A stretch of DNA of 64,000 nucleotides from an uncultured Planctomycetaceae bacterium (GCA_963815195.1 CAWFGE010000013.1:928001-992000); one strand, 5' to 3'. Shown: positions 1 through 64,000, counted from the first letter of the stretch. Numbers and translations are program-made. The notes: a model not told the origin generated them from the letters alone.

Positions 1-760
1 TTCAAAACCGTCTCGAAGCCGAGCGGCCCAATCACGTCTGGACGGTCGATTTCAAAGGCTGGTGGCGCACCGGGGATCGGATGCGCTTCGAGCCCTTGAC
101 GGTGCGCGACGCTTACAGCCGCTTCATTCTTTGTGCGCAGGCTTTGGAGAACAGCCGCACTCAGACCGTTCAGAGCGCGTTCGAGCGATTGTTCCTCCAG
201 CAGGGCTTGCCGGAAGTCATTCGCAGCGACAACGGCTCGCCGTTTGCTTGCACGCGGGCTCCATTGGGTCTGAGCCGTCTGTCGGCCTGGTGGCTGGCAT
301 TGGGCGTGGACCTGGATCGGATTCCGCCCGCGCGGCCGGATCAGAATCGCGCACGAGCGAATGCATCGGGACATTGCTTGGGAGTTGGAATGCGACGCCG
401 AGGCCACGCTCCCCTCCCAACAGGCGGCCTTGGACGTATGGCGCGCCACCTACAACACCGAGCGTCCGCACGAGGCTCTGGGGATGCAGGTTCCCGCCGA
501 TTTGTACGTTCCCTCGCCGCGCCGCTTCGAGGCGGACGAGTTGGTGTTGGAGTACCCGGCGGAGTATTCTGCGCCGCCATGTGGGCCCCAGCGGGGCGAT
601 CAAGGTTCACAACATCCGCATCCCCGTTTCGGAAGCCTTGGCCGGCTGGGACGTGGGCTTGAAGTACGAAGCGGCGAAGCGTTACGGCTTGTGGTTTTGC
701 CGGCTGCGGTTGGGCGAAGTGGACCTGGAAACCCAGAAGTTTACAGCCGTCAAGTCGTAA
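1..760 (+). mobile_element. IS481-type DDE (rve) transposase, 5' end outside the window, two apparent frameshifts (~347, ~570)
   Basis: Frame 3 reads ERPNHVWTVDFKGWWRT...PEVIRSDNGSPF...IPPARPDQN. The next frame gives HERMHRD...YNTERPHEALG, and the third ends ...GLWFCRLRLGEVDLETQKFTAVKS* at 760. These carry the D, D and E motifs of an integrase core. Confidence 0.85.
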
Positions 761-1032
761 GACTGTTGGGGGCTTTGCCCCCAAACCCCCAGGATTTTTC
801 GCCTGGGGTCCAAAGCAGGTTGGGGAAGACAAGAAGGGAAGCGAACCCTGTGGCGCGCTCCCCTCCTGCTTCGGACCCCACGCCGGGCGCTCGGGTTGCT
901 TCCCAGCAGAGCCCTATCCTCCTCGTGGGTAAGGCAGTCTTCGGCGCTTTAACCGGAAGGTCTTTAAGAGTTCTCATCATCGTGTTGAGTTCCAACCGAA
1001 ACTGAAGTCCGCAACTTTTCTCGTGCCCCGCA
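761..1032 (+). other. Structured non-coding IS tail ending in a putative terminal inverted repeat (...CTCGTGCCCCGCA)
   Basis: Hairpin GGGGGC-TTT-GCCCCC near 768-782. Long-range stem 805-819 (GGGGTCCAAAGCAGG) pairs with 865-879 (CCTGCTTCGGACCCC). The region ends in CA at 1032, as TG...CA IS ends do. The partner repeat is not in the window. Confidence 0.45.
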
Positions 1033-1054
1033 CTCCGTCCTCGGCTCTCCGCGG

Positions 1055-3744
1055 TCATGTCATCTCTTCTTTGTTGACCAGGATCTCGTCGCCGTCGGGT
1101 TCGGCGAACGTGAAATTGTGGCGTTTGAAGATCGAGATCATCCGGCGGTTGTGCGTGGTGGTTTCCGCCCACACGCGGTGAACGCCCCATTTTTGCGCGA
1201 TTTCCATGCAATAGTCGGTGAGCAGCGAACCCAGGCCCAAATCCTGCCAGGCGTCCGCGATGAGCACGGCGTATTCCGCGTCCTGGCGGTCGGCATCGGC
1301 GACGAGCCGGCCGACGCCGAGCAGCTTCCGCTCGCTTTCCTCCTCGATTTCCGCCACGATGGCAATCTCGCGGTCGTAATCGATAAAGCAAAACCGCGCG
1401 GCCATCTCGTGCGTGGTTTCTTTGAAGATGTAGCGGAAGCGAAACCACAAAGACTCGCGAGAGCACGCGGCCAGCAGTGCGTGCCACATCGGCTCGTCTT
1501 CGGGTTTGATCGGCCGCAACAGCACAGCCCGGCCGTCTTTGAGCTTCGCCTTCCGGATAAACTCCTCCGGGTAGGGTCGAATCGCCAGATGAGAATACGG
1601 CTCGACGGGCTGAAGCAGAACCTCGTGATCGAGCACGATCCGGGCATCGAGGGCCACGACTTCCTCGGGCGTGACCAACAGCGGGTTGACGTCGAGTTCC
1701 TTGATCTCCGGATAGTCCGCCACGAGATACGACAACCGCATGAGCACTTCGACGAGGCGGTCGATGTTCATCGCCGGCCGGCCGCGAAAGTTTTTGAGCA
1801 AAGGCCACGAGCGCAGCGATTCGAGCATCCGCCGCGCGAGCCGCTCCGTAAGCGGGGGAAGTTCTAAGGCCCGGTCTCGGAACAGCTCGGCCTGAATCCC
1901 GCCGGCTCCCGCCATGAGGACCATTCCAAACACCGGATCGCGTTTGGCGCCCACGATCATTTCGCAGCCCCGCGGAACGGAGATCATCCGCTGAATCGTC
2001 ACGCCTTCGATTCGCGCCTCGCCGTTGTGCGCTTTCGCCGAGCGGACCATGCGGTCGTAGGCGGCGGTGACTTCTTCGTCATTGGGAAGATTCGAGCGCC
2101 ACGCCCCCCGCGTCGGTTTTGTGCGTGATGTCAGGCGACAGAATCTTCATCGCCACGGGATAACCGATCCGCCGGGCGAGCCGGACGGCGTCTTCCGGCG
2201 AATGGGCGGCGTAGGGCTTGGTGACGGGAATCTCGTAGGCTTCCAAGAGGGCTTTGGAGAGGCCTTCGCTCAAGATGTCGTGCCCTTCGCTTAAGACCGT
2301 ATCGAACACGGCCCGCAACTTGCCCCGGTCCAAGGGGAACTCGAGCGGCACGTCCCGCGGGGTTTCGTAAAGCACTTGCCGATTCCGGGTGTAAGACACC
2401 AGATACATAAAGGCCCGCACCGCCTGTTCGGGCGAGGAATAGGTCGGAATGCCCGCCGCGTTGAGCGTCTCGATGCCCTCGGCCACGCGGCTTGCCCCCA
2501 TCCAGGCCGTCAGCACCGTCTTGCGGGACGGCTTGGCCGATTGCACCACGGCTTCCGCCGCTTGGGTCGGTTCGGTCATCGCCTGAGGCGAGAGAATCAC
2601 GATCGCCGCGTCGACGCCCTCATCGGCCAGAACAATTCGCAGCGTCTCGCCGAACCGCTCGGGCGGGGCATCGCCGAGGATGTCGATCGGATTCCCATGC
2701 GACCACGCGGCCGGGAGCAGGTTGTCGAGTTCTTGCCTCGTCTTCTCGGACAACTCCGCGAGAACGCCCTGCCGTTCGATCAAAGCATCGGTGGCCATGA
2801 CCCCCGGTCCGCCGGCGTTGGTGATGATCGCGAGCCTCGCCCCCTTGGGCAGCGGATGCCTCGCCAGCAATTCGGCACAATCAAACATGTCGTCGAGTTC
2901 GAACACGCGAACCACACCCGCGCGGTTGAACGCGGCTTGATAAACATCGTCCACGCCGGCCATCGCCCCGGTATGCGAAGCCGCGGCCTTGGCGGATTGC
3001 TCGAAGCGGCCCGCCTTGTAGGCGACGATCGGCTTCTCGCGGGCAAAGGCCCGCGCCGCGGACATAAACTGCCGGGCCCCGTGAATCGATTCCACATAAA
3101 GAATGATGGCGTCCGTCCTGTGATCCGCCGCGAAAAAATCGATCAGGTCGCCGACCGAAATGTCGAGCATATTGCCGATGGAAACGAAATACGAAAACCC
3201 CACATTTTCCCCAGCCGCCCAATCCAAGACCGACGTGCACAGCGCGCCGGATTGGGAAATAAATGCAATCCCGCCGGGCCTCGGCGTTCCGGCGGCGAAG
3301 CTGGCGTTCAACTTGGCGTGCGGAGCCATCAGGCCCAGGCAGTTAGGCCCCAGGATTCGCATCCCGTCGAATTCCCGCTGGGCTTCGCGGATTTGCGATT
3401 CCAACTCTTTGCCAGCGTCGCCCGCTTCCGAAAAACCCGCCGAGATGATGACCAGCCCCAAAATCCCCGCCTGCCCGCATTCGCGGATTATCTCCGGAAC
3501 GGTCGCGGCGGGCGTGCAGATCACGGCGAGATCGACGGGCTTGGGAAGTTGGCTCACATCGGCGAACGCCGGCTTGCCGAGCACCGTCTCGTACTTCGGA
3601 TGAATCGGAAACAGCGCCGCCCTCAAAGCCGGCGTCGATCAGGTTCTGAAACACCGTCGTGCCGACGCTCGCAGGTTTCTCGCTGGCCCCGATCACGGCG
3701 ATCGCGTGCGGCCGAAAGATCTTTTCCAAATTGCGGATGGCCAA
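1055..3744 (-). CDS. Acyl-CoA synthetase (NDP-forming)-like/GNAT fusion, Pat/Pka-type protein lysine acetyltransferase; two apparent frameshifts (~3620, ~2090)
   Basis: Joins the N-terminus of ORF 3343-3786 (LEKIFRPHAIAVIGAS), 2079-3626 (LGPNCLG, SQSGA, TNAGGPG) and 1055-2050 (ATP-grasp ELDVNPL, then GNAT LLRPIKPED...WQDLGLG). TTG start at 3744 after AAGGAGA. Confidence 0.9.
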
Positions 3745-4069
3745 GGCGTATCTCCTTCCAGCTTTCGCCAGCCGGGCCAGGGGCACGGTCTGGACAAATG
3801 GCGCATTGATGGCGTTGCCGTGTCGCCGACTTCGATGGCCCCTTCCGTCTGGCTGCCATATTAGACGTTTTCAACCGGCTCCCTCAAGAAGGTCCGACCC
3901 GATTTCACCGCGTTGGCGTGATTCATGAACGAAAGTTGATGGAAAGGTTTGTTGCCTTTTTTCGAGTGGTACAAGACCGGCGAGAAAGAAGCCCCCCGCC
4001 CCAAGATTTCCTCCATCCGGGCAAACGGTTATTGGGAATTCCGGCGAAGGGGGCTATACTGAGCGCATT

Positions 4070-6106
4070 ATGCGGCAAGAATCCCACTGCCTCCGCCCGC
4101 GTCGGTGCGGAGGTCTCATGGACGGAGATCGAAGACCTGCTCGATCATCTCGCGCAGCGGGCCGGGGAACCGATTGCCCCCGCGGAGTTTTTCGCCGAAC
4201 TCCTGATCCAGGCGGTGCCCGCGCTCGCGGCGGTCGCGGGAGCCGTGTGGACGATCCACCCGCAAGGCCAGATCGAATTGGCCCACCAGGTGAACCTGGC
4301 CGCGACCGAAGTGGGAGCCAGCGACGATGCGATGGAGTCTCACACCCGCCTCTTGCAAAAGGCCTTGGGCGAAGCCGGGGCCGTTGCGGTCCCGCCGATT
4401 TCCGCGTCCGACGCCGGCCCCCGCAACGGGCGGCCGGAGAACCCCACCGAATATCTGATTCTGTTCTCCCCCATTCGGGCCGAGAACAAGGTCGTCGGGC
4501 TCTTGGAGATTTTTCAGCGACCGCACACCACGCACGCGGCCCAGCAGGGGTTTTTGCGGTTTCTGGAAACCTTGAGCGAAATCGCCGCGGATTTCACCCG
4601 CCGGCAGGAGCTGCGGGATCTCCGCGATCGGGCCGCGCTGTGGGGCCAATATGAAGCCTTCGCGGAACGGGTCCACGCCAGCTTGGACCTGGACCGCACC
4701 GCGTTCGTGTTGGCCAACGACGGGCGGGGTTTGATCGGCTGCGACCGCGTGAGCGTGCTTCTGGTCAAAGGCCGGCATTGCCGACTGAAGGCCGTCAGCG
4801 GGCAGGACACCATCGATCGCCGGGCCAATGCGGTGCGGTTTCTGGAGCAACTCTGCAAAGCGGTCGTGCGGACGAACGAACCCTTGTGGTATGCCGACGA
4901 TCCCGCGAACCTCCCGCCGCAACTCGAAGCGCCGCTAGAACGTTACGTCGATGAATCCCACGCGCGGATGCTCGCGGTCGTGCCGCTCCACGATCCCATC
5001 GACGAGGAGGAGCCGTTCGGCGCGTCCGCACGTTCGGGGCGTTGGTGGCGGAAAGGTTCGATGCCGACCCGGATCCCGAAACCACCCGCCATCGCGCCCT
5101 AGCCGTGTGCGGCCACGGGGCGGCAGCGCTTCGCAACTCCTTGGCCTATCAGAGTTTGCCGTTCTTCAAACTGCTTAAAGCCCTCCAAGGGGCGGCTTGG
5201 TACATCCGCCTCAAAAACCTGCCGAAAACGCTGCTGGTTTTGGGCCTGATCGCGGCGGTCGTCGCGGCGCTAATCTTTGTGCCGGCAGACTTTACGGTCT
5301 CCGGCGAAGGCGAGCTTCAGCCGGAAATCCGCCGGGATGTGTTCGCCTGGGCCGACGGCGTGGTCGAAAAAGTCCGGGTCGAGCACGGCCAAAACGTCGA
5401 GAAAGGTCAACTCCTTGCCGAGATGCGGCAGACGGAACTCCAATACGAAATCAGCCGCGTCCTGGGCGAAAAACAAACCGCGACGGCCCGTCTCGCCTCG
5501 GCGCGGGCTTCCAAATTCAGCAAACCCTCCGACATTTCCCTTCAGGAAAACCGCCTGCGAATCGCCCAACTCACCGCCGAGGAAAGCGAAATCGAAGAGC
5601 TCCTAAAGAGCCTCGACGAGCAACTCAAAATCCTCGATCAGAAGCAAGCGGAACTGAAAATCAAAAGCCCCATCGCCGGGCAGGTGCTAACGTGGGATGT
5701 CAGCCCGCTTCTGGACAAACGCCCGGTCGCCCGCGGACAGGTGCTGCTGACGGTGGCCGACCTCCAAGGCCCGTGGGTCGTGGAAATTCGCGTGCCGGAC
5801 GATCAGATCGGCCACGTGTTCGAGGCCCGCCGGCGAACGGGCGAGGATTTGCCGGTGGAATTTCTGCTCGCGACCGATCCCGAGACGACCTACGCGGGCA
5901 AAATCTCCCGCATCAGCATGCGCACGGAAACCGACAAGGAGCACGGGGCGAGCGTGCTGGTGACCGTCGCCATCAACAAGGGCGACATCCCGGATTTGAG
6001 GCCCGGCGCGACCGTGATCCCCAAAATCCACTGCGGCCGAAAACCCGTGGGCTACGTCTGGTTCCACGACCTCTACGACGCGGTGGAGACGTATATCCTC
6101 TTCTAA
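4070..6106 (+). CDS. GAF domain-HlyD (membrane fusion protein) fusion, copy 1; apparent frameshift ~5030, start uncertain
   Basis: ORF 3918-5102 has GAF-like segments (VVGLLEIFQRP, IGCDRVSV, AVSGQDTIDRRAN). ORF 5042-6106 has a TM helix, lipoyl-like hairpin (DGVVEKVRVEHGQNVEKGQLL, IKSPIAGQV) and coiled coil. Paralog of 35029-37078. Confidence 0.85.
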
Positions 6107-6278
6107 TCCGCGCCATCGGCGGGCGTTTGCGTAAAATCGTTAAACCCGGCCGATTCGGCTGCGGCCTCTCGGCAAGCGGATTCGATTTCGATATTGTTGA
6201 CTCCAGGGCACCGCCTCCTACGATTCTGAAGTCAACACGAAATCCACCCTTTCCCGCAAGGTCAGGAGCTTGACCGAC

Positions 6279-7241
6279 ATGACCACCCGATCCCATCGAA
6301 ATCGTCTGTTGTTCGTTTTCGCCGGCTGTCTGGCGTCCGCGGCCGCGTCTTGGGGTGCCTGGGCGTTCGCGGATGACCAAAACCCAGACTACGAGCCGAA
6401 CCCGCTGCCGGCGGGAATCGAAGTCAAGGACGCCCAAGTCACGCTGATTCAGCAGGTCGTCGTGCCCGCCGAAGATGCAGGCGTCATCGACACCACGCTC
6501 GTCAAGGAAGGCGACCTCGTCGAGAAAGGCGATCTTCTGGGCCGGATCAGCGATGCCGAGGCCCAACTCCAGCGCCGCAAGGCCCAGTTGGAAATGGAGA
6601 TCGCGGCTCTCAAGGCGAAGAACGACGTCAGCATCCGCTACGCCCGCAAGTCGTCCGAAGTGCTCGGGGCGGAACTCAAGCGGTCGGAAGAAGCGGTCGA
6701 GCGGGTGAAGTCGGCCGTCTCTCAAACCGAGCTCGACCGCCTTCGCCTGTCGGTGCAAAAGGCGAATCTCGAAATCGAGCAGGCCCAGCGGGATCTCGAC
6801 GAGCAGGGACTCAACCATCAGCTCAAAGTCAACGAATACGCCCTCGCCACACGGGCCGTCGAACGCCGGCAAATCCGCTCGCCCATCGCGGGCAAAGTCG
6901 TGGAAGTCTCGAAGCAGGGCGGCGAATGGGTCGAACCCGGCAACCAGGTGTTCCGCATCGTCCGCATCGACCGCCTGCGGGTCAAAGGCTTTGTGAACCT
7001 CAATCAACTCGTCGGCGACTTCGAAGGCCGGCCCGCGACGCTCGTCATCGAATTCCCCAATCGCCCCCGCGCCAACTTAAAATTCCCCGGCAAGCTGGTG
7101 TTCGTCAGCCCCGAAGTCAACGAAGTCAACGGCGAACAGGTCGAAGTCTGGGCCGAGGTGGAGAACAAAGGCATGCAACTCCGCCCCGGCATGCACGGCA
7201 CCCTCGTCATCCACAACCCAACGACAACCGCGGCGAAATAA
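6279..7241 (+). CDS. HlyD-family periplasmic adaptor (MFP) with signal peptide
   Basis: Signal peptide (...AWAFA), VPAEDAGVI...VKEGDLVEKGDLL, coiled coil, IRSPIAGKVV, beta-barrel LRPGMHGTLVI. Confidence 0.88.
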   Translation: MTTRSHRNRLLFVFAGCLASAAASWGAWAFADDQNPDYEPNPLPAGIEVKDAQVTLIQQVVVPAEDAGVIDTTLVKEGDLVEKGDLLGRISDAEAQLQRRKAQLEMEIAALKAKNDVSIRYARKSSEVLGAELKRSEEAVERVKSAVSQTELDRLRLSVQKANLEIEQAQRDLDEQGLNHQLKVNEYALATRAVERRQIRSPIAGKVVEVSKQGGEWVEPGNQVFRIVRIDRLRVKGFVNLNQLVGDFEGRPATLVIEFPNRPRANLKFPGKLVFVSPEVNEVNGEQVEVWAEVENKGMQLRPGMHGTLVIHNPTTTAAK

Positions 7242-7270
7242 AGGCGAGCGTGGGGCGTCAGCCCCATGAT
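7242..7270. repeat. REP-like palindrome family A (TGGGGCGTCAGCCCCA core)
   Basis: Reverse complement matches 41323-41351 with 1 mismatch. A third copy at 29420-29446 has a compensatory stem change. Confidence 0.8.
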
Positions 7271-7348
7271 GTCGCAGCATTTCGAGACGCACCCACTCGC
7301 GACGCGACACCGCCAAGAATTCAGGCATCCCAACAGAGAGCATCGATC

Positions 7349-8588
7349 ATGATTACTATCTCCCCCGTCAAGCGCACCCTCGTCCCGATCGATAGTTTGG
7401 CGGCCCATCGGATTATGGGGCCGAACTATGATGAGTTCCAGAACGATGAGGAAATCTGGACCATCCTCCAGGAGAAGCCGGATTGCATTTTGCGCGTGAC
7501 GATGGCCCATTGCGATCAAATGCACAAAGAGGAGATCCTCAAAGACGGCTCGCCCGAAGCCTTGGACCAAGCCGCCTTGAACATGCGGCAGCTGATCGAT
7601 AGCCCCATGACCCGCGTGGTCGAAAACATGCTCTGGGTCTATGAGATCCGCGACCGCCGCCGGCCGGAACTTCGGCAGATTGGCCTGGGCGGAGCCGCGA
7701 AAACGAAGGAAATCCGCACCGAGCACACGCCCGAGGGTTCGGTGATCCGCAACGAAGGCATCCGCGAGGAAAAAGCCCGCGGCCGGGCGATGCTCATCGA
7801 GCGGACGCATTCTTACATCGGCACCGTCAACAACACCGTGGAAGATCAAACCGGCCAAATCACCGCCGCCCTCGAAAGCTACGCCGACGCCCGCAGCGAC
7901 GATTACGAAGCGACCGACGAGTTCGGCAACAAGCACCGCGTCTGGCTCGTCACGGAACGCGAGGCAATCGACAGCTTCATCCGCCTGTTCGCCGCCGAGC
8001 CTTGCGCTTTCGTCGCGGACGGCAACCACAGAAGCGCCGCCGCCGCGCTCTTGGGCCACGCAGAATATCTTGCGGTGTTCTTCACCACCAACCGCATGTG
8101 GCTCGCTCCCTACAACCGCCTGGTCAAACCGAAAAAACACATCGAGAACTGGCCCGAAGCCTTGGCCCAATCCTTCGAGGTGGAACCCCTGGGCGACCGG
8201 CCGGAGTTCCAGCCGGCGGCAACCCACGAAATCGGTTTCTATCTGCCGGGGAACTGGTATCGATTGCGGCCGAAAGCGGGCACCTTCGATCCACAAAACG
8301 CGGCCCAGTCGATCGATTCCGACATCGTGCAGAACCGCATCTTCAAAGATCTCTTAGATATCGAAGACCCCCGCGACGAGCAGTCTGACTTTCGTCGGCG
8401 GCAACAAAAGCTCCGCCTGGCTCAAAGCCCAAGTCGACCAAGGCGATCACGAGTTCGCCGTCACCCTGCCGCCCGTGACCATGCAGCAGTTCGTCGAAGT
8501 CTGCAAACAAAACCGCTTCATGCCCCCCAAGTCCACCTGGTTCGAACCCAAAATCCGCAGCGGTTTGGTGACGGCCCTGTTGGATTGA
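7349..8588 (+). CDS. DUF1015 family protein; apparent frameshift ~8380
   Basis: GPNYD and FVADGNHRSAAA motifs. The shifted frame ends MPPKSTWFEPKIRSGLVTALLD*, a typical DUF1015 C-terminus. Confidence 0.85.
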
Positions 8589-8599
8589 GTGATGCGCTC

Positions 8600-8753
8600 C
8601 GCCGGGTGCCACTGCTGGCTTGCCCAGCCGTGCTTTGAGAGTAGGAGTTCGGTCCGAAATGTTGGCATAGGTTTCCGGCGAATTGCATCCGGGGAAAGAT
8701 CAAAAACTCTTGCAGTTCGGCACTGCTGGGCAAGCCAGCAGCGGCACCCGGCG
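8600..8753. repeat. Inverted REP pair (REPIN-like), left boundary of the island
   Basis: 8603-8633 CGGGTGCCACTGCTGGCTTGCCCAGCCGTGC is inverted at 8720-8750 with 2 mismatches. Each arm is itself palindromic. Confidence 0.85.
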
Positions 8754-9197
8754 TTCCGTTTGGTAGCTTTTGTATTCATGCCGGAGCATCTGCATCTTTT
8801 GGTTTATCCCGTGGGAGAGTCGGAGGTCAGCGATTTGCTCAAGGCCATCAAGAAACCGTTTTCGTTTCGGATCAAAGGGCTTCTCAAAGAACAAAACAGT
8901 CCGTTGCTGAACCGCCTTACGATTCGAGAACGCCCCGGCAAGATGTCTTTCCGATACTGGCAAGAAGGAGGAGGCTATGACCGCAACCTCTATTCGGAAG
9001 AAGCCGTGATGGCCGCCATCGATTACATCCACGCCAACCCGGTCCGCCGGGGACTCGTCGAACAGACCCGGCAATGGAAATGGTCCAGTGCCCGCTGGTA
9101 CGAATCCGAGGGCCAAGAGGTCGATCCTGACCTTTCCCAAATCCACGGTCTCCCTTCCGAGTTCTTTACGAACACGGATAAAACAAGAGGAGGTTGA
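8751..9197 (+). pseudogene. REP-associated tyrosine transposase (RAYT, Y1/HUH), C-terminal part only
   Basis: FRLVAFVFMPEHLHLLV (HUH motif), FRYWQEGGGYDRN, IDYIHANPVRRGLV (catalytic Tyr), WKWSSA. The upstream part of ORF 8589-9197 is translated REPIN DNA. Confidence 0.85.
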
Positions 9198-9208
9198 ACA
9201 AGGATTCG

Positions 9209-9285
9209 CACTGGCAACAAGTTGCCAGTGGCACCCGAAAAGTCCTATATAAATGACACCACCAACTGACAGTGCCACCCCGCCG
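9209..9285 (+). repeat. ~80-bp composite REP unit, copy 1
   Basis: CACTGGCA-ACAAGT-TGCCAGTG GCACCCGAAA, then an AT-rich spacer, then CTGACAGTGCCACCCCGCCG. Inverted copy at 11123-11199 and direct copy at 11425-11497. Confidence 0.85.
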
Positions 9286-9338
9286 AAATCGAGCAAAGTC
9301 GAACAATTAAACAGTTAACGTTGACTATAGGAGGCACG

Positions 9339-9638
9339 ATGTCCAACGAATGGCCCTTTGCTGATCAGAAGAACGTAGCTGTAATTACAGTGCGGCAAAT
9401 CGTTCATGATGGTCGCCCGATTTTACGCGTATCGCACGATATCGAGGATGGATGTTGGCAATTTCTCGAATGGGACTCACCTAAAGAAGAGCATGCAATG
9501 GTGGTTGCCCTCGAAAGAATTGTTGCCCTCGACCCATCCGTTAAAGAGTTAGCAGATTTGCCGCTTGGATGGAGAGCTATCCGGCGACAATTTGGCGATC
9601 CGTGGCATCGTGAGATTAATCCACATGTTCAAACCTGA
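9339..9638 (+). CDS. Small protein resembling Imm33/DUF2185 immunity-like family
   Basis: GGAGG ribosome-binding site, then MSNEWPFADQKNVAVITVRQI...PILRVSHDIEDGCWQFL...LDPSVKELADLPLGWRA. Confidence 0.6.
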   Translation: MSNEWPFADQKNVAVITVRQIVHDGRPILRVSHDIEDGCWQFLEWDSPKEEHAMVVALERIVALDPSVKELADLPLGWRAIRRQFGDPWHREINPHVQT

Positions 9639-9649
9639 AATCGAGTGAC

Positions 9650-9782
9650 GTAGGGCCGGCTGTGCCGGCCTTTTCGACGAAGGGAATCATACTTATGCCC
9701 AATTGGCGGCTGGGTATGCCGGCCATTTGGTGCGAGAAAAATCGTTGTGTCAAAAACAAAAGGCCGGCACAGCCGGCCCTAC
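9650..9782. repeat. GTAG-type REP inverted pair (REPIN-like)
   Basis: Perfect 25-bp inverted repeat GTAGGGCCGGCTGTGCCGGCCTTTT (9650-9674) and AAAAGGCCGGCACAGCCGGCCCTAC (9758-9782). Confidence 0.9.
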
Positions 9783-9796
9783 TCGGCTTTGAAAAT

Positions 9797-10069
9797 TTAT
9801 TTTCCACAACATGCACATCGAGTTGTTGTTACTTCATAGTAAGGTGATGCGTTGGCTTGCCTCCTTTTGTATCGGAAGTTGTCAATTATTTCTTTTGGAG
9901 TTGTTGGCTCACCTCCACCTTCGCAGCCTTGGAGTAGGCACGCTGCTCGGCAATCCTCACGGCAACGATTGTTATAGTATTCCAGAATCACCATAAGTCT
10001 ATTGACTTCATCCTTAGTCAGATTGTCTAGCACGTCATACGCTAATTTGCCAATACTATCAGGTGTCAT
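9797..10069 (-). CDS. Small Cys-rich hypothetical protein ending RCACCGK, coupled to the upstream gene
   Basis: 90-aa ORF in AT-rich DNA. Its ATG overlaps the last codons of 10059-10691. Confidence 0.65.
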   Translation of the reverse strand: MTPDSIGKLAYDVLDNLTKDEVNRLMVILEYYNNRCREDCRAACLLQGCEGGGEPTTPKEIIDNFRYKRRQANASPYYEVTTTRCACCGK

Positions 10070-10691
10070 ATATCACCCCGCAGTTAGAACAGGTTCGCCT
10101 GAAACTAAATCGCTGACGGTCGTATTCTGGCTTCCAATGTCTGTCACACGCCGAACATTTGAGTCCGAGGTTTGGATACTTTTTCGCAACGTGACGATAA
10201 CCTTCTCGTTTATATTTCTGCTTTAGCCTTGCGAGTTCATGTTTCCATTCTCCTTCGAGTTCTACCCACGCATTCTTTAACCGTGCAAATTTTGCGGAGG
10301 ACACATCTCCGTCAAAAAGCACTTGCTGAATGTCGGCAACTAAGCGATGTAGTTTTTTTGCGACATTGGATTGGTATTCGAGTTTGCCTCGTCTGCGGTC
10401 AACCAAGTTCCATAAGCTCAATGTGAGAAGCAGGAGGGAAATAGCACCAGCAATAATTGCTACCCACAGGTCAATTGTTTTGGACTTGTTTTCTATGGAA
10501 TACAGAATTGATTGTGTGAACAGGACATATATGGATAAAACCACAGAACACCAATCCAGCAACTTCATCTGGGTTTCCATGCAATGGACACTCTGGTCGT
10601 ATGCAAACTCCATCATTTCAAGACCAGCCACCCTTCTGCGTAGCTCATCTAACTGCCGTGATGTTTGGTCCGCTCCGCTATCATTGGCCAT
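10059..10691 (-). CDS. 2TM SLATT-like protein with C-terminal double CxxC (resembles mobilome CxxCx(n)CxxC proteins)
   Basis: ATG at 10691 after AAAAGGA. Two hydrophobic helices (LLDWCSVVLSIYVLF; LWVAIIAGAISLLLLTLSLW), a helical region, then CSAC-x18-CSNC. Confidence 0.7.
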   Translation of the reverse strand: MANDSGADQTSRQLDELRRRVAGLEMMEFAYDQSVHCMETQMKLLDWCSVVLSIYVLFTQSILYSIENKSKTIDLWVAIIAGAISLLLLTLSLWNLVDRRRGKLEYQSNVAKKLHRLVADIQQVLFDGDVSSAKFARLKNAWVELEGEWKHELARLKQKYKREGYRHVAKKYPNLGLKCSACDRHWKPEYDRQRFSFRRTCSNCGVIYDT

Positions 10692-10924
10692 GAGAGATGT
10701 CCTTTTCGTAACTCGTTGTTTGAGATTTTTCTTAACATTTGTACTCAAGTCAATGTTTATGCCATCAAAACCGCTATATTTGGTAAAATCATGCGATTTT
10801 TCCCCATCATCTTGTATTTTTACCGCCGTGGGGCCGCAGGATTCCTCGCTAAACTGCCTAGTCAACGCAAATTGCTACTGAAAACCAAGTGTCTACTGGG
10901 TGTTTATCCTAATGTAAACGTGGC

Positions 10925-10960
10925 AAGCCTTGTCAATCGTGATGACTGACAAGGCTTTTT
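10925..10960. promoter_or_regulatory. Inverted repeat (terminator- or operator-like)
   Basis: AAGCCTTGTCA (10925-10935) pairs with TGACAAGGCTT (10947-10957), followed by TTT. Confidence 0.45.
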
Positions 10961-10971
10961 AGTCCCATGAC

Positions 10972-11030
10972 TCATACTTATGCCCAATTGGCGGCGGGGT
11001 GGCATGCTCATGGCTTTGCATGAGCATGTC
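10972..11030. repeat. 24-bp direct repeat of 9687-9710 joined to a GGGGTGGCATGCTCATG...CATGAGCATG palindrome
   Basis: TCATACTTATGCCCAATTGGCGGC is identical at 9687-9710 and 10972-10995. Confidence 0.85.
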
Positions 11031-11122
11031 TTCGGGACGCTTGATGAAGCTGGAGACATTGCATTTTGCCCTGGTTCCGTTAATCATGTCGTCGGATTTT
11101 CAGAATCCACGTTTCCTCAAAT

Positions 11123-11199
11123 CGGCGGGGTGGCACTGTCGGTTTGGGTTGTTTTTTATGAGGATCTTTCGGGTGCCACTGGCAGCTTGCCTGCCAGTG
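11123..11199 (-). repeat. ~80-bp composite REP unit, copy 2 (inverted)
   Basis: Reverse complement reads CACTGGCAGGCAAGCTGCCAGTGGCACCCGAAA...CCGACAGTGCCACCCCGCCG. Confidence 0.85.
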
Positions 11200-11225
11200 T
11201 TTTCTAAGACGATCTTCCGAACGAC

Positions 11226-11369
11226 ATGAATCCCTCAATCCGAAGAACGGACCCCAGAGTGGCAGACCATCGAAAAACCGTGAAACACTACCATGAACCG
11301 GGGGATTGTCACGAGCTGACGTTTTCCTGTTATCGCCGGGTGCCACTGGCAGCTTGCCTGCCAGTGTGA
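11226..11369 (+). pseudogene. RAYT N-terminal fragment (47 codons, below the ORF-track cutoff)
   Basis: Hand translation: MNPSIRRTDPRVADHRKTVKHYHEPGDCHELTFSCYRR, running into a REP (VPLAACLPV*). HELTFSCYRR matches the first beta-strand motif of RAYT/Y1 transposases. Confidence 0.75.
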
Positions 11370-11497
11370 ATCGGATGCACCAATCGAGTTTTGAAACGTC
11401 CCCCGATTCCATGTTGCTGGAAAGCACTGGCAACAAGTTGCCAGTGGCGCCCGAAAGACTCTTAACAATAACCCGGACTGACAGTGCCACCCCGCCG
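11337..11497. repeat. Inverted REP pair plus composite unit copy 3, right boundary of the island
   Basis: CGGGTGCCACTGGCAGCTTGCCTGCCAGTG (11337-11366), then CACTGGCAACAAGTTGCCAGTGGCGCCCG (11425-11453), then CTGACAGTGCCACCCCGCCG. Confidence 0.85.
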
Positions 11498-11650
11498 CCG
11501 GACTGCTAGAATTCTCCCACGCTTGGCTCGAAAACTTCTCAGGACCTTGATCGGCGCGTGATGCGCGTGTTTTGTCGCGCGGCTGGCCCGGATTGGCGGA
11601 TGCTGCATTACTCGGAATAACCAGGAGGCTTACGCCTCCCGCTCGCCTGT

Positions 11651-13054
11651 TTATGCTAGCTGTGGGATCGGCGCGGTCCCCGTTAACGCTCGGCTGATGT
11701 CGGTCGGGATGCCGGGGTGGAGGCGGAGTTGGCCGATGTCTAAGACGGTGCCCATGATGGTGGCGAGGACCTGGCCGCTGGTGACCGGTTCGCTGGCGGG
11801 GACCGAGGCGGTGCGGTCGGATTGGCCGATGACCTGGCCCATCGGCAGGCCCCCGCCGCTGAAGGCCAGCGTGCACAGGTTGCCCCAATGGTCGCGGCCG
11901 GCTTTTTTGTTGATGCGGGGCGTGCGGCCGAACTCGCCGGTGATCACGAGCAGCACATCGTTCGTCATCCCGCGCTCGGCGAGATCTTCGATAAAGGCGC
12001 TCGCGGCCTGATCGACGGCGGCGCCCAAGACCGGCATGCCGTCGTCGATCCCGAAGGCGTTGCCGTGCATGTCCCAGCCGGCACTCGTCACGGTCACAAA
12101 CCCGCAGCCGGCTTCCACGAGCCGACGGGCCAAGAGCATCTGCTTGCCCAGTGTCACCGGAGATTGCTTCTCCAGGACCTTGGCTTTGGACTGTAGCAGC
12201 GCCGGGGAAATATCGATGTGGCTCGTGTCGTATCGGCGGAGGGTTTCGGGGGATTCTTTGGAGAGATCGAACGCTTCCCCGATGCCGCCTAGGATCACAT
12301 CGAACGCCTGCTGCTGGAAGGCGTCGCTTCCGCCCAGGCCTTCCGAAGCCTCGGCATAGCGTTTGAGGCGGTCCAGGCGGGTCAACAGACTCCGGCGGTC
12401 GTCCAGGCGGGTTTGGGGGATGCTGAGTTCCATGTTCCGCACGATCTGGCTGCCGGCACTGGGATCGAACGGGGCGTATGACTTGGGCAGCGTGCCGGTG
12501 TCGCTGACGCGCTCGATTTGGGCGCCGAGTTTTTTATAGTCATCACCCACGGCACCGGGCGGGAGGACGGCGTTCATCGGAATGCCGGTGCGGGGATTGG
12601 TGACGCCGGCGATGCGGGCGAAAAGCGCCCCCATCATCGCTCCGGTCGAATTGCCGCCGGCCATGACGTGCTTGGCGGCGGTGGCGTGGCTGCCGATGCC
12701 ATGCCGATAGCTCCGCACGATCGCCAGGCGGTCGGCGAGCCGGGCGAGCTTGGCGAAGTGATAACCGAAGGTCAGGCCGGGAAGGTTTGTTTTGGCCTCG
12801 CCGAACATGGCCCGGTATTCGCGGGGCGCGGTCATTTTGGGATCGAAGGTTTCGATGTGGGTGGGTCCGCCTTGCAGGTTCAAGACGACGACGGCTTTGT
12901 CCTTCACAACCCGTCCCATCGCCGCTTGGGACTTGGCGGCCATCAAACCGGAAAGCGTCAACCCGCCCAGGCCCAAGGTGCCGATTTGCAGAAGCTCCCG
13001 CCGATTGAGGCCTTCCCAGTTCCCTGTGTAGCCGTCGGAGAAGATCGTGAGCAT
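11651..13054 (-). CDS. DUF1501 domain protein
   Basis: NRRELLQIG twin-Arg-like motif, GGPTHIETFDPK, LLARRLVEAG, GEFGRTP, GRDHW. Confidence 0.92.
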   Translation of the reverse strand: MLTIFSDGYTGNWEGLNRRELLQIGTLGLGGLTLSGLMAAKSQAAMGRVVKDKAVVVLNLQGGPTHIETFDPKMTAPREYRAMFGEAKTNLPGLTFGYHFAKLARLADRLAIVRSYRHGIGSHATAAKHVMAGGNSTGAMMGALFARIAGVTNPRTGIPMNAVLPPGAVGDDYKKLGAQIERVSDTGTLPKSYAPFDPSAGSQIVRNMELSIPQTRLDDRRSLLTRLDRLKRYAEASEGLGGSDAFQQQAFDVILGGIGEAFDLSKESPETLRRYDTSHIDISPALLQSKAKVLEKQSPVTLGKQMLLARRLVEAGCGFVTVTSAGWDMHGNAFGIDDGMPVLGAAVDQAASAFIEDLAERGMTNDVLLVITGEFGRTPRINKKAGRDHWGNLCTLAFSGGGLPMGQVIGQSDRTASVPASEPVTSGQVLATIMGTVLDIGQLRLHPGIPTDISRALTGTAPIPQLA

Positions 13055-13181
13055 CGTGATTTTCCTTTCCGCAATTCGAAAATCCGGGCGGACCTCGACA
13101 AATCAACGCTTCCTGATGTTAAATCGATTCCCGCGCAGGCAACCTCGCCGTGGGTTTTGGTTGGCGCCTGTTTTCGTCCAG

Positions 13182-14105
13182 TCAAGATTTTACCCCTCGT
13201 TTCCACGCGCGCTTGGGAACGAGGGGTTGAAGGAAATCGACCACATCGCAGCCGGCGTTACCGCGCTGATCCGGAACGGCCAACTGGAGGTTTTTCCGCA
13301 GAAAGGCGGGGCGGTTGGTTGTGATGGAATCCACACCCAGTTCCAGAAATCGGCGGGCCAGCGGGACGTCGTCGATGGTCCACGCGTGAAATTCCCGCCC
13401 GGCCTCCCGCAATTGTTTCACAAAATCGGCACCGACGACCCGCGGCTCGGCTTTCGTCCCCAACCCGTCCGCCGCGATCTCTTGGAGCGTCTCCCGCACG
13501 CTTTCAGCCGTGGGTTTCCAGGTTTTGGCCGGCGGATCCTGTTTGTAGCTCGTGAGCCAATACGCCTTGATGCCCGGCAACTGCTTTTTGACCGCCGCGA
13601 TCACGTTTTTATCGAAGGCGATCACGCGGATCTGCTCGTTGGCGAGGCCGCTGGCGGCGAAGACGGGCTTCAAGGCGGGCACGATTTCGGGACCGCATTT
13701 GATCTCGACGTAAATCAATTTCCCTTGGGGCACCGCGGCCAGGACCTCGGACAGCGTGGGGATCCGCTCGCCGGCGTACTTGGGCGATTTCCAGGAGCCC
13801 ACATCCAATTTCCGCAGGTCGGCGAAGGTGGAATCGGCCACGCGGACGTTCTTCCCCGCCGTCCGCTTCGTGTCTTTGTCGTGAATGCACACGATCCGGC
13901 CATCTTTGGAAAGATAGAAGTCGCCTTCAATCCCGTCCGCCCCCTCTTCCCAGGCGAGGCGGAACGCGGCCAGCGTGTTTTCGGGGGCCTCGTGCGAAGC
14001 CCCGCGATGGGCGATCAACAGCGGCGGCCCCGCAAACAGAAACCCGCCGCCGAACAAAACGAACCAGCAAACAAGAATCAAACCACGAGGGCGACATCGC
14101 ATCAT
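13182..14105 (-). CDS. Glycerophosphodiester phosphodiesterase (GDPD), exported
   Basis: Signal peptide, IAHRGASHEAPENT, GIEGD, CIHD, VEIK, AWTID, GVDSITTNRP. Confidence 0.9.
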   Translation of the reverse strand: MMRCRPRGLILVCWFVLFGGGFLFAGPPLLIAHRGASHEAPENTLAAFRLAWEEGADGIEGDFYLSKDGRIVCIHDKDTKRTAGKNVRVADSTFADLRKLDVGSWKSPKYAGERIPTLSEVLAAVPQGKLIYVEIKCGPEIVPALKPVFAASGLANEQIRVIAFDKNVIAAVKKQLPGIKAYWLTSYKQDPPAKTWKPTAESVRETLQEIAADGLGTKAEPRVVGADFVKQLREAGREFHAWTIDDVPLARRFLELGVDSITTNRPAFLRKNLQLAVPDQRGNAGCDVVDFLQPLVPKRAWKRGVKS

Positions 14106-14501
14106 TCGGCTCCGATCATGGGGTGATCCCAAGCGAATCCAGCTTGGAAACGCACACTTGCAAAGCTCCGCTTCACAACGCATCGATAAAAGACAATCCA
14201 TTCCGTGATGTTAAAACGATCCCCCCGCGCGGGCAAGCAAAACACCGGTCCAATCAGCCGGAACGCGACAGGGATTTCCAAGGGTGCATTTTGACCTGAC
14301 ATCGGAATTGAGGAAACGCTTGAAAATAAGGGGTTTGAGGTTCAATCTTGTCAGATTGATTAAAAACTGATAAACCGATCTCCGCTGCGTTCTCCGAGTC
14401 GTCCAATGGGGTCTGTGAATCTGCCTGGAAAAACCGCGAATCGATTTGTGGTTCGCGCCGAAGACTCTCGATCCGCAAGTCTCCGAAGGGTAGCCCATCT
14501 T

Positions 14502-15268
14502 ATGGACAAACCGCAAAAGCCGGCGGAAACGCCCGAATTTGAATTTCTGGACCGCTCCGCGCAAAAGACAGCGTTCTTGCGGGAAGATTCCTGCGCGTGT
14601 TCCGCATCCAAAGCGATCTTGTCCAAAGCATGGAAACGATGGCCCGCGCCCTCGAAGGCTCGCGGAAAGTCGTGACCGTCTTCGGCAGCACGCGGACCGC
14701 CGAGTCGAGCGAGATTTATGAAAACGCCCGCCGGACGTGCAAGCTTCTCGCTCAAAACGGCTTCGCCGTGGTCAACGGCGGCGGTCCGGGAATCATGGAA
14801 GCCGCGAGCCGGGGTGCCCAGGAAGGCGGTGGGCTGTCGGTGGGCCTCAACATTAATCTGCCCCACGAGCAAAAGCCGAACGCCTTTCTGGACGTCGCTT
14901 ACGAGTGCAAATATTTCTTCGTGCGGAAGATGATGTTCGTCAAATACGCCCACGGGTTCGTCATTTTTCCGGGCGGGTTCGGCACGCTGGACGAACTGTT
15001 CGAGTCGCTCACGCTCATCCAAACTGGCCGCGTCTCCGACTTTCCCGTGATCCTGTTTGGCTGCGAGTATTGGTCGCCGCTGCTAAATTGGCTCAAGAAT
15101 TCCACTCTGCAGAGCGGCTACATCGATTCGCTCGATCTCAGCCGCATCGGCCTGACGGACGACCCTGCCGCGGTCGCCCGCTGGCTGGATGAGTCGTACC
15201 TGGGCAAATGCGATTTCAATGGAGGAGCCGAAGCCGCGCTCGCCGCGCATTATCCTTGCGAAGAGTAG
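14502..15268 (+). CDS. LOG-family (TIGR00730-like) nucleotide phosphoribohydrolase; apparent frameshift ~14590
   Basis: VTVFGS, GGGPGIMEAASRGA, YFFVRKMMF, PGGFGTLDELFE. Confidence 0.88.
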
Positions 15269-15275
15269 CAAGGCG

Positions 15276-16700
15276 TCAGAGGATTTCTCGAATGACGTCG
15301 CCTTCCAAAAATGTGAGGCGTTCGTTGCGGCCTAGATGCGGGTAGGTCAGGCGGTTCTGGTCGAGCCCCATCTGGTGAAGAATCGTCGCGTGAATGTCGC
15401 GGAAGTGGTGCGGGTTCTCGATCGCTTTGAGGCCGATGTCGTCCGTGGCTCCTTCGATGCGTCCGCCCTGGACGCCGCCGCCGGCCATCCACATCGTGAA
15501 TCCCAGGTTGTGATGATCGCGGCCCTCTCCCCCTTGGGCTTCGGGAGAACGGCCAAACTCTCCGCCCCACAGAACCAGCGTGCTGTCCAAGAGACCCCGG
15601 CGTTTCAGATCGTGAAGCAGGCCCGCGACCGGCTTGTCGGTCTCGGCGGCTTTGCGGAGATGATTTTCTTCGATGTCCTTGTGGGCGTCCCATTGCATGT
15701 TCCCCGGCCCGCCGCCGGAAACCGCGCACACAAACCGCACGCCCTTCTCGACGAGCCTGCGGGCCAGCAAACACCGCCGGCCGTAATCGTGCGTGGGCTC
15801 GGTGCCGATGCCGTAGAGGTCGAGCGTTTCCCGCGTCTCCCGGTTCAAGTCCAAAACGTCCGGGGCTTCGGTCTGCATGCGGAACGCCAGGTCGTACGCC
15901 TGGATCCGCGCTTCGAGTTCCTGATCGCCCGGTTCGAGCGCTCGCGGTTGAGATCGCGGATGAGTTCGAGCGTCCGCCGGCGCTCTGCGGACTCGACGCC
16001 TTGGGGGAGTTCCAGATTTAAGACGGGCCGGTCTCCCGGGCGGAACATCGTCGGCTGATACACCGCGGGCAAGAAGCCGTGCATATACATCGGCTGGCCG
16101 GCTTCCAAAGCCCCTTTTGGATCGGGCATCACCACATACGACGGGAGCGAATCGGTCTCGGCCCCGAGTCCATACACCATCCACGATCCCATGCTGGGAA
16201 AGCCCGGCACCGTCCTTCCGGAGAACAATTCGTACTGCGCCGCCGAGTGCACGACCTTGTCGCCGACGCACGAGCGAATCACCGCCAGGTCATCCACGCA
16301 GCCGGCCAGATGCGGGAACAGATCGGACACCTCGACCCCGCTTTCCCCGTACTTTTTGAAGCGGCGCTTCGTGCCCATGAGCTTCGCATCGGGGCTGATG
16401 AATTGATACTTCGCCTCGCCGAACTCCGCGGGGCGGCGCTTTCCGTCGAGTTTGTTCAGAAGCGGCTTGGGATCGAAAGTCTCGATCTGGCTCGGCCCGC
16501 CCGCCATGAACAGAAAAATCACCGCCTTGGCTTTCGGCGAATGATGCGAGGCTTTCGTAGCCAACGGATTCGCCGATTCGGCCGGGGCCTCTTTTTGAAG
16601 CAGTGAAGCCAGCGCCAATCCGCCAAACCCGCAGCACGCCTCGCGGAGCACGTCCCGGCGGCTGGAAACCAACCCGTTTGTAGAAGAAAAGAACGGGGAA

Positions 16701-16711
<11 letters not shown>
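15276..16711 (-). CDS. DUF1501 domain protein; apparent frameshift ~15935
   Basis: SRRDVL...GFGGLAL, FMAGGPSQIETFDPKP; second ORF has LLARRLVEKGVRF, GEFGRSP, GRDHH. Overlaps the stop of the DUF1553 gene. Confidence 0.9.
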
Positions 16712-19028
<2,317 letters not shown>

Positions 19029-19160
19029 AGTCCCTGAAACCCTGCATCACGTTTCGTTGAAGGAGACCGCTCCATTATGCGGAAACCCTTCGCAGCCTGC
19101 CAGGGATGGCTCCCTTGAGCGGCTGGCGCTAACCGCCGGTCGTATGTGAGGCTGAGCAAA

Positions 19161-19296
19161 TTCAGTACTTCCAAAAATGCCTGAGCCGCGCACGAAGTAA
19201 GCGGTCTTGCGCCGTCTGAGTCCCTGAAAACCGCTTACTTCGTGCGCGGCTCTTGAAAACCAAACCAATTCCCTGAGCTTTTTTGGAAGTACTGAA
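19161..19296. repeat. Nested palindromic element (MITE/REPIN-like), copy 1
   Basis: Outer 17-bp IR TTCAGTACTTCCAAAAA. Inner 23-bp IR GAGCCGCGCACGAAGTAAGCGGT. Inverted near-identical copy at 62720-62824. Confidence 0.88.
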
Positions 19297-19411
19297 ATTA
19301 GATTAGCCAGCCCCGGTTTTTTGTTAAACGCCCGATTGGTTTTCCGGTTGTTTCACAGGCGGGCTGGGCAAGGCGCGGCGGCGCGCCTACAACAGAGTCC
19401 GGAGGGAGAGC

Positions 19412-20788
19412 ATGTCCATCGAAACCTTTATCTATCGCAGCAAAATCCCGGCACCGGCGGAATTTGTTTTCGACTGGCACATGCGGCCCCGCGCGCTTGA
19501 ACGCCTCACGCCGCCTTGGGAGAACGTGGAGGTCGGCCGGATGTCCGACGGCATGTCGCCGGGCTCGCGGGGCGAGATCGTCGTCCGCGCGGGCCCGCTC
19601 AAAACGAAATGGATCGCCGAGATTCGCGATGTCCAAGCCGGCCGGCAGTTTCAGGATGTGCAGATGACAGGCCCCTTCGCCTCGTGGGTGCATACGCACA
19701 CAATGATCCCCGACGGCGACGGCGGTTCCATCTTGGAGGATCATGTGGAATACGAGCTTCCCGGAGGCGCTCTGGGAAAATGGGCCGGCGGGAAATTCGC
19801 CCGCCGCAAGCTCGAGCGGATGTTTGCCTATCGGCACCGCGTCACGCATGATGATGTTCTGGTGCTCTATCGACAACACTTAACCACGGAGCCAGAGGCG
19901 ATGAAGATTCTCGTGAGTGGATTGGGCGGTTTGATCGGTTCGGCCCTGGCGCCGCTGTTGTCGACGGCAGGGCACGAGGTCGTCGGGCTCTCGCGGTCGC
20001 CGGGCGAAAACGAAATCGGCTGGAACCCGCGGGGCGGGGAAATCGATCGGGCGGGCCTCGCAGGCGTGGACGCGGTCGTGCACCTCGCCGGCGAGAATAT
20101 CTCCAAGCGCTGGAGCCAGGAGCAAAAACGCCGCATCCGCGAAAGCCGGGTCCAGGGGACGAAGCTCCTATGCGAAACGCTCGCCGGGATGGACTCGCCG
20201 CCGAAGGTGTTGGTGTGCGCCTCGGCGATCGGTTACTACGGCGACCGCGGCGATGAGATTTTGACCGAAAGCAGCCCGGCGGGCGGCATGTTTCTGTCCG
20301 ACGTCTGCCGGGAATGGGAAGCCGCCTGCGAGCCGGCCCGCGAAAAAGGCATTCGCGTGGTCAACACGCGGTTCGGCGTGGTGCTCAGCCCCAAAGGCGG
20401 GGCGCTCGCGAAGATGCTCACGCCCTTCAAGATGGGAGCCGGCGGAAAAGTCGGCAGCGGCAAACAGTACATGAGCTGGATCGCGCTCGACGATGTCGCG
20501 GGGGCGATCCAGCATGGCTTGATGACGGGAGAACTTAACGGCCCCGTCAACGTCATGTCGCCGAACCCGTGCACCAATTCCGAGTTCACCAAAACGCTGG
20601 GCAAAGTGCTCTCGCGGCCCACGATCTTTCCCATGCCCGCGGTCGCCGCCCGGCTGGCCTTCGGCGAAATGGCGGACGAACTCCTGCTGGCGAGCGCCCG
20701 CGCGCTGCCGGAGCGCCTCCAACAAACCGGCTACGAATTCCGCTTTCCCCACTTGGAACCGGCCTTGAGGCATCTCCTGGGAAAGTGA
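19412..20788 (+). CDS. SRPBCC domain + TIGR01777-family NAD-dependent epimerase fusion
   Basis: VFDWHMRPRALERLTPPW, FQDVQMTGPFASWVHTH; then KILVSGLGGLIG, HLAGENI, ASAIGYYG, GSGKQYMSWI. Confidence 0.92.
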   Translation: MSIETFIYRSKIPAPAEFVFDWHMRPRALERLTPPWENVEVGRMSDGMSPGSRGEIVVRAGPLKTKWIAEIRDVQAGRQFQDVQMTGPFASWVHTHTMIPDGDGGSILEDHVEYELPGGALGKWAGGKFARRKLERMFAYRHRVTHDDVLVLYRQHLTTEPEAMKILVSGLGGLIGSALAPLLSTAGHEVVGLSRSPGENEIGWNPRGGEIDRAGLAGVDAVVHLAGENISKRWSQEQKRRIRESRVQGTKLLCETLAGMDSPPKVLVCASAIGYYGDRGDEILTESSPAGGMFLSDVCREWEAACEPAREKGIRVVNTRFGVVLSPKGGALAKMLTPFKMGAGGKVGSGKQYMSWIALDDVAGAIQHGLMTGELNGPVNVMSPNPCTNSEFTKTLGKVLSRPTIFPMPAVAARLAFGEMADELLLASARALPERLQQTGYEFRFPHLEPALRHLLGK

Positions 20789-20889
20789 CGAGGGTGGACG
20801 GCCAAAATTGATTGTCGTCACTCTTTGCCCGGGTGACGCCGTGTCCCCGCGAATTTTTCACGAACGACAAACAACGGACAAGAAACGCC

Positions 20890-21722
20890 ATGATCGAATC
20901 GCTGCTGGTGAATCAAACGCGGGCCGAGTTTTTCGAGAACTATTTTCTGCGTCTGCCGTTTTCTCAGCCGCAGGGCTGCCGAGATCTAATGCAGCGAAGC
21001 GCGTGGGAGTTGATAGAGGCGATTCTGTCCTCACCGGAGGCGGATGTGATGGTCGTCAAGTCCGGGCAGCGATGGCCCGAAGCCCGCACGCCGAGTTTGG
21101 ACGAAGCCCGAAAACTTTTTGAGGAGGGTTATACGCTCCTGGTCCGGCACGCCGAGCGGCAGGATGCGGAACTCGCCGGCTTCGCGCAGGAGTTCGCGGC
21201 GGATTTTGCGCGGCGGTGGATGTGCATCTTTATTCGACGCCGGGCGAGTCCTTCGGCTTTGGCTGGCATTATGATGTGGAGGATGTGTTCATTCTGCAAC
21301 TCGAAGGGACGAAGCAGTATTCCCTGCGGAAGAACACCGTCAACCCCTGGCCGGTGCTGGAGAACATGCCCCAAGATTTGCGGTACGAGCGCGAACTCAT
21401 GCCGATGCTGCAATGCGAACTCGCGGCGGGCGATTGGCTTTATATCCCGCACGGCTACTGGCACAAGGCCGACGCCCGGAGCGATTCGCTGTCGCTCGCC
21501 GTGGGCGTGATGATGCCGACCGCGCTCGATTTCCTCGACTTTGCCCGCCGGCGGCTGGTCGAGTCCATTCGCTGGCGGCAACGGTTGCCGATGCTCGCGG
21601 AAGACGATCCCCAATCGCAAGCCGAATTCTTCGCCGAGCTGGGACAGGAACTCGCGGCGCTATTTTCCGACCCGGCCTTCGCACGGCAATTTTGGGAGCA
21701 CCAAAAAGACCTCGCCACGTAG
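20890..21722 (+). CDS. JmjC/cupin 2-oxoglutarate oxygenase (RoxA/YcfD-like); apparent frameshift ~21215
   Basis: LFEEGYTLLVRHAE; GFGWHYDVEDVFILQLEGTK...LYIPHGYWH gives the HxD...H metal triad. Confidence 0.85.
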
Positions 21723-21725
21723 CAA

Positions 21726-21774
21726 GTGGGTGGGCAATGCCCACCAAATCTTGTGGTGTTGGGCAATACCCACC
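21726..21774. repeat. REP-like doublet between convergent genes
   Basis: GGTGGGCAATGCCCACC followed by a degenerate TTGGGCAATACCCACC. Confidence 0.6.
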
Positions 21775-21843
21775 ATTCCGCTGTGCGGACCATTTCTTGT
21801 TCGTTCCGATGCCACCCCGCCGCATCGTTCATGCTGTCGCCCT

Positions 21844-22874
21844 TTACCGCTGATAGATCGGCAAAAAGCCGTTGTCGAGTTGCAGGATCGTGGCGTTGAT
21901 GGCGGTGGTGTAAACGGCCCCGACGCTGCCTTCGTTCCATTCGCCGCTGTTGGACTGTTTGCGGAGGATGTCCTGGCAGATGTCGTCCCAGTATTTCTGC
22001 CACTTCTCGTCGCCCAGGCGGTACATGACTTGGGCGTAATAGTAGTGCATGTAATGCCAGTGCCCCGTGTAAACGTTTCGGCCGCTGCCGGGCCAGACGT
22101 TTTTCTCGCAGTATTTGAGCATCTTTTTGACGGATTCGGCTTCGTATTCCCCGGCGTTGAACATCGCGGCGACCGCGGCGGCGGTGATCGGCGGGCGGGC
22201 TCCGCCTCCGCGGGTGGAGTAACTATACCGGACCCCGCCGTCGGAGGTCGTGCAGTCGGAGATGTACTTTTTCGCGCGGCCGATGATCTCGGCCGAGACG
22301 GGAATCCCGGCATTCCGGCAGGCCCGGAGACCCTGGACCTGCGTAATGCAGGTCGAGCCTTCGTCAAAATCGTTCCCGTCCTTGGCGGAAACATAGCCCC
22401 AGCCGCCCCGCGAGGTCTGAGCCTCGGCACTGAACCTCACCGCGTTCGTCAACACGCGCTTCAGGTCGGTCCGGCGTTCGGCGTCTTCTTCTTCGCCATA
22501 GACTTGCGACAGGAACAGCATCGAGAAGCCGTGCCCGTAGGTGTAGCGGTAATCGCCTTCGTAGCCGATGAGTCCGTTGGGCCGGGCGACCCGGACGAGA
22601 AAATCCACCGCAGACCGGATGTTCTTGGCGTATTTGCCGGTGGTCGTCGTGGACCCGTCGCAGAGCAGGGCCGTCCCCGCGAGCGCGGTCATCGCCACGC
22701 GATACTGGGACGAGTTGGCTTCCCAATACCCCTGCCGGCGCTGGGTGCGGGCCAAGTAATCGAGAGCTTTGTCGATCGCCTGCTGGGTTTTGGGATCTGG
22801 CGCTTTTGCGCGGCGAGCGGCGATGCGGTGCTGAGCAAAACTCCACAAGCGAGGGTCAGCAACATGGTGCGCAT
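21844..22874 (-). CDS. Exported prenyltransferase/squalene-oxidase-repeat (alpha/alpha barrel) protein; apparent frameshift ~22815
   Basis: Signal peptide MRTMLLTLACGVLL..., AIDKALDYLARTQ...GYW, YGHGFSMLFL, QTSRGGWGY, TQVQGLRACRNAG, QSNSGEW. Confidence 0.85.
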
Positions 22875-23338
22875 GGGACAACCCTTCCATTTGGCAACAA
22901 TTGATAGAGAGCGAAAACAGAATCCCCAAAATCCCCCTGGGGAGCGGGGCTATGGTGAGGGACGCGCGTGATTCAATCCGCGTCCCCTTTTTTATCGATC
23001 CGGGCCGCGGACTCCATCCCATGCGGAAAGAACGATCCAACGCCCGATCTCTAACCGAACACAACTCGGTTTTTGTGTGTCTTTTGGATTGTACAGGAAT
23101 AAATCGCGGAAAACGACCAGGAAACCGGGACTTTTGCGAATCGCGTCCCAAGTGTCTCGATGGCGGGCGTTCGCAGCGTGATTCTTTCAACTGCCGATGG
23201 AATAACAAGATACAGCAAGGGACTCCGGCGATTTCCTGAGAATTTGCCATCCGGGGAATGCCCCGTACAATCCTGGTAGAGTTTCCAAACACGTTTCAGT
23301 TTTAGGGACATGCCCTCATGTTTCCGGAAAGTCGTATC

Positions 23339-23797
23339 ATGAGCACTTATGGAAAGGTCTCGCCGCGCGTGGCCCGGCGGATTTCCGCGGCCGAAGGCTA
23401 TTTGGATCTGGACATGCCCGTTCGTGCCATGCGGGAGTTGGAAGCCATCACCGAACCCGGGCCTTACGAGCCGACGGTCGAATACATGAAAGGCGAGGCC
23501 CTGATCGCGCAACGGCGGTTCAGCGAAGCGATCGGGCCGCTCAAACGGGCGGTGCAGCTGATCCCGCCGCCCCACAACCGGGAAGCCTGGAAATCCCTGG
23601 GCGAATGCTACCGCTTGCGAGGCGATGAAGAACTGGCCGACGTGATCGAGCTCTTCGCCGATCAGGAAGCCCCCGAAGAGGTGCCCAACATCCTGCAGAT
23701 TCTGAATATCACCTTGATGCTGGAGCAAGCCGTCGAAGACCATCAAGCCGACGATTTCGAGTGGGACGAAATCGAAGACGACGAAGAGGAAGGATAA
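23339..23797 (+). CDS. Small TPR protein with acidic tail
   Basis: RISAAEGYLDLDMP, YMKGEALIAQRRFSEAI, AWKSLGECYR helical repeats. Confidence 0.75.
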   Translation: MSTYGKVSPRVARRISAAEGYLDLDMPVRAMRELEAITEPGPYEPTVEYMKGEALIAQRRFSEAIGPLKRAVQLIPPPHNREAWKSLGECYRLRGDEELADVIELFADQEAPEEVPNILQILNITLMLEQAVEDHQADDFEWDEIEDDEEEG

Positions 23798-23839
23798 GAG
23801 GAGAGATTCTCCCCATGGTCCAACTTCGTTATTCGTAAA

Positions 23840-23902
23840 TGAGCGGCACGGCGTAGCCGCCGGTTTTGTGCGAGGAACCGGCGGCTAGCGCCGTGCCGCT
23901 CA
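23840..23902. repeat. REP family B inverted pair (CCGGCGGCTAGCGCCGTGCCGCTC)
   Basis: Inverted arms between convergent genes. Related copies near 19115, 33547-33629, 50809-50867, 56190-56215 and 62900. Confidence 0.8.
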
Positions 23903-23927
23903 CAAAGAGACGGCTCTTCCAGTGCTG

Positions 23928-24734
23928 TTATCCGCCGAAGGCTCCATACCGGCGGACGCCCCGGGCGAACGCGACCCGGCCCAGCACCAACAACACGGCG
24001 ATCCACACCAGTTCCAGGCCGATTTCTCTCATCAGCTCGGCATGATCGAACCGGCCCAGCATCACGGCGGCGGGAAAATACGCCAAATACTTAAACGGCA
24101 GAAACTGCACCCATTCGCCGAACGTTCCCAGCCAATCCAGCGGAATCATATGGCCGGAGAGGAAGTAGTTGATCATCATGTAGATGAACACCAGCGAGCT
24201 GACTTCCAAAAACCAGAACGCAATCAGCCCGATCAGCGATTCCAACAGAAACCCGATCAGAAACGCCATCACCAGCGACAGGGCCCATGCCGCGGTCGTC
24301 CAGGCGTCGGGCCAGCCGTCGAAGTAATCCCGGCACAGATAAAACACCAACGCGAACGGCAAAGCGGCCATGATGTAATACACCAGCTTGTGCGCCACGC
24401 GGTGCCAAAACAAATAACCGAGCATGTCGATCGGCTGCGTGAGATATTTCTTGACCGTGCCATCCCGCACGTCCCGCGCGATGCCCGTCGCCAGTCCCGG
24501 CATGCTGGAAAACGCCCGCCCCACCATCGCCAAGAGATAATACGCGACCATGTTGCGATAGGTGTAGCCGTTGAGGGAATCCTGCCCGCGGTAAATCGCC
24601 CCCCACAGAAAAATCTGCGTGACGATCGGCAAAAACCGCACCAGCGTGGCGAACACAAAATCGCCCCGATAAACGAGCCGCTCCTCGAGGCACGTCCGCA
24701 AAATAATCCAATTCACCCGCAACCGAGCCAGCAT
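23928..24734 (-). CDS. ABC-2 type permease (DUF990-like)
   Basis: [55 protein letters not shown]; about six TM helices. Confidence 0.88.
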
Positions 24735-24858
24735 TTGCTTTGCAGTTTTCCCAAAGAGAGATTTCGCCTCACGCCTGGATCGCCGCGCTCGCCGAATCCA
24801 TAGAGTCGATCGCTGTATCGTAGCAACTCGCCAGCGGTTTCCGAATCCCAGGCGCGAG

Positions 24859-26220
24859 TCATTCGCCGATCGTCGCGGGAGCGACCGCGTGCAGGGTTTG
24901 CCCTTCGGCGGCGACGAGTTTTGAGCGAGGCGGCTTTTCGGCCAAGGCGGGCAGCGGGCCGATCAGGTCTTCCACGGCAAGCAGGCTTTGGAGGGCGGCG
25001 GTCGCCATTTCATCTTCGAAGCCGGCGACTTCATCGGCCCGGGGCAGCTTCGCTTCCTTCCGCCACCGCGCGAGTCGCTCGGCGGTCCGTTGAATGATCT
25101 GGTCCTCGGCTTTCAACGTCTGCGACCAGATGCGGCTCAGCCAGCGGGTGCTCAAGAGGTTTGGCGATTCGTAATTGAGCTCCCGCACCTTCCACGCCGC
25201 GGCACACAGCGAACTCCGCCGGGTTCCGCAGAGCATGGGACTGGTTTGGCTATTCGTGATCCAACAGGGCACGGCCACGGAGAACGCGGGCTGTCCCAAA
25301 AGCGTCCACATCGTCGTCCACTGCGGAGCACTCTCGGCTTTGACGCCGTGAAACACCACTGCCGAGACCGTGTTCCGCCGGTTGATCGTCGATTGCGTGT
25401 TGATCAAAGCGGGCAGCAAAAGCGGATTCTGATGGTTTGGGGCCGGTTGAGACTGAACCCCCCAAGCCGCGGCGGGGCCGTCCAAACCCTCTGAGACATC
25501 CCGGCTGAGGGTTTGCAGGAAAAAGCGATAATCCAGCTTGCCGTGCTGAGCGACGTATTTCCCGATCAACCCGTCCGCCCGGAGATACCGCCGGCCGGAA
25601 TACACTTTCAGAAACTCCTGCGGGCGGGCCAAATGCTGCGAACCGGTCGCGGTCATGGAAAAGTTGGACCGCACGATAAAGCCTTGGGGAGCGGCCTCGG
25701 GGTCGCAGGCATCGAACTTGACGAACGAGCGATGCCCCGCTTCGAACATGGCCGCCGCCCCGTGGGCGTCGATCGCGCCGAAGTTGGCCCGCGTTCGCCG
25801 GCCGGTTTGGTTGGTTTCCAAAAGGAGCTTTTCAAAGTCAGCGACGCTCGCGCAGTTCTGGAGCGCGAGCTTCATAAACCGCCCGTTGCCTCGGCCCGTC
25901 TTGTGCCCGCCGGGCAAATCGAGCGACAGCGAATTGGCCAGGCACAGCCCGGCTTCGTTCATACCCATCCAGATCGTTTCCGAATGCCCGGCATCGGTCA
26001 CCGCCAGCAAGCGATATTTGCCGTCGGCGAACACCTGCACGATGTTCTGCCGGGATTCGGTGTCGCGGTTCTTCCACAACAGCGGCCGGCCGTCCTGGGT
26101 GGCTTTCCCCGACACAACCGCAATCGTGCAGCCCCGGGCGCCGGTCCCCGGAAACATCACGGGGAGGGCCAGCACACAAGCTGTCAGGATCGCGCCCAGT
26201 TTGGAGAGGGAAAAACTCAT
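24859..26220 (-). CDS. Exported Ntn-hydrolase, peptidase C45-like
   Basis: Signal peptide directly followed by [23 protein letters not shown] (N-terminal Cys nucleophile); [15 protein letters not shown]. Confidence 0.8.
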
Positions 26221-26674
26221 GGGGTTTCCTCTTTGCGAATCCGCACGGTTGATAAACATGCTGTCATCAACACGTCCGAATCTTGGTATATCCTGTTGCA
26301 TTTCACGCTGCAATAGAAGCATAGGGGATAATGTAGATCTTGCAAAACGTCCTTTTTCCCAGGTTTCCGCTAAACTTTTCCCTATCAAGCACTTAGAAAT
26401 TCTCCGCATCCAATCGGAACTGAGGCATTTCGGAATCACACTTCGCTAAAGCATGACGGTCGAAGCACCTGTGCGTTTTGTGCCGCCGGTCGGCGCCCGC
26501 GGCTCTTTTTTGCTTCAGACTTTCGGACGAACCCAAGCGGTCCATCGACGCGGCGATGGGAAACGCCAACCATCACTGGCTTGGATTGCACCGGGATGTT
26601 GTATTATGCTAGCATATAGATAAATTGATTCGATGCGGCGCTGAGATTGCATCCAAACCCTTGGAAAGTGCGAC

Positions 26675-28012
26675 ATGTTGGAGATTCTGGGAACACGGTC
26701 CCGGTTGTGCGATGGATTCACCCGGCGGGACGTGCTGAAGATCGGAGCTTTGGGATTGGGCGGCTTGTCGTTGCCGGCTTTGTTGCGGGCGGAGCAACAG
26801 GCGGACGTTAAGCGATCCCACAAATCCATCATCATGATTTACATGGTGGGGGCGCCGCCGCACCAGGACATGTACGATTTGAAGATGGAAGCGCCCGCGG
26901 AGATTCGGGGCGAGTTTCTGCCGATCGAGACCAGCGTGCCCGGCATTCAAATCTGCGAGCACATGCCGGGCCTGGCGAAGATTATGGACAAATGCGTGCC
27001 GTTGCGGTCGGTACATGGCTCGCCCAACGGGGCGCACGATTCATTCATTTGTTACACCGGCCGCACGACGCAAAACCAGCCGCCCGGCGGTTGGCCCGCC
27101 ATTGGGCCGGTGGTGTCGAAGGTGTTGGGGCCGGTGAATCGCTCGGTGCCGCCGTTTGTGGGGCTCGCGCCCGATGCGGGGCATCCGCCTTATGGCTCGC
27201 CGGGACTGCCGGGCTTTTTGGGCGTCGGGCATGCGGCGTTTCGGCCGTCGGGACCGGCGCGGGACGACATGGTGCTCAATGGCATTTCCGAAGATCGGCT
27301 CAAAAGCCGGAAGGCCCTGCGGTCGGCCTTGGACAACCTTCGCCGGGATGTCGATGCGGGCGGCATGATGGACGGCGTGGATGCGATCAACCAGCAGGCG
27401 CTCGACATCCTCACGTCCAGCCGACTGGCCGACGCCCTCGATTTGTCCCAGGAAGATCCCGCCGTTCGCGAGCGCTACGGCAAAGGCGATCCCAAGAACT
27501 TCGGCGACGGGGCTCCGCGAAACCTCGAGCATTTTCTGCTCGCCCGCCGATTGGTCGAAGCCGGGGCGCGGGTGGTGACACTCAACTTCGGCCGCTGGGA
27601 TTTTCACAGCAACAACTTCGGCGGGGCGAAAGACACGCATCTGCCGCTCTTTGACCGCGGCCTTTCCACATTGATCGCAGACCTGCACGAACGCGGCCTG
27701 GCGGACGATGTGGCCGTGGTCGCCTGGGGCGAATTTGGCCGGACGCCCAAGATCAATAAAGACGCCGGCCGCGACCACTGGCCGCAAGTCGGCGGCGGCC
27801 TGATCGCAGGCGGGGGTTTCAAAACGGGCCAGGTCATCGGGGCCACCGACCGCATCGGCGGCGAGATCGCCGACCGCCCCGTGCACTTCGGCGAAGTCCA
27901 CGCCACGCTGCACCGCTTTTTGGGCCTCGGCCTCGAAACCAAACTCCCCGACCTCGCCGGCCGCCCGCAATACGTCATCGACGGCCACGAACCGCTACGG
28001 GAGATTCTGTGA
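26675..28012 (+). CDS. DUF1501 domain protein
   Basis: CDGFTRRDVLKIG, GAPPHQDMYDLK, LLARRLVEAG, GEFGRTP, GRDHW. Confidence 0.92.
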   Translation: MLEILGTRSRLCDGFTRRDVLKIGALGLGGLSLPALLRAEQQADVKRSHKSIIMIYMVGAPPHQDMYDLKMEAPAEIRGEFLPIETSVPGIQICEHMPGLAKIMDKCVPLRSVHGSPNGAHDSFICYTGRTTQNQPPGGWPAIGPVVSKVLGPVNRSVPPFVGLAPDAGHPPYGSPGLPGFLGVGHAAFRPSGPARDDMVLNGISEDRLKSRKALRSALDNLRRDVDAGGMMDGVDAINQQALDILTSSRLADALDLSQEDPAVRERYGKGDPKNFGDGAPRNLEHFLLARRLVEAGARVVTLNFGRWDFHSNNFGGAKDTHLPLFDRGLSTLIADLHERGLADDVAVVAWGEFGRTPKINKDAGRDHWPQVGGGLIAGGGFKTGQVIGATDRIGGEIADRPVHFGEVHATLHRFLGLGLETKLPDLAGRPQYVIDGHEPLREIL

Positions 28013-28264
28013 GGGCCGAAGGCCTGGCTCTATGTCAGCCCAGGGCCAGCGCAGCGCCGCCCTGGGTTACGGATGATGAACGAACGCAAGCCCCAGCGGG
28101 GCGGCTCTATACGGCAACTCTCGCCGCAGACCGAGCCATGGCTTAGTTCTGTAGTTCTAGTTTAGGACCGCCCCCTTTGGGGCTTTGGCATCTTGTTTGG
28201 TCCCGTTCCCCAGGGCTGTGCCGGCTGCGCCCCGGGGCTGACATAGTGCCGGACCTTTGGTCCT
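28012..28264. repeat. ~250-bp imperfect palindromic element between convergent genes
   Basis: Outer arms share CTATGTCAGCCC/GGGCTGACATAG. Inner arms are CCCTGGG/CCCAGGG and AAGCCCC...GGGGCGG/CCGCCCC...GGGGCTT. Confidence 0.75.
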
Positions 28265-28281
28265 TTTTCCATCATCTGAAA

Positions 28282-29378
28282 CTACGGAATTGTTGTTTCA
28301 GCCCGTTTCGATGCGCGAAGGGCTTCGAGCGTCTTTTGAAAATCCTCCGGCAGCGGGGCTTCGAAGGTGAGGGGTTTGCCGGTTTCGGGGTGATTGAACT
28401 CTAAGCGGTACGCGTGCAGGGCCTGGCGGTGGATGAGGATGTCGTCGTTTTCTTCCGTGATGTTGGGATCAATGTCCGAGCGGGTGAGCGTGGATCGGCC
28501 GCCATACATTCTGTCGGCCACGATGGGATGCCCGATGTGCTGCATGTGCACGCGGATTTGGTGGGTGCGGCCGGTCTTGGGGAACAGCTTGACGTAAGTG
28601 AATTTGTTGGACGCCGTGGGGGAGAAGCGCTCGATGACTTCGTAAAACGTGCTCGCGTGCCGGGCGTTGCCGCCGGGTTCGCAGATCAACATTTTTTCGC
28701 GGTGCTTGGGATGCACGCGGACGTAGGTTTCGATGTAGTCGCTCTCGAAAGCGATGTGCTTCCAGACCAGGGCGCGGTATTCTTTCTTCACGTCCCGGCG
28801 TTCGAATTGGTGCTCAGGCGGTGATGGACCTGGTTGTTCTTGGCGACGACCAACACGCCGCTGGTGTCGCGGTCCAGGCGGTGGACGATGCCGGGCCGCA
28901 GGCTGCCCGCGATGTCGCTCAGCTCATCGAAATGAAACTGCAGCGCCCCCGCGAGAGTGCCGCGGTAATTCCCCTTGCCCGGATGCACGATCATGTCCGG
29001 CGATTTATTGAGCACGATGATCCAATCATCCTCGAAGATGACATCGAGCGGGATGTCTTCGGGAGGAAGATTGTTGTCGGGCTGCTCGGGGAGTTTGACC
29101 GAGACGCGGTCGTTGACCCGCAGTCGGCGGGAGGGTTTCACCGGCAATCCGTTGACGAGCACCGCCTGCTGGTTGATGGCGGACTGAAACAAAGCCCGGC
29201 TGTAATTGGAGAACAGCCGGCTCAGGTAATGATCGAGCCGCCAGCCGTGGGCGCGGGCTTCGACGGTGACCTCCACCGGTTCCGAGGAGAGTGCCGGGAC
29301 CAGAGCGGCCAAAGATTCTTCATCCTCATCGCTCAGGTCGTCAGTGAGTTCCGGGCGGTCCTCCGCGGCATCGGTCAT
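28282..29378 (-). CDS. rluD: RluA-family (RluD-like) pseudouridine synthase with S4 domain; apparent frameshift ~28815
   Basis: GWRLDHYL (S4), RPGIVHRLDRDTSG, KTGRTHQIRVH, RQALHAYRLEF. Confidence 0.88.
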
Positions 29379-29419
29379 GGGTTTTCAAAGCAAAGATGTT
29401 GAATTCTGAAGCTACGAAG

Positions 29420-29446
29420 TCATTGGGCTGACGCCCAACGCTCGCC
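29420..29446. repeat. REP-like family A copy
   Basis: TCATTGGGCTGACGCCCAACGCTCGCC, with a compensatory T/A pair relative to the other copies. Confidence 0.7.
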
Positions 29447-29476
29447 GATCCCCGTCTCTCGTTCTCCCCCCTGTTC

Positions 29477-30359
29477 TTATTCGGGAGGAGTGAGAGCCGG
29501 TCCCGGGCCGGGTTTCTCGGCGCTCGCGGGGCCGTTGGCCTTTTCCTGGCCTTGTTTCACGAGCGAATCCAATTCCTGCATCATGGATTCTTCGGTGACG
29601 GGGGCGGGCGGGAACATCGGGGCCCCCGGCGAAATCGGCGGGTGATTGGGCGGCAGCCGCGTGGAGCCGGGAAGCGATTTCCCGTCATCGGGCAGCTCGA
29701 AATCTTTGGGGTTCGGGTTTTGCTCGCGGAACCAGGCGTAGAATTCCTGCGCCCGCTTGGTTTTCAGATCTTTGATCCGCTCGTCCGCAAAGGGGCGGTA
29801 AATGGAATCGGGAAACTGATCGACAAACCGCTGGTAGGCTTCGACCGCTTTGTCCACGCCCTTCACGTTTTGGCCCGACTCGCCCACGTCCACGCCCGCG
29901 AGCGTTTCCAGGCAGCGGGCGAGGCCGAACAGCCGGCGTTCCTCGATCAGATCGGACTTTGTGTCCGCGAGCTTGGTGAAGGCTTCGTGGGCTTTGACCA
30001 GTTCGGAGACGCTGCCCCGCCGATCGATGGGCGACATTTCGATGCCCGAGTTCAATGCCCGCTCGGCCTCTTTGAGCAACGCCCAGTGGCCGACGGGATC
30101 GTTGGGGTACTGTGAGGCGACTTCCGCGAAATCTTCGGCGGAATCGGCGGCCAGCATGGAAGTCCACCGCTCCTCCTTGGCCGCGGTGGCGCTCATCGTC
30201 CACCAGATCACAACGACGGCGACGATCGAGGCCAAGCCCACGCCGATGAATACCGTCTTGCCGTAGGACTCCATAAAGGATTCCCACGCACCGCGAGCAT
30301 GGCGGCCCCATTTTTCGAGGCTCGGTTTCCTGCAGTCGATGTCGTTCTTCACTTTTCAT
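29477..30359 (-). CDS. Membrane-anchored TPR-like protein (YfgM-like); apparent frameshift ~30325
   Basis: MKSEERHRLQE start in one frame, then a single TM helix and helical repeats (RLFGLARCLE, AYQRFVDQFPDS) with a Pro-rich tail. Confidence 0.65.
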
Positions 30360-30625
30360 GGCCACGCTCCGCGGCAATCCTGACGCAAACGGGAGAAAAT
30401 CCTCCGAAGAGCGCAAGTATAGGCGGGATAAAAAACGCGGTCAAGCGGGCCGTCCGTTTGCCGGTGCGGCTGTTTTCCGCCGGCTGAAAAAACCGCCCGA
30501 AACGCACGCGAGGGAAATGCGGAATTCCTCGATTGCGGTTCGGGCGGTCTGAAGAGCCAGAAACGCGCCAGCGTCCGGTTCTCTTCATGAACCGGGGCGA
30601 GCGCTACGGCTAGGGAATGAACGGT

Positions 30626-31000
30626 TTAACCCTGCTGGCGGACGCGTTTGCGGACGTCGGTTTCGAGGACGCCGAAGGCTTGCTCGTGACGCTGGAGGGC
30701 CATCGACAGGGCGCTCAACAGGCGTTTGGCGGTGTAGTGGTTGAGAATGATCCGCTGCGAAACGTTCACGGTCTGCGGACCGGTGGCATAGGGCTGCGGA
30801 TTGAGGCCCAAATCGAGCACCAACTCTTCGGGGGTGCTCATCACGCGGCAAAAATTCGCATAATGGGCTTCCACGTTGTCATCGCTCACCGTGATCGCCT
30901 GTTGGCCGGCGGCGGCCGGTTGCTGTTGCTGGGGAGCCGCGGCTTGGGGCGCGTCCGTCTCGGCGGTTTCTTCTTGGGGCGTGTCTTTGTCTTTGGCCAT
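30626..31000 (-). CDS. DUF3467 domain protein
   Basis: [23 protein letters not shown]...[12 protein letters not shown]...HEQAFG. Confidence 0.85.
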
Positions 31001-31218
31001 GCAATCATTCTCCTTAATCAGGGTTCAAAGGGATGCGGGGATCAGGCCCTTATAACAGTGCAAAAGCGGAGTTGCAACGAGCCTCACTGGTCAAACTCCC
31101 AGGAATCCGAAGAACAGAAGACACGCTCCTTCCCAGCTTTCCTGGATTAACATTTCGAAGCGAGATTTTGAGATGCAATTGATTGTCGTTTGCGAGTGTC
31201 CGGAAAGGTCGATAATGG

Positions 31219-33451
31219 TCACAGCCGGAAGTGGAAGGTTTTGCGGAAGTAACGCCAAAGATGCTCGCCGGTGGTGCGGCGGTCCACCACGAACCGGGCC
31301 CAGCCTTTCAGTCCCGGCCGCATGAGGTCGGCGTCTTCGCGGATCAAAACCGTGGCCTGATAGGCGATGCTCGTCAGGCGTTCCCGGCCCTGTTTGTCGG
31401 TAACCGTGGGCAGTTCGCCGTCGGCTTTGTTGGAGAGCGCCTGCGGCGCGAACTCCAGATGCCGGTCCGAAATGGTGTCCAACGTCGCGGAATAGGTTCG
31501 GCTCGGCAGATGGTCGAACTTGAGCTCCACCGGATCGCCGACCGCCACGTCGTCGCGGTGGCTTTGGTCGATGACCAGCACGGCTTCCAGGTTCTCGGAC
31601 GGGGCAATGCTCAAAACTTGCGTGCGCTCCTCGAGGAGCGCATGGTCGTTTCGCGGATCGAGCGGCGTTCCGTACCACCCGCCCAACTCATCCCGGGTCC
31701 GGTCGTGAACGGGACGTTCGGTTCGCGGCGGCTCGACGACGACGCCGTCCACGGGGGCCACCAGCGTCAATTGCCGGATCTGGTCTTCAAAGTCGGCGAT
31801 TTTTTCCGTGAGGGAGCGGACCCGTTCGCGGGCCAGTTGCTCCTGGCCGTAGTCTTTCATGTGGAAGAATTTCCTGACTTCTTCCTCCTGGACGCCCTGT
31901 TCCATCTTGAGTTCGCGGAGCTTGTCTTCCACTTCCGGGTTTTCCAAAACGACGAGCACGTCGCCCTTTTTGACTTTCTGGCCGGGGAGGACTTTGAGTT
32001 GCTTCACCTGGCCGGGCAGGGTGACGTACACATGATGCACGTGCTCAGGCTCCAAGAGGCACGCCGACTCGATGTGCCAGGGGATGGGAATCATTAAGCC
32101 GCCGCCGATGAGGAGCACGGCGGCGGAGACGGTCGCGGTGACTTTGTAGTAGTTCAACGGATCGGTCCTCGGCGCGGTGATAATGGAATACACATTGTAA
32201 ATCATGCTGCCGGCGATGCCCGCCAGCGAAAAGACGGCCGCGGTGATGCCGATGCTCTGGAGGCCATAGGGCTTGAGCACGGTGTAAAGAAACAGAGTGA
32301 TGCCGAACAAGATGAACCAGCGGTAAGTCGCCGCCGCGATCGCATACACAACGAACCACAACTTGCCGGTTTCGGGCATGAAGGGGTCGGGCCGGGATTC
32401 GATGCCCAGGCAGTACCAGGCGAATTTTTCCCGGAGCATGCGGTCGGACTTGGGCCGAAGGTTTGGGATCTCGAGGAAGTCGGCCATCATGTAATAGCCG
32501 TCGAACCGCATCAGCGGGTTGGCGTTGAAAATCACCGTGGTCACCGTGGTCACGAAAAACACGTTGAGGCATAGGTGATTGAACAGCCCCGGCTTCGAGT
32601 ACCACCACAGAAAAATCGCCATCGCCGAGAGGATGATTTCAATATACATCCCCGCGGCGGCGATCATGATCCGCTTCCACTTGTTGCGGAGCATCCACGA
32701 GTCAGAGACGTCGCAATACAAACACGGGCTGAATACCAAGAGCATCACGCCCATCTCGTGGCATTCGCCGCCGAAGTGCTTGCAGGACAGGCCGTGCCCG
32801 AACTCGTGGATGATCTTGGCGATGCTCAGCGTGAGGTACATATACGCCAGATTAGGCCACGAGAAGAACTGATGAAACTCGGGCAGCCGGCTGTAAAACT
32901 TGTCAAACTGCACGCCGATCAGAATCCACGACGAGAGCACGAACAGCATCGCCGCCGCGACGGCCCAAGGCTCAAACATCCACTTGAAGAACGGATAAAT
33001 CGCGTTCAGCGTGGTTTCGGGATCCCAGCCCGGCAGGCGGAAGTAAAGCACGTTCCGGATCGCGGCCCAGCGTTTTTTTCGCTTGGTTTCGATTTCCTGC
33101 TTGAGCATCTCGATGCCCTGGCCGGAGCGGTTGCTGTAAACCAGCCCCTTCTTGTGCAGGTCGGTGATGAGATGCTGCACGTCGGGCAGCGTGAAATGCA
33201 GAGCCGGGAACGAGCGCTGGAGCTCGCTTTTGACATCATCCAGGCTCCGCGCCGTCCAACAGCTCCAACGTGCGGTATTGCTCCTGCTGCAATCGATGGT
33301 ACTTCAGCCCCACCGGATCTTTAATGACGTAGGAACTGATGCCCTTATATTCAATCCGCTTGACCACCAGGTCGCTGCGGCGTTCCAACGGAATCGGCCG
33401 CTGCGTGGAGGGCACCATCGAAGCATTGGCGGCAGCGGCAGCCGAACTCAT
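31219..33451 (-). CDS. PqqD-like + M50 (site-2 protease) + HlyD fusion protein; apparent frameshift ~33245
   Basis: N-terminal YVIKDPVGLKYHRL...LELLDG; IIHEFGHG (HExxH) and NANPLMRFDGYY; several TM helices; lipoyl hairpin (LPGQKVKKGDVL, LVAPVDGVV) and coiled coil. Confidence 0.88.
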
Positions 33452-33546
33452 TGGGCTGTTGTCCTTGGTCCGTTGTTCGTCGGAAGGTGTTTAAGAATCT
33501 GGCCGGTCGCCGTTCGCCCGCGTCTCGGTATTGGAAATCTCTCAGA

Positions 33547-33629
33547 ATTACGACCGGCGGCTAGCGCCGTTCCGCTCACTTGTTGAGCAAGTATTACGAC
33601 CGGCGGCTAGCGCCGTGCCGCTCACTTGT
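33547..33629. repeat. Tandem duplication (37 bp, period 46) of a family B REP, overlapping the stop of the upstream gene
   Basis: ATTACGACCGGCGGCTAGCGCCGT(T/G)CCGCTCACTTGT at 33547 and 33593. Confidence 0.85.
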
Positions 33630-34536
33630 CGACCGATGTCGTTTGCACGACTTCGGTCTTGCGGGGATAGATCGTCATCTTCGCGGTCAGGCCGGCTTTG
33701 AGAACGTTTTTGGGGTTTTGGACTTCCGCCCAAACCCGGACGCGGTGCGTGATCGGTTCCACCTCGAGCCCCACGAATTTCAAGACCCCGTCGAATTTTT
33801 CTTGTGCGATTTTCGGATCCATCCCCGGGACTTCGAGTTGGACCTTGACCGGTTCGCCCGGTTTGATGCGAAAGGAATCGGCCAACTCGACGTGCCCTTC
33901 CACGCGGACCCGATCGGTAATCTGAATCTTGAGAACCACGTCGCCCTGTCGCACCGCTTCGCCGGTCGATTTGTACCGCTTGGTGACGATGCCGTTAATC
34001 GGAGCCTTGAGATGATACGCTTCCAAGTTGGCCTCGGCTTCGTTGGCTTTGAGGTTGGCCACTTCCAATTGATGCTCGGCCTGCTCGATCTGCAAATGGG
34101 CCCGCTTGGCGGCCAGCCGCAGGCGCTCGATCTCCACCTCCGCCACCGTGCCTTTGAGCCGGCGGTTGGCTTCCAAGGATTTCGCATATTCCGCATCGGC
34201 GAGTTCGGCCGCCGCCTCGGCGTATTGGACTTCCACGTCGTTCTGGGCTTCCTTCAAGGCGATGGCTTTTTGGGCCAGCACCACGTCGGCCTTCAGTCCG
34301 CCAATTTCCTCACCCGCCCGCACCGGGTCCCCTTCTTCGACCTTGACGAAATCCAAGACTCCCGGAATGCCGCTGGCGACCTCGCGCTCGTCGATCAACT
34401 CGATCCGGCATTGATCGAGCGCGATGGGTTTGGGGCTCGCGGATTTGTTTTGCGCCGTCGCCCGGGTTGTGCCGATTGCCAGAGGCAGGGCCAAAACCAC
34501 GAGGTGCCGAACCAGGCGATTCGATATAATCATCAT
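33622..34536 (-). CDS. HlyD-family periplasmic adaptor (MFP)
   Basis: Signal peptide, VASGIPGVL...VEEGDPVRAG, LKAPINGIV, VRVWAEVQNP...LKAGL. Paralog of 6279-7241. Confidence 0.88.
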   Translation of the reverse strand: MMIISNRLVRHLVVLALPLAIGTTRATAQNKSASPKPIALDQCRIELIDEREVASGIPGVLDFVKVEEGDPVRAGEEIGGLKADVVLAQKAIALKEAQNDVEVQYAEAAAELADAEYAKSLEANRRLKGTVAEVEIERLRLAAKRAHLQIEQAEHQLEVANLKANEAEANLEAYHLKAPINGIVTKRYKSTGEAVRQGDVVLKIQITDRVRVEGHVELADSFRIKPGEPVKVQLEVPGMDPKIAQEKFDGVLKFVGLEVEPITHRVRVWAEVQNPKNVLKAGLTAKMTIYPRKTEVVQTTSVDK

Positions 34537-35028
34537 AAGACTCCATCGGAAGGGCGAGAGGAGGGGAAAGGCCAGAAAACCGCGTGACGAGCACGCCGCA
34601 GAAGGCTTTTGGAAACGGGCGTGGTTCGCGCATTCCGTGCGGGCAACCTATCCCTGTTATTCTAACGTCGTTTTCCGGGAAATTGAGGGAAAAATCTCCA
34701 AAGTCGCTGGTGACGGCGTGGGGAAATGCCATTCTTCGGCGAAAGGGGTTTTACCCCGCGCCGGGCACGGATCCCCTGGAAATAGGCTTTTCCCCAGCCC
34801 GATTGCGGCCTAAACTAGATGGACTCTCCCAATATCAAGGCAACGATCTCGAAGCGGGCCCCTTAGGAATCGGACACTTCCCCGCCCGCCGCCAGTTTTC
34901 CCCGAACCAACGGGGAGACCGGAACAGATAGAAAAACTCTCATAGCGGAAACGACGCCATTTCCCCCGTTGCTCGTCGATTTTAGGACCTTTCCTGCCCC
35001 GATCCCTTCAATCCCGAACGGCCGTTTG

Positions 35029-37078
35029 ATGTCTGAAAGTGCAACCGTCGAAAAAGTTCGCGAACGCGTGCTGCAGCTCGCCCGCGAAATCGAATCCCTG
35101 TCCCGTTCGGAAGTGCCGCCGGAGGACTTCTTCCCCCAGTTCCTCGACAAGCTGGTGAAGGCCTTGGGAGCCGACGCCGGGGCCGTCTGGATGCTGGAAG
35201 ACGGAGGGCGGCTGGGGCTCCGGACGGAAGCGGGATTGGACGCGATCGGCTTCCGCCAAAATCCCAACGCCGGCAGCCTCAATCAACCGCTGTTGCACGA
35301 TGCGATCTCCACGGGGCAGGCGGCGGTGTATGTTCCGGGCGAGGCCGAGAAGCCGCTGCCCACGCAGCATCAGATCGTCGTCGCGGCGCTACAGACGGGG
35401 TCGGAGTCCGCGGGGGTCGTGCAAATCTTCCAGCGGGCGGGCGCGCCAAAAGAAGCCCGGCCCGGTTATTTGCAGTTCGTCGAGCAGATGTGCGGCTACG
35501 CATCGCGGTATCTGGAACGGCAAAAAACCCGCACGGATCGGCCCGCCGACGATTCCGCGGCCAGCCCGTTTCTTTACGAGTTCGGCGATTTCGTCCTGCA
35601 AATGCAGCGGACCCTGGACAGCAAGGAAGTCTGCAGTACCGCCGCCAGCGATGGCCGGCTGCTGCTCAACTGCGACCGCGTGAGCGTCGTGTTGACTTGG
35701 GGCCGCAAGACCTTCGTGCAGGCCATCAGCGGGCAGGATTCGGTCAATAAACGGGCCAACCTCGTGCGGGCAATGGTCGCCTTGGCGAAAACCGTGATCG
35801 CCATGAAAGAGCCGCTGGTGTATTCCGGCAAGAACGAGGCTTTGCCCCCGCAAGTCGAAACGCCGCTCGCCGATTTCGTCCAGGAGAGCAAATCCCGGCT
35901 GGTGATGGTCGTGCCGCTGTTTGAGACCGAGCTGCTCATCAAATCCGACGATGAGGACGAGGATCCCGCGGACGCGGGCGGCGAAGAAAAGCGACCGCGT
36001 CATCGGCTGTCTGGTGATCGAGCAGTTTCGCTCGAGCGAGCCGGCTCCGCACTTGCAGGAGCGGGTGGACCTCATCGCCGACCACGTCTCGGCCGCGCTC
36101 CACAACGCCCGCGAGCACGAGCGGATCGTCTTTCTGCCTTTGTGGAAGGGGCTGGGGCGGGTTTCGGAATGGTTTTACGGCCGGAAGTTGATGAAGACCC
36201 TCGCGGTGCTGGCGGGGGTTCTTGTCGTGATCCTGGCCCTCGTGTTCGTGCCCTGGGACTACCGCGTCGAGGGCGAAGGCCAGTTGATGCCCGTCGAGCA
36301 GCGGCAGGTCTTCGCCCAAGTGGACGGCGAAGTGATCCAGGTGCTGGCCGAGGGCGGGGCGCACGTCGCCAAGGGGCAGCCCATTCTGAAGCTGAAAAAC
36401 GATGAGCTGCACACGCAGCTGCTCGCCGCCCGCAACGAACTCGCCGAAAAGCAGCAATTGGCGCTGACGTTGTACGCCGAGATCGGCGAGCTCTCCGGAA
36501 GCGACGAAGAAAAGGAAAAACTCAAGCTGCAAGGGCAGTTGGTGGAGACCAAAATCGAAATCATCGGCCTCAAGGAGCAGATCGCCATCTACGAGGACCG
36601 CGAGGCCCATTTGACCGTCCTTTCCCCGATCGACGGCGTGCTCGCCACGTTCCAGGTGGAGCAAAAACTGCTGGACCGCCCGGTGAGGCGGGGCGAGGCG
36701 TTGGTGGAAGTCCTGGACGAGTCGGGGCCTTGGCGGCTCGAATTGGAAGTGGAGGAGCATCGCCTGGGCCACATTCTCGAAGGGCAGAAAAAACTCCACA
36801 CCGCGCACCTGCCCGTGGAGTTCGTGCTGGGCACGCGTCCGGAAGACACCTACACCGGCAGCGTCGAAGACATCGCGACCCGTGCCGACGTCGCGGCCGA
36901 GAAGGGCACGATTGTGGAGATCTACACGAAAATCAACGCCGACGACCTGCCCGCCGACCGCCGGCGGATCGGGGCGGAAGTCCGGGCGAAAATCAACTGC
37001 GGCAAGAGCAGCTTGGGTTATGTGCTCTTCGGCGATGTCATCGAATTCGTGCAAAAACACTGGTGGCGCTGGCTGTAA
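35029..37078 (+). CDS. GAF domain-HlyD fusion, copy 2; apparent frameshift ~35975
   Basis: GVVQIFQR, LNCDRVSV, AISGQDSVNKRAN; TM helix; YRVEGEGQLMP, LSPIDGV, AKINCGKSSLGYVLF. Confidence 0.87.
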
Positions 37079-37118
37079 GCCGATTCAAAGCGGAGAAGCC
37101 GAGTGCCAATTTGGGTCG

Positions 37119-39140
37119 TCAGGCCGCTTGGTCTTCCGGATCTTCCGTCATGGGGATCGGATCGTGGGAATCTTCCCCGGCCGGGCCCTCGAGTTGATCG
37201 AGCAGGTCGCGGATGATGTGCTCGGCTTCGAACTTTTCCTCGGTCCACCGGTCTCGCTGCGTGCGCCAGAAGTTTTCGCGGGCGGAAAGTTCCTGGGCTT
37301 GCCTCTGGAGTTCCGATTCCCGGCGGCTCTGGTGCTCGTCGCGTTCGGTCATCCAGTTCGCCAAGGTTTGGCGTTCTGTCTCGAAGGCCGATTGGCGGTG
37401 TTCGAGTTTTTGAATCTCGCCGGCGATTTCGCCCCGTTGATTCTCGATTTCCCGATGCAACGCCGCGATTTGCTCGTTGACGGCCTGGCGAGCTTCCGCG
37501 AGTCGCTGTTCGGCGACTTCGAGGCCGGCGGTTTGGCTGAAGGCGGCCCAGGCTTCTTCGACGGCGAGCCGCGTCTCCAGAGCCTGCCGATGCGTGTCTT
37601 CCATCTCAGCCCGCACCGCTTCCAGGCGGGTTTCGCGGGCCGTGAGTTTCTCGTCGAGCTCGGCGAGGCGGGCGCTTTGACGTTCGAGTTCCGCTTGGAG
37701 AGCCTGCTGTTCCTGTTCCCAATGGAGGCGGTCGTCCTGGAGCCGGGCGCGGTCGGCTTCCCATTCCGCCGCGGTCTCGGCTTTCGACTGTTTGAGCGTT
37801 TCCCGTTCGCGGTCGAGGGACGCTTCCCGCACCGCCAACCGCTCGCGGTGCTCGTCGAGGTGCAGTTTCCGCAGCCGCAGCAGTTCCGACTCGCGGAACT
37901 GGGCCTGCGAGGTCTGCTGCTTCTCGATCTGGAACTCCCGTTGAAAGGTCTCCAACTCGATGCGGAGCTTTTCCAGATGCTCCCGCTGGAAGCGGAGCCG
38001 ATTTTCCCGCGTGGCCCATTCCTCCTGAAACCGCTGCTCAAGGGCGGCTTGATCCTGCTCCATCTGCTCCCGCTCGACCCGCAGTTGCTCCTTCCGTTCT
38101 TCATGCGCCAACTCATCCGCTTGGCGGGTTTCCTCGATCGCTTTTTGCTCTTCCTCGCGCTGGGTTTCCCAGGCGGCGACGTTTTGGGCGTGTTCTTCCG
38201 CTTGCCGGCGGCATTGGTCTTCCCACGCGGATTGCCGGCGGCCGCAATCGGCTTCCCATTCGGCGCGGGCTTCTTCGAGCGAGGCGTTTTGCTTTTGGGT
38301 ATCGGCTTCGAGTTCCGAACGGGCCTGGTTTAATGCGGCTTCTTCTTCGCCGCGGGTTTGTTTCCACGCCTCGCGTTCGCCGGCGATCTCTGTGCGCTCG
38401 GCGTCCAACTCCGCGCGGACGGCTTCCACGAGCCGGGCCCGCTCGAACTCCAATTGCTGATCGACTTCCTCCAAGGCGGCCTGATGATCCCGGCGGTGCT
38501 GCTCGACCTCCTCGGCGAAGCGGCGGCGTTCCTCGGCCAGTTCGTTCTCCGCCCGCGCGAGTTTCCGAAAGTCCTCCGCCAACTCCGCTTGGATGTCCTG
38601 CCGAAGATTGGCCCGCTCGGTCTGGAGGTCGCGCTCCAAGCGGGACTTTTCCTCCTCGAACTCCGTCCGAGCCCGGCCCAGGATTCGCTGTTGCTCTTCG
38701 AGTTCCTCGATGAGTTGCTCGCATTCGTCCATTTGCCGGCGAAATCCCTCTTCGCGTTTTTGTAAGTCGGTTGTCCGCTCGTGAAGCCGGCGTTCCAACT
38801 GGCGGGCGGCCTCCTGGATGTGCCGGCGTTGCTCTTCGAGCAGGTCCCGCTGCCCTTGGATTTGGGCTTCGCGATGATCCAGCTCGTCAAAATGCCCGCG
38901 GAGATGCTCGGCCACCCGGCTGGCTTCCACCAAGAGTTCGTGCTCTTTGCGGAGGATGTTTCCCGAGCGGGAGCGCTGCGGCGCGGGATCCGTCGAGACG
39001 GACGGCGGCGCGACGTTTGCCGGGGTGGAAGCGGGGGGCGTTGGGAAGGGAAGATGCGGGCCGCCGCTGCCATCGTGCGTCTCGCGCGGATCGGACGCGG
39101 CGGTTTGAAGAGAGGGTCGATGTGCGGGGGGGTCGCTCAT
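37119..39140 (-). CDS. Long E/R/Q-rich coiled-coil protein
   Basis: Pro-rich head followed by roughly 600 aa of nearly Pro-free charged heptad-like sequence; no ATPase motifs seen. Confidence 0.8.
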   Translation of the reverse strand: MSDPPAHRPSLQTAASDPRETHDGSGGPHLPFPTPPASTPANVAPPSVSTDPAPQRSRSGNILRKEHELLVEASRVAEHLRGHFDELDHREAQIQGQRDLLEEQRRHIQEAARQLERRLHERTTDLQKREEGFRRQMDECEQLIEELEEQQRILGRARTEFEEEKSRLERDLQTERANLRQDIQAELAEDFRKLARAENELAEERRRFAEEVEQHRRDHQAALEEVDQQLEFERARLVEAVRAELDAERTEIAGEREAWKQTRGEEEAALNQARSELEADTQKQNASLEEARAEWEADCGRRQSAWEDQCRRQAEEHAQNVAAWETQREEEQKAIEETRQADELAHEERKEQLRVEREQMEQDQAALEQRFQEEWATRENRLRFQREHLEKLRIELETFQREFQIEKQQTSQAQFRESELLRLRKLHLDEHRERLAVREASLDRERETLKQSKAETAAEWEADRARLQDDRLHWEQEQQALQAELERQSARLAELDEKLTARETRLEAVRAEMEDTHRQALETRLAVEEAWAAFSQTAGLEVAEQRLAEARQAVNEQIAALHREIENQRGEIAGEIQKLEHRQSAFETERQTLANWMTERDEHQSRRESELQRQAQELSARENFWRTQRDRWTEEKFEAEHIIRDLLDQLEGPAGEDSHDPIPMTEDPEDQAA

Positions 39141-39254
39141 CGAGGGAGTCCTTTCCCATCTGAGCCTGATCAACGGAGAAAGGGGATCGCCCGCCAAAGA
39201 CCCGGCAATCCCGTTTGGGTGAATGATTCAAGCGAATCGGTGATGCAAACCTTT

Positions 39255-39590
39255 TTAGCCGGCGACCTGGTCCAGGGCCGACTTGAACATGTTTTTGGGC
39301 GTCAAACCCACGAAGCGGCCATTCTCGACGAGCTGGCCGTTCTTGAAGAGCATCACCGTGGGGATGGCGCTAATTTGTTGCGTGGTCGCGGTTTGCGGAT
39401 TTTCATCGGTATTGAGTTTGCCCACGCGGACCCGGCCTTCGTATTCCTCGGCCAGTTCTTCGATCGTCGGGGTCAAGCGTTGGCACGGGCCGCACCACGG
39501 AGCCCAGAAATCCACCAGGACGGGTTGATCGGAATCCAAAACTTCGCTCTGGAAATTGTCGTCGGTGAATGTCAGCAGTTTTCCGGCCAT
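39255..39590 (-). CDS. trxA: Thioredoxin
   Basis: PVLVDFWAPWCGPC, VGKLNTDEN, SAIPT. Confidence 0.95.
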   Translation of the reverse strand: MAGKLLTFTDDNFQSEVLDSDQPVLVDFWAPWCGPCQRLTPTIEELAEEYEGRVRVGKLNTDENPQTATTQQISAIPTVMLFKNGQLVENGRFVGLTPKNMFKSALDQVAG

Positions 39591-39876
39591 GCGAAAAGCC
39601 CCCAAAATGTGATGAATTTGTCTGTTTTGCCCGCCTCCGCCTCGGGGACGAAGAACGGTGTTTCTCGGTTTATCAAGTCGGTCGAATTATAGAGGAATGG
39701 GGTGTTCTGTCAATGTGAGCAGTTTGGCCCGCGATTTCGTAAGTCGGGGCCGTGTGAGAGATTCGAAAGACGACGCGATCGCCGCCGCGAAAAAAGCCGT
39801 TCGCTCGACAGATGCAAACCGGCATGAAAGAATGGTTCTGTGGGGACACGTCTTTTGCTTCATCCAATGATTCGCC

Positions 39877-41289
39877 ATGAAATCGCCGCTTTTCGAATTC
39901 TCTCCGCGAGTCCAACCACGGATCCCCGGGCTTCGTGCCTTCGTGGTTCATGCGGTCGTGGGGATGGTGTTGTTTTGTGGATCGGAACGTTTTGCGATGG
40001 CTCAGCCGAAGCCGCCGGATCCGCTCCGCGACGCGGCGCTCAGTCCGGACCTGTTGGACCGGGCGAAACAACCGTTGCCCCCGCTCACCGGCGAAACGAA
40101 AGCCGTTTGGCGGGAGACGCTGGCTCCGGTGTTTTCCTTTATTCAAGGCATCCCGGCGGAGACGGTGGAAGAGGAGGCCTATGAACGTCGGCGGGCCCGC
40201 GTCCGGGCCACGGCGGACGACCGCAAGCGCGGCAATACGCACACGCCCTTTCATCTGCTCGACGATTTCCACAAATCGCCCGAATCCCACCTGGGACGGC
40301 CGGTGGCTTTGCACGGTTATCTCACAAAACTCGAAGCGTTCGCTCCCGGCGATGCGGAGTCCGAAGCCCCCTGGCGCACAGGCTCGCTCAAACTGTGGAA
40401 CGAAAACCGCAGCGTGCGATTCATCGCGGCTTCGCTTCCCAAAGGATTTCCCACGGGAGAAAAACTCCACGAGCCGGGGAGCGTCATCGGCTTTGCGTTT
40501 GAAACGGAGTCGAATGCGGACGGGGAAAAATCTCCCGAGTTGTTGATCGTCGCCCGTTGGGTGCGGCGGTGTCACCCGGCTTTGGACGCGAGCTATCTGG
40601 CCGTCGTGACGGACCGCACGATCGGCATCGAGAGTTGGGAATACGACGCCTACTTCCGCACCCTGCTGCATGCGAAACTCGTCGATCCGGCCGCTCAAAA
40701 ACAGGCGGCCCGCGAGTTCTGGCAGAAGCGCCAGAAAGCCCTCAATCGGCCCCGGCCGCTGTTTGTGGATCTCTTCAAATCGTTCGCGGACAATCCCCGC
40801 CTCTACCGCGGGCAGCCCGTGACCATGACCGGCACGCTCCGGAAACTCACGGGTTACGAAGCCGACCCGCTCAACGGTTTTGGAATCGAACGCGAGTACG
40901 AGGGCTGGTTCTATCCGGAGGATTCGCAGTCGAATCCCATGGTCGTCGTCTTCACGGAGAAGCCCGCGGACTTGCCGGAGGGCAGCAACCTCAGCGTTCC
41001 CGTCGAAGTCACGGGGTATGTTTTCAAGATGTACGGCTACAAAGCCCAGGATGGAAACCGCCGCGTTGCCCCGATGCTCTTGGCCAAGACGATGCGGAAG
41101 TTGAATATCCCCGAACCGGAATCTTTCCCGATGGCTTGGGTCTGGTCGGGTTTGGCGTTATTGTTTTTGGGGATCGGGGGATTTTTGTGGTCGTCCCATC
41201 GGGCGGACAAAGCGTTTCGCCGGGAACAACTCGAGATCGAACGATCGGAAGAACCGCCGCGGTTCGACGATCTGCCGATTGAAGACTAA
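39877..41289 (+). CDS. Exported, C-terminally anchored hypothetical protein with two related OB-fold-like units
   Basis: N-terminal hydrophobic segment; repeated motifs HLGRPVALHGYL and YRGQPVTMTGTL; C-terminal TM (WVWSGLALLFLGIGGFLW). Confidence 0.7.
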   Translation: MKSPLFEFSPRVQPRIPGLRAFVVHAVVGMVLFCGSERFAMAQPKPPDPLRDAALSPDLLDRAKQPLPPLTGETKAVWRETLAPVFSFIQGIPAETVEEEAYERRRARVRATADDRKRGNTHTPFHLLDDFHKSPESHLGRPVALHGYLTKLEAFAPGDAESEAPWRTGSLKLWNENRSVRFIAASLPKGFPTGEKLHEPGSVIGFAFETESNADGEKSPELLIVARWVRRCHPALDASYLAVVTDRTIGIESWEYDAYFRTLLHAKLVDPAAQKQAAREFWQKRQKALNRPRPLFVDLFKSFADNPRLYRGQPVTMTGTLRKLTGYEADPLNGFGIEREYEGWFYPEDSQSNPMVVVFTEKPADLPEGSNLSVPVEVTGYVFKMYGYKAQDGNRRVAPMLLAKTMRKLNIPEPESFPMAWVWSGLALLFLGIGGFLWSSHRADKAFRREQLEIERSEEPPRFDDLPIED

Positions 41290-41322
41290 CGCTGCTTCGA
41301 AGCGCGACTCGAAATCGATGAG

Positions 41323-41351
41323 ATCATGGGGTTGACGCCCCACGCTCGCCT
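41323..41351. repeat. REP-like family A copy
   Basis: ATCATGGGGTTGACGCCCCACGCTCGCCT. Confidence 0.75.
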
Positions 41352-41379
41352 CTTTGGTTTACTTTTTGAAAGGTGCATC

Positions 41380-42321
41380 ATGGCGAATTCGGTAGCGACG
41401 ACAACCACCCGGCGCGGATTTTTGCAGACGGGGATTTGCGGGATCGGGCTCGCGGCGGCGGGGTGGAATCCGCTGGCATCCGCCCGCGCGGCCACGGCTC
41501 CCAAACGGCCCGAAGGCTCGCATATGAAATTGTCACTGGCGGCGTATTCCTTCAATCGCATGCTCCCCCGCAACGGCCAAACCGCGGGGGCCAAAATGAC
41601 GCTCGAAGACTTTATCGACTATTGTGCCGAATTGGATCTCGACGGCACGGAACTCACCGGCTACTACTTCCCCGACCCGGTCACGCCGGAGTATTTGATG
41701 AGCCTCAAAGAGCGGACTTTCCGCTTGGGGCTGGACATCTCCGGCACGGCGATCGGGAACGACTTCTGTCTTCCCGACGGCGACGCCCGGCAGAAGCAGT
41801 TGGCCTATGCCCGGAACTGGATGGATTATGCGGCGCTCATGGGCGCGCCGGTGATCCGCATTTTCGCGGGCAAGGTTCCCAAAGGCGAAACCGAAGACGC
41901 CGCGATCGAACGCTGCGTCGCGGGCATTAACGAATCGCTCGATTACGCGGCTCAAAAAGGCGTGTTCCTCGCGCTCGAAAACCACGGCGGGATCACGGCC
42001 ACCCCCGCCCAGATGCTGAAGATCATCCAAGGCGTGAAAGACTCGCCCTGGTTCGGGGTGAACCTCGACGGCGGGAACTTCCGCACGGAGGACCCCTACC
42101 GCGACCTCGCCGCGATCGCGCCCTATGCGATCAACGCCCAACTCAAGGCGACGGTGAGCCGGAACGGCAAAAACGAGCCGGCGGACTTCGAGCGGATCAT
42201 CCAGATCCTAAGGGACACGAAATACCGGGGCTACATCGTGCTGGAATATGAAGAGCGGGAGGACCCCAAGACAGCCGTTCCGGGGCTCATTAAAAAACTC
42301 CGCGCGCTGATTCACGGCTGA
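41380..42321 (+). CDS. Tat-exported sugar phosphate isomerase/epimerase (xylose-isomerase-like TIM barrel)
   Basis: TRRGFL signal, LAAYSF, LALENHGG, VNLDGGNF, YRGYIVLEYE. Confidence 0.9.
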   Translation: MANSVATTTTRRGFLQTGICGIGLAAAGWNPLASARAATAPKRPEGSHMKLSLAAYSFNRMLPRNGQTAGAKMTLEDFIDYCAELDLDGTELTGYYFPDPVTPEYLMSLKERTFRLGLDISGTAIGNDFCLPDGDARQKQLAYARNWMDYAALMGAPVIRIFAGKVPKGETEDAAIERCVAGINESLDYAAQKGVFLALENHGGITATPAQMLKIIQGVKDSPWFGVNLDGGNFRTEDPYRDLAAIAPYAINAQLKATVSRNGKNEPADFERIIQILRDTKYRGYIVLEYEEREDPKTAVPGLIKKLRALIHG

Positions 42322-42665
42322 CAAAAAACGCCGGCGAAACGATTCCCTCAATCCCCTCGGGAGCGGCCTGGATTCCTCGAATTTCGGCAGGTTTCCGAGT
42401 CGGGATCTTGAGGGATTTTTTATTCCCGGGCGGGATTTGTCGTTTTCAGGTTCTTCCGGTGACTCATGTGCGGGAAATTCCGTGCGTGCGCAAAATGCTG
42501 CTTATCCGGTTAGGTGATTCTTGCCGATTAGCTGAATGAACCGATCCTTCATGCGTCCCTTTGGCGGGCGGCGTCTAGGGTTGGGGGGCGAGCTGGTCGT
42601 GGTTGGGGGGATGGTGTCGTCGCCAACAAGCCACGGACAACCCACCTTGGAACAGGGATGTCAAA

Positions 42666-44838
42666 ATGAAGCGCGTGCGTGCAAAGGTCTTGGGGGTTCT
42701 GGCGGCTCCAATTCTGGTGCTGCCCGGTTGCGGCTATTTTCATCCGAAGCCCGTCGCGCCGGCGTGCGACGTGGCGTACTATCAGACGGCCGCGACGGGC
42801 GTGGAATACACCGAGCCGCTGCCTCCCGACGAGGAAATCGCCGCCACGCCGGCTCCGTTGACTCTGGAGACCGATACGCCGGAGTTCCAGGACATTACGC
42901 TTCAGCAGTGCGTTCAGATGGCGCTCCAGAACAACGAGGTCATGCGGGATCTCGGGGGCGTTTTGTTGCGGACGCCGACTTCGGTGCAAACGGTTTACAC
43001 GCCGGCCGTTCAAGAATCCGAGCCGCGGCTTGGCTTGGGTCTGGTCGGACCGGAGGCGGCCTTGAGCGCGTTTGACGCCTCGCTCGCGGCGAACGCGTTC
43101 GTGCAGCGGGTCGAGCGGGCCGACAACAACGGCACGCTGATCAACACCTTTCCCGGCCCGAGTTCGTTCAAGCAGGACCTGGGCACTTTCCAGGCGGAGC
43201 TGTCCAAGATTTCCGCCGTGGGCACCCGGTTCGCCGTGCGGAACCTTACCCAATACGACGCCAACAATGCGACGCTCAACACCTTCGGCAGCTCGTGGAC
43301 GGTGAATTACGAAGTGGAAGCCCGCCAGCCTCTGTTGCAGGGCGGGGGGATCGACTTCAACCGCATCGCCGGTCCCCAGGCGGTGCCGGGGATTTATACC
43401 GGGGTTCTGTTGGGCCGGATCAACACGGACATTGCGACTCGCGGATTTCGAGCTGGCCGTGCGGAGTCTGGTCAACGATGTGGAAAACGCCTATCTCGAT
43501 TTGTATTTCGCCTATCGCGATTTGGACGCGAAGATTGCGGCCCGCGATTCGGCGCTCGAAACCTGGCGGAATGTGAACGCTTTGTTCGAGGCCGACCGGA
43601 AAGGCGGCGAAGCCTTCCGCGAGGCCCAGGCCCGCGAGCAATATTTCCGCTTTCAGGAAGAAGTGCAAAATTCGCTCCAAGGCCGATTGTTTGAAGGGAC
43701 GCGAGGCAACAACGGCAGCATGGGCGGCACGTTCCGGGCGACCGGCGGCGTGCAGGTCGTCGAGCGCCGATTGCGGCTGTTGATCGGCATGCCCATCAAC
43801 AACCACACGCTCTTGCGTCCCGGCGAAGAACCGGAAATGGCCGAGGTCATCTTCGATTGGGAAGAAGTGCTCACCGAGGCATTGAACCGGCGGGTGGAAC
43901 TCAGGCGGCAGAAATGGAACGTCAAGAGCCGGCAGTTGGAGCTCAAGGCGGCCCAGAACTTCCTGTTGCCCCGCCTCGACCTGGTGGGCAAATACAACTG
44001 GAACGGTTTCGGCCGGGATTTGTTCCGCCAGCACAGCCTGGCCGCCGCCACGCGGGACGTGACGAATCCCGTTGACAATCTCCGCACGCGGTACGAGAAC
44101 AGCCAGTTCAACAACGCTTACGGCAACCTGTTCGGCGGCAACTTCCAGGGTTGGCAGGTCGGGGCCGAGTTGTCGATGCCCGTCGGCTTCCGCCGCGGTC
44201 ATGCGGGCGTGGCGAACGCGGAATTCCGGTTGGCGCACGACGTGGCGCTCTTGCGGGAGCAGGAACGCGAGGTCGTGCACGATTTGAGCAATGCCGTCGC
44301 CGATACGCAGCGGGCCTATGCCGTCGTGGAAACGAACTACAACCGCCGGCTGGCGGCGAAGCAGCAACTCGTCGCGGTGGAAGCCGCCTATGAAGCCGAC
44401 CAGGCCGGGGCGGAACTCGATGAAGTTCTCGACGCCCAGCGCCGGCTGGCCGATGCGGAATCGAATTACTATCGGTCGTTGGTGGAATACGCCTCGGCGA
44501 TCAAGAACGTGCATTTCGAGAAGGGATCGCTCCTCGATTACAACGGCATCTATCTGGAAGAAGGCCCGTGGCCGACGAAGGCCTACCAGGACGCCGCCAA
44601 GCGGCGGGACCTCAGGCTGCGTCCGCTGCAATTCCTCGGGCCGATCGAGCAGGGCCGGGTCATCAGCAACGGACCGGTGCCCCAGTTGGCGTTGCCGCAA
44701 CCGGGCACGGTGCCGCCGCCCCAAGAACCGGCCTATCCGCCGCCGCCGGGCGGCACCGAAAACGGCCGCTCGAATCCGCCGCCCGCTCCCGACAACGGCG
44801 ATTCCGATCCAAAACTCCTTCCGGCACCCTCGAACTGA
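42666..44838 (+). CDS. TolC-family outer-membrane efflux lipoprotein; apparent frameshift ~43440
   Basis: Lipobox VLPGC; ITLQQCVQMALQNN, EARQPLLQGGG, DVENAYLDLYFAY, ALNRRVELRRQ, LLPRLD, VLDAQRRLADAE; Pro-rich tail. Confidence 0.87.
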
Positions 44839-44878
44839 CGCGGAACACGGCAACCCGCGTTCATGAGACGTGCCGAAC

Positions 44879-44912
44879 AAAACCCCGGTCACCCAAGTGG
44901 CCGGGGTTTTTT
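44879..44912 (+). terminator. Rho-independent terminator
   Basis: AAAACCCCGGTCAC-CCAA-GTGGCCGGGGTTTTTT downstream of the TolC gene. Confidence 0.8.
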
Positions 44913-45063
44913 CCAATGTACGGCGAGCACGGGGCCTATTCGATCTTGGCGGTCGCGCGGTCGAAGGAGCGTTCGTGGTCATTGGCTGGGATAACGTGGG
45001 GTGTTATCGTTATCGTCATCGGTAGAAAACCGGCGACTTCCGAGAACCCACAAGGAACTCCCC

Positions 45064-46038
45064 ATGGCCTTTTCATTTCCATTGGTCTTGACGCTGTTGG
45101 CCGCGGCCCCGTCGCAGCCTTTCACGAGCCCCAATTCCGAAACGCCCCAATACGGTCACGGGTTGACGCCTCGCGAAGCCGACGCCGGTTGGCTCAGTCT
45201 GTTTGACGGAGAGACCACCTTCGGATGGAAGAACGCAGACGTCCGAAACGGAAGTTTGCGGGGCGGCGAAACCACGACTCGATTTCGAAATTTTGAAATC
45301 CGGGCCAAAGTCTCGTCCGGAGGATTCATCGTGGTTGGCGCTTTGGCGGAGCGGGTCTCGCCGGGTCTCTTTGAAAAAACCGTGAAGGCGGAAAAGCCGC
45401 AGACGATCCGGCTGGGAGCGACGGTCGAGGTCCAGTCGGTGCTGGTGCGCCCCTTGGGACTCGAGCCGACGTTTAACGGGAAAACTCTCGATGGCTGGAA
45501 AGTGCTTCCGCATCCTCGCCTGCCGAAAGAAAAGCAAGCCGTCTGGCGGGTCGAGAAGGGAGCGATTGTGGCCGAAGGGGGACCAGGAGCGCTTGAACTC
45601 CAAAATTCCCGTTATGGAGATTTTGTCTTGCAAGTCGAAGTTCGCACCCGGAAAAAACTCGTCAATGGAGGTGTCTTTGTTCGGGCGATTCCGGAAGATT
45701 TTCTCAACGGATACGAAGCCCAAATCTTCAATGCCTGCTATGAAAATGATCCCTCTCAACCGGCGCGCTACAGCACGGGTGCGATTGATGATCGACAACT
45801 CGCCCGGAAACTCGTGAGCCGGGACAAGGCGCCGTTCTTAATGACCGTCATCGCCGGGGGACCGCACATCGCGACTTGGGTCAACGGCGTTCAAATGACG
45901 GATTGGACCGATCCCCGCGAAACTCACGAAAACCCCCGCCAAGGAAAACGAGAGAAACCGGGAGCGATCCAACTGCAGGCTCACGATCCTGGAACAGAGA
46001 TCGAGTTTCACCAAATACGGATTCGTAGCGCGAAGTAG
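45064..46038 (+). CDS. DUF1080 (3-keto-disaccharide hydrolase-like) protein
   Basis: Signal peptide, GWLSLFDGETTFGW, FNGKTLDGW, YGDFVL, GYEAQI, GAIQLQAHDP. Confidence 0.88.
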   Translation: MAFSFPLVLTLLAAAPSQPFTSPNSETPQYGHGLTPREADAGWLSLFDGETTFGWKNADVRNGSLRGGETTTRFRNFEIRAKVSSGGFIVVGALAERVSPGLFEKTVKAEKPQTIRLGATVEVQSVLVRPLGLEPTFNGKTLDGWKVLPHPRLPKEKQAVWRVEKGAIVAEGGPGALELQNSRYGDFVLQVEVRTRKKLVNGGVFVRAIPEDFLNGYEAQIFNACYENDPSQPARYSTGAIDDRQLARKLVSRDKAPFLMTVIAGGPHIATWVNGVQMTDWTDPRETHENPRQGKREKPGAIQLQAHDPGTEIEFHQIRIRSAK

Positions 46039-46087
46039 CGGCCGCGTTCGCCAAAAAAATTGGGCATCGCGAAAACGGGAGAACAAA

Positions 46088-47679
46088 ATGAAGTCTGCGA
46101 TCACGGTCCTGATTGTGCTAAGCCCGCTGATTTGGGCGGCGTTTTGCTCGAACGTCCCGGCGGCGGAAACCGAGCGGCCGAATATCGTCCTGGTCATGGC
46201 GGACGATCTCGGCTGGTCGGACATCGGATGTTTCGGCGGCGAGATCCGCACTCCCCATATCGACTCGCTCGCCCGGGACGGATTGCGGTTCACGCAGTTC
46301 TACAACAATGCCGTCTGTGGCCCCACGCGGGCTTCGCTGTTGACGGGCCTCTACTGCCAACAGACAGGGCACTCCGGCGACATTGGAATCAGCCCAAAGA
46401 TTATTCCAAGTGCGTGCTCGTTTCCGAGGTGCTGCAACACGCGGGTTACCACACCATGATGGTTGGGAAATGGCAGGGGCGGGACCCGGCCCTCGACCGC
46501 GGCTTCGATCGGTTCTTCGGTCCCATGTGCCAGGCCAAGATCAGTTACTTTCACGAAGTCCAACAGAACCCGTTCTATCTCGACCGAACGCGGTTCACGC
46601 TGCCGGAGAATTTCTACCTCACAGAGTCCTTCAACGATTACGCCGTTCGGTTTTTGAAAGAAGCCGTCGCAAACGACCAGCCCTTCTTTCTGTATGTGGC
46701 GCACATCGCACCCCATTGGCCCTTGCACGCCCGCGAGGCCGACATCGCGGCTTATCGCCGGCAGTATCGCCAGCGCGGTTGGGATGCGTGGCGGGCCGGG
46801 CGTTTTGCGTTCCAACAGAAATCCGAACTCATCCCGTCCCAATGGAAACTCGCCCCGCGACCCGCCGGCGTGGGGAAATGGAAGGACGATCCTAATAAAA
46901 ACTGGCAAGCGGAACGCATGGCGGTTTATGCCGCCCAGGTGGCCGCCATCGATAAAGGCTTGGGGCAATTGCTCTGCGTGCTCAAGGAAAGCGGCCAGGA
47001 CAAGAACACGCTGGTGATGTTTCTCTCGGACAACGGGGCCGCGCCGGACGGTGGCGTTCGGCCTTCCCAAAGCGGTTTTGGGTTCGGTCCCAAGCTGCCC
47101 AACAATCGTTGGCGCTTGGATCACGTCCCGATTCGCCCGGGCAGTGGGCCTGAAATTCTCCCCGGCCCTCCGGACACCTTCGCCGCGTACGGCCTCGCCT
47201 GGGCCACGCTCAGCAATACGCCGTTTCGCAGCACGAAGCTCAGCGGCTACGAAGGCGGCATCCGGACGCCCTTGCTCGCCCGGTGGCCCGCGGTCATCCG
47301 CAAGGATCAGCAAACCAATCAAGTCGGACACGTGATGGACCTGATGGCGACGTGCCTCAACGCGGCCCATGTGGAATACCCGGCCGAGTTTCGAGGCCGA
47401 AAACCTTTGCCGATGGAAGGCAAAAGCCTCGTGCCGGTTTTCGAGGGAAACAAGCGCGAGGGGCACGAAATCCTCTGTTGGAGCGTGCCCCGGCATCATG
47501 TCGTCCGCGTGGGCAAATGGAAGGCGATTCGTCCCCGCCAGGGCGGAGACTGGGAGCTTTTTGATCTGGAGGCCGACGGCACCGAAACCACCGATCTCGC
47601 CAAACACGAGCCCCATCGAGTTGAGAAACTGGCGCGGCAGTTTGAAATCTGGCAGACCCGCGTGGAAGGTCAAAAGTGA
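46088..47679 (+). CDS. Arylsulfatase (Cys-type, formylglycine-dependent); apparent frameshift ~46375
   Basis: RPNIVLVMADDLG, CGPTRASLLTG (CxPxR), APHWPLHA, FLSDNG, YEGGIRTP. Confidence 0.92.
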
Positions 47680-47680
47680 G

Positions 47681-48662
47681 TCACGTCTGACGTTTGACGC
47701 GATTCGCGATCGTGTCCAGGTCGACCAGTTTGGCCTGGCCTCGCGACTCGTCGACGAGGTCGCAAATCAGATCGAGCGCGCGAAATTTGGGATCCACAGC
47801 GCCCAGGCACGAGGGGTGCGCCAAAAAATCGAAGACCGCTCGCTGTTCAATGACCCAAACCACGGCCTCGCGGACGGCTTCCAAGAACCACTCCAGCCGC
47901 CAACGGCCGTTGCGAAACGCGCCAATATCGCTGATGGGACTCATGGGAATCTCGATCAACCCGCTGGGATAGACAAAAGGCTGCGCGGCGGCTTGGGCCT
48001 TTCGGATGTCTTCGTAGATCTCGCGGGAGGGCTCTGTCTGGGGTTTGGTATTTGCGTGACGGGGATATTTGCTGCTCACCCAGGTGAAGCCGGCGTCTAA
48101 AAGCATCCGCTGCACGTCTTCGCGGCCGGCCAATCCTTGCGGAAATCCGCCGGGCGTGCGAAATCCCCGATTGGTAATTCCGATGCGCTCTTTTAAAGCC
48201 AGCGCGGTGCGGCGGATGTTCTCGCGGATCACCTCGGCGGGGCTCTGGCCTGCAATCAGCCACGGCGCGCGCCGAAAACGATACTGCAAATCCTCCGGTT
48301 TCGTCGCCAGGACATTCACGTGGTCGTAGGTGTGGTTGCCGATCGGATGACCATCCTCGTCGAGCTTTTTCAGCCAGCTCACATCCTCTTGCTCGAGCAC
48401 GCGGCCGACGCAAAAGTAATGGATCCGCCCGCCCCGCGCCCGGACCCGCTGGCCCGCTTCCAAGGCGTAGCGCTTCGTGTCTTCGTCGAGATTGCCTTTT
48501 TCGTAGTCCCAATGCGTGTCGGTCCACTTGGGAAAATTGCGGCTCATCTCCAAATCGAGAGTGATCGCAATCTGAGCCTGCCGGGGCGGTTCCGCGGCCG
48601 GCAACGTTCTCCGCCAACAACACGCCTCCCGCAGCACCTAGAAATTCACGACGATTCAGCAT
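47681..48662 (-). CDS. Tat-exported polysaccharide deacetylase (NodB-like); apparent frameshift ~48600
   Basis: MLNRREFLGAAG in one frame; ITLDLE, IGNHTYDH, GFRTPGGF, FLAHP. Confidence 0.85.
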
Positions 48663-48663
48663 G

Positions 48664-49782
48664 TCACTTTGGAGACGATTTCGGAGGGATGGTTTTAACC
48701 CAGGAGACCTGCGTGACGAGATGATTCAAAGCGGCGAACGAGATGTGCGCGTTCGTCGCGTACTTCGGCGTGTTGTTCGCCGGAAACGTGGCCAACGTGG
48801 CATCGCCTACAAGAAACACATTGAAATCCTGGGACAAATTTTCGTAGCCCGCCGTCGTCCGGCAAAAGCACATGTCCGTCGCATAGCCCGTCAAGAGGAC
48901 ATGCTGGATGCCCTGAGATTTCAAAAACGTTTTGAGCGGTTCGTAACCCTCGGCATCATAGATCACCACATCCTGCGGATCGGCATCCAGATCGTTGGTG
49001 ACGGGAATGGGCAAATTCCAGAACCCCGCATTGTCATAGCGCGGCCCCGCATCCAGGCCGGGGAACTGTTTGAAGTAGTCTGTGACGGGCGACTCGCTGG
49101 AAAGCGTCAATTCCGCGGGTAACGGTTCGCCTCGATAGTCGAACGACTTCAATTTTGTTTTGAGCTCCGCCGCTCCTTCCGTTCGCTCCTTGGCGCTGGG
49201 GGTGTGATGTATCGAGCGATATAGCTTCTTGCGAATGGGGTCCATGTTTCCCGGCAGGCTATACATCACAAAGCCCACCTTGCCCCTGAGCGACTTGAGG
49301 AACGGATTGATCACGGTCTTCGTGTGCCGGCCGGCCAAATGGTTCTTGGCCGGCGTGCAGAAGTCGGCGACCCCCGCGGGTTCCGGCGTCCGCCAGCCCT
49401 GGCCGTCGTCAATCCCCCACGGGTGGACCATAATCACCGCAGTGTGCTCCGCCCGCAGGCGGTTGGGCATCTCGATGATGCCCCGCGCATTGTAGGAGAA
49501 CCGCCACGCGCGAACGGCGAGATCGGCGTGCTCTTCGTCGACCAGCACGGGGGCCTCGTAGCGAGTCTCTTCCTCGATGGGCTCGACGAACTTCGGGTAG
49601 TCCGCGAGCAATGGAGCCGGGTTTTCGATCTTCACCAGCCGATTTCGATAAACCCGAGACGACGATCCCTCTTGAGAAAAAACCGGCGGATGAAGGAGCA
49701 TGCCGACCAGGCCCGCCAAGAGACCAATCGTCTGAAACTTCTGTCTCCGGGAAGCGTCTGAACGTGAGGAGATTGGAAACAT
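48664..49782 (-). CDS. Exported isochorismatase-like cysteine hydrolase
   Basis: GIQHVLLTGYATDMC, FNVFLVGDATLA; N-terminal signal peptide. Confidence 0.78.
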   Translation of the reverse strand: MFPISSRSDASRRQKFQTIGLLAGLVGMLLHPPVFSQEGSSSRVYRNRLVKIENPAPLLADYPKFVEPIEEETRYEAPVLVDEEHADLAVRAWRFSYNARGIIEMPNRLRAEHTAVIMVHPWGIDDGQGWRTPEPAGVADFCTPAKNHLAGRHTKTVINPFLKSLRGKVGFVMYSLPGNMDPIRKKLYRSIHHTPSAKERTEGAAELKTKLKSFDYRGEPLPAELTLSSESPVTDYFKQFPGLDAGPRYDNAGFWNLPIPVTNDLDADPQDVVIYDAEGYEPLKTFLKSQGIQHVLLTGYATDMCFCRTTAGYENLSQDFNVFLVGDATLATFPANNTPKYATNAHISFAALNHLVTQVSWVKTIPPKSSPK

Positions 49783-49828
49783 GAGGTTGACCTCTCTCTT
49801 TTTAGTTCTTGATTCTCGCGGCGGGTTG

Positions 49829-50683
49829 TTACAGGTCGAGCGCGCGGTTCATGCGCTCGGCGATGTCGGCGAGGCGTTTGCGGTCGCCGCCGGGGACTTC
49901 CGCCGTCGCCCAGCCGCTGTAGCCGATCTCCTTGAGGGCTTTGCGGACCTCGGGCCAGTTGCAGTCGCCTTCGCCGATCTCGACCTGGAACCCTTTCCAC
50001 AGGCCTTCGTTCTTTTGTTTCTCCCGGCTGTACTCTTTGATGTCGAGCTTGCCGATGCGATTCCCGAGGATGCGAATCCATTGCTCCGGCCAGCCGAACC
50101 GCACGACGTTGCCCACGTCGAAATAGGCCCCCATCGCGGGGTTGTCGATCTCGTCGAGATACCGCGCCGTTTCCAGCGGGCTTAAGAGGAAATTGTTCCA
50201 CACGTTTTCGACGAGCAGCTTGATGCCCTGCTCTTGGGCATAAGGAGCGGCCTCGCGGTAGCGGGCCTGGGTCTCGCGATAGTTTTTGTCGTAAGGCGAT
50301 TGGGCGTTCACGCGGCCGGCCACGACCAGCACGCTGCTGCCGCCGAGATACTTCGCCAAATCGACCGCGGTTTTGATGTCGGGGTTCGAGGAGTTGATCA
50401 CCCCGTGCACCTTGAGGCCGGCTTTTTCGCTGGCGAGCCTGAGCGCTTTTTTGTCGATGCTGTCCTTCGTGCGGACTTCCACGCCGTCGTAGCCCAGGTC
50501 CTTGAGGAGTTTGAGCTTATCCAGCACCGTGAGATCCTCGGCGATCATGTGGTACTTGACGGCTTTCTTGATCTTCCCCGCGTTCGCGCCCGCGGCGTTC
50601 GCCGAGGTGTTGAGCGCCAAGCCCGCCGCGATCGTGCCCGTGGCCGCGAGAAATTCCCGCCGATTGAAATTTGCACCGCTCAT
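49829..50683 (-). CDS. Tat-exported sugar phosphate isomerase/epimerase
   Basis: NRREFL, GYDGVE, ENVWNNFLLSP, YFDVGN, GWATAEV. Confidence 0.9.
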   Translation of the reverse strand: MSGANFNRREFLAATGTIAAGLALNTSANAAGANAGKIKKAVKYHMIAEDLTVLDKLKLLKDLGYDGVEVRTKDSIDKKALRLASEKAGLKVHGVINSSNPDIKTAVDLAKYLGGSSVLVVAGRVNAQSPYDKNYRETQARYREAAPYAQEQGIKLLVENVWNNFLLSPLETARYLDEIDNPAMGAYFDVGNVVRFGWPEQWIRILGNRIGKLDIKEYSREKQKNEGLWKGFQVEIGEGDCNWPEVRKALKEIGYSGWATAEVPGGDRKRLADIAERMNRALDL

Positions 50684-50808
50684 GATGTTTCCCCTTCCTG
50701 CCGGACCGGATAAGACGCACAATAATAACGACGGTATCCAGATCGGCCCCGCACCGCAATCAACGGCACCAATCGTCGCCGGATGGCGCTCGGGTCCGGT
50801 TGTTCCAC

Positions 50809-50867
50809 GAACCGGGGCTAGCGCCCGGCGGCTAATAAGACACAGAACCGGGGCTAGCGCCCGGCGG
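50809..50867. repeat. Tandem family B-like REPs
   Basis: GAACCGGGGCTAGCGCCCGGCGG at 50809 and 50845. Confidence 0.8.
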
Positions 50868-50916
50868 TTGATGGATGCGACGACTATTCACAAATCGCAA
50901 AACGGGAGCCTCCACC

Positions 50917-51786
50917 ATGATCTCGCGAAACTCGTGGGCTTTGTTACTGAGCGGCATCGCTGTCGCCGGTGCATCCTGGGCATTTGGTTTGCCGAGAACC
51001 GATGCCCAAGCGGACGCGGTGCCGGCGGCTGCGCATCCGGCCGCGGCGGTCACAGTGGAGGACATCGCCGCCGGCAAAGCGCGGATGATCGATTTGACCT
51101 ATCCGCTCAATTCCCAGAATGCGTTTTGGCCGGGCGAGAACTATCGGCCGTTTGAATTGAAAACGATCGCCACGCGCGAAAAAGACGGCGTGCTCTCCAA
51201 GGCCATTTCGATGCCCGAACACTTGGGAACGCACCTGGACGCGCCGAACCATTTTGAAAAGAACCAGCCTTCGGTGGAGAAGCTCACGGCCCGCCAGCTT
51301 TTCGGGCCGGGGGTGGTGATCGACATCAGCGGCCAGGCGGAGCAAAACCCGGACTACACGCTTGCGCCAAGCGACATCGAGGCGTGGGAAAAACAGCACG
51401 GGCGGATTCCCGACGGGGCGATCGTGCTGCTTCGCACGGGCTGGGGGCGGTTTTGGGGGAACGTCGCCCGCTTCCAAAACCGCGACGCCCGCGGGAGGCT
51501 GCATTTTCCGTCCTACTCAGCGGAGGCGGCCCGGTTCTTGATCCAAAAACGCAAAGCCCGCGGCGTCGGGGTCGACAACCTCAGCATCGATCCGGGAATC
51601 TCCAAGGACTTTCCCGTGCACCACATCGTCAACGCAGCGGGCCGATTCGGACTGGAAAACGTGGCCCAGTTGGATCAACTGCCGCCGCGCGGGTTTTATC
51701 TCATCATCGCGCCCTTGAAGATCGAAGCCGGCACCGGCGGCCCCACGCGAATCTGGGCCGTCCTGCCGGCGCGGAATGCTAAATAA
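50917..51786 (+). CDS. Exported cyclase-family (kynurenine formamidase-like) metal hydrolase
   Basis: EHLGTHLDAPNHF, LLRTGW, GVDNLSID, GLENV, GTGGPTR. Confidence 0.9.
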   Translation: MISRNSWALLLSGIAVAGASWAFGLPRTDAQADAVPAAAHPAAAVTVEDIAAGKARMIDLTYPLNSQNAFWPGENYRPFELKTIATREKDGVLSKAISMPEHLGTHLDAPNHFEKNQPSVEKLTARQLFGPGVVIDISGQAEQNPDYTLAPSDIEAWEKQHGRIPDGAIVLLRTGWGRFWGNVARFQNRDARGRLHFPSYSAEAARFLIQKRKARGVGVDNLSIDPGISKDFPVHHIVNAAGRFGLENVAQLDQLPPRGFYLIIAPLKIEAGTGGPTRIWAVLPARNAK

Positions 51787-52864
51787 ACTCGGGTGGCACG
51801 CGTGCCACCCGCCCTTTGCTGCTTTGATCCTGTTGCACCAGCCGGGCGGCGACTTGGAGGGCGGCGATCATGCCGCGGGCGGAGGCCTGGCCTTTCCAGG
51901 CGATGTCGAACGCGGTGCCGTGGCTGGGGCTGGTGCGAACGATGGGCAGGCCCAAGGTCACATTGACCACGCGGTCGAACGCGATGAGCTTAAGCGCGAT
52001 GTGTCCTTGATCGTGATACATCGCGGCGACGCCGTCGAACTCTCCCGCGACGGCGCGCTTGAGCAAGGTGTCCGCCGGGAACGGACCCTGGGCGTGGATG
52101 TGTTCTTCGCGGGCGGATTCCACCGCGGGGGCGATGATGCCGGCTTCTTCGGTTCCGAACAATCCTTCTTCCCCGGCGTGCGGATTGAGCGCGCACACGC
52201 CGACGCGAGGCTCCGGGCAGCCGAGCCGCTTCATAAACCGATCGACGAGCGCGATTGTCTCCCGCACCCGCTCGGCGGTCAGCAAGCCGGGCACGCTTTG
52301 GATCGAGGTATGCAATGTCGCATGGGCCACGCCGAGCCCGAATGGGCCGCCGACGGTGTCATCGGGCGGGAGATAGAGCATCATCGCGAACTGTTTGACG
52401 CCGCATTCCCGGGCGAGGATTTCCGTATGGCCGGGAAAGGGATGGCCGGCAAGGTGCAAAGCCGCCTTGTTGAGGGGAGCCGTCGTGATCGCATCCACGC
52501 GGCCGGCCAAAGCGGCGCGGGTCGCGGCGACGAGGGCCTCATACGCGGCCCGGCCCGCGCGGGCATCGACGACGCCGGGGGGAACTTCAGCCGACTCCTC
52601 CCCGCAGGGATTCCAGCACGGGAGCGTCTGTTCCAACAGGTTCCCGGCGGTCTGGGCCGCTTCTGGGTCGGGAACGTCGAGAATCTCCAGCGATCCGCCC
52701 GTGAGTTTCACCGCCCGGCGGAGGACTTCGGGATGCCCGACCGCGAGCAACCGGCACGTCGATTGCATCTCGGGGGAGAGCGCGGCCCGGACGATGGTTT
52801 CGGGACCGATGCCCGCCACATCGCCCAGCGTTACGGCCACCAGAGGGAGTGCATCTGTTCCCAT
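51779..52864 (-). CDS. pdxA: 4-hydroxythreonine-4-phosphate dehydrogenase
   Basis: TLGDVAGIGPE, TAPLNK, PGHTE, LNPHAGEEG, AMYHDQGHI, RTSPSHGTAFDIA. Confidence 0.93.
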   Translation of the reverse strand: MGTDALPLVAVTLGDVAGIGPETIVRAALSPEMQSTCRLLAVGHPEVLRRAVKLTGGSLEILDVPDPEAAQTAGNLLEQTLPCWNPCGEESAEVPPGVVDARAGRAAYEALVAATRAALAGRVDAITTAPLNKAALHLAGHPFPGHTEILARECGVKQFAMMLYLPPDDTVGGPFGLGVAHATLHTSIQSVPGLLTAERVRETIALVDRFMKRLGCPEPRVGVCALNPHAGEEGLFGTEEAGIIAPAVESAREEHIHAQGPFPADTLLKRAVAGEFDGVAAMYHDQGHIALKLIAFDRVVNVTLGLPIVRTSPSHGTAFDIAWKGQASARGMIAALQVAARLVQQDQSSKGRVARVPPEFI

Positions 52865-53243
52865 CAAAAATCGCCGATCCAAATAAGCCCGTTGAGGGTT
52901 TAATAACGAAACCCCTTGAGAAAACCCGGCGAAGGTGTGCCGGTTTGTCCGATTTGGAGGCCTGTCCGCGGAGCGGATCGGCAGATTCGCCAAAACCGGA
53001 TCCCATTGAAATGCTAGCACAAATCTGAAAACCCACAACACAAAGAACTTGCAAAGCAGGTGCCCGTCTGCCTATGTTAGAGGGAGAGGAAATTGCGATT
53101 CGGTGCGGAGCACTTCTCTCTTGGCCAAACAGACTGGCCGATCGCGCAGCCAAAATTCGATTTAAAGATCAGCCCGGAGAGATCCCCAGCCGGTGCCTTG
53201 TTCTTTTCAGGAATGGCGGAACGTCTCGTAAAGGAACAACTTC

Positions 53244-54296
53244 ATGCCCGTGAACCCGTCCTCAGTTTCCGCATCCCTTTCCAACGCTTTCCATCGCGGC
53301 AGGGTGAGTTTCCGGGCCGCTTGGCTTTTGCTGCTCTTCGTGCCGGCGATTCCGCTCCGGGCGGAGACGCCGGAACAGCCGCTGGCCGAGAAAACCGCCC
53401 CCGTGGCGTTCGAGAAGGACAGCCCCGAAAACGTGGCCGACCTGATCGACATGGAACACCAAATCCGCAAGATCTCCAAGCAGGTCATCCCCACGACGGT
53501 CAATATTCAAGTCGGCAACGCCCAGGGCAGCGGGGTGATCGTCAGCAAGAAAGGCGAAATCCTCACGGCGGCCCACGTCATCGGCGCACCGGGCCGGAAA
53601 GTCAAAATCATTCTGTCCGACGGCCGGGAAGTCGAAGGCGAAACGCAGGGACTCAGCCGCCGGCTCGATGTGGGGCTCGTGAAGATCGTCGAAAAGGGCG
53701 ATTGGCCCGCGGCCGAGATGGGCGACATGAAAAAGATCAACGTGGGCACCTGGTGCCTCGCGACCGGGCATCCCGGCGGGTACCGCAAAGACCGCCCGCC
53801 CGTCGTGCGGCTGGGGCGGGTGATCCTGAAACGCGACGACATCCTGCAAACCGATTGCACGCTCGTCGGCGGGGACTCCGGCGGACCGGTGTTCGACATG
53901 GACGGCAAAGTCATCGGCATCAACAGCCGCATCGGGGCTTCGACCGCCTGGAACTTCCATGTGCCGGTCTCGGCGTACCAGGACAACTGGGAGCGGCTCG
54001 TCAAAGCGGAAAGCTGGGACAATTCCCCCGAGCCGGGCGGGCCGATCCTCGGCGTGAGCGGCGACGACGACCCGCTGGGCTGCAAGATCACGAGCGTCGG
54101 CAAAGACCTGCCCGCGGAAAAAGCCGGCATGGAAGTGGGCGACATCATCATCACATTTGACGGCCAGCCCGTCAAAGGGTTTGATTCGCTGAAGGCGTTG
54201 GTCCAAAAGCACAAACCGGGCGACCGGGTGGCCGTGGAATTTCGCCGCGGCGAAGAAACCCTCAAAAAAATGATTGAACTGGCAGAATGGAAATAG
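53244..54296 (+). CDS. Exported trypsin-like serine protease with C-terminal PDZ
   Basis: GSGVIV, LTAAHV, LDVGLVKI, GGDSGGP give an intact catalytic triad; PDZ PILGV...PAEKAGMEVGDII. Confidence 0.92.
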   Translation: MPVNPSSVSASLSNAFHRGRVSFRAAWLLLLFVPAIPLRAETPEQPLAEKTAPVAFEKDSPENVADLIDMEHQIRKISKQVIPTTVNIQVGNAQGSGVIVSKKGEILTAAHVIGAPGRKVKIILSDGREVEGETQGLSRRLDVGLVKIVEKGDWPAAEMGDMKKINVGTWCLATGHPGGYRKDRPPVVRLGRVILKRDDILQTDCTLVGGDSGGPVFDMDGKVIGINSRIGASTAWNFHVPVSAYQDNWERLVKAESWDNSPEPGGPILGVSGDDDPLGCKITSVGKDLPAEKAGMEVGDIIITFDGQPVKGFDSLKALVQKHKPGDRVAVEFRRGEETLKKMIELAEWK

Positions 54297-54370
54297 CGGA
54301 AGGCCTTATGGCTTTCCCTAACGGAATCGCTTTCCCTGACGGAACCGCTGGATTATTCGGAGAGACACGC

Positions 54371-55429
54371 ATGATGAAGCACTTCCGGGGTTATGGCCGA
54401 CATGGGCTCGCCGCGTGGGCCCTTCTTTCCACGCTGCTGGTGTGTTGGGTTTTCGTTTCCAGCGCCTCCGCCGAGGAGCGGCTGAACGCCTCCAATTACA
54501 AAAGCGGCCAGTCCACGAGGCGGGCATTTCGCGAGGTCACGAGCGATGCCAGCAAAGCGATTGTGAAAGTCTTCCAAAAAGACAAGCCGGTGGCTTTTGG
54601 CGCGATCATGACCGCGGACGGGGAAATCCTTACCAAAGCCAGCGAACTCCAGGGGGAGATTCGCTGCGAAATGTTGGACGGCCGAAACTTTCCCGCCGAG
54701 ATCATCGCCGCCGACCGCGAATCGGATGTGGCCCTGATTAAAGTCTCCGCCGCCAATCTGCCGGTGGTCGAATGGGATCACGGCCCGCGTCCCGAAGTCG
54801 GGCAATGGTTTGTGACGCCGGGACTCAAGGAACTGCCGATTTCGGTGGGCATCGTGAGCGTGGCGGATCATACGATTCCGCCGGAGCGGGGCGTTTTGGG
54901 CATTTCCGTCGCGGAAGAAGAGGACGGCCCGCGGATCACGAAAATCTTTCCGAACAGCGGTGCCGCGAAAGCCGGGCTCAAAGTCGGCGACATCGTGACC
55001 CGCGTCGCCGACCGCGTCGTAAGGTCCAGCCGATCCCTGTCGGCGAACATCGGCCGGCATCGGCCTGGCGATTCGCTGAAACTCCTGGTGCTCCGCGACA
55101 AAGAGGAAATGGAAGTCGAAGCCACCTTGGGTTACCCCGTCGGCGATATGACCAACCTCATCAATCGGGGGAACTTCCAAAACCGCTTGGGCGGCAAACT
55201 CAGCACCCGCCGCGCGGGGTTCACCTCCATCATCCAACACGATTCCGTTCTCGCCCCGGATGAATGCGGCGGCCCGGTCTGCGGTCTTTCGGGAAAAGCC
55301 CTGGGGCTCAACATCGCCCGCGGCGGACGCACCGAATCCTACGCCCTTCCCGCCAAGACGGTCCTCGAAATCTACCACGACCTCAAATCGGAGCACCTCG
55401 CATCGCAAAAAGCGGTAAACGAGCATTGA
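54371..55429 (+). CDS. Degenerate trypsin-like domain with internal PDZ
   Basis: LTKASEL in place of LTxxHV, SDVALIKV, PDZ (GVLGI...AAKAGLKVGD), then QHD...DECGGP. Confidence 0.85.
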   Translation: MMKHFRGYGRHGLAAWALLSTLLVCWVFVSSASAEERLNASNYKSGQSTRRAFREVTSDASKAIVKVFQKDKPVAFGAIMTADGEILTKASELQGEIRCEMLDGRNFPAEIIAADRESDVALIKVSAANLPVVEWDHGPRPEVGQWFVTPGLKELPISVGIVSVADHTIPPERGVLGISVAEEEDGPRITKIFPNSGAAKAGLKVGDIVTRVADRVVRSSRSLSANIGRHRPGDSLKLLVLRDKEEMEVEATLGYPVGDMTNLINRGNFQNRLGGKLSTRRAGFTSIIQHDSVLAPDECGGPVCGLSGKALGLNIARGGRTESYALPAKTVLEIYHDLKSEHLASQKAVNEH

Positions 55430-55657
55430 GCACGAGTTTTCCAACGCTCCGCATCCGCCAGAACCTCGACCACAAGACTTTCCCTCCGGAACAGGTTGTC
55501 CCGCTTGACTTCACCTGTTCACGTGGGAGAATACGGTGAGGGGCGGTGTCCCGGCCGGAAACTCCCCGTTACGAACCTCAGGAATCTCACGACGCCAATC
55601 GTTGGCGAACCGGAATCGACAGCAAGGAGTTCCGCCTCCTTTCGTATCGGCTCAGGC

Positions 55658-56194
55658 ATGCACGCACAACTCATTCCGCTCACCGGCGGAAAACCCATCG
55701 ACATTGTGAACGACATCACGCTGGTCGGACGCAAGCGCGGGCTCTGCGATTTGATTATCGATCGCGGCAGCGTCTCGAAGCTGCATTGCCTGATCGTCAA
55801 GACCGACGGGCTGTTGTTCATCCGCGACCTGGGCAGCACCAACGGCACCAAAGTCAACGGGCAGCGCGTGACCCGCGGGGCACTGCTTCCCAACGATGAG
55901 CTCGCCTTTGCCGGGGCGAAATTCCGCGTGCATCTCGGCCCGGGCGAACCGCAACCCGGCAACTACGAGCACACGGAAATGATTTCCTCCTCCGAGGGCG
56001 AAGCCTTTCGCGAGTACCAGGCCGGCGGTCTCCCCGTGGCTGAGTTCTCCGATGACGATGGGGACGACAATATCCACTTCTTCGAACCGGACGAGGACGA
56101 GGACAGCTTCGACCCGGAGGACGAGGACAGCTTCGACCCGGAGGAAGACAGCCAAAGCGACGTCCGCCTGCTCTCGGACGATTCGTTGGATTAG
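55658..56194 (+). CDS. FHA domain protein with acidic tail
   Basis: LVGR, SVSKLHC, IRDLGSTNGTKVNG; exact 24-bp tandem repeat at 56096-56143 (DEDSFDPE x2). Confidence 0.9.
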   Translation: MHAQLIPLTGGKPIDIVNDITLVGRKRGLCDLIIDRGSVSKLHCLIVKTDGLLFIRDLGSTNGTKVNGQRVTRGALLPNDELAFAGAKFRVHLGPGEPQPGNYEHTEMISSSEGEAFREYQAGGLPVAEFSDDDGDDNIHFFEPDEDEDSFDPEDEDSFDPEEDSQSDVRLLSDDSLD

Positions 56195-56345
56195 CCGCTG
56201 GCGCTAGCCCCGGTTTTGGGGGGGCGAACCTGACGCGAACGCGTCGAGGCGACAATTTATCAGCTGGCAGGCGATAGCGTCCGGGGATCGCAATCAACCG
56301 GCGGCTAATCAATGCGGCAGTTCTTCGTGGAGTGATCCTGCCGCG

Positions 56346-58091
56346 TCAGGCTTCCGAGCGGATCCGGAGTCCGCGCGGGACGAGCCAACGCTCGGAAAGC
56401 TCGAACAGCCCTTGCACCAATAGCGCCATTGCCGCCGCCGGGATCGCGCCTTCCAAGAGCAGCGGCGTGCTGTCTTTGCGGATGCCGGCGAAGATCGGCG
56501 TGCCGTAGCCGCCCGCTCCGATCAATCCCCCCAAGGTCGCCGTGCCGACGTTGATCACCGCCGCGATTTTGATGCCCGCCAGGATCGACCGCGACGCGAG
56601 CGGCAACTCGATCTGCCACAGCCTCGCCGACGCCGGCAGTCCCAACGCCATCGCCGATTCGTGGATCCCCGGAGGAATGGACTGGAGGCCCGTGTACGTG
56701 TTCCGCACGATGGGCAGCAGGCTGTAAAGAAACAGCGCGCAGATCGCCGGCTCATGCCCCAACCCGAACACGGGGATCAGAATCACGAACAGCGCGAGCG
56801 AGGGGATGGTTTGCAGAATGCTCGTCACCGCGAGCACGCCTTGCCCCGCGACGGGATATTTGGCCGCCCAGATCCCCAAGGGAATCGCCAGGATCACCGC
56901 CGCCCCCACGGAGATGCCCACGAGCATCAAATGCTCCCACGTATATCGCCAGAAGCGGTCCCAGCGGGAACGGACTTCCGTGTCCGTTTCGGTGTCGAAC
57001 TCCGCCGCCAGAAAATCCGCGGCGACCTTCTGGACGGGAACCTTTTCGATCTTCTCCTGTTCATTGAGCGGGATGATCGTCTCATCGTCGATGCGATGCT
57101 CGACCTGCAAAATCGCCTCGACCGCCTTGGGGGCGCGGTCTTTCAAATCGGCCCGGTATAACACGACGGCGTGATAGTCCGGAAAGAAGTCCCGGTCGTC
57201 CTTGAGCACCTTGAGATCGTAATACGGGATTTCCGCATCGGTGGAGTACAGGTCGATGACATCAATCGCGCCGCTTTCCAGTCCCCGGTACGCCAAATCG
57301 TGCTGGAGGGCGCTGATGTCGGTCTGCGGCAAGCCGTAGGCTTTCTTGAGAGCCGGCCAACCGTCGGCCCGTTCGGTGAATTCGTTGCTGAATCCCAAGC
57401 GAAGCTGCGGGTAGCGCTTGAGATCGGAGATCGTTTGAATTCCCCGCCATTGGGAACCGGTCAATCGTTCGCCTTGTTTCGCGCCAAACGTCAGCCACAC
57501 CCCGCCCGCCAAGAGCGCGGCCGAGAGAACGCCGGCAACGGCCACACCCGTCCCGCGCGATTTTCCATTTCCGATCGGGTGGCTCTTGCCGACTTTCGCA
57601 AGAACAGCCGCACCGCCGCCGGTGAGAAGTCCCAGCACGACGAGCAGCCAACCCAGCATCGGCTGCTCGCCTTCGCGTCGCGGCTTTTCGCGGAGCATTC
57701 CGAGGGCGTATGTGTTGTTGAGCCCCAACGGCTCGCTCTTTTCGATGTGAAACTCCTCGCGGAGCAGTCGTTTAAGCGACTCGTCATTGGCGAGGTTCCG
57801 CTTGGAAAAGGTTTCCTGATGCAGCGTGCCGGTGTATTCGACGTAGGCGTCGATGTCCCCCCGCAACAGGGCGTTCCACAACACGGGCGTCCCGCCGAGG
57901 TCTTGCCGATGCTCGGCGGCGATGCCCTTGCTGCGAATCAACTGCGTGAGAATCTCGCCTAAGACCACGTTTTCCGTGAAGTTCTTGGAACCGACGCGGA
58001 TCGTCGGCTCGTCCGCGCGGACGCGATGCAACCGCGGACCGGCGAGAGCCAGCAGCAAGGCCAGAACCGTGATGTGCCGAAGTCCGCTCAC
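56346..58091 (-). CDS. Osmoprotectant (glycine betaine-type) ABC substrate-binding/permease fusion
   Basis: VGSKNFTE, YVEYTGT, NNTYAL, YSTDAEI, FFPDY; permease LQTIPSLAL, LYSLLPIVRNTY, ESAMALG. Confidence 0.9.
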   Translation of the reverse strand: MSGLRHITVLALLLALAGPRLHRVRADEPTIRVGSKNFTENVVLGEILTQLIRSKGIAAEHRQDLGGTPVLWNALLRGDIDAYVEYTGTLHQETFSKRNLANDESLKRLLREEFHIEKSEPLGLNNTYALGMLREKPRREGEQPMLGWLLVVLGLLTGGGAAVLAKVGKSHPIGNGKSRGTGVAVAGVLSAALLAGGVWLTFGAKQGERLTGSQWRGIQTISDLKRYPQLRLGFSNEFTERADGWPALKKAYGLPQTDISALQHDLAYRGLESGAIDVIDLYSTDAEIPYYDLKVLKDDRDFFPDYHAVVLYRADLKDRAPKAVEAILQVEHRIDDETIIPLNEQEKIEKVPVQKVAADFLAAEFDTETDTEVRSRWDRFWRYTWEHLMLVGISVGAAVILAIPLGIWAAKYPVAGQGVLAVTSILQTIPSLALFVILIPVFGLGHEPAICALFLYSLLPIVRNTYTGLQSIPPGIHESAMALGLPASARLWQIELPLASRSILAGIKIAAVINVGTATLGGLIGAGGYGTPIFAGIRKDSTPLLLEGAIPAAAMALLVQGLFELSERWLVPRGLRIRSEA

Positions 58092-58840
58092 GCGGTTTCC
58101 TCCGCGGCGAATTCATGAACGCTTCTTTGGGCGCGGATGAACTGCTCGACGAACGCATCGGCGGGCGTGTGCATCAACTGCTCGATCGTGCCGCGCTGAA
58201 CGACCCGGCCCGCTTTGAGCAGGAGAATCTCATCGCTGAAAAACGCGGCTTCGTGCAGGTCGTGCGTGACGAGCACGACCGTCTTCCCGACCGCCTGAAA
58301 AATGCCTTTCAAATCGCTCTGGAGTTCCGCGCGGATCAAGGGATCGAGCGCCCCCAACGGTTCATCCAGAAACAGGATTTCGGGATCGAGCATGAGCGCC
58401 CGCATCAGGCTCAACCGCTGCCTCTGCCCGCCGGAAAGCTGGGCGGGATACCGCTGCATCGCGTCGGCGGGAAGATGCACCAGCTCGCGGAGCTCGCCCA
58501 AGCGATCTTCGATCCGGCTGAGGTTCCACTGGAGATATTTCGCCATCAAGGAGACGTTTTCCCGGGCCGTGAGATGCGGAAACAGGCCGCCGTCTTGAAT
58601 CACGTAGCCCATCCGCTGCCTGAGTTCCAAGACCCGCGGCCCGTTGACATCTTCCTCATCGAACCGCACGCGGCCGCCGTCGGGACGAATCAATCCCATC
58701 ATCAACCGCAAGAGCGTCGATTTGCCGCACCCGCTCGGGCCGATCAACACATAAGTCCGCCCCTCGGCGACGGTCAAATCGAGCGGATAAACGACGGTTT
58801 CGCCGTTGTATCGTTTTGTAACGCTTGCCAGCTCCAACAT
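58088..58840 (-). CDS. ABC ATP-binding subunit (osmoprotectant type)
   Basis: GPSGCGKST, LSGGQRQR, LDEP, VTHD; 4-bp overlap with the permease gene. Confidence 0.95.
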   Translation of the reverse strand: MLELASVTKRYNGETVVYPLDLTVAEGRTYVLIGPSGCGKSTLLRLMMGLIRPDGGRVRFDEEDVNGPRVLELRQRMGYVIQDGGLFPHLTARENVSLMAKYLQWNLSRIEDRLGELRELVHLPADAMQRYPAQLSGGQRQRLSLMRALMLDPEILFLDEPLGALDPLIRAELQSDLKGIFQAVGKTVVLVTHDLHEAAFFSDEILLLKAGRVVQRGTIEQLMHTPADAFVEQFIRAQRSVHEFAAEETA

Positions 58841-58907
58841 GTTAGTTTCATGGTATAGACTGGGCCGCCCGTTGTGAAGGCGTGCGGAGAACTGCGGGAA
58901 CAGGAGG

Positions 58908-59495
58908 CTATTCCTGGCCGGTGTCGCCCGCGGGTTTGCCGACGGTCAACCACGGGCGGAGTTTTTCGAGGGTTTTGGGACCGATGCCTTTGATGTTGTC
59001 GAGATCGTCGATGCTCTGAAACGGTCCGTGCTCTTCGCGGTAGCGGACGATGCGGTTGGCAAGGGTTCCGCCGATGCCGGGAAGTTGCAGCCATTCCACG
59101 TAGCCGGCCTCGTTGATGTCGATGCGATAATCATAAACCCGCTCCGGCAGGCGATCGATTTCCACTTCCGAAGTCGCCCACCCGCTGAGCTGCCCCCAAT
59201 GCCAGATCGAAAGCGCGAGGCAAACCGCGGCAAGCACAAACAGCGCGAAGCAATCCCGGAACCGAAGTCCCAGGATTGAATCGAGGGCCGGATCGGGCCC
59301 GGCGGGGCTTGGGCAAATCTCTTCGAGCGTCGAGGCCACGGGATGGCTTTCCGCGTCGCCGTCGGCCGTAAACGTCGGCGCGGAGGTAACGTCGGTCACG
59401 GTGGTCACGAAGGACGCCGTGGCCTCGTTCGAGAAAGTGGAGGAGTGGTCCTCGGAAGCCGCCATCAAACCGCCCGGTCCCATTGCAATGCGCAC
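58908..59495 (-). CDS. ComEA-like helix-hairpin-helix DNA-binding protein (start uncertain)
   Basis: TM helix, IDINEA, LPGIG, GPFQSIDDL, IKGIGPKTLEKL. Confidence 0.85.
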   Translation of the reverse strand: MRIAMGPGGLMAASEDHSSTFSNEATASFVTTVTDVTSAPTFTADGDAESHPVASTLEEICPSPAGPDPALDSILGLRFRDCFALFVLAAVCLALSIWHWGQLSGWATSEVEIDRLPERVYDYRIDINEAGYVEWLQLPGIGGTLANRIVRYREEHGPFQSIDDLDNIKGIGPKTLEKLRPWLTVGKPAGDTGQE

Positions 59496-59551
59496 GAAGC
59501 TCTTGGAAAACCAGCGTACCGCAGCGGGAAGCGGGATTTCAAGCGCGCATG

Positions 59552-59590
59552 AAAAGTCCCGGGCCGTCCTATCTTTCAGGACGGCCCGGG
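59552..59590 (-). terminator. Probable terminator hairpin
   Basis: 13-bp perfect stem CCCGGGCCGTCCT/AGGACGGCCCGGG followed by ACTTTT on the minus strand. Confidence 0.65.
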
Positions 59591-59655
59591 GCAGAGAGTA
59601 CGCTCAGGTTTTTGAAAGCGGATGTCCCGCGGCTTTCCCGTTGTGCGAGGGCGCC

Positions 59656-61008
59656 TTATTTCGGTTTGTTATAAACCGTCAACGTCACTTCGCCGCCGGG
59701 TTGGAGCGGCTGGCCTTGGTTGGGCGTTTGGTTATAAACGATATACAACATATCCTCCGAGGGCGGTACCAGGCCGGGGAGGTATTTGACTTTGTAGCCC
59801 GCTTGCTCCAGGATTTTGCCGGCGTCTTTCCAGACCAACCCCAACACGACCGGCACCTGGCCCGGTTGCGGCGGCTGAGTGGGTTGGTTGATGTTATACA
59901 CCGTCAACACGACTTCCTGGCCCGGCGGCACGGGCGACTGGCCTGCCGGGATTTGGTCGCACACCACTCCGACCAACTTGGGATTGTCCGCGGCTTTGCC
60001 CGTGTAGAGTTTCACCTTGTAACCCAGTTGTTGCAGCCGGGTTTGGGCATCTTTCCAGGGCAGGTTGACCACCGAAGGCAGGCCCGGCTTCGCGGCCAGT
60101 TCTTTTTCGTTCGGGAAGCTGTGGACTTTGAAGGTGTAGCCTTTCTTCTTCAAGTCCGGGTTGAAGGGATCTTTTTCCGCTCCGAACACTGTGCTTATAA
60201 GGCCGGGCTTGTCGGGATTCACCTTCATATTGCCGAAGATATAAGTCGTTTCCGTGTTGCCCGTGGGATCGATCAGCCGCACGGCGAATGGCAAGTACTG
60301 CTCGGTGTCGAGAATAACCTCGGCCTTTTTCCAATTCGCCGCATCCGCCCGCAACAGCGGCCAGACGTCCAATTGAACGTAACGGGGGGCAGTAAATCTT
60401 GGATTCGGATCTTTGGAAAAAGCCATCTTGTAGCGGCGTTTCGCTTTGTCCGGGGGCATGCCGAACAGAAACGGCAGCGGCCCGTCCATGATGTTCTGCC
60501 CCTGATGCTCCTGGGGAATGGAAACGACCTCGACCTGCTTGGCATCGTCGTTGACCTGCCAGATTTGCTCGCCATTGCAGATCCAGCGTTCCGGCCGATC
60601 CTGTTTGAGCGTGTAAACAAATTTCTTCTTCGTATCGGGATCGATATGTTCGTGTTTCGATCCCGGCTCCACTTTCACCGGCTGGATGTCGATCCGCCCT
60701 TTCGAGGGAGCCTCGTAATAAAACATGCCGACGGAGCGTTTTTCCGTCATAAAGACTTTGTCGTAAACAAAACGCTGGTGGGTGCCGTGGAGGCTCGTGA
60801 ACTTGGCCGATTCGATCGACCAGATATTGAGCAGCCGTTCGAGCGCCGGCGGGAGGTTTTGAACCTGAAGTTCGGCACCGCCTTGGGGCCGGGGCTGCCG
60901 GGCCGGGGGAGTTCGCGGAGGCGACTGGGCGAAGGTTTCGGACGAAAATCCGCCTGCGAACATGCTCCACAGACAAAAAACAATGGAAAATGTGAGCATC
61001 CTGCTCAT
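59656..61008 (-). CDS. Planctomycete TIGR03009-like (LolA-like fold) protein with two C-terminal PASTA domains
   Basis: Signal peptide; YYEAPSKGRID, ERWICNG, IMDGPLPFLFGM; repeats LPSVVNL...DQIP...VVLTVY and VPVVLGL...NQTP...VTLTVY. Confidence 0.78.
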   Translation of the reverse strand: MSRMLTFSIVFCLWSMFAGGFSSETFAQSPPRTPPARQPRPQGGAELQVQNLPPALERLLNIWSIESAKFTSLHGTHQRFVYDKVFMTEKRSVGMFYYEAPSKGRIDIQPVKVEPGSKHEHIDPDTKKKFVYTLKQDRPERWICNGEQIWQVNDDAKQVEVVSIPQEHQGQNIMDGPLPFLFGMPPDKAKRRYKMAFSKDPNPRFTAPRYVQLDVWPLLRADAANWKKAEVILDTEQYLPFAVRLIDPTGNTETTYIFGNMKVNPDKPGLISTVFGAEKDPFNPDLKKKGYTFKVHSFPNEKELAAKPGLPSVVNLPWKDAQTRLQQLGYKVKLYTGKAADNPKLVGVVCDQIPAGQSPVPPGQEVVLTVYNINQPTQPPQPGQVPVVLGLVWKDAGKILEQAGYKVKYLPGLVPPSEDMLYIVYNQTPNQGQPLQPGGEVTLTVYNKPK

Positions 61009-61573
61009 AGGGGTCACGATCCTTGTTTTTCTTGGCCCGAGACAAATGCAAACCGTCATCCGCCAAAACCGGCGGCCGGCCGCGATCCCGTGACACACTG
61101 GGCATCGGCAATGGACCAGGGAGAGATCCTTCGGTCACCCGAGAAGTCGGGGGCGGATGATAACGATCCCCGCCCCCCGCCGCTAGGCCGATTTTTGCCG
61201 GACCTCTGTATGAATGGGCAGAATCACGGGCGGTTTTTTAAGCGGGTTGGGAGGTCTGCACAAGAAAAACTGCACCGGGGCGATCTTCGTCGGCTGAATC
61301 CCGAAGCTTTGCCGCGGCAGTTTGAACAGCGGCTCTCTGGAACGGCTCGGCGATTGGGCTTACGTTCACAAGTGATGCATGCCGATTTTCTTCAAGAACT
61401 CCAGGCAAAGACTGAGCATGCGTTGCGGTTCCCTGTTTTTGATTCCGCCGCTAAACTGATTTTGACGGCGAATTGAATCCATCAATGCCTCCTTCCGAAC
61501 CGGAATGCGTGGCGGCGGCCGAATTCGGATGTCCCCTCTCCGATTTTCCTCCCTGACCGTTTGACCTCCCACA

Positions 61574-62623
61574 ATGCACTCGACGCAAGACATTAACATC
61601 CGAGGAACCACGCCCCTGACGGCGCCCCGGCAACTCAAACTCGAACAACCCGCGAGCGACGCCTGTTACGAAATGGTCACCCGCGCCCGCGAAGAAGTCA
61701 AGCGTATCCTTGCCGGCGAGGATTCCCGCTTGATCGCGGTGGTCGGGCCGTGCTCGATTCATCACCGCGAGTCCGCTTTGGAATACGCCCGTCGGCTGAA
61801 AGTCGTCGCGGACGATGTGGCCGACCGGATGCTCCTCATCATGCGGGTGTATTTTGAAAAACCCCGCACGACGGTCGGCTGGAAGGGGCTGATCAACGAT
61901 CCCCATCTGAACGACACCTTCGACATCGCCGCGGGACTGCGAATGGCGCGGGGGATTTTGGTGGAAGTGGCCGAGTTGGGGCTGCCCGCGGCCACGGAAA
62001 TGCTCGAACCGATCACGCCGCAATATATTGCCGACCTCATCACGCTGGCTTCGATCGGGGCGCGGACGACCGAATCGCCGACGCATCGGCAGATGGCGAG
62101 CGGGCTGTCCATGCCCGTCGGTTACAAAAACGGGACCGACGGCGATTTGGACGTGGCGATCAACGCGATGCAGGCGGCCCGCAATTCGCACAGCTTTTTG
62201 GGAATCGACGCCGAGGGCAAAACCTGCATGGTGCAGACCAAGGGCAATCCCTGGGGGCATTTGATTTTGCGGGGCGGGCGGTCCGGACCGAATTACGATC
62301 CCGATTCGCTCAAAGATGCCGCGGAGCGGTTGACGAAAGCCGGCCTCTCGCCGCGGTTTCTCGTCGATTGCAGCCACGCGAATTCCAACAAGGACTTCGC
62401 GCAGCAATCCGCGGTCTGGAACAATGTGCTCGACCAGCGCTTCGCCGGGAACGAGACGGTGATCGGGATGATGCTCGAAAGCAACCTGCGGCCCGGCAGC
62501 CAGAAACTCGCCGCCGACCCCGCGGCTCTCGAATACGGCGTGTCCATCACCGACGGCTGCATCGGCTGGGAGGAAACGGAAGACTTGATCCGCGATGCCC
62601 ACGAAAAACTCAGCCGCCGGTGA
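61574..62623 (+). CDS. aroG: DAHP synthase, class I-alpha (AroF/G/H type)
   Basis: VVGPCSIH, MRVYFEKPRTTVGWKGLINDP, IGARTTES, VDCSHANS, YGVSITDGCIGW. The isozyme label is uncertain. Confidence 0.93.
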   Translation: MHSTQDINIRGTTPLTAPRQLKLEQPASDACYEMVTRAREEVKRILAGEDSRLIAVVGPCSIHHRESALEYARRLKVVADDVADRMLLIMRVYFEKPRTTVGWKGLINDPHLNDTFDIAAGLRMARGILVEVAELGLPAATEMLEPITPQYIADLITLASIGARTTESPTHRQMASGLSMPVGYKNGTDGDLDVAINAMQAARNSHSFLGIDAEGKTCMVQTKGNPWGHLILRGGRSGPNYDPDSLKDAAERLTKAGLSPRFLVDCSHANSNKDFAQQSAVWNNVLDQRFAGNETVIGMMLESNLRPGSQKLAADPAALEYGVSITDGCIGWEETEDLIRDAHEKLSRR

Positions 62624-62639
62624 AGCGGATCGTCATTCG

Positions 62640-63007
62640 CCCAAAGCGCGAGCGAGGGATTTTTCCCGTCACTTGGCTTCCCTCGCTGGCGCTTCGGGGT
62701 AGTGTTCCGTCAGAGCTTTGTTTTCAAGAGCCGCGCACGAAGTAAGCGGTTTTCAGGGACTCAGACAACGCAAGACCGCTTACTTCGTGCGCGGCTCAGG
62801 CATTTTTGGAAGTACTCAAATTTGAAACAGTTGAATTTACGAACGGTCGAAAAGCTGCGCAAAGACAAATCGTCGTCAACGCCAAATTTTTAACGGCCCT
62901 GCGCTAGCCCCGGTTTTCACCGAGCAAACCGGACGAAGCCCCAAGGAACGTAGCGGCGGCGTCTTGCGGCCGTAGATCGATCCACGGCCGCGGGAAGCCG
63001 CCGCTAC
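62640..63007. repeat. Cluster of several REP-like palindromes between convergent genes
   Basis: AAGCGCGAGCGAGGGA/TCCCTCGCTGGCGCTT pair (62640-62699); inverted copy of the 19161 element (62720-62824); GCGCTAGCCCCGGTT near 62900; CGTAGCGGCGGC...GCCGCCGCTACG pair (62949-63007). Confidence 0.85.
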
Positions 63008-63021
63008 GGAAAGCTCGCACC

Positions 63022-64000
63022 TCATTCGGCAAGCAGTTTGGCGATCATCTCTTCGACTTCGTGGGCGGATTCCTCGCCGGCCCCCACGCGGATCATGCGG
63101 ACTTTTCCCGCGCGGTCGATCAGCACCGTTTGCGGAATCCCTTGCACCGCATAATGCTTCGACAGCGCACGGCTCGCTTCGCCTTCTTGAGCTTGAATCG
63201 CAAAGGGATGTTTCAGTTCATACTTCTTCGCGAACTGGACGAGCATCTCTTGTTCGGTTTCCGGCTCCACTTTCTCTTTGCCGCGCTCGGCCCGTTTGGC
63301 TTCTTCGTTCCAGGTATAGCCGTAGTAGCTGGTAACGCCGATGATCACCAGGTCTTTGTGCTCTTCATGCCAGCTTCGCAAATGGGGAAAGGTCGCAATG
63401 CACGGCCCGCACCACACGGCCCAAAAGTCCAACAGCACGACTTTGCCTTTGAGGTCCGCAGCGGTGAGCGGTTCCCCGTTGACCCACGCCTCCACGTCCA
63501 GCTTCGCGGCGTCCGTCCCCACCAAGGCGAGATGATCCTTCGCATTCTGAATCGTCCGCTTGTACCGCTCCAGCGACGCCAGCGCATTTTTCATCGCCCC
63601 GATCGTCTTGGTGTTTTCCGTTTTTTCGCCCAGGGATTTTAGAAAGTCTTGCGCTTCGGCCAGTTGCTTCCCGGCTTTTTCCGGGTCTTTGCGGGCGATG
63701 GGGCTGATCGCCAACGTCACCTTGAGCGTGTAATTCCGCAGGGCCGCGGGATCATCGACGTCTTTTTCGAGCGCGGCTTTGACTTCCGCAACCGAGAGCC
63801 GAGACACGGCGATTCGCGACTTCAAGGCGGCCACGGTCGAAGTGGCTCGCAGCACGAGCAACTTGGAGGTTCTGTCTTCGGGCGACAGAGTCTTGACGAA
63901 GGCTTCCAAATCGTCCAGGTCTTTTTCCGCCGCATCGGGATTCGAGGTCGCCAGGGGAATCAGCTTGCGAAACTCGGCGGAGAGATACGTATTGAAGGCC
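63022..64000 (-). CDS. TlpA-family thiol-disulfide reductase with helical N-terminal extension (5' end outside the window)
   Basis: LKGKVVLLDFWAVWCGPC, YAVQGIPQTVLIDRAGKVR. Confidence 0.9.
   Translation of the reverse strand, partial: AFNTYLSAEFRKLIPLATSNPDAAEKDLDDLEAFVKTLSPEDRTSKLLVLRATSTVAALKSRIAVSRLSVAEVKAALEKDVDDPAALRNYTLKVTLAISPIARKDPEKAGKQLAEAQDFLKSLGEKTENTKTIGAMKNALASLERYKRTIQNAKDHLALVGTDAAKLDVEAWVNGEPLTAADLKGKVVLLDFWAVWCGPCIATFPHLRSWHEEHKDLVIIGVTSYYGYTWNEEAKRAERGKEKVEPETEQEMLVQFAKKYELKHPFAIQAQEGEASRALSKHYAVQGIPQTVLIDRAGKVRMIRVGAGEESAHEVEEMIAKLLAE

Follow-up and report, generated by a model that had tools for sequence, protein, structure and literature searches.

A permuted RAYT locus in a planctomycete genome, best read as a broken product of RAYT/REP-linked capture with self-duplication

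Introduction

The combination of a HUH motif with a Y---NP motif is the signature of RAYTs, or TnpAREP (class 2) (PMC6006769). The Escherichia coli enzyme cleaves at C|T sites that flank a REP and performs strand transfer; according to the cited sections of this work, the C|T site is picked by guide bases 3 and 4 and strand transfer is possible to any 3'-OH (PMC3479197, PMC3333891). A change of guide shifted the cut site for one RAYT and not for two others (PMC8266576). The cited parts of the published accounts state that evidence for mobility of the RAYT gene is lacking (PMC8266576, PMC3333891); RAYTs have accordingly been called non-jumping (10.1101/2021.07.10.451892, PMC8266576, PMC3333891). 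Recently duplicated RAYTs are put at 7.7% overall and 0.8% in group 3 (PMC5581495), and REP insertions inside RAYT genes are described for subclass 2.4 (PMC6006769).

RAYT-like genes are also the enzymatic part of TIRtrons (TIRYT), for which R. baltica is named as a rich source (Di Nocera 2013, PMC3733652). Long target duplication, as reported for restriction-modification genes, is possible without a transposase (PMC2853133). Our literature search, which covered few subscription journals, found no account of RAYT duplication together with cargo.

Here we describe a RAYT locus in a 64,000-nucleotide stretch of planctomycete DNA (the window, G000:C13:928001-992000), taken from an 8.87 Mb assembly of 25 contigs that is 94.6% complete (G000). 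We compare it with other RAYT loci of the same genome and of its relatives.

Results

Layout of the locus

On one strand, the window carries the C-terminal part of a RAYT (8751-9197), a REP, low-GC cargo, a second REP and the N-terminal part of a RAYT (11226-11338). GC content is 0.41-0.48 in the cargo and about 0.60 in the flanks. This permuted layout had been proposed beforehand, and its order, strand and coordinates were all found again. The inward-facing REP units at 9209-9285 and 11123-11199 are likewise present, as are the outer inverted REP doublets (REPINs) at 8600-8753 and 11334-11497, which have folding z-scores of -6.05 and -6.75, respectively. The REP families are labelled A, A2, B and C in this work.

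The left REPIN (8600-8753, subfamily A2) has a unique 86-nt spacer, whose source was sought in G000 and in the fetched loci of relatives with no match. Its right end is joined to the C-part, which lies on the plus strand and carries the HUH and catalytic Y---NP motifs. The native downstream REP unit follows (9209-9285, plus strand), consisting of a hairpin, a spacer and a CG-tipped tail, and the cargo adjoins it at the outer end; one relative (G003) retains the RAYT tail with the equivalent of this unit, at 83% identity. On the far side, a REPIN of family C (10992-11124), 100% identical to two other copies, has been shortened at a CG by the upstream REP end of the RAYT. That native upstream unit (11123-11199, minus strand) occupies the same position as in a RAYT copy on contig C15 described below, and leads into the 38-aa N-part on the plus strand. 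The right REPIN (11334-11497, A/B family) is about 94% identical to three dispersed copies.

Three open reading frames make up the coding part of the cargo. The first (9339-9638, plus strand) encodes a 99-aa Imm33-like protein with a weak Pfam match (E 0.082) and 59 homologues, two of them with PF09951. It is followed by a GTAG-family REPIN (9644-9788) that has many genomic copies at 97-100% identity. The second, of 90 aa with a Cys-rich end (9797-10069, minus strand), is without a family match. The third (10059-10865, minus strand, with a start possibly at 10691) encodes a SLATT-like membrane protein with a CxxC-CxxC tail: its SLATT matches are weak, the match to TIGR04402 is below cut-off (E 5.9e-12), and a large protein search returned no homologue at E 0.001. 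Part of the interior of the GTAG REPIN recurs at 10969-10995 (plus strand; 94% over 32 nt to the sequence from 9684 onward), and this short duplicate ends in a REP-end joint. Among the matches listed for 40 relatives, beyond which there were 194 weaker ones, none was a DNA match to this cargo. The cargo is single-copy in G000, and the same composite was not found at a second site as a sign of movement as a unit. Two reading frames with frame errors, a cargo ORF (L002) and a RAYT ORF (L026), were excluded from family scans and alignment. The original prediction of a gene-capture element holds in so far as DNA has been captured between REP ends, but the cargo is a pile acquired in several steps and not a single cassette.

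The two halves match a single RAYT copy

The C-part contains HLH and YIHANP (Y---NP) and scores 79.4 bits against NF047646 REP_Tyr_transpos (E 2.4e-22), just under a cut-off of 80 for what is a fragment, and far better than against the IS200 model (E 0.062); an intact paralogue on contig C11 scores 99.8 bits. The earlier assignment of HUH and Tyr motifs to this part is thus confirmed. The 38-aa N-part alone has no Pfam match; the segment 11226-11339, which had been taken for a RAYT N-terminus, does align with the N-termini of full-length relatives, at 81% to a protein of G017.

A RAYT copy in canonical order (G000:C15:625689-626097) runs from the N-part through a 24-aa middle into the first portion of the C-part. 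Both halves match this one copy. The C-part differs from G000:C15:625875-626097 by 2 mismatches in 223 nt, and the stretch 11200-11338 with the N-part by 4 in 139 nt, distances that are equal within noise. Sequence comparison therefore supports one recent RAYT lineage as the source of both halves. The middle stretch suspected to be missing is indeed absent: there is no overlap between the halves, which lack the 72 nt (24 aa) that separate their counterparts in the C15 copy. That copy is itself cut off by a REPIN of the GTAG family, the family of 9644-9788. Since it is in normal order, like the intact relatives, the native unit is REP-RAYT-REP with outward CG-tipped tails; in the window, the native REP units face the cargo. 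This RAYT is thus flanked by inverted REPs, and its REPs are dispersed across the genome. Its relatives are found almost wholly in planctomycetes, and its subfamily amounts to three pieces in 8.9 Mb.

REP ends are joined to fixed dinucleotides

Comparison with parent sequences places the cuts at REP ends, as had been claimed for both halves. In joints with a known parent, a set that does not include the joint at 9285, the REP end sits on a fixed dinucleotide, CG, or AG in the GTAG family. The left REPIN and the C-part have GCG in common at 8751-8753, and the N-part and the right REPIN have CGCCG in common at 11334. CG is common to both sides at 11123, where the parent is the family-C REPIN, and the CG at 10992 falls within the short duplicate of the GTAG REPIN interior. 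Genome-wide in G000, a terminal CG is found in 25/28, 24/24 and 28/28 copies of three REP families, counts that are conditional on copies chosen for carrying a tail. For comparison with the GTAG/GTGG foot and C|T cleavage that characterise class 2, the REPs of the window RAYT have GGTGC or GGTGG before the stem and CG ends; only the neighbouring GTAG family ends in AG/CT, with A in 35 and G in 34 of 37 copies at this position. Beyond the fixed bases the sequence varies, in the CG families as in the GTAG family. AG is complementary to the CT of the E. coli cleavage site. For a cut at CG, the guide itself would have to end in CG, and we infer that the tails supply such a guide.

Truncation at REP ends recurs in G000, on C15, at C20:247091 and at C11:46253. 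Eight fragment ends were inspected in this genome; four are without an obvious REP and one is ambiguous.

A 15-bp direct repeat (8600-8614 and 11334-11348) had also been singled out. It does occur twice in the window (0 in shuffles), and joining at it leaves the halves one base out of frame, as stated. We rejected it as a recombination site: its 26 genomic copies mark it as an ordinary REP tip, and the hairpins behind the copies differ, belonging to REP subfamilies that are 74% alike.

RAYT duplication and composites elsewhere

By tblastn, G000 holds 16 RAYT pieces (two of them weak), of which seven have a near-identical partner, compared with the 7.7% of recent duplicates published for RAYTs overall, and three are intact. 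RAYTs here are thus neither single-copy nor free of recent duplication, copies at 97-99% identity being present in G000 and in its closest congener, G001. In another RAYT subfamily, G000:C13:58924-63872 contains a full, frameshifted RAYT, 4 kb of cargo and a near-identical N-part with the same frameshift. In a third, an N-part with its REP has been copied from C12 to C20 at 99.4%. A 455-bp duplication was also seen in this genome.

G001 contains two whole RAYT-cargo-RAYT composites whose copies are 97-98% identical. In the first, 675-bp copies (98.2%) surround 1.76 kb. In the second, the 838-bp copies (97.1%) include 190 bp of host gene and enclose a P450 gene whose G000 orthologue sits elsewhere; a REP tip meets C|T at one of the joins, and the insert starts with the C-part of another RAYT. 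In G006:C122, a RAYT-REP is followed by 1.6 kb of low-GC cargo, a REP-RAYT-N cut at a CG by a REP end, and another REP-RAYT; since the pieces overlap in coverage, this locus holds more than one RAYT copy for certain. Two directly repeated copies around passenger genes are therefore found in G001, in G006 and at 59-64 kb on G000:C13, and are proposed for the window. Two surveyed loci (L235 and L219) have the same RAYT-cargo-RAYT core.

The clearest of these parallels come from loci picked for showing nearby matches. Multiple RAYT pieces on the same strand occur in six of 16 fetched loci, all picked from the match lists of 15 genomes for nearby or partial matches. In a less selected survey, 7/160 loci have more than one RAYT piece, and a direct repeat of at least 150 bp over the RAYT is present in 2 of the 110 loci of at least 4 kb, which makes composites uncommon. 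The further C-RAYT/cargo/N-RAYT layouts that had been anticipated did not appear: none of the 160 loci has non-overlapping, permuted pieces without a full copy, in a survey that favours full genes, with many short contigs and 86 loci with at least 2.5 kb downstream. Other arrangements include pieces N, N and C in normal order (G022) and pieces on opposite strands (G019:C247).

Flanking genes, genome shuffling and public reads

An empty site between the flanking DUF1015 and DUF1501 genes had been expected in relatives. None was found: in the congeners examined, the two genes are unlinked and have other neighbours, so no pre-integration site is visible. In G001, which is about 88-90% identical here, they lie on separate contigs with other neighbours, and in G002 and G003 the DUF1015 gene has yet other downstream neighbours. 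Behind its DUF1015 gene, G001 carries another REP/cargo pile.

When 400 kb of G001 were compared with G000, 94 unique segments fell into 67 blocks with a median length of 2 kb and 86% identity. Other genera were less broken in three 20-kb checks, which gave about one block, two blocks and four to five blocks. With rough gene calls throughout, repeats were found in 54/188 broken against 15/74 conserved gene adjacencies (p 0.21). They were present at 22/66 strict block ends, against 21/76 in-block gaps (p 0.47) and 345/1500 gaps genome-wide (p 0.07). Because breakpoints are not enriched for repeats, we do not attribute the shuffling to REPs, and a role for them as its genome-wide driver is not supported.

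One exact 245-nt public contig spans the outer right end at 11497, and exact pieces of the C-part and cargo were found in one public run. In the low-depth contigs of five public runs, no contig spans the joints at 8752, 9285, 11123 and 11334, nor a circle junction (about 11340 to about 8600).

Discussion

The permuted structure is real but broken, and is best read as one of the products of RAYT/REP-linked capture with self-duplication. The locus is probably dead today, since no intact gene of its RAYT subfamily was found in the G000 assembly.

We favour, with a probability of roughly 0.55, a trimmed remnant of a direct-repeat RAYT-cargo-RAYT composite, arising from RAYT-type joins of REP ends to fixed dinucleotides. 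The RAYT would nick single-stranded DNA at a REP tip and at a target dinucleotide, joining one end each time. A join of this kind at 9285 would have added foreign DNA, with a second RAYT unit now following it, either by insertion with long target duplication or by tandem duplication. Further REPINs and a second cargo block would then have been added. Finally, the two outer REPIN ends would have been joined to CG sites inside the two RAYT copies, so that the first copy lost its N-part and the second its C-part. That these joins were enzymatic is something we infer from their footprints.

The original prediction had offered two models, a two-copy composite and a circular intermediate. The first has direct parallels; the second gains over it in one point, the small 72-nt gap. 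Both need the same joins, and all that separates them is whether or not a single molecule underwent the cuts at 8752 and 11334 as coupled events; the composite requires two separate trimming events. Composites are, moreover, uncommon in the less selected survey, and long target duplication can come about without a transposase (PMC2853133). Also against the composite, the halves do not overlap: independent CG cuts give non-overlap with any gap in 51% of pairs, and a gap of 0-80 nt in 13.5%, so on this count coupled cuts are favoured. Independent cuts are favoured because multi-copy composites are observed and RAYT copies here are often truncated, and because the end REPs belong to different subfamilies and no pre-integration site is visible.

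According to the circular model, a single RAYT unit with cargo was excised as a circle, sealed where REP ends met the ends of the cargo, and returned to the chromosome when two REP ends were joined to CG sites 72 nt apart on opposite strands inside the gene, giving a true circular permutation; this is less probable than the composite. Beside the small gap, the equal closeness of both halves to the C15 copy and the position of both cuts at CG on opposite strands would fit a circle, and excision with re-cleavage at other sites is a published model for BIMEs in the cited account (PMC3333891). However, nothing alike was seen among the 160 surveyed loci, biased as they are to full genes, the two outer REPINs come from different subfamilies, the flanking genes are unlinked in congeners and the 15-mer is not unique. 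RAYT circles are also absent from an E. coli mobilome study, as far as its cited part extends (10.1101/2024.07.17.603846).

A separate arrival of the two parts appears improbable: a captured fragment starting within one RAYT copy (C-part, REP and cargo) would have joined the left REPIN, and an unrelated N-part would have been placed beside it by later rearrangement between piles of REPs. RAYT-internal fragments that G000:C11 and G001:C9 share, with a REP end attached at one and the same CT site, the C12-to-C20 copy of an N-part with its REP and the position of the locus at a synteny breakpoint agree with such a history, but two of the three pieces of a rare subfamily would have had to meet within 2 kb and in the same orientation. 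Misassembly at repeats is very unlikely: four joints are unbridged by public contigs and the neighbouring DUF1015 gene has one additional base relative to G001, which may be an assembly error, but the contig is 1.2 Mb long, the repeats are shorter than 170 bp, the 8600-8753 doublet is unique, the joints follow the dinucleotide rule seen in dozens of other copies, a contig of a public run bridges the outer right end exactly, and one run contains exact pieces of the C-part and cargo.

Returning to the trimmed composite, the layout suggests that RAYTs still copy themselves and pull in DNA. The duplicated target here would be the RAYT itself, in conflict with the published 'non-jumping' view. A far-reaching interpretation, which we regard as doubtful, would make the planctomycete RAYT-REP system an active one-ended means of capture and relocation, in which REP tips are joined to guide-specified dinucleotides (CG in the present families) and RAYT genes copy themselves along with foreign or chromosomal genes, and would make this locus a re-integrated circle of RAYT and cargo cut inside its own transposase gene. 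If the circle reading were true, a mobile REPtron intermediate would here have been traced within a genome for the first time. The genomes yield footprints with testable rules, namely the dinucleotide cut, the end joined and the sequence duplicated, and these point to RAYT-linked capture of immunity-like, SLATT-like and ordinary chromosomal genes. The locus matters more for what it may tell of RAYT activity than as a permuted gene, being a broken product and not a working element, and intact RAYTs for in vitro work are present on G000:C11 (44487-45059) and C12 (908730-909293).

Among known systems, REPtrons, in the cited descriptions, share with this locus the HUH and Y---NP motifs and a gene between inverted REP units that also occur as dispersed doublets (PMC3333891, PMC3479197, PMC5581495, PMC6006769, PMC8266576), as well as ends fixed at a dinucleotide, with AG/CT in the GTAG family as for E. 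coli in vitro (PMC3479197). Unlike the single-copy, immobile RAYTs of those descriptions, near-identical partners exist for 7/16 pieces in G000; cargo is found between RAYT copies, the gene has been broken by insertions, and in three REP families the ends are CG instead of CT/AG. TIRtrons similarly combine a RAYT-like gene with long, partly self-complementary inverted units in dimers and clusters, whereas the tail here, GGGGTGGC, is one mismatch from their GGGGWSAS consensus, and their description, in the part cited, is without cargo, duplication or splitting (PMC3733652). Long target duplication likewise places accessory genes between long direct copies of a target, in that case with restriction-modification genes (Furuta 2010, PMC2853133, as cited); in the present case, one of the joins is at a REP tip, and the RAYT unit is part of the duplicated target. 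The IS200/IS605 family has in common HUH chemistry and guide-directed target choice, and composite transposons the two directly repeated copies around passenger genes, although no composite was found here at a second site. From both of these the present system differs in that only a dinucleotide is fixed and the ends appear to join independently.

REP and RAYT sequences at the edges and elsewhere

At the left edge of the element, a 202-aa chimeric ORF (window 8589-9197, + strand) starts immediately 3' of the DUF1015 stop codon; in it, the A2 REPIN, an inverted REP doublet at 8600-8753, reads through in frame into the RAYT C-terminal part, with the HUH and Tyr motifs retained and the first strand and helix absent. 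The DUF1015 gene has one additional base at window ~8385 relative to the closest congener, G001, which shifts the frame close to the gene end and may reflect either a pseudogene or an assembly error. Around the Imm33-like cargo gene, GAAATCGAG is found at both edges of the region (window 9285-9293 and 9638-9646), each copy adjoining a REP end, a repetition that may be due to chance.

Gene order is strongly scrambled between this genome, G000, and a G001 segment (G001:C25:200001-600000; loci L058-L077), with 67 blocks of median length 2 kb at 86% identity; neither short repeats nor ISs were enriched at the breakpoints of this comparison.

REP units also bracket other DNA in G000. Many REP clusters enclose small low-GC genes, and on contig C15 a pair of near-identical 85-bp REP units flanks an Imm22 (DUF4284) gene (L001:5189-5539) that sits directly upstream of the canonical-order RAYT copy. 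At G000:C21:253393-254227, an 835-bp internal piece of a multicopy 1.8-kb IS has a REP end at each side.

Head-to-tail tandem RAYT units, whole or partial and without cargo, occur in three other genomes (L085:5963-7622, L057:362-960 and L096:2466-3769). RAYT C-terminal parts of the GTAG family (REPs with AG ends) begin at the same CT site in two species (G000:C11:46253 and L091:~5490), joined to differing REP ends. In another congener, a miniature derivative (L024:6860-7110; G003:C9) combines a REP hairpin, the last ~27 codons of a window-type RAYT and the downstream REP unit native to that RAYT; it is a REPIN caught forming out of a RAYT unit.
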